From Methanothermobacter marburgensis str. Marburg (GTDB lineage: Archaea; Methanobacteriota; Methanobacteria; Methanobacteriales; Methanothermobacteraceae): a stretch of DNA of 24,000 nucleotides. Shown here piece by piece: positions 1 through 24,000 of this stretch (positions within the stretch are counted from its first letter, which is position 1; every line of letters starts with the position of its first letter). A model generated the notes under the pieces. The model saw only the letters and a list, made by a program, of their open reading frames with translations, did no database searches and had not been told where the DNA came from. The position numbers and the translations under genes were made by a program. Location: positions 1,284,170 to 1,308,169 of the forward strand of contig NC_014408.1 of NCBI RefSeq assembly GCF_000145295.1, written 5' to 3'.

Positions 1-1
1 G

Positions 2-550
2 GAGTGGATGGGGGCCTACCGTATTGTATTCCACCCCGGCTTTTACGGTGACCTTGGGAGGAGAAGGGCATTTGAGCTCTGCAGGAAGTCTATTGGGGAA
101 CTGATCTCAAGACTTGAAAGTGCCGGTATCAGGGACTTCACACTTGCACCTGAGACCACCGGTAAGAGGTCACAGGTGGGGAGTCTAGAGGAGATTATAA
201 GATTCTCAGAGGAATTTGATAACGTCATGCCCACCGTGGACTTTGCACACATACATGCAAGGGGTGGGGGGTGCATAGGGGGCGCCAGTGATTACAGGAG
301 GATACTTGCGGAGATTGAGGGAAGATTAGGAGTGGAGCACCTCCACTGCCACTTCACAGGGATAGAGTACACAGATGCGGGAGAGAGGAAGCACCACACC
401 CTATCCGAAGGCTTTGGCCCTCCTGTTGAGCCCCTCCTTGAGGTGCTGGTTGATGGGGGCTGGGATGCCACCATAATCTCCGAGACACCCCGAAAGGATG
501 AGGATGCAAGGAGGATAAAGGACCTCCTTGAGGGGTACCTCAGCAGGTGA
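2..550 (+). CDS. nfo: Endonuclease IV (AP endonuclease family 2, TIM barrel), 5'-truncated by the window edge
   Basis: The reading frame is open from base 2. The translation carries the family motifs in order: FHPG, APETTG, DFAHIHA, HCHF...ERKHH.LSEG and IISETP, which correspond to FHPG / ENTAG / DTCH / HLND..DRH..LG.G / ILET of E. coli Nfo. About 100 N-terminal residues are missing. Confidence 0.8.
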   Translation, partial: EWMGAYRIVFHPGFYGDLGRRRAFELCRKSIGELISRLESAGIRDFTLAPETTGKRSQVGSLEEIIRFSEEFDNVMPTVDFAHIHARGGGCIGGASDYRRILAEIEGRLGVEHLHCHFTGIEYTDAGERKHHTLSEGFGPPVEPLLEVLVDGGWDATIISETPRKDEDARRIKDLLEGYLSR

Positions 551-808
551 CGCTGGTCCAGAGAAATAAGGTGTGCGGAATGTCTCAAAATCCACAACTC
601 CAGTTTTTTATATGGGCAGCATGAAGTTGACCAAAATCTACACGGATGCTCCGATGTTTCTTGAATTAACCTGATGGAGTGTACTGAAAATACAGATCCC
701 ACGGAGTGTACCTAAAACTTTATACACCCCGATGCACAATTTACCTATGATGAGTTTATTTCTTGATTATATCACAGTATCAGAACTTGTTTCTGAAGAA
801 CAGGTGAT

Positions 809-1927
809 GTGGTGAAATTCAATAACATAGTCTATGACCCCCAGCTAACAGATAAAAAGTTCCCTGTGAAGGCCTCTGATCCTGAAAGGGAGGCAAAACT
901 TGTTGTTCTCCAGCCGGTTGGATACCCCTTCGTATGCAACCTGATGGAGTCCCCGAGGATAGATGCCGTTAACAAGGAACTCTTTGAGATCTATGCAAGG
1001 GACCAGTGGGAGGGTTTCAGTGCAACTGAGGGTTCCTACCTATTCGACCAGAAACTGCTCCCTGACTATGCATTCAAGATAATAAGGGCCCACCCTGACG
1101 GTTCAAAGATAACCAGAAACACCTCCATTATACTGCTGGAGAACGAGAGGGAGGAGTTCCATGAGGTGAAAAGTGATATCACCATGGACGATGTTATCGG
1201 TCAGGAGGACGCCAAGATAAAGTGCAGGATAATCATGAGGTACCTTGAGGACCCGGACAGATTCAGGGACTGGGCGCCCAGGAACGTCCTCTTCCATGGA
1301 AGCCCGGGTACCGGTAAGACCATGCTTGCAAAGTCCCTTGCAAATGAACTCAGGGTACCCCTCTACCTTATAAAGGCCACAAGCCTCATAGGTGAGCATG
1401 TGGGTGACGGTGCGAGGCAGATACATGAACTCTATGAACTGGCATCAAAAACTGCCCCATCAGTTATATTCATAGATGAGATGGACGCAATTGGCCTCGA
1501 CCGGAGATTCCAGTCCCTCCGTGGGGACGTCTCAGAGGTTGTTAACGCACTCCTGACAGAGATGGATGGTATAAATCAGAACTGGGGTGTTGTAACCATA
1601 GGGGCGACCAATAACCCTGAACTTCTTGATAATGCAATAAGAAGCCGTTTTGAGGAGGAAATAGAGTTCAAGTTACCGGGGGATGATGAGAGGCGGATGA
1701 TGCTTGAGAAATACATTGAGACCATGCCCCTGGATGTGGATTTCTCCGTGGACAAACTTGTTAAACTGACAAAAGGGATGTCAGGAAGGGATATAAAGGA
1801 GAGGGTGCTTAAAACAGCCCTCCACAGGGCACTGGCAGATGAAAGTCCAAGGGTGGAGCGTGAACACATAGAATATGCTCTTAAGGAGCGTGATCTGAAG
1901 AGCGAACCCAGGCACATGTTCGCCTAG
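809..1927 (+). CDS. Single-domain AAA+ ATPase (CDC48/FtsH-type AAA module) with a roughly 140-aa N-terminal domain of unknown function
   Basis: Walker A is GSPGTGKT, Walker B is VIFIDEMD, and the second region of homology is [16 protein letters not shown]. The start is GTG at 809, preceded by AGGTGA at 802-807. Confidence 0.85.
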
Positions 1928-1930
1928 ATC

Positions 1931-1972
1931 AATTTTTTAATTTTATAAAATCCGTTTAAACTTTAATTTTTT
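1931..1972 (+). terminator. Oligo-T tracts downstream of the AAA ATPase gene; likely archaeal intrinsic terminator region
   Basis: T6 at 1933-1938, T4 at 1941-1944 and T6 at 1967-1972 lie directly after the TAG stop at 1925-1927. Archaeal RNA polymerase terminates at oligo-T. Confidence 0.4.
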
Positions 1973-1975
1973 AGT

Positions 1976-2166
1976 GGTTAAAGAACTCCATGAGCACAAA
2001 ACCCAAATTCTCCACAGCCCTTTCCTGGTTAAAGAACTCCATGAGCACAAAACCCAATTCTCTACAGTCTTTTCCCGTTTAAAGAACTCCATGAGCACAA
2101 AACCCAATTCTCTACAGTCTTTTCCCGTTTAAAGAACTCCATGAGCACAAAACCCAATTCTCTACA
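1976..2166. repeat. Head-to-tail tandem repeat, 3.8 copies of a 50/51-bp unit (ggttaaagaactccatgagcacaaaacccaattctctacagtcttttccc)
   Basis: Units occupy 1976-2026 (51 bp, diverged), 2027-2076, 2077-2126 and 2127-2166 (truncated). Units 2-4 are nearly identical. No spacers separate the units. Confidence 0.95.
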
Positions 2167-2185
2167 TTAAGAGATCAGGAAATCC

Positions 2186-2192
2186 AAAAAAA
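2186..2192 (-). terminator. T7 tract one base after the hemA stop codon
   Basis: The minus strand reads TAG G TTTTTTT GGATTTCC immediately after the hemA stop at 2194-2196. Confidence 0.45.
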
Positions 2193-2193
2193 C

Positions 2194-3390
2194 CTAAGAT
2201 TCATCACAATCAAAGAGCTCAGAACACATCCTCAAGAACTCTCTATCATCCCTCTCTGCAGCATCCCTGATTTTCAGTGCAATATCATGGAATATCTTAT
2301 CAACTATTGACCTTGTGAGACCCTCAACAACCCTCTCAGGGTCCTTGCTGTTTTCAATTTTCTTAATTGCCTTACCTGCCTCCCTCTGCCGGAGGGACTC
2401 CATGCGCCCCCTTATTTCAGCAAGAAGTGGCTCCACCTCCCTGTGCTTCATGGCCCTCAGGAGGAGTTCAAGTTCAGCCCTTACTATCCCCTCAGCCTCC
2501 CTTGCCTCGGCCTCTCTCCTCTTCCGGTTCTCCTCGGCCACGCCCCTGAGGTCATCGATTGTGAATAGCCTGACTCCAAGTTCCCTCACGGATTCCTCTA
2601 TATCCCTTGGGTTGGCTATGTCCACCATCACAATGCTGGACCTCCTCTCAGGGGGAACCGCATCCATGACACGCTCACGGGTGAGTATGTAGTGGGGTGA
2701 GCCTGTGGCACTTATAACAACATCTGCATCCCTGAGGGCCCTGTTGAGCCTGTCGAAGTGTATTGCATCACCGCCGAGTTCGCATGCAAGCTGGTAGGCC
2801 CTCTCATATGTTCTGTTTGCAACCATTATTGCCTTGAGGTGCTTTTCGGCGAGGGCACGGGCAACCAGTGTCCCCATTTTACCGGCCCCTATAACAAGGA
2901 CCTTCTTGCATTTCAGGTCACCGTGTATTGACTCTGCAAGATCAACAGCCGCTGATCCTATTGAGACAGAACCCCTGTTTATCTTCGTCTTCCGCCTCAC
3001 GGTCTGTCCCACATGGACCGCCTTGGTGAACACCATATCAAGGAGGGGCCCGCAGGTGCCCTCACGGAGGGCCTGTAGCCTTGCAGCCTTTATTTGTCCA
3101 AGTATCTGGTCCTCCCCGATTATCATGGACTCAAGGCCTGAAGCCAGTCTCAGAAGGTGCAGAAGGGCATCCTCATCTTTTTCAACTGTAAATCCATTAA
3201 AATCAAATTCAGGTGGGACCCCTGTGACATGAAGGTAGTACTCGACCCTGTTGCAGGTCATCAGTGGCACCTTCTCGGTCACGGCTCCAAGGGCCTCAAG
3301 TTCACCCACAATCTCCTCTATTCTGCCTGATGCTGTCTCCATTGTCTTCACATCAGAGGTCTTGTGGTCGAGTCTTATGTTAAGAATCAC
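2194..3390 (-). CDS. hemA: Glutamyl-tRNA reductase
   Basis: This 398-aa protein has an N-terminal LDHKT...VE..R catalytic region, the conserved LESMIIGEDQILGQIK motif and a Rossmann GAGKMG NADPH site. It starts at GTG and overlaps the sirC stop by 11 nt. Confidence 0.92.
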   Translation of the reverse strand: MILNIRLDHKTSDVKTMETASGRIEEIVGELEALGAVTEKVPLMTCNRVEYYLHVTGVPPEFDFNGFTVEKDEDALLHLLRLASGLESMIIGEDQILGQIKAARLQALREGTCGPLLDMVFTKAVHVGQTVRRKTKINRGSVSIGSAAVDLAESIHGDLKCKKVLVIGAGKMGTLVARALAEKHLKAIMVANRTYERAYQLACELGGDAIHFDRLNRALRDADVVISATGSPHYILTRERVMDAVPPERRSSIVMVDIANPRDIEESVRELGVRLFTIDDLRGVAEENRKRREAEAREAEGIVRAELELLLRAMKHREVEPLLAEIRGRMESLRQREAGKAIKKIENSKDPERVVEGLTRSIVDKIFHDIALKIRDAAERDDREFLRMCSELFDCDES

Positions 3391-3997
3391 CTGAAGCCCC
3401 CCTATCCATGATTATGTCCCGAGCCCTTCTTATGGCACCCTCCAGATCACCAGCTTCAAGTTTTTCCTGTACCATTTTATCCTCTGAGATCTCATAGAGA
3501 ATTCTGCGCCTCTTTCTGTGATCCTGGACCTCTTCCATTAGCATGCGGCGGGATACATCCTGAACCTCAATCATTAGTATATCCTCTGGTTTTATGGCCT
3601 CCTGGATCCTCCTGCGAAGGTATTTTGCCATAAGTGGACTCTTTTTACCTGTGAATACTGAGATTGAAACATCCGCTATTTTGAATGTCGATGGGACAAC
3701 CACGTTACCCCTTGATGGGTCATCTGCCCGGTTAAGGAGTTTGCCACCTGCAAGTTCAGTTACCCTTTCATTGAGGCTTCTATCGGGACTTGCGGCAACT
3801 ATGAGGTCTGCCTTCTTAATCCACTCCTCAAGTTTTTCTTCTGTGATTGAAACAGCGCCTTCAACTTCCTGTCCAAGAACCGCGACCTCTGCACCGGCCT
3901 CGATGAACCTCATCGCCCTTCTTCTTCCAACTTCACCTGAACCCACCACGAGTACCCTCTTACCTTCCATGTCAATGTAGAGGGGTGTGAGGGACAT
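3380..3997 (-). CDS. sirC: Precorrin-2 dehydrogenase / sirohydrochlorin-forming enzyme (siroheme synthase N-terminal domain type)
   Basis: This 205-aa protein has an N-terminal GKRVLVVGSGEVGRRRA Rossmann motif, as in CysG-N/Met8/SirC. It lies next to hemA. Confidence 0.8.
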   Translation of the reverse strand: MSLTPLYIDMEGKRVLVVGSGEVGRRRAMRFIEAGAEVAVLGQEVEGAVSITEEKLEEWIKKADLIVAASPDRSLNERVTELAGGKLLNRADDPSRGNVVVPSTFKIADVSISVFTGKKSPLMAKYLRRRIQEAIKPEDILMIEVQDVSRRMLMEEVQDHRKRRRILYEISEDKMVQEKLEAGDLEGAIRRARDIIMDRGASGDS

Positions 3998-4008
3998 TTT
4001 ACCATCCG

Positions 4009-4476
4009 TCAGAGGGATTTCATTCTGAGTATCTTCATGGCTGTTCTGAGGTCATTATCTGCCTCGGCAAGGGCCTCCCTGGCCTCTTCAATGGATACAT
4101 CAAAGGCGTCTGCCAGGGCCTTCACACTGTCGGTGTCAGGTTCAGATGTGCCCACAAGTTCCTCTGAGAGCCTCTTTTTGAGTTCCATGTACTCCTCAGT
4201 TGTCATGTTGATCCTCTTCATGGCCATGTCCCTGAGTGGACAGGGCTTTGAGGGCTTGCAGCACCAGACAAGTGAACCGAAGCATGTCCCCTGGCCCTCG
4301 CCGAGCCTCGTATTCCTTGCGAATGACTCCTTGATTTCAATGTAATCCTGTGGTGTCAGTCCCGCCTCCTCGAGTGCTATCATTATTGGGCAGGGCTTCA
4401 CCGGTGGGCAGCAGAATGTAAGCGCCCTTTTATCACCACCCCTGCAGACATGGGATGGTGCGTCGCTCCATACCAA
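4009..4476 (-). CDS. Methanogen-specific Cys-rich protein with two CC-x3-KPCP repeats (resembles methanogenesis marker domain 9) and a C-terminal UBA/NAC-like helical domain
   Basis: There is an internal duplication: [10 protein letters not shown]...DYIEIKE and [10 protein letters not shown]...EYMELKK. The C-terminus ([23 protein letters not shown]) looks UBA-like. A strong AAGGAGGA RBS lies upstream of the ATG at 4476. Confidence 0.55.
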
Positions 4477-4609
4477 ACACAGTCCTCCTTTATTAATTAT
4501 GTTTATTCTGTTAATAATAATTCATTACATGGTGGCTGAAATAACACCACTTAATGCCTTTAACAGCTTTTTTGATAAATAAATTGTGGTTCGCAGATAA
4601 TAAAGGGGG

Positions 4610-6202
4610 TTATTCCCTGAGCATCCCCCTCTTCTCATCAGGTGTGAGGTCCCCGACGATTGACTCTGGTTCACCTGTCTTGAGGATTCTGCCCCCCCTC
4701 ATGAGGGATGCCCTGTCACAGACATCAAGGACAAAGTCCATGTCATGTGAAATTATCAGGAAGGTCTGATTCAGCTCCTCCCTGGCCTTCAGGATTGAAT
4801 CTGTAACCTGCACCCTGGTTATGGGGTCCATGGTACCTGTGGGCTCATCAAGTATTATTATCCTGGGCTCCCTGATGAGAACCTGGGCAAGGGCGACCCT
4901 GTGTCTCTCACCACCTGAGAGCTCGTCAGGGTACTTGTCAAGGAGGTTCTCTGCGTACTCCTCATCAAAGCCCACTGCCTTGAGGACATAGATTGCCTTC
5001 ATCCTGGCAAATTCTGCCGGGAGCTCAAGGCTGATGGCCTCTGTGAGGTTACCAAGCACATCCCTGTGGGGGTAGAGGCTGTACTCCTGGTGGAGTATCC
5101 CAAGGTAGGGCGTTACACGGCCACGGCCAAGGGGTCCCTTCTCGGTCATGTCTATCCATTCATCACCCAGCCTCACGCAGACCTTCCCGCTGCTTGGCTC
5201 GGTTATTCCGATTATTATCCTTGAGAGCGTCGTCTTACCGGCTCCGCTGAGCCCCACGACACCAAAGATTTCACCCTCATAGACTGTGAGGTCAACACCG
5301 TCAACCGCCTTTACAACACCCCTGTCAATGGAGTAGTAGTGCTTCTTAACATCAACCATCTTTATGATGGGGGTTTCCCTTTCAAACTCCTTCACCTTCT
5401 CAGGTGCGGGCACCTGTTCCATGAACCTGGCAACCACGTCATCAGGGTCTCCCTCCTCGATTATCTCACCCTTCTCGATCCATATGGCATAATCAGAGAG
5501 GTCCCTCATGACCTCGGGCCAGTGGGAGGTTATGATCATGGTTATTCCCTTATCCTTGACACCCTCAAGGAGTGCGTCGTGTATGAGCTCAGCTGTCTGG
5601 GGGTCAAGGGTACCTGTTGGCTCATCAGCCAGGAAAACCATTGGTTCCTTGGCCAGCTGCCTTGCAAGGACAACCCTCTGCTTTTCACCACCACTGAGAT
5701 CCCTTGCAATGTGGGTTATCCTGTGGCTCATCTGAACCATTTCAAGGAGGTCAAGGGCATGGTAGAGGGCTGTTTCATATTCAAGATCTGGCATTGACTT
5801 TATGACGTTATCGATTACCGTGTCGTCCTCATAGAGGGCAAATGTCCTCTGGAGCATTATGGCTATTCTTCTCCTGACGGCGGCGAAGGTCTTCTTGTCA
5901 CAGTTCCAGAAGTCCACCTCCCGGACTGAAAATTTTGAGCCGCATCCACATACCTTACCCTCAAAGGAGGGGGGTTCAACTCTGAGGCATTCAGGGCAGA
6001 TTGCCACATTGTAGATGACACGGCCGCTGTCGGGCTTGTATTCCTTCATACCCCTCAGCATGTTTATGAGAACAGATTTTCCTGCCCCACTTCTTCCCAG
6101 TATCCCCAGGACCTTGCCCTCATCGATTTCAACGCTGATGTTTTTTAGAACCTCGACACCCTTAAACTTCTTTGTGACGTTTTCCAGCTTTATGAAAGAC
6201 AT
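4610..6202 (-). CDS. atwA: Methyl-coenzyme M reductase system component A2, a tandem ABC-type ATPase
   Basis: This 530-aa protein has two ABC cassettes. The Walker A sites are GRSGAGKS and GLSGAGKT, the signature motifs are LSGGEKQR and LSGGERHR, and the Walker B sites are FLADEPT and IILDEPT. The N-terminal sequence and size match A2 of Methanothermobacter. Confidence 0.9.
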
Positions 6203-6296
6203 ATGCTCACCCTCAGTTGCTAAAATTAACGTTACCAGTGAAAGATGAATCTGTATTATTCTTTTGATAAAGGGACTATTAAAATTTTCTAAATTT

Positions 6297-7058
6297 TTAG
6301 TCTGGGTTAAATCTGAGTTCCCTGAGATTGAAGTCTATCCTGCCAGATATGGCGGCCCTTGCAATTGATACAGCATCTGCACCTGCAGCAAGCATTGCAG
6401 CGGCGGATTCAGGGTCTCTCACTGAATTGTTACCTATCATGACAGCATTCCTTAAACTCTGTGAAACTTCACTTACAAGTTCAAGGTCAGCCCTATCCTC
6501 CCCTGGTTTCATGGCGTCCAGGTGAATGTAGCCTACCCCAAGGTCATCAAGCATTCCTGCAATGTCAGCCGTATCAACTCCAGGCACATTTCCCCGTATC
6601 TTGACAGAGACCTCTGCATTGGCACCCTTCACAACCTCAGATGTGAAGTCCTTCAGAAAATCAGGGTCATGGAGCATCGCCTGTCCGGCACCCAGAGAGG
6701 TTATCTCTGGCTGTCTGCAGTGTGCATTTATCTCAACAATATCCACTTCCTCAATGGATGATATCTCCATGATGGGTTCAGGGTCAAGGGCCCTGAGGTT
6801 CACAGAGACCAGCACATCAAAACTGTCCTTTATCCTTGATGCCTCAGATTCTACTATGGATTTAAGTTCAGAAGAGTCAAAATCAAATTCAGGTCTGCCC
6901 CTCTGGGCTATTAGCCTTCCAGCCCTGGATGTTTCCTCATCTGCATTGTAACCGCCCAGTGTAACAGCATCGAAACCATAGGGGATAAGTTTCATGCAGA
7001 ATTCTGCATCGGTTATACCTGCCATTGGGGCCAGGACAATTATGCTATCAGCAACCAT
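6297..7058 (-). CDS. Dus/DHOD-like FMN-binding TIM-barrel protein, function unknown
   Basis: This 253-aa protein has an N-terminal LAPMAGITD motif typical of the dihydrouridine-synthase-like flavoprotein fold, and an INAHCRQPE segment with a candidate catalytic Cys. Confidence 0.55.
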
Positions 7059-7102
7059 AGGTTTTTGGTTAGAAAATCTTGATAATGCAGGACCTCATCC
7101 AC

Positions 7103-7852
7103 CTATTCCTTCATCACATGGACCAGGTCATATGTGAAGCCGCCCCTTATCTCCTCGAGGGCCAGGTCTGCCAGGTTGGCAGCCTTCTCAGCTGTTGGTG
7201 CCTTCCCGATACCTGCCTTGAGTGCAACGTTTATCTCGTCATCTATTTCATTGAGTATGCGAAGCAGACCCTGCGGTTCAAGGCCGTTACAGGGGGACAT
7301 GAAGTTATCTCCACCTATGAAGAATAGAAGGGCGCCCTCCTTTATGAGTTTCTTCATCAGAAAGTGCTGGACCCGGTTAACAATGAATGATGTGTCATAG
7401 GCCGGCACAATGTCGGTCATGGTCTCTGTGATGCCATTTATATCAATATGTGCAATCTGCACATAACCCTCATCCACAAGACCATCTATGGCAAGGACCT
7501 CCTTCCTGTCCTCTGATTGGGCTCCCCCATGGCTCTGAAGAGCCCTTGAAGCGTTTCTCTGGGCATCATAGGGTGTCTCAGCGGCTCCTACACCCATACT
7601 CACGGTTATGGGGTAACGGTTACCTATGGACCTCTGTATCCTTCTGTGGTCCTCCACTCCTATACCATTGGTGATGGCAAGCATGTTATCGAATCTTGTG
7701 AAGAAAACAAGTCCCTGACGGGCAGCAAACTGGCGCTGAAGGTCAGCGTAAAGTTCTGCCTGGAGTATCTGAAGATCAGCCTCATTACGTGGGGCTGGTG
7801 TGACTGTCCATGGCCCATAATTGTCTATCTGAATTAAGGTCATCTGTATCAT
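7103..7852 (-). CDS. arfA: GTP cyclohydrolase III (forms FAPy for riboflavin/F420 biosynthesis)
   Basis: This 249-aa protein has an N-terminal [11 protein letters not shown] motif and the overall pattern of the MJ0145 family. Its start overlaps the cofD stop by 4 nt (ATGA). Confidence 0.8.
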
Positions 7853-8754
7853 AATATTTCACCCAAAAGTATTCTGGCCAACATTATTTTATCCCCTGTG
7901 TTTTCCATGATGGTCTTTGTTATCGTTACCTCTTTTATTAGTTTTTCTATTTCCATCTTGAGGTTTGAGTCGGCCTCATCAATCACCAGCATGTCAAGAA
8001 AATCACTGTACATCTCTGCAAGGCCCAGACTTGAGGTCTCATAGCCTTTAGCTTCCATGAATTTCCCTGCTGGCCCGCTGAATGGTCTACTTCCGAGAAA
8101 TGGGGATACTGCAGATACCTCTGCATCTCTGAGGGCATCCCTCACACCCTCTGTTCTGAGGATGGGCCCTATGGATGTCACAGGATTGGATGGTCCCACT
8201 ATGACCCTTTCGGCAGATTCAATCGCCTCTAAAACCCCTGGTGCTGGTTTAACCCTGCTGAACTGAACATCCAGGACCTCGGGCTCTGACCTCCTCTCCA
8301 CAAGGAACTCGTGGAACCCCATCTCACCCTCATCTGTAATTATCCTGATATCGGATTCCTGGTTGCTCATGGGGATAACCCTTGATTTCACACCCAGGGC
8401 CCTGCACTGGTGTTCCACAACCCTGTGGAGTGGCATGTCCCTTAAAAGAAGGGTTTTCTGTATCTTGAATGCCCGGTCAAGGTCGCCTATCCTCAGGAGC
8501 TCCGGGCATCCAAGTTCATGGAGCCTCTCATGGGTTATGAATGTGTCATCCCGGACCCCATACCATGTCTCCTCGTTTATCATCCCTGCCAGGGTGTAGA
8601 TAACCGTGTCTATGTCAGGTGCAACGTAGACTCCTGAGAAATAATCGTTCTCAACGGTGTTAACTATCACCGTAACCTCAGAGGGGTCCACAACCCTCAC
8701 AATGCCCTGCAGGAGTTTCGGTGTGCCTGTACCCCCAGAGAGGACTGTTATCAT
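7849..8754 (-). CDS. cofD: 2-phospho-L-lactate transferase (F420 biosynthesis)
   Basis: This 301-aa protein carries [41 protein letters not shown] and VSP...PFSGPA, which match CofD closely. Confidence 0.92.
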
Positions 8755-8762
8755 TGAACCAC

Positions 8763-9521
8763 CTAATCCCTGAAGACGTCAAGTTCCCGGGGCCTTAAGA
8801 GTTCCCTTGCGCTGCCAGTGGCGCGGAGGTGCCCCCATGGGTAACCCCTTACTATGACAGCGGGTACGCCCTCATCTGCCTGTCCCATCACAAGGGAAGC
8901 TGCCGCTGCCAGTTCATCTGCAACCGCCACCCTGGTTGTCTGGAGGCTCCTGCCATAAAGGTCCAGTTCACCCTTCCTGTCCCACACCGGTGAAATGCCA
9001 GCGACTCCAACTGCAACACCGACAGCACCCTCCCTGAAGGGCCTTCCCTGTGTATCGGAGATTATGACAGCCATTTCCCTCCCTGTGAGTTCCTGAAGAG
9101 CCCCAAGTATCCTCCTGGCGCTTCCATCAGGGTCCTCCGGGAGTGGAGTTGCCAGTCCCTCCTCAACATTTGACTCGTCAATACCCGCATTGGCGCATAC
9201 AAAGCCGTGCCGGGTTTCAGATACTATGAAGTCATGGCCAACCTTCAGTATCTCACTGGACTCCTCAAGGATTGCCTCAACTAGCCTGGGGTCCTTACCT
9301 GTCCTTGATGCTATTTCAAGTGCCTTGCTGGATGGCTCAATTCTCCTAAGGTCAACGGTGTTTCCCTCTGCCTTTGCCACCAGTGTTTCAGCGATTACTA
9401 CTATGTCACCATCAAGGAGTTCCATGTTCGAGGATTTCAGGGCGTCCACTATGAGGGCTGCTATGTCATCACCCTCTGAGACAAGTGGTAGGCCCTCCAC
9501 TCCAGTTAGGGTTATCTCCAT
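8763..9521 (-). CDS. cofE: Coenzyme F420-0:L-glutamate ligase
   Basis: This 252-aa protein carries [23 protein letters not shown] and ISDT.GRPFR.G..GVA motifs typical of CofE. Confidence 0.9.
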
Positions 9522-9535
9522 TTAAGCACCGGAAT

Positions 9536-10147
9536 TCATTTTTCTCCTGTCGCCAGCTTCCAGCCGTCTCCTGTGTTGAATGCCGCTGCCGAGGTAACAG
9601 GGTGTGTGAATGCCGCAAAATCTCCACCGCCCAGTATGAACTCTGCCGCCTCCTCTGCATTTCCGGCTTCAAAGGTGGTTTCTGCTGGTTCTGTCTGCTC
9701 ATAGGTTGATATGTACATTGAAACGCCTTCAGGGACCCTTCTGACGTTTATCCCATCATCTGTAACTATTCCTATGAATGCATCCGAGTCATTGATTGCC
9801 GCCGCGATTCTTGGGGTGTTGAGTTCATCCTTCTCATAGTCCATTGTAAGGAGCGAGAAACCCAGGGCGTCCTTCAGGTTCATCCCCAGGGATATCTTAT
9901 CTGCAATGGTATCGGTATGGGAACCGTTGGATACAACCGCAGTCCCATCAACTATCCTTATGCAGTTGTATGCTATGTAGGGGTTTTTGAATACGTCGCC
10001 CTCACAGCCCTCAACTGGTACAATCGCAACCCTCTCATCAAGGAGCCTTGCCGTCCTGTTTGGGAAGGATCTGCTTGAGACGCGGTATGCCACGAAGGAT
10101 CCGCTGCTGTTTCTTCCAACTGCCAGTATTCTTCCAAGATACATCAT
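9536..10147 (-). CDS. purO: Archaeal IMP cyclohydrolase
   Basis: This 203-aa protein has an N-terminal [10 protein letters not shown]...[11 protein letters not shown], as in the MJ0626-type PurO family. Confidence 0.88.
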
Positions 10148-10160
10148 ATCACCTGCAAAA

Positions 10161-10556
10161 TTATGATGGTGTTTTAACCGCCTTATCGACCGGAAGGTCT
10201 GGGGGTGCCGTTATGATTATTGCCCCCTCCCTGGGCCTTATTATTATTTCACCCTCATCTATGACCCTGGTGTGGACTGCCACCGCACTGTTCTTTATGT
10301 GGCTGGACATGTCAATGCCATTAACCGTTACCCGCCTCAGGCCTGCGACAGGTATGAGGTAGTACTCTGATGGCCCGGTGTTTTCACTTATCTGGGGCTT
10401 TCCTGATGCCTCACCTGCCCCCCCTGAAAAGGTGGTTGTCACCACAAGGAAAATCAGTATTGTGAAGAGTATATCGATGAAGGGAACCATGTTGAACCTT
10501 GGCCTTCCATGGACCTTGTTCCTGTACCTCTCTGTATCCAGGACCATTTTTATCAC
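10161..10556 (-). CDS. exbD: ExbD/TolR-family biopolymer transport protein
   Basis: This 131-aa protein has a [19 protein letters not shown] transmembrane segment with the conserved Asp, followed by a small soluble domain. It overlaps the exbB stop by 4 nt. Confidence 0.8.
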
Positions 10557-11392
10557 TGCCGCAGCTTACTCTCAATGATCTCGGCGCTCTTACCGCACCT
10601 TTCGAGTATTATATTGTTTATGCTCTTCTCAAGCATGCTGGGCTTGAATGCCACCACAAGGTTTGCCTCAGGGTCATCAACCGTCCTCACGCTGACAACA
10701 CCATCCGATTCCATGAGGGCCTCGACCACATCATCAACGTCTCCATCAACCCTTATCCTCATGATGGCGTACCCCCAGTTTGTCATCTTCTTTATGAGTT
10801 CAATCTTGTCTATCTCATCGTCTATCCTGCCTGTTATGTAGGAGTAGAGGGGCATGAGGATTATGGCAACTGCCAGTCCAAGTATTGTGGTTATCAGTGC
10901 AACATAGATCCCCTCAGCCATTGCAGCGGGGTCAGCGTTAACACCTAGGGCCCTGAATGTGTACCATATCCCTATGACGGTCCCTATAAGACCCAGCATT
11001 GGGGCGACCTCTATTATTGTCCTCAGCGTCCCAAGACCCTTTGTCATGTTGCTCATCTCAACAATGAAAACACGCTCCATCGCATCCTCAACCTCTGAAC
11101 GGTTCCTGTAGCCTATCTTGAGGGCCTCTGATATTATCTTTGATACTGGATTCTGGTACTGCCCTATCTCCCTGAGTGCCTCAAGTGCTCCGCCCTTCTC
11201 CATGGATTCATTGACCTTACCTATTATCTGGGGTGTGCTAACACGTGAAATCTTTCTTAGGTAGTGTATCTTCTCAATGGACGTGATAAAACCATAGACA
11301 CCTGTGATTGCTATTATGTATGTTATTACACCGCCGCTGCGGAACATTTCAAGTACTGTGCCAAAGAAGTTGAAAACTGGTTCGAGAAACAT
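10553..11392 (-). CDS. exbB: MotA/TolQ/ExbB-family proton channel with an extra C-terminal soluble domain of about 95 aa
   Basis: This 279-aa protein has three predicted TM helices and the PMLGLIGTVIGI signature. Residues from about 185 to 279 have no counterpart in canonical ExbB. A GGTGAG RBS lies 8 nt upstream of the ATG. Confidence 0.8.
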   Translation of the reverse strand: MFLEPVFNFFGTVLEMFRSGGVITYIIAITGVYGFITSIEKIHYLRKISRVSTPQIIGKVNESMEKGGALEALREIGQYQNPVSKIISEALKIGYRNRSEVEDAMERVFIVEMSNMTKGLGTLRTIIEVAPMLGLIGTVIGIWYTFRALGVNADPAAMAEGIYVALITTILGLAVAIILMPLYSYITGRIDDEIDKIELIKKMTNWGYAIMRIRVDGDVDDVVEALMESDGVVSVRTVDDPEANLVVAFKPSMLEKSINNIILERCGKSAEIIESKLRQ

Positions 11393-11430
11393 TTTTCTGC
11401 CTCACCTGATGGGTATTTACCGGAGAGGAT

Positions 11431-11441
11431 ATATTTAAAAA
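11431..11441 (-). promoter_or_regulatory. Candidate TATA box for the exbB-exbD(-purO) unit
   Basis: The minus strand reads ATTTTTAAATAT about 40 nt upstream of the exbB ATG. This would give a short leader containing the GGTGAG RBS. Confidence 0.35.
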
Positions 11442-11470
11442 TAGTGGTCTGGCTGTATTAAATAATTAAA

Positions 11471-12094
11471 TCAGTTTTTCCTCCTCTTCTGGACCGTGGC
11501 CCATGACTTCCTCACGAAGTCCGGGAGTTCATCGTAGCTGAATGATTCCAGAAAAGCCCTTGTGCGTGGGTCGCTGGGATAGCCAGAGCCGATGTCCCCA
11601 AGTTTCCTGTTCCTCTTCTGTATCCTCTCTATTTCAAGGTCCCTTTCGACCTTGGCTATTATTGACGCTGCTGCAACGGGGTAATACTTTGCATCTGCAC
11701 CGTGCTCGGCCTTCACCTCGATGTCGCCGAAATGAGACCTTATCTCCTCAGTCAGCCTCTCTGGTTTAACATCCACCGAATCTATTATGACGGAGTCCGG
11801 CTGTGCCTCTGCTATTATCCTCTTTATTGCTATCTTCTCTATCTCATTAAGGTTGAAGCCCTTCTCACGCATCCTGTCAATATCCGATGCAGATATCTTA
11901 ACCGTGAACACCCTTGAGATCCTTCTTATCTTCCGGGCGAGAAATTTTCTCCTCTCGGGTGTGAGCTTCTTTGAGTCCCTTATACCCATTTTCCGGAGTA
12001 TCGAGAACTTCCTCTCAGGGACCATAACACCCGCCACGACAAGGGGGCCTATTACAGGACCCCTCCCCGCCTCATCAATTCCAAGAACCTTCAT
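11471..12094 (-). CDS. rnhB: Ribonuclease HII
   Basis: This 207-aa protein carries GIDEAGRGPVIGPLVVA, DSKKL, and DSVD/AASIIAK catalytic motifs. Confidence 0.93.
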   Translation of the reverse strand: MKVLGIDEAGRGPVIGPLVVAGVMVPERKFSILRKMGIRDSKKLTPERRKFLARKIRRISRVFTVKISASDIDRMREKGFNLNEIEKIAIKRIIAEAQPDSVIIDSVDVKPERLTEEIRSHFGDIEVKAEHGADAKYYPVAAASIIAKVERDLEIERIQKRNRKLGDIGSGYPSDPRTRAFLESFSYDELPDFVRKSWATVQKRRKN

Positions 12095-12112
12095 CAGATC
12101 AGAAAAAAATAA

Positions 12113-13186
12113 TTATTTCATTGCCTTGAGCCTTACCTCAGGTTCAAGTGCCCTTGGTTCTGCAGCAACTATTGCGGCTCCCTTGGCAACCACTGTCATG
12201 GGGTCATCTGATATCTCGGCAGGAATGCCAACCTCATCCAGTATCCTCTCCCTGAGGCCCCTGAGCTGTGAGGTTCCACCCACAACAACAGTCTTGTTGT
12301 AGACCCCTGAGATGAGTTCAGGTGAGAGCCTTTCAAGTACCGCTGCTATGGAATCCACTATACCCTTTACAACGGGCTCAGCAGCCTCTGCAACCATTTC
12401 AGAGTCAATTTCAACCTTTTTAGGTTTGTTTGTCTCCATGCATTTACCTATAACCACTGTTTTGAGGTTTTCAAGATCCTCCTTACACTTGACCATCCCA
12501 ACCTCTATCTTTGCCTTCTCTGCCTCATGGATGCCTATCTCAACATTGTACTTCTCCTTCACCAGTTCAACAAGGTTGGTGTCAATATCATCCCCGCCGA
12601 CCCGGATTGTCTCAATGTCGGTTATGCCTCCAAGGGATATCACGACAATGTCACTGGAACCGGCCCCTATGTCAACAACCATGGTCCCTGACGCCTCTGC
12701 TATGGGCAGCCCGGCCCCTATGGCAGCTGCAAGGCCCTCACTTATAACCAGGACATAATTTGCCCCGGCCTTCCTTCCTATCTCCTCAACGGCATTTCTT
12801 TCAACCTCTGAGGCATCCCCTGGTATACCTATAACTATCCTGTCAATGGACTCAGAATCTCCTGCCCCCATCTCCATTGCATATACAAGGAGGGCCTCTG
12901 CCTGTGCAACGCTCTCAATAACACCCTTCCTCAGTGGTCTCACAGCGATTATGTCCTCAGGGGTTCTTCCGAGCATCATCTTTGCCTCTTCACCCACTGC
13001 AAGGACATATGATGGGTCCTCCTTCTTGACGGCCACCACAGAGGGAATCTTGTAGATATCAAATTTATCCCCTGCTGGTTTGGCAACCACGGTGTTGAGG
13101 GTACCCAGGTCTATTCCGAGTGTATTGGTGATTGCACTCTTCCTTTCCGGTTTCTCTTCAGATTTTTTCTTTCCAAATGAAAACAT
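12113..13186 (-). CDS. mreB: MreB-type actin homologue
   Basis: Motifs are GIDLGTLNT, RPLRKGVI, ISEGLAAAIGAGLP and MVVDIGAGSSDIVVISLGG. I place the start at ATG 13186 (MFSFGKKK...), not 13225. The minus strand there reads GAGGAGGAG TAG C ATG, so a strong RBS sits inside the last codons of the upstream gene. Confidence 0.88.
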   Translation of the reverse strand: MFSFGKKKSEEKPERKSAITNTLGIDLGTLNTVVAKPAGDKFDIYKIPSVVAVKKEDPSYVLAVGEEAKMMLGRTPEDIIAVRPLRKGVIESVAQAEALLVYAMEMGAGDSESIDRIVIGIPGDASEVERNAVEEIGRKAGANYVLVISEGLAAAIGAGLPIAEASGTMVVDIGAGSSDIVVISLGGITDIETIRVGGDDIDTNLVELVKEKYNVEIGIHEAEKAKIEVGMVKCKEDLENLKTVVIGKCMETNKPKKVEIDSEMVAEAAEPVVKGIVDSIAAVLERLSPELISGVYNKTVVVGGTSQLRGLRERILDEVGIPAEISDDPMTVVAKGAAIVAAEPRALEPEVRLKAMK

Positions 13187-13187
13187 G

Positions 13188-13829
13188 CTACTCCTCCTCA
13201 AATATGTCTCTAAAGTCAACTGCAAATATGTTGTTGCGGGATGCTATCTCATTTATCCTCTCAACATCACCTGATTCATGAACAGATATCAGCAGTGTTA
13301 CCAGGACAACGTCTGTAACCTTGAAGAGGGGGTCGATTATATTTCTTATAAATCCCGGAAGCCTCTCTGTAAGGTAGACGTCTGTCTCTATAAACCCGCT
13401 CGTTCTGTCCTCAAGGATGAAGGAAAAACCTATTTTATTCTTTTCAGCCTCCCCTGCAAACCTTTTCATATAGTTCTCAGGGGCGACAAGAAGCACAAGG
13501 TTGGGTTCGTTCTCAACGTAATATGGGGCTATCTTTATATAGGCCCCTCCCTTTTCCTTGCAGATAAGTGAAAGATCTCTTATTTTGTTGCTTTCGCCAT
13601 AAAGCATTATTAAATCAAAGCGTTTTCTTAAAAAGGAATCCTTGATGGTAACGTGTTCCCTGAAGAGTATCTTTACAAGATCCCTTGAGGTGATTGCCTC
13701 GTAGGCCACAGAGTTGACCATTTCCTCATTACCCGCAATCACACACCACAGCCTGTCTGAACTCTGGGCTGTTGAAACCTGTGCTGCCTTTCTGAGAACC
13801 TTTATCTTACTCTCTATCATCACCATCAC
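13188..13829 (-). CDS. Uncharacterised soluble protein (213 aa) translationally coupled to mreB
   Basis: This long ORF has coding-like composition, no TM helices and no motif I recognise. Its acidic FEEE C-terminus encodes the mreB RBS. The exact start among MMVM (ATG ATG GTG ATG) is uncertain. Confidence 0.6.
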   Translation of the reverse strand: MMVMIESKIKVLRKAAQVSTAQSSDRLWCVIAGNEEMVNSVAYEAITSRDLVKILFREHVTIKDSFLRKRFDLIMLYGESNKIRDLSLICKEKGGAYIKIAPYYVENEPNLVLLVAPENYMKRFAGEAEKNKIGFSFILEDRTSGFIETDVYLTERLPGFIRNIIDPLFKVTDVVLVTLLISVHESGDVERINEIASRNNIFAVDFRDIFEEE

Positions 13830-13963
13830 ATCTACTCTAAAAGGAACTTAAAAGAAAGTTCCTCTGCTCCAGAGGAAAACACATGCATATCAATCACAGA
13901 TTACATTTAATCTTCAGCACATGACTATATATATGTTTCACTAATATTATTCAACATCCAGTG

Positions 13964-14024
13964 AGGTGCTGATGAGTGAAAGACTGCATCCCTAGGTTAA
14001 TATACAGGTGCTGATGAGTGAAAG
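13964..14024 (+). repeat. Perfect 19-bp direct repeat AGGTGCTGATGAGTGAAAG (13964-13982 and 14006-14024) in the psd leader / divergent promoter region
   Basis: The match is 19/19 with a 42-bp period. Each copy has an AGGTG Shine-Dalgarno-like element followed by ATG AGT GAA. Confidence 0.9.
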
Positions 14025-14091
14025 CCAGGTGTTACTCTTCAAGAGGGTCTTCATGTGCCTCTACCTTACAATATTAGAATAGGTGAATTGT

Positions 14092-14772
14092 GTGTTTGTT
14101 AAGGGCGTTGCAAAAAGAGCCAGTTTTCTCATAAGTGTGGCCACCATCCCATTTCTCCTAGGCTACCACGCGGTCAGTATACTCATGTTCAGCCTCATAG
14201 CATTCATGATGCAGTTCTTCAGGGACCCTGAAAGAAATATTCCCTCTGAAGATAATATCATCGTTGCCCCCGCAGATGGTAGGCGTTTATCCGGCAAGAT
14301 AGACCGTATAAAAAGGGTAGGGTCCGATTATCCCCTCATTGACAGGATATTTCCCAATGGTGGTGAGGCTATTCTCATAAGCACCTTCATGTCACCATTT
14401 GATGTCCACGTAAACCGGGCCCCTGTTTCGGGAAGGGTGATATACACAGAGCATACTGACGGTAAATTCAGGGTTGCACGTTCACGTGTCCTCACCGAAA
14501 ATGAAAGGAACCTGATCGTGATAGAAACAGAGCATGGCAATGTTGGTGTGGTGCAGATAGCAGGGTTCATTGCACGGAGGATCGTTCAGTACGTCAATGA
14601 GGGAGACTATGTTGAGCGGGGGAGCCGTATAGGTATGATAAGGTTCGGCTCAAGGGTCGACCTCATACTGCCAGAAAACTGTGAGGTGCTTGTGAAGACC
14701 GGTTCAAGGTCTGTTGCCGGGGAGACTGTTGTAGCAAGGTTCGTAAAGCCTAAATCAGACCGCAAAAATTAA
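14092..14772 (+). CDS. psd: Archaetidylserine (phosphatidylserine) decarboxylase proenzyme, small Asd type
   Basis: Motifs are FFRDPER, APADG, HVNRAPV.G and the FGSR self-cleavage site. The ORF opens at GTG 14083, but AGGTGA at 14081-14086 favours the in-frame GTG at 14092. Confidence 0.85.
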   Translation: MFVKGVAKRASFLISVATIPFLLGYHAVSILMFSLIAFMMQFFRDPERNIPSEDNIIVAPADGRRLSGKIDRIKRVGSDYPLIDRIFPNGGEAILISTFMSPFDVHVNRAPVSGRVIYTEHTDGKFRVARSRVLTENERNLIVIETEHGNVGVVQIAGFIARRIVQYVNEGDYVERGSRIGMIRFGSRVDLILPENCEVLVKTGSRSVAGETVVARFVKPKSDRKN

Positions 14773-14813
14773 TTAGTCAGACACAACCATATACAACTCT
14801 GCAGGTGGCGCTG

Positions 14814-15497
14814 ATGAATGACAAAAAAATAACATCCTTCATATCATTACCTGATGTTTTATCGATTTTAAATGCTTCTTCAGGCTATTTTTCCATTTTA
14901 ATGTCCATTCAAGGGTATTTTAGTGCTGCATCTATTCTGATGCTTCTGGCTGTCGTTTTCGATTCACTTGATGGGTGGGTTGCACGCCGAACTGGTAGAG
15001 TTGATATTCATGGATTTGGCAAAAACATGGACTCCCTTTCAGATGTAATCTCATTTGGTGTTGCTCCAGCCATTTTTATCTACCTAACAAGTGCCCATTT
15101 TCGATATATTAATATATTAGTAGGTCTCTTAATAGTAATATGTGGCATACTGAGACTCTCAAGGTTCAATGTTCTCACAGGGGGTGGGAAGAACTTCACG
15201 GGACTTCCAATACCCGTGGTGGCGGTTGTTGTATCATCATTTTATCTCACAGGATTCTACAGTGAGAAGGTTGTGGGGGCAATGCTGCTCGCTGTCGGTA
15301 TCCTCATGGTCAGTAGCATTGAATACCCTCGTGTGGGGGGTAAAATGGCATCTATTGCTTTCATACTCATAACAGCAGCAATTGTAACAGGCATAACTGG
15401 AATTCTCACTGTTCCCACAGCAATCATACTTTTTATGGCCACTGTGGCATACATTGCAGTGCCTATAACACCAATGAGACGTGATCTGAATGCTTGA
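14814..15497 (+). CDS. pssA: CDP-alcohol phosphatidyltransferase, archaetidylserine synthase type
   Basis: The signature D-G-x2-A-R-x8-G-x3-D-x3-D reads as DSLDGWVARRTGRVDIHGFGKNMDSLSDVISF, and the protein is polytopic. ATG 14814 is preceded by AGGTGG at 14803-14808; the ORF opens at GTG 14805. Confidence 0.85.
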   Translation: MNDKKITSFISLPDVLSILNASSGYFSILMSIQGYFSAASILMLLAVVFDSLDGWVARRTGRVDIHGFGKNMDSLSDVISFGVAPAIFIYLTSAHFRYINILVGLLIVICGILRLSRFNVLTGGGKNFTGLPIPVVAVVVSSFYLTGFYSEKVVGAMLLAVGILMVSSIEYPRVGGKMASIAFILITAAIVTGITGILTVPTAIILFMATVAYIAVPITPMRRDLNA

Positions 15498-16800
15498 TAA
15501 GATTAAAGGTAATGAAAAGGGGAATAAGAATAATCCTCCTGATCTCCGGAAAAACAACAGAAAAGGTGACTCGAAAATTGGAGACAAACTCAAGGGACTT
15601 GTGGGTAAATTCGGTGGCGGTGAGGGCTCGGATAAGAAAAAACCCAGGCCCATGCCAAAACCCCGGCCCCGGCTGAAAACCCCTGAAGAGCCAAAGGCCA
15701 GAAAAGCCCCTGAAAAACCTCTCAGGGGTGGTGAACAGCCTAAGCCCAGACTTACACCACCACCCAAACGACCTGGAGGCCCATCAGGAGGTATAGGTCG
15801 GAAAATTCCAGATGAGGACCAGAAAACCCTCGTTGGTGCCCTTGTCTTTGGTGTTATTCTAATGGTCCTTGCTGGTGCAGGCTACTACTTCTTAGTCTAC
15901 CAGCCATACCAGGAGGTGCTGCAGAACGCCAAGGCCACAAAGATCGCTGAGGTGGACGCACTCTTCAAGGGCCCCCTTGCAACCGACCCCCAGAAGCAGG
16001 CCATACTTGCACAGATAGATGCCGCTGTTACACCCGAGGAGGCCCTGGCGGTTGATGTTGTGGGTCCCGCAACACAGTCATGGCGTACCTATCAGAACCA
16101 GCAAATAAATATAAAAAAGGACCGTGTTGGCAGGGTCATGGTTAATTACACAGATAACGACCAGCAGAAGCGTGTGATAATGAAGGTTGCTGATGCAAAG
16201 AAATTTGTGAGCCAGGCCGATGCAACCGTGCTTGCAAATACACAGATCCAGACCCCTGATACCGTTGCTGTGCCAATAATGATCACGAGACTGCAGGCGG
16301 CAGGCGGCCTTATAAGTGTGGGTAACATGGTCGACGTCTACCTCAACCAGAACGCCACCGAGAACAATACATCAGCTGCAGCATCAACACCAAGAATAAG
16401 CGGGGCTACTGTACTTGCAATTCTTAGATCCAAGGACAGCGGTACAGTGGACGCGCGCATACTAAACACTCAGCGGTTAACACTAAACACAATAACCTCA
16501 CAGAGCGAAAATGAAAGAACATCATCAACAGATGTGGAGCAGCTCCTGCGGGCGGCTGCCTCAGGTGGTCTGAATGAAGCCGAGATCAATGCTATACTCC
16601 AGAACTACGGTATAAGGCTGTCCAACTATGAGAGGTCATCAAATCTGGGAGAGCTTGATGCCAACTACCTCATAATACTCGAGGTCCCAAGGGAGGATGT
16701 CCTCTTCCTGATACAGAACATGAACAGCATCGTTCTGACTGTGCCAACACAGAACGCCCCTGACTGGATGATCAGGGAGCTTCAGAGCATATACGGCTGA
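15490..16800 (+). CDS. Bitopic membrane protein: basic Lys/Pro-rich cytoplasmic tail of about 110 aa, one TM helix, and an extracellular CpaB/RcpC-like (SAF / beta-clip) domain
   Basis: The TM helix is LVGALVFGVILMVLAGAGYYFLVY (aa 113-137). A CpaB-like core is VAVPIMITRLQAAGGLISVGNMVDVY, and a CpaB-like C-terminus is YLIILEVPREDVLFLIQNMNSIVLTVP. N-x-T sequons are present. The ATG overlaps the pssA stop (ATGCTTGA). Confidence 0.6.
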   Translation: MLDKIKGNEKGNKNNPPDLRKNNRKGDSKIGDKLKGLVGKFGGGEGSDKKKPRPMPKPRPRLKTPEEPKARKAPEKPLRGGEQPKPRLTPPPKRPGGPSGGIGRKIPDEDQKTLVGALVFGVILMVLAGAGYYFLVYQPYQEVLQNAKATKIAEVDALFKGPLATDPQKQAILAQIDAAVTPEEALAVDVVGPATQSWRTYQNQQINIKKDRVGRVMVNYTDNDQQKRVIMKVADAKKFVSQADATVLANTQIQTPDTVAVPIMITRLQAAGGLISVGNMVDVYLNQNATENNTSAAASTPRISGATVLAILRSKDSGTVDARILNTQRLTLNTITSQSENERTSSTDVEQLLRAAASGGLNEAEINAILQNYGIRLSNYERSSNLGELDANYLIILEVPREDVLFLIQNMNSIVLTVPTQNAPDWMIRELQSIYG

Positions 16801-16853
16801 CTAAGCCAAAAAATTTATTAAATTTTTATTTAATATTCTAGGTGGGGATGTTT

Positions 16854-17780
16854 ATGAAAAAATGGGTGTATGTTGTTATAGCTGCTGTGTTCATGCTTTC
16901 CATTCTGGGAGTCTCTGATACAGGGTCAGCTGCCAAGGAGACATGGGTTTCTGAAAAACCATCTGCAACCAGTTTCAGGTTGAAGGACCTGACCGCTGTT
17001 ATAACCGTAAAGATAAAGAACAATGACAACAACGTCCAGTACTTCAAGATAGGGCAGGTATACCAGGGAAGCCTTTCAGAGAACAGTACAATTAAATGGC
17101 TCATCCAGTGGACGAATCCAGCGGCGGTTAAAATGGTCAAGTCAAGGACGCCTGAACTGGGGGGTGACTACGGCTGGAAGGTGAAACCTGGGGAGACAAA
17201 AACAGTGTCATTTGGCCTCAGGGCCACGGGGGATATGGGTGAGATACCCAGTTACATCGTTAATGTTGAGTCAGATAACAGCAATTACTGGCCACTTATA
17301 AATGAGCCTGGCCTCATGTCCTCATGGTTCATGCCCAATGAGATAGAGGTCCTAAACCCATCACTGGATCTCAGATACTGGAAGGGGACCTTTGGGTTCA
17401 CTCTGATCAACATCGATGAAGAGAAGGTTTCAGGTATCGTGAGGGCCCCCATTGCCCCTGCAAACTCAAAACTAGTGTACAGTTCACCCAAGGCATTTGT
17501 GGATGATGACCTCTTTGTGAGCACACAGGTTGCTGCATGGGATGTCACAATGGACCCGGAGACCTCACAGAGGTTCGTATACACCTACGAATGGCCCGCT
17601 AAGGTAAGCGGAGGTAACGGTTCAACCAGTGGTGGAGGCTATTACCCGCCAGGCACTCTTCAGGGGACAACCGGTTCATCATCTGTTCCAGGTGCTAAGA
17701 CAGGTGCCCCCTACGGTCCACTGGTGATAGGTGTGCTTGTGACTGCAGCCGCAGTTGCCTACACAAAGATCATACGTTAA
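16854..17780 (+). CDS. Secreted surface protein with a signal peptide and a C-terminal sortase-type tripartite sorting signal
   Basis: The signal peptide is MKKWVYVVIAAVFMLSILGVSDTGSA. The C-terminus is VPGAKTG-APYG-PLVIGVLVTAAAVAY-TKIIR, giving a motif, a hydrophobic helix and a basic tail. A Gly/Ser/Thr-rich stalk precedes the motif. The ORF opens at GTG 16842, but RBS GGTGG at 16841-16845 favours ATG 16854. Confidence 0.7.
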   Translation: MKKWVYVVIAAVFMLSILGVSDTGSAAKETWVSEKPSATSFRLKDLTAVITVKIKNNDNNVQYFKIGQVYQGSLSENSTIKWLIQWTNPAAVKMVKSRTPELGGDYGWKVKPGETKTVSFGLRATGDMGEIPSYIVNVESDNSNYWPLINEPGLMSSWFMPNEIEVLNPSLDLRYWKGTFGFTLINIDEEKVSGIVRAPIAPANSKLVYSSPKAFVDDDLFVSTQVAAWDVTMDPETSQRFVYTYEWPAKVSGGNGSTSGGGYYPPGTLQGTTGSSSVPGAKTGAPYGPLVIGVLVTAAAVAYTKIIR

Positions 17781-17801
17781 TCATCCCACCTTAACTTTTT
17801 T

Positions 17802-18536
17802 ATGGGGACATTCATGAGGCTGGCAACTTTTCTGATAATTGCAGGCATGTTCATAGTGTCGCTCTACGCCCTTCTTGAGGTGAGTTTCTATTCCTCACAG
17901 GTAATTGTTCAGAACCCTGACATCAGGGCTCCGGTCATTGAGATACCATCCATTAACCTTGAGGAGACCATCAACAACCGATCCGTTTTCTATGGAGTCT
18001 ACCATGAACCCATGTCCTACCTCCCTGGTAACAGAACCGTCATACTCTTCGGACACAGGACACTCTACGGCTCACCCTTCCTGAACCTTGATAAGTTGAA
18101 GCCGGGGGATGAGGTCAACCTTAACTGGCCAGGGGTTGGCCTTGCGACTTACAGGGTTAATCGATCATTCATCGTGCCAGCATCCTACCAGATATCCGTG
18201 AATCAGGGGGCGAGGCTATTTCTCATCACATGCCACCCCCTTGGATCAACAAGGGAGAGACTGATAGTTGAGTGTAAACTTGAAGGCATAAAGCCCTACC
18301 AGAGAAACCTCAAGGTTGAGAACCCCAAGAGGTACTATGCGCTACTCATAATACTCGGATTCCTTGGGGCTGGTCTTCTGATCACCAGACTCTATCCTGT
18401 TTATGAAGATAGGAGACTTCTCCTTGCAGCGGTAATCAGCCTCACACTCTTCCTGCTGCTGGGTTACATCTTCCCGATCCCCCCAGAGTTCATATCAGAG
18501 AAACTCATTGAATTCAACAGCATATTTGGACTTTAG
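17802..18536 (+). CDS. Sortase-family cysteine transpeptidase, membrane-anchored (N-terminal TM plus two C-terminal TM helices)
   Basis: The sequence aligns by eye to SrtA: VIEIPSINLEE, ILFGH(85)RT...F.NLDKLKPGDEV, RLFLITC(144)HP and TRER(151/153)LIV. This gives the His-Cys-Arg triad in canonical order and spacing. Confidence 0.8.
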   Translation: MGTFMRLATFLIIAGMFIVSLYALLEVSFYSSQVIVQNPDIRAPVIEIPSINLEETINNRSVFYGVYHEPMSYLPGNRTVILFGHRTLYGSPFLNLDKLKPGDEVNLNWPGVGLATYRVNRSFIVPASYQISVNQGARLFLITCHPLGSTRERLIVECKLEGIKPYQRNLKVENPKRYYALLIILGFLGAGLLITRLYPVYEDRRLLLAAVISLTLFLLLGYIFPIPPEFISEKLIEFNSIFGL

Positions 18537-18556
18537 TGAAGCTTAAGGTGTTTAAA

Positions 18557-18922
18557 ATGAGAGAACCTGGAGAAGAGTACTTTTCAAATCTGTCAGACAG
18601 GGAAAGGGCCATATTTGAGGGCGGCATAAGTATGGGTGCCCTCTTCCACCAGTTCGTTGGAACCCCTGTTAACCTTGAAACCGTTGAAGTCCTTGAGGGT
18701 GCAATTGCCGAATCAATAAAGCTCCAGCCGGCAATCAGGGATGCAGAGGTCCATATAGACAGAGGCATGGTAAGGGAGGCTGCTGGAGAATTTGGTTATG
18801 TCTCCCTCACCGGTGAGATGCTAAGGGTGAGGTTAGACGTTGAATATGGTTCATCAAGGATAACGATCTGCCTCGAGTACCTCGATGAACTGAGGTATCC
18901 CCTCATGTATGTGAAGGATTGA
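18557..18922 (+). CDS. mptD: Small conserved archaeal protein resembling MptD-type dihydroneopterin aldolase (COG2098)
   Basis: The motif is SDRERAIFEGGISMGALFHQFVGTPV. The spacing of its Glu, His (+10) and Gln (+36) matches what I recall for MJ0408. ATG 18557 is preceded by AAGGTG at 18545-18550; the ORF opens at GTG 18536. Confidence 0.5.
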   Translation: MREPGEEYFSNLSDRERAIFEGGISMGALFHQFVGTPVNLETVEVLEGAIAESIKLQPAIRDAEVHIDRGMVREAAGEFGYVSLTGEMLRVRLDVEYGSSRITICLEYLDELRYPLMYVKD

Positions 18923-18988
18923 TGTTGTAATGGCTGCGAATCTGCATCCAGCTGCATGAGGTGTCCCTCATGTATATAAAGGATTGAT
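18866..18988 (+). repeat. Decayed direct duplication of the last ~58 bp of the mptD-like gene (18866-18923) copied downstream (18937-18988)
   Basis: The core ccctcatgtatgtgaaggattgat (18900-18923) matches ccctcatgtatataaaggattgat (18965-18988) at 22/24. The flanking tgaggt and cga(a)tctgc.tc.ag segments also align, with indels. Confidence 0.8.
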
Positions 18989-19039
18989 AGTGAAACTTCA
19001 GGGTCCGCACTGATGGACCAAAAAATCTATCTTGATTAA

Positions 19040-19049
19040 TTATTTAAAT
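19040..19049 (+). promoter_or_regulatory. Candidate TATA box for the korDABC-sucC operon
   Basis: TTATTTAAAT lies in an AT-rich stretch 44-53 nt upstream of the korD ATG at 19093. Confidence 0.3.
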
Positions 19050-19092
19050 TCTGAAAGCAAAGCTATGATAAGAACATTGATGGAAGATTACC

Positions 19093-19296
19093 ATGATAAA
19101 GATAGATTCAGATCTCTGTAAGGGATGTGACATATGCAGGGAGTTCTGCCCTGAAGGTGTCTATGTCAGGTCAGAGGAACTCAACAGGAAGGGAGTGCAT
19201 GAACCCATCCCTAAAAATCTGGATAAATGTACGGGATGCAAGATATGCATGCTGATGTGTCCTGATCAGGCGATAGTGGTGTATGACGATGACTGA
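19093..19296 (+). CDS. korD: 2-oxoglutarate:ferredoxin oxidoreductase delta subunit (2x[4Fe-4S] ferredoxin)
   Basis: This 67-aa protein has two CxxCxxCxxxCP motifs (CKGCDICREFCP and CTGCKICMLMCP). It is the first gene of the 2-oxoacid oxidoreductase operon. Confidence 0.85.
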   Translation: MIKIDSDLCKGCDICREFCPEGVYVRSEELNRKGVHEPIPKNLDKCTGCKICMLMCPDQAIVVYDDD

Positions 19297-20416
19297 GGAG
19301 TACTTTATTCAGGGAAACGATGCCTGCGCCCGTGGTGCCATAAGTGCCGGCTGCAGGTTCTTTGCAGGTTATCCCATCACACCATCAACAGAGATAGCTG
19401 AAGAAATGGCTGTTCTCCTTCCAGGGGAAGGTGGAGTCTTTGTTCAGATGGAGGATGAGATAGGTGCCCTCGGGGCAGTTATAGGTGCTGTGTGGGGTGG
19501 TGTTAAGGGAATGACCGCCACCTCAGGGCCGGGCTTTTCCCTCATGCAGGAACATGTGGGATACGCTGCCATGACAGAAACCCCCCTTGTGATCGTTGAT
19601 GTCCAGAGGGGTTCACCCTCAACAGGACAGCCAACAATGGCATCCCAGAGTGATATGATGCAGGCACGGTGGGGTTCACATGGGGACTATGAAATAATAG
19701 CCCTCTCACCATCCTCTGTGCAGGAGTGCTTCGATTTCACTGTGAGGGCATTCAACCTTGCAGAGGAATACAGGGTGCCTGTGGTGGTCCTCAGCGACGA
19801 AATAGTTGGCCATATGAGGGAGAAGATAACCATACCCGACAAGGTGGAGATCAGAAAGAGAAAGTCGCCCACAAGTCCCCCCGGTGAGTTCATCCCATTC
19901 AAACCCCAGGGAGACTTCGTCCCTGAGATGCCAGCCTTTGGGGATGGTTACAGAGTACCTGTGACGGGACTCACGCATGATGAGAGGGGTTACCCTGATG
20001 CTTCAAACCCTGAGGGCCATGAGAAACTCGTGAAGAGACTCTGTGACAAGATACTGAATCACAGAGATAAAATAGTGGATGTCCAGAAGGGCTGGACAGA
20101 TGATGCAGATATAACAGTCATCTCATATGGTGCCCCCTCACGTTCAGTTGCAACCGCAGTTAAGATGGCAAGGTCCGAGGGTGTGAGGGCAGGTTACATC
20201 AAGATAAACACGCCATGGCCGTTCCCTGAGACTGAAATTCGGGAAGCCGCTGAATCATCAAGGAAGCTTCTGGTTGTTGAAATGAACCTGGGGCAGATGT
20301 TCTATGAGGTTCAGAGAGTTGCCTCAGGCATGGCCGAGGTGGAACTGCTTCCAAAGATTGGTGGTGAGATCCACCGCCCCGATGAGATCCTAAACAAGAT
20401 TATGGGGATGAAATGA
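19283..20416 (+). CDS. korA: 2-oxoglutarate:ferredoxin oxidoreductase alpha subunit
   Basis: This 377-aa protein carries GNDACARGAISAGCRFFAGYPITPSTEI and the pattern typical of OFOR alpha subunits. It overlaps korD by 14 nt. ATG 19289 is an alternative start. Confidence 0.88.
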   Translation: MTMTEEYFIQGNDACARGAISAGCRFFAGYPITPSTEIAEEMAVLLPGEGGVFVQMEDEIGALGAVIGAVWGGVKGMTATSGPGFSLMQEHVGYAAMTETPLVIVDVQRGSPSTGQPTMASQSDMMQARWGSHGDYEIIALSPSSVQECFDFTVRAFNLAEEYRVPVVVLSDEIVGHMREKITIPDKVEIRKRKSPTSPPGEFIPFKPQGDFVPEMPAFGDGYRVPVTGLTHDERGYPDASNPEGHEKLVKRLCDKILNHRDKIVDVQKGWTDDADITVISYGAPSRSVATAVKMARSEGVRAGYIKINTPWPFPETEIREAAESSRKLLVVEMNLGQMFYEVQRVASGMAEVELLPKIGGEIHRPDEILNKIMGMK

Positions 20417-20491
20417 AGGGTGCGCAGATGAATGTAAGAAACAAGCCCACCACTATAATGATGAAATGAAGGAGTGTCCAGATGAATGTAA
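20407..20491 (+). repeat. 53-bp tandem duplication of the korA-stop / korB-start junction
   Basis: gatgaaatgaagg (20407-20419 and 20460-20472) and cagatgaatgtaa (20425-20437 and 20479-20491) are each identical 13-mers. A 5/6-nt variable core separates them, and the tails have diverged. Confidence 0.9.
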
Positions 20492-21339
20492 AGGAAAACC
20501 CATACCTCAAGTACCTCAGAAGGGACAGGCTCCCCCACATATTCTGTGCAGGCTGCGGTAACGGGATAGTGCTCAACACTTTCTTTAAGGGCATGGAAAT
20601 GGCTGGAGTTGACTTTGACAGCATTGCAATGGTTTCAGGTATAGGCTGCTCATCAAGGATCCCTGGTTATGTTAAATGCGACTCGCTCCACACAACCCAT
20701 GGTCGGCCCATAGCCTTCGCAACCGGACTCAAACTTGCCAACCCCTCCCTGAATGTTGTGGTGTTCACAGGGGATGGTGACGCCGCAGCCATCGGCGGAA
20801 ACCATCTCATACATGGGGCAAGAAAGAATATTGACCTCACAGTGATCTGCATAAACAACAGCATATACGGAATGACCGGGGGGCAGATAAGCCCCACATC
20901 CCCGGAGGGGAGTTTCGGTACCACAGCCCCATACGGTGCACTTGAGGACCCATTTGATCTCTCTGAACTCGTCAGGGCCGCAGGTGCAAGTTACGTTGCA
21001 AGGTGGACAGCTGCCCACCCGCTGCAGCTTGCAAACTCCATAAAGAAGGGACTCAAGAACAGGGGTTTCTCATTCATAGAGGCTGTTTCACAGTGCCCAA
21101 CCTACTTCGGAAGAAAGAACAGGATGCGTTCCCCGGTTGAGATGATGAAATTCATGAAGGAAAACAGCATAAACCGGCGGAAAGCCCTCAAAATGGATCC
21201 CGAAGAGGTCGAGGGAAAACTCATCATCGGTGAATTTGCTGATGCCCCACGCCCTGAACTATGCGACAGGATCTATGGAATGATTGAAGAGAAATCAGGA
21301 AAAATTGATATAATCAAATCAGCCTACAGAGATGATTGA
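20482..21339 (+). CDS. korB: 2-oxoglutarate:ferredoxin oxidoreductase beta subunit (TPP-binding)
   Basis: This 285-aa protein carries CAGCGNGI, the SGIGCS cluster/TPP region and a GDGD..AIGGNH TPP motif. The RBS is AAGGAG at 20469-20474. Confidence 0.9.
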   Translation: MNVKENPYLKYLRRDRLPHIFCAGCGNGIVLNTFFKGMEMAGVDFDSIAMVSGIGCSSRIPGYVKCDSLHTTHGRPIAFATGLKLANPSLNVVVFTGDGDAAAIGGNHLIHGARKNIDLTVICINNSIYGMTGGQISPTSPEGSFGTTAPYGALEDPFDLSELVRAAGASYVARWTAAHPLQLANSIKKGLKNRGFSFIEAVSQCPTYFGRKNRMRSPVEMMKFMKENSINRRKALKMDPEEVEGKLIIGEFADAPRPELCDRIYGMIEEKSGKIDIIKSAYRDD

Positions 21340-21901
21340 AGTGAGGAAGGAAATCAGAATTGCTGGATTCGGTGGTCAGGGGGTCATACTTGCAGGAATA
21401 GTTCTGGGTAAAGCTGCAAGTTTATATGATGGCCTTTACGCTGTACAGACCCAGTCCTATGGACCCGAGGCAAGGGGTGGCGCCTCAAGGGCTGAGGTTG
21501 TTATAAGTGACGAGGAGATAGACTACCCCAAGGTCCAGAGCCCTGACATACTCGTTGCAATGTCACACCAGGCACTTCTGACCTACATGGATGATCTCAA
21601 AGCCGGCGGAACCCTCATCGTCGACCCTGACATGGTCATCGAGAATGAAATCCAGGACTTCGTGGAGGAGAGGAACATCAGTTACTTCCGTGCACCTGCC
21701 ACTAGGACAGCCGAGGAAAAGGTCGGTATAACCATCGTGGCCAATATGGTGATGATAGGGGCCCTCACAGAGGCCACCGGAGTTGTAAGTGTCAGGGCAG
21801 CTGAGGAGGCCATAAAGAACAGTGTGCCTCCAGGTACTGAGGAGAAGAACATCATGGCATTCCAGGCAGGTCGTGAACTCATCATGGAGGGACAGAAATG
21901 A
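21332..21901 (+). CDS. korC: 2-oxoglutarate:ferredoxin oxidoreductase gamma subunit
   Basis: This 189-aa protein has an IRIAGFGGQGVILAG motif followed by SYGPEARGG. It overlaps korB by 8 nt (ATGATTGA). Confidence 0.88.
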   Translation: MIEVRKEIRIAGFGGQGVILAGIVLGKAASLYDGLYAVQTQSYGPEARGGASRAEVVISDEEIDYPKVQSPDILVAMSHQALLTYMDDLKAGGTLIVDPDMVIENEIQDFVEERNISYFRAPATRTAEEKVGITIVANMVMIGALTEATGVVSVRAAEEAIKNSVPPGTEEKNIMAFQAGRELIMEGQK

Positions 21902-22998
21902 AGTTTTACGAGTACAGCGCCAAGGAACTCTTCAGGAGTGAGGGCATACCCGTCCCAGAGGGATCCGTTGCCAGGACCCCCCAGGAGGCATCGGAGGTCG
22001 CTGAGAATATTGACTCAGAGGTGGCCATTAAGGCACAGGTCCTAACCGGTGGCCGGGGAAAGGCGGGGGGTATAAGATTTGCAAAACCAGAAACTGCGGC
22101 TGATGTTGCTTCTGATCTCCTCGCATCCCGGGTTAAGGGTGAGGAGGTTAAATCTGTCCTGGTTGAAAGGAAGATTTCCATCGACAGGGAATTCTATGTG
22201 AGCGTCGTTATTGATAGGGCGGCCAGGATGCCCCTTATAATGGCAAGCAGTGAGGGCGGGGTTGATATTGAGGAGCTTGCAGCAGAATCCCCCGATAAGA
22301 TAGTGCGTTACCATGTAAACCCCCTTGACGAGTTCCTCCCCTACGAGGCAAGGGAGATCGCAAGGAAGATGGGTCTTGAAAGTGAACTCATACCAAAGGT
22401 GGGGGCTGTGATATGGAAGCTCTACCATCTCTTCAGGAAGTACGATGCGAGGCTTGCCGAGATAAACCCTCTTGTACTTTCAGGTGATGATGTTATTGCA
22501 GCAGATGCAAAGCTTGAGGTGGATGATGACTCCATCTACCGTCACCGTGAATTCATGGAACTGGATGAGTATGAACCGGAGGAATTCGCCTTTGTTAAAC
22601 TTGACGGTGATATTGCAGTGATAGGGAATGGTGCTGGCCTTACCCTCACCGCCATGGACCTCATAAAACTGAAGGGGGGTGAACCCGCCACCTTCCTTGA
22701 TATAGGTGGTGGTGCCTCAGAGGACATCATAAGGAGGGCCATAAACCTGGTAATATCCCACCCTGATGTGAAGGTGGTGTTCCTGAATGTGCTTGGCGGT
22801 ATAACAAGGGCAGATGATGTTGCAAGGGGTGTTGTGAATGCCCTGAAGGATGCCGAGAGGGATGTGCCCCTTGTAATAAGGCTCACAGGAACCAATGAGG
22901 AGGAGGGTCAGAGGATACTCAAGGATGCGGGGATTCCCTTTGAGACTTCCCTTGAGAGGGCCGCTGAGAAGGCTGTTGAAATATCAAAGGCCCTCTGA
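21898..22998 (+). CDS. sucC: Succinyl-CoA synthetase beta subunit (ATP-grasp)
   Basis: This 366-aa protein carries MKFYEYSAKELF, KAQVLTGGRGKAGG and a C-terminal GNGAGL..AMD / NVLGGITR motif. Its ATGA overlaps the korC stop. Confidence 0.9.
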   Translation: MKFYEYSAKELFRSEGIPVPEGSVARTPQEASEVAENIDSEVAIKAQVLTGGRGKAGGIRFAKPETAADVASDLLASRVKGEEVKSVLVERKISIDREFYVSVVIDRAARMPLIMASSEGGVDIEELAAESPDKIVRYHVNPLDEFLPYEAREIARKMGLESELIPKVGAVIWKLYHLFRKYDARLAEINPLVLSGDDVIAADAKLEVDDDSIYRHREFMELDEYEPEEFAFVKLDGDIAVIGNGAGLTLTAMDLIKLKGGEPATFLDIGGGASEDIIRRAINLVISHPDVKVVFLNVLGGITRADDVARGVVNALKDAERDVPLVIRLTGTNEEEGQRILKDAGIPFETSLERAAEKAVEISKAL

Positions 22999-23066
22999 AA
23001 GAATATTTAATTTTTCATGACCAGGCTGCAATATTCAGATACACCATCTAATTTAATTTCCATGAG

Positions 23067-23576
23067 CTACTGCTCCAGGGCATCTATGAGTTCATCGAGC
23101 CATCTGAGCCATTCTGTGTACTTCATGCTGGGGTATGAGATGTCTGCATTTGGATGCATGTACCTGCAGAGGGTCACTGTTTTAAGGTGTGGTGCAAAGG
23201 CCTTGAGGGTTGAAAGGCCCTGTGAACCTATGTAATATGGGACACCTATGAAGCATACAAGGTCATAGTTGCCATTTCCATCGAAGCCCTCCCAGTCAGG
23301 ATTTTTGAGGTTGTTTACAAGTTCGATTACCCCTATTATGTTTTTTCTTTCCAGTTTAGTTAACCTGAGACCTGATCCTCCGGTTAGGGCAACCTCCATT
23401 TTCCCTTTTTTTATTATTTTAACTATCCTATCCACTATATCTTGTGGAAGGTCATTTAACAGCGACCCTACCACCATGAGTGGTCTTTCAGACTTTTTTA
23501 TGGCCGATGCAACCATTTCAGGGGGCATGACGGTTGCATTCCTTATTGATGTTAGAGCTGGGTTCCATGCGGTCAT
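23067..23576 (-). CDS. cdhB: CO dehydrogenase/acetyl-CoA synthase (ACDS) epsilon subunit
   Basis: This 169-aa protein carries PEMVASAIKKSERPLMVVG, NPDWEGFDGNGNYD and LDELIDAL. These match the CdhB pattern (PEMAAKLISKAKRPLLMVG, DPKWPGLDGNGNYD, LDELINAL in Methanosarcina). Confidence 0.85.
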   Translation of the reverse strand: MTAWNPALTSIRNATVMPPEMVASAIKKSERPLMVVGSLLNDLPQDIVDRIVKIIKKGKMEVALTGGSGLRLTKLERKNIIGVIELVNNLKNPDWEGFDGNGNYDLVCFIGVPYYIGSQGLSTLKAFAPHLKTVTLCRYMHPNADISYPSMKYTEWLRWLDELIDALEQ

Positions 23577-23639
23577 GCTTTCACAACATTTAAATACTTC
23601 CTTTACAATTATAATGATTAATAATGATATTTATAGTTG

Positions 23640-24000
23640 ATGGCATATGGTGACAGCATGCCCAGAGCATCAAAGGATATAATAAATGTTAAGGGATTTC
23701 ACCTTGAATTCGGTGAAATTGACGAATACCTCAAAAGAAAATCATGTGAGAGTAAGAGGGTATCTGTGGATTACGATGAGCTTAGAAAATGGGACCTTAA
23801 TCTCCTATCCTATTTCAAGCCATTCTATGCACCCCTCTGTGACCTATGCTGCATGTGCACCTACGGCAAATGCGACCTTCTAGGTAAGAAGGGTGCCTGC
23901 GGTATAAACCTCGAGAAACAGCAGGCAAGGGAGGCCCTATCAACTGCAGTTATAGGTGCATCGGCCCATGCAGCCCATGCAAGGCACCTCGTTGACACCC
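23640..24000 (+). CDS. cdhA: CO dehydrogenase/acetyl-CoA synthase alpha subunit, N-terminal part only (runs off the window)
   Basis: The frame is open from the in-frame stop at 23634 to base 24000, and the ORF track does not list it. The translation ...RKWDLNLLSYFKPFYAPLCDLCCMCTYGKCDLLGKKGACGI...HAAHARHLVDT matches the CdhA N-terminal Cys cluster region. The start is ATG 23640, or ATG 23658 (GGTGA at 23649-23653). Confidence 0.85.
   Translation, partial: MAYGDSMPRASKDIINVKGFHLEFGEIDEYLKRKSCESKRVSVDYDELRKWDLNLLSYFKPFYAPLCDLCCMCTYGKCDLLGKKGACGINLEKQQAREALSTAVIGASAHAAHARHLVDT

Follow-up and report, generated by a model that had tools for sequence, protein, structure and literature searches.

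A classical sortase and its candidate substrate behind archaetidylserine genes in Methanothermobacter marburgensis

Why do genes for a classical sortase and a candidate substrate stand directly behind psd and pssA in a methanogen, and do these lipid head-group enzymes supply the amine that would resolve the sortase intermediate? We addressed this question in a stretch of 24,000 nucleotides from Methanothermobacter marburgensis (hereafter, the window). The original prediction proposed that the head-group amine of archaetidylserine or archaetidylethanolamine acts as the acceptor. The relevant features are as follows.

12113-13225, - strand: MreB-like gene (PF06723, E=4e-104)
13188-13829, - strand: gene for a 213-aa protein specific to pseudomurein archaea, a member of the published "cluster C"
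14092-14772, + strand (ORF start 14083 or 14092): psd, archaetidylserine decarboxylase proenzyme (PF02666, TIGR00164)
14814-15497, + strand (ORF start 14805 or 14814): pssA, archaetidylserine synthase (PF01066, NF038087)
15490-16800, + strand: DUF515/RcpC(CpaB)-like bitopic membrane protein (PF04415, PF16976)
16854-17780, + strand (ORF start 16842 or 16854): candidate sortase substrate, 312 or 308 aa, with a C-terminal signal, beside srt
17685-17777, + strand: C-terminal tripartite sorting signal, from alignments of orthologues
17814-18536, + strand (ORF could start at 17802): classical sortase (class E/C-like; PF04203, invariant triad)

The five ORFs described at the outset are all present head to tail on the + strand (psd, pssA, the DUF515/RcpC-like gene, the signal-peptide protein and the sortase), but the packed co-directional run is longer than five genes and comprises at least 11: psd, pssA, DUF515, substrate, srt, DHNA, korD, korA, korB, korG and sucC. 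The 8-nt overlap of the pssA stop with the DUF515 start is present (15490-15497), and the psd-pssA gap is 41 nt, as first given, with the annotated ATG at 14814. The predicted substrate-sortase gap of 21 nt holds for a sortase start at 17802 but becomes 33 nt for a start at 17814. Sortase orthologues begin with MRL or MKL, which makes 17814 (240 aa) the probable start. The original His85/Cys144 numbering is correct for the 244-aa ORF and shifts by 4 with the later start. The public M. marburgensis annotation (ADL58995, ADL58996 and ADL58998) uses starts 14092, 14814 and 16854, in agreement with the original prediction.

The MreB-like and 213-aa genes (12113-13829) are transcribed divergently from the psd-to-sortase run, and the junction between them measures 20 nt or less in 95% of loci. 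Lupo et al. (2025, mSystems, PMC11915815) described the same locus as "cluster C", with an MreB-like protein, a coiled-coil protein, a DUF515/RcpC-CpaB protein and a "Sortase E" (their Table 1 and Table S2), and the order of the cluster C accessions of M. thermautotrophicus (WP_010876655 to WP_010876661) matches the window. The MreB-like and 213-aa proteins are tied to DUF515 and srt by synteny only. The searched text of that paper does not mention psd-pssA, and its searched text and supplements do not mention the substrate gene or the sorting signal. Beyond that study, the present analysis adds the substrate family and its motif, the overlap of pssA with DUF515, and DUF515-srt as the persistent core.

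The last of the five genes encodes a classical sortase, as predicted (PF04203, E=1.2e-17, 64.3 bits versus 26.6), and all 13 diverse orthologues compared keep its His85, Cys144 and Arg153 (244-aa numbering). An N-terminal transmembrane (TM) helix anchors the enzyme, the catalytic domain is extracellular, and two further TM helices form an unusual, conserved pair at the C-terminus. CDD and NCBI label the orthologues "class E sortase"; the score with the NCBIfam class E model is 35.8 bits (cut-off 160), and the class C score is similar. The best PDB sequence matches are the class C sortase 8t28 (E=5e-7) and 5go6 (E=9e-5). There are 102 archaeal-type orthologues, and homologues outside the archaeal group come from Firmicutes and Actinobacteria only. 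Our literature search turned up no experimental study of an archaeal sortase. The enzyme shares its fold family, His-Cys-Arg triad and N-terminal membrane anchor with the class E (housekeeping) sortases of actinobacteria, whose substrates carry LAxTG, and the GAKTG of the signal in the window likewise has Ala at P3. It differs from them in the low class E score, the family motif ([VI]P[TS]xxTG, not LAxTG) and the extra C-terminal TM pair. Moreover, the host has a bacteria-like wall of pseudomurein, which calls for an acceptor other than that of class E sortases.

The gene before the sortase encodes, as had been proposed, a candidate substrate with a C-terminal signal, hydrophobic helix and basic tail. 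The protein consists of a Sec signal peptide, two β-sandwich domains, a Ser/Thr/Gly-rich linker and the sorting signal. Profile searches gave no Pfam or NCBIfam family match, and its 144 homologues, all in Methanobacteriaceae, are hypothetical proteins of approximately 300-325 aa. In the AlphaFold model (pLDDT 76.9; residues 40-252 confident), a signal-peptide helix is followed by the two β-sandwich domains, a disordered linker and a C-terminal helix. The C-terminus here reads VPGAKTG-APYG, a hydrophobic helix and a KIIR tail; the family consensus is [VI]P[TS]xxTG-[VL]P[YF]G, approximately 17 hydrophobic residues and Y[AS][KR]F[LMF]R. This tripartite signal is conserved across more than 100 orthologues. 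The pattern [VILA]PxxxTGxP lies within the last 50 residues of 94 of the 115 full-length orthologues (the other 21 carry near-variants) and is absent from the rest of their sequences, while the linker just before it is variable and of low complexity. None of the known sorting-signal HMMs, LPXTG-anchor and PGF-CTERM among them, matches this previously undescribed signal. The gene sits directly upstream of srt in most loci, with one ORF bearing such a signal per locus among those examined. Judged by sequence, the sortase and the neighbouring 308-aa protein are a well-supported candidate enzyme-substrate pair.

The arrangement resembles Staphylococcus aureus SrtA and LPXTG proteins in the tripartite signal, in Thr-Gly as the presumed scissile bond, in the linker before the motif and in the placement of enzyme and signal at the outer membrane face. 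Unlike LPXTG, the motif has two extra residues between Pro and Thr-Gly, and a pseudomurein precursor would take the place of lipid II pentaglycine as acceptor. Cleavage need not end in attachment: water might resolve the intermediate and release or shed the protein under regulation, or the adjoining protein might not be the physiological substrate. In approximately 10 loci the sortase is present but the adjoining gene is not, suggesting that the enzyme may act on other substrates; the motif is unlike every characterised sortase pentapeptide, and P1 is Ala instead of Thr in some orthologues. However, the signal beside the sortase is strongly co-conserved across more than 100 species, and the constant spacing of 23-27 residues from TG to the C-terminus, together with the basic tail, is a typical retention feature of transpeptidation substrates. 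We regard processing without attachment, or a physiological substrate other than the adjoining protein, as quite unlikely.

The DUF515 protein matches PF04415 (E=2.5e-24) and scores 32.8 bits with PF16976 (RcpC; threshold 28.8), bearing out the initial CpaB-like call. In this domain, and in the best PDB match of its model (RcpC 9gzr_B, E=0.028, probability 0.72, a weak match), it resembles RcpC/CpaB of Tad/Flp pili. Unlike these, it falls below the CpaB equivalog (21.3 versus 71), has no Tad genes nearby, and carries additional conserved domains and a long disordered cytoplasmic N-terminus. In the model, this Lys/Pro-rich N-terminus of approximately 105 aa leads through a TM/stalk helix to a conserved extracellular α/β region. 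The orthologue alignment has a mean column identity of 56% with many invariant residues. No neighbour of the sortase is more persistent than DUF515, which adjoins it even in a divergent low-GC locus (L163); accession numbering suggests that the two genes are also close together in Methanopyrus KOL6. The protein is probably a sortase accessory or scaffold.

An RcpC domain next to a sortase also raises the possibility of pilus or fibre assembly, in which the β-sandwich protein would be polymerised head to tail, class C-like, through a conserved Lys of the next subunit, with the RcpC/CpaB-like protein as an assembly or alignment factor. The top PDB match of the sortase is to class C, on which it scores about as on class E, and the substrate has two β-sandwich domains with invariant or near-invariant lysines K59, K69, K97 and K120. 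Lupo et al. placed the enzyme as "Sortase E / Sortase C" in their tree and proposed pili or surface proteins. However, the substrate model matches no PDB fold at E<=1e-3, CnaA/CnaB pilins included, and a YPKN-type pilin motif is not seen in the substrate alignment. Only approximately 14 residues separate the N-terminal TM helix of the sortase from its first strand, so a class C lid has no room. Each locus has a single substrate gene, with no second pilin or sortase nearby, and Tad/Flp genes were not found in the window. The fimbriae of Methanothermobacter consist of a different protein, Mth60. Pilus assembly therefore appears improbable.

The profile matches of both lipid genes are to general enzymes. 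Psd, identical to ADL58995 of M. marburgensis, matches PF02666 (E=1.8e-49) and exceeds the cut-off of TIGR00164 (321.6 bits versus 230); PssA, identical to ADL58996, matches PF01066 and exceeds that of NF038087 (268.1 bits versus 240). Both fall below the NCBIfam "protein sorting system" models, Psd with 142 bits against 240 for anchor_synt_D and PssA with 93 bits against 200 for anchor_synt_A. The PssA orthologue of M. thermautotrophicus, MTH_1027, is the biochemically characterised bulk archaetidylserine synthase. The two genes are predicted to encode general, housekeeping-type archaetidylserine and archaetidylethanolamine enzymes, and psd is probably a neighbour of the sortase that lies outside the sorting machinery.

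The order psd-pssA-DUF515-substrate-srt recurs across approximately 140 Methanobacteriaceae loci. The pssA-DUF515 overlap is kept in 95% of 129 loci (88% for the korD-korA comparison), which suggests that a lipid head-group enzyme is co-expressed with the partner of the sortase, and in a proteomics study both sortase and PTDSS were more abundant after cold shock. These observations fit anchoring to a lipid, in which an archaetidylethanolamine or archaetidylserine amine supplied by psd-pssA would resolve the thioacyl intermediate, and DUF515, translationally coupled to pssA, would join lipid synthesis to the sortase. Such a system would be convergent with ArtA and with rhombosortase, whose substrates are reported to need C-terminal processing. 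The ArtA reasoning of the original prediction has a real precedent, since the work on ArtA lipid anchoring grew out of artA-pssA-pssD synteny in Methanosarcina, a synteny with functional dependence behind it. The Haloferax volcanii system (ArtA with HvPssA and HvPssD) resembles the present locus in its C-terminal tripartite signal, in the pssA and psd neighbourhood, and in a thioester proposed to be resolved by the archaetidylethanolamine amine. The motif here lies 3-4 residues from the TM helix, at the membrane surface.

The present sortase, however, is unrelated to ArtA in sequence, its signal is not PGF-CTERM, the lipid genes miss the anchor_synt models, and the pssA/psd neighbourhood is lost in deeper lineages. 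The conserved order takes in the unrelated RNase HII, DHNA and kor genes equally, and DHNA is linked to srt as closely as pssA is; gene order is therefore a weak argument here. psd is gone from its place beside pssA in 13 related loci, and one Methanobacterium subclade has no psd in the cluster. L163 keeps DUF515-srt-DHNA with 467 nt of non-coding sequence directly upstream, in which there is no pssA match, and the sortase of Methanothermus fervidus stands alone. Archaeal lipids with serine and ethanolamine occur beyond pseudomurein-containing lineages. The sortase tracks these lineages and the lipids do not, which counts against psd-pssA as acceptor suppliers. We know of no natural classical sortase that uses a lipid amine. 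Lipid anchoring is an unlikely, minority reading. The claim that psd-pssA supply the acceptor finds no support beyond the shared order and the proposed link is weak; the initial interpretation is partly supported as a whole.

Within the archaea, only pseudomurein-containing lineages have the sortase orthologous group, at approximately one copy per genome. All five pseudomurein genomes of Lupo et al. contain it, and other archaea lack it. This distribution, the clustering with MreB-like and pseudomurein-specific genes, and its retention where the substrate gene is missing could mean that the sortase itself builds pseudomurein, for example as the missing cross-linking transpeptidase, with MreB, the coiled-coil protein and DUF515 as partners in a wall-elongation complex and the adjoining protein as a secondary substrate. 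However, sortases recognise linear α-peptide motifs, whereas pseudomurein stem peptides have γ and ε bonds, and the gene next to srt encodes a dedicated protein that bears a canonical tripartite signal. Leahy et al. list 0 sortases for Methanosphaera stadtmanae, which has pseudomurein, and in the view of Lupo et al. cluster C is "probably not" part of pseudomurein biosynthesis. We consider a wall-building sortase very improbable.

The explanation that we prefer, and to which we give about an even chance, is a dedicated sortase-substrate module of pseudomurein-walled methanogens that anchors the protein to pseudomurein. After export by Sec, the 308-aa protein would stay in the membrane through its C-terminal helix and basic tail. 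At the outer face of the membrane, the membrane-anchored sortase would read the [VI]P[TS]xxTG-xP[YF]G signal and cut at the conserved Thr-Gly, so that a thioacyl intermediate forms on Cys144. The stem peptide of pseudomurein would most likely resolve this intermediate through its free amino group, probably as part of a lipid-linked precursor, by analogy with lipid II of Gram-positive bacteria. The two-domain β-sandwich protein would end covalently bound to the wall through its Ser/Thr/Gly-rich linker, with DUF515 as the persistent partner, probably accessory or scaffold. psd and pssA would head the long compact run as general enzymes, and pssA would not be needed as a dedicated supplier of the nucleophile. 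We count against this explanation the pssA-DUF515 overlap, the cold-shock rise of sortase and PTDSS, the ArtA-pssA-pssD precedent and the approximately 10 substrate-less loci. In its favour we count the sortase triad, the signal of more than 100 orthologues with its variable linker, the one such ORF per locus and the substrate model, along with the pseudomurein-only range, DUF515-srt in L163 and KOL6, the anchor_synt failures, the 13 psd-less loci and the isolated Methanothermus sortase. A pseudomurein acceptor, which the original prediction named as its alternative, fits better than a lipid head-group acceptor.

Directly downstream of the sortase, the mptD-like DHNA gene follows with a one-base overlap between its start and the srt stop codon.

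We identified in the window an archaeal sortase module that combines an undescribed sorting signal with a DUF515 partner. This combination is what is new here; archaeal sortase homologs in these methanogens have been on record for years. The module lies in a run of five genes.

14092-14772 (+), psd, lipid head-group gene
14814-15497 (+), pssA, archaetidylserine synthase gene
15490-16800 (+), DUF515 protein gene
16854-17780 (+), candidate sortase substrate, 308-aa signal-peptide protein
17814-18536 (+), srt, sortase (probable start)

The coordinates, start codons, and spacings originally predicted for these genes stood, except for a sortase start at 17802. Because the orthologous sortases begin at MRL/MKL, the start is probably 17814, which would give a 240-aa protein and a 33-nt gap after the substrate gene.

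The sortase passes the gathering threshold of PF04203 (peptidase C60) with 64.3 bits versus 26.6 (E = 1.2e-17), and H85, C144 (in a TxC motif), and R153 are invariant among 13 diverse orthologs. The NCBIfam models for class E (NF033747, 35.8 bits) and class C (NF033745, 34.1 bits) both failed at their cut-off of 160, and InterProScan assigned the class E domain cd05830 (CDD) to the sortase in the supplement of Lupo et al. 2025 (PMC11915815). The sortase alignment contains no class C lid before the catalytic domain, with ~14 residues from the TM helix to the first conserved strand. Among solved structures, its closest relatives by sequence are three sortases, one of them of class C, with modest E-values throughout. 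In addition to an N-terminal TM anchor, the enzyme has a conserved C-terminal extension (residues ~170-244, window 18310-18533) with two TM helices, a YPVxED[KR] loop, and invariant P199 and P225. Characterized bacterial sortases do not typically have such an extension, which may serve as a docking module. The candidate sequences P0103-P0106 were dropped as a second archaeal sortase paralog because they look bacterial.

The substrate consists of a signal peptide, two confidently modeled beta-sandwich domains, a disordered Ser/Thr/Gly-rich linker, and a C-terminal signal. Its ectodomain resembled no solved structure at E <= 1e-3 in a PDB fold search, and a PDB sequence search also gave nothing significant. 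The 144 homologs found are all ~300-325 aa long and are "hypothetical proteins" of Methanobacteriaceae. The C-terminus is tripartite, with a motif, a hydrophobic helix that is also present in the structural model, and a basic tail ending in [KR]F[LMF]R. The pattern [VILA]PxxxTGxP occurs within the last 50 residues of 94 of the 115 full-length homologs and was never found elsewhere in the homolog sequences; the other 21 are near-variants with one residue extra, Ser for Pro, or Ala for Thr. The TG lies 23-27 residues from the C-terminus, and the most constant core is Thr-Gly-x-Pro-[Tyr/Phe]-Gly. The family consensus is [VI]P[TS]xxTG, or [VI]P[TS]xxTG-xP[YF]G in full, in which P3 is K, S, R, P, or Q, and Ala in only a few orthologs, including that of the window. 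Peptides bearing the signal are SVPTKETGVPYG and SVPGAKTGAPYG. This consensus differs from the class E substrate motif LAxTG and is two residues longer than the LPXTG pentapeptide, and no Pfam or NCBIfam sorting-signal model matched the substrate, even at E <= 10. The predicted pairing of the sortase with its neighbor is borne out by the intact triad and the conserved tripartite signal, and there is good comparative evidence that the two form a dedicated pair with a new variant signal.

The substrate gene is not located between DUF515 and srt in approximately ten loci (L013, L015, L046, L053, L078, L106, L109, L114, L128, and L163), all of which keep the sortase, and accession numbering points to the same arrangement in M. 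smithii and M. congolense. Since the sortase is kept without an adjacent substrate gene, it may have other substrates. No further ORFs with the same signal were found near the sortase, including at the Methanothermus locus.

The genes around the sortase correspond to a published cluster. Lupo et al. 2025 (PMC11915815) described "cluster C" (MreB-like, coiled-coil protein, DUF515/RcpC-CpaB, and "Sortase E"), present in each of the five genomes of pseudomurein archaea that they analyzed, and suggested that it serves pili or surface proteins and is probably unrelated to pseudomurein synthesis. In the window, the MreB-like gene and cc213, which encodes the 213-aa coiled-coil protein specific to pseudomurein archaea, lie upstream of psd and divergent from it, and form one bidirectional cluster with DUF515/RcpC and the sortase. 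According to Table S2 of that study, the archaeal sortase group is found only in pseudomurein lineages, at about one copy per genome, and its non-archaeal homologs are confined to Firmicutes and Actinobacteria. DUF515 is also present in other Euryarchaeota, and only pseudomurein archaea have the coiled-coil protein. A search of the paper turned up neither psd nor pssA, and its searched text and supplements do not mention the substrate gene or its signal. MotA/ExbB and ExbD homologs are located just past the RNase HII and MreB genes (window 10161-11392, -), and a MotA/TolQ/ExbB orthologous group is among the pseudomurein-archaea candidates of Lupo et al.

The original prediction was that psd and pssA may supply the acceptor of the neighboring sortase. 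On this reading, the nucleophile of a bacterial-type sortase in pseudomurein methanogens would have become an amine of a membrane lipid, either archaetidylethanolamine or archaetidylserine. Neither deeper synteny nor family typing nor the phyletic pattern lends support to this proposal, which we consider unlikely. The comparison covered 80 species-level genome loci at the sortase and another 80 from metagenomes at DUF515; matches in the genome, metagenome, and three homolog searches were almost all from Methanobacteriaceae. The order in nearly all loci is RNaseHII<-MreB<-cc213 / psd->pssA->DUF515->substrate->srt->DHNA->(kor), where DHNA is an MptD-like dihydroneopterin aldolase. Thus, the predicted psd-pssA-DUF515-substrate-srt synteny is conserved, but only within a family-wide collinearity that includes unrelated genes. 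As RNase HII, DHNA, and kor are equally conserved, we dropped the synteny as proof of a link between psd-pssA and the sortase.

The gene order also breaks at several points. Thirteen loci, all from one Methanobacterium subclade (L049, L070, L071, L074, L077, L144, L145, L148, L149, L155, L156, L159, and L162), lack psd between cc213 and pssA and keep pssA-DUF515-substrate-srt. In L163, a divergent low-GC lineage with a 40% identical sortase, DUF515-srt-DHNA is intact, and the 467 nt upstream of DUF515 gave no match to pssA, with each of the three + strand frames interrupted by stop codons. The orthologous sortase of Methanothermus fervidus (53% identical) is located between glycosyltransferase genes and nrdD, with psd, pssA, and the other cluster genes all absent within 10 kb. 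Judged by accession numbering alone in the Lupo supplement, srt, DUF515, and the coiled-coil gene are apparently close in Methanopyrus and dispersed in Methanothermus. As read from these loci, the breaks count against a link between psd-pssA and the sortase. The metagenome locus L158 was dropped as a natural sortase-free control because the contig appears degraded or misassembled; at its positions 3348-4566, the DUF515 C-terminus is truncated and the sortase is represented by just a short ORF like its C-terminal TM region, through either decay of the copy or misassembly.

Family typing of psd and pssA also argues against their supplying the acceptor. Both enzymes pass the general archaetidylserine models (pssA, NF038087, 268.1 vs 240; psd, TIGR00164, 321.6 vs 230) and fail the "protein sorting system" models anchor_synt_A (pssA, 92.9 vs 200) and anchor_synt_D (psd, 142 vs 240), which are NCBIfam models made for ArtA-associated enzymes. 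By this typing, they do not belong to the PssA and PssD families of ArtA-type (archaeosortase) systems. MTH_1027, the M. thermautotrophicus ortholog of pssA, is a biochemically characterized archaetidylserine synthase. No PGF-CTERM or other archaeosortase signal HMM matched the substrate, and no archaeosortase gene was present among the window ORFs scanned. The psd, pssA, and substrate proteins of the window are identical to ADL58995, ADL58996, and ADL58998, respectively.

Three points favor a lipid acceptor: the artA-pssA-pssD synteny in Methanosarcina proved to be a true functional clue, the sortase and PTDSS were both more abundant after cold shock in one proteomics study, and the pssA stop overlaps the DUF515 start. 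This overlap (window 15490-15497) measures 7-11 nt in 95% of 129 loci and is as frequent as that of korD and korA (88% of loci), which encode subunits of one enzyme. In the same 129 loci, the spacings of psd->pssA (median 37 nt), DUF515->substrate (median 76.5 nt, never overlapping), and substrate->srt (median 36 nt) vary widely, as does that of srt->DHNA, which overlap in 25% of loci. The conserved overlap indicates that pssA is probably under constrained co-expression with DUF515, the most persistent partner of the sortase. These points keep a lipid acceptor in play, but the link that they make is between pssA and DUF515 rather than between pssA and the sortase. A joint reading, in which a lipid nucleophile is used and DUF515 couples head-group synthesis to the sortase, is improbable as well. 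Apart from this, the tight pssA-DUF515 coupling offers a lead on a possible functional link of archaetidylserine synthase with DUF515, and on the coordination of membrane lipid synthesis with envelope assembly. Gap size was dropped as a means of dividing transcription units, as the true operon pair korA-korB has a median gap of 78 nt.

DUF515 is the most conserved protein of the locus group, and over the region searched it is 100% identical to a "MULTISPECIES Methanothermobacter" entry. In the model, a cytoplasmic N-terminus that is disordered and Lys/Pro-rich leads into a long TM/stalk helix, and the extracellular part consists of alpha/beta domains. The RcpC domain is above its Pfam threshold (32.8 vs 28.8), the CpaB equivalog TIGR03177 failed (21.3 vs 71), and the best PDB fold match of the model, a weak one, is the Tad-pilus protein RcpC. 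No Tad/Flp genes are present among the window ORFs. Pilus-like polymerization of the substrate is a minor alternative to its anchoring, as are processing only by the sortase and a direct sortase role in wall cross-linking. The conserved DUF515 segment LTVPTQxAPxWM (residues 416-427, window 16735-16770) resembles the substrate signal at its start (VPTxx...). The likeness is probably a coincidence because the segment sits in a modeled strand and helix, although a groove-binding mimic is conceivable. Ahead of the substrate gene, the 53-nt gap (16801-16853) is almost pure A/T (AAAAAATTTATTAAATTTTTATTTAATATT), followed by GGTGG; it resembles an archaeal TATA/BRE promoter and ribosome-binding site and might act as an internal promoter for substrate-srt. 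A TATA-like metric was dropped for dividing transcription units, as it is also high at internal junctions in these AT-rich genomes.

With moderate confidence, we regard pseudomurein as the more likely acceptor for the sortase. The searchable literature reports neither covalent protein attachment to pseudomurein nor a role for archaeal sortase homologs, and we found no experimental papers on any archaeal sortase in the literature searched. Wall anchoring, if true, would give archaea their first counterpart to the surface display of Gram-positive bacteria, and would offer a target for anti-methanogen strategies in the rumen and gut. A lipid acceptor, if true, would mean that C-terminal protein lipidation arose independently for a third time, in addition to archaeosortase and rhombosortase. 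It would also make this enzyme the first classical sortase known to be directed to a lipid in nature, with new chemistry for this class of enzymes. As the locus offers a concrete enzyme-substrate pair with a defined, unusual signal, protein attachment and the role of an archaeal sortase are directly testable.

The + strand run continues past the sortase with DHNA, korD, korA, korB, korG, and sucC at small gaps. The DHNA gene starts at the last base of the sortase stop codon (window 18536). In nearly all loci whose downstream flank is long enough, it comes directly after the sortase, as it does in L163 (2-nt gap, L163 2381-2384). No functional reason for this adjacency is apparent, and it is a warning against inferring function from gene order here. 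An Rfam scan of the window gave no match. The divergent intergenic region between cc213 and psd contains a perfect 19-nt direct repeat, AGGTGCTGATGAGTGAAAG, at 13964-13982 and 14006-14024 (+), 42 nt apart, with a chance expectation of only 0.01 matches. None of the 162 related loci compared has the repeat, which is therefore strain-specific. Both copies contain an AGGTG ribosome-binding-like motif followed by ATG, and could be the starts of tiny upstream ORFs (7 and 22 codons) or regulator sites.
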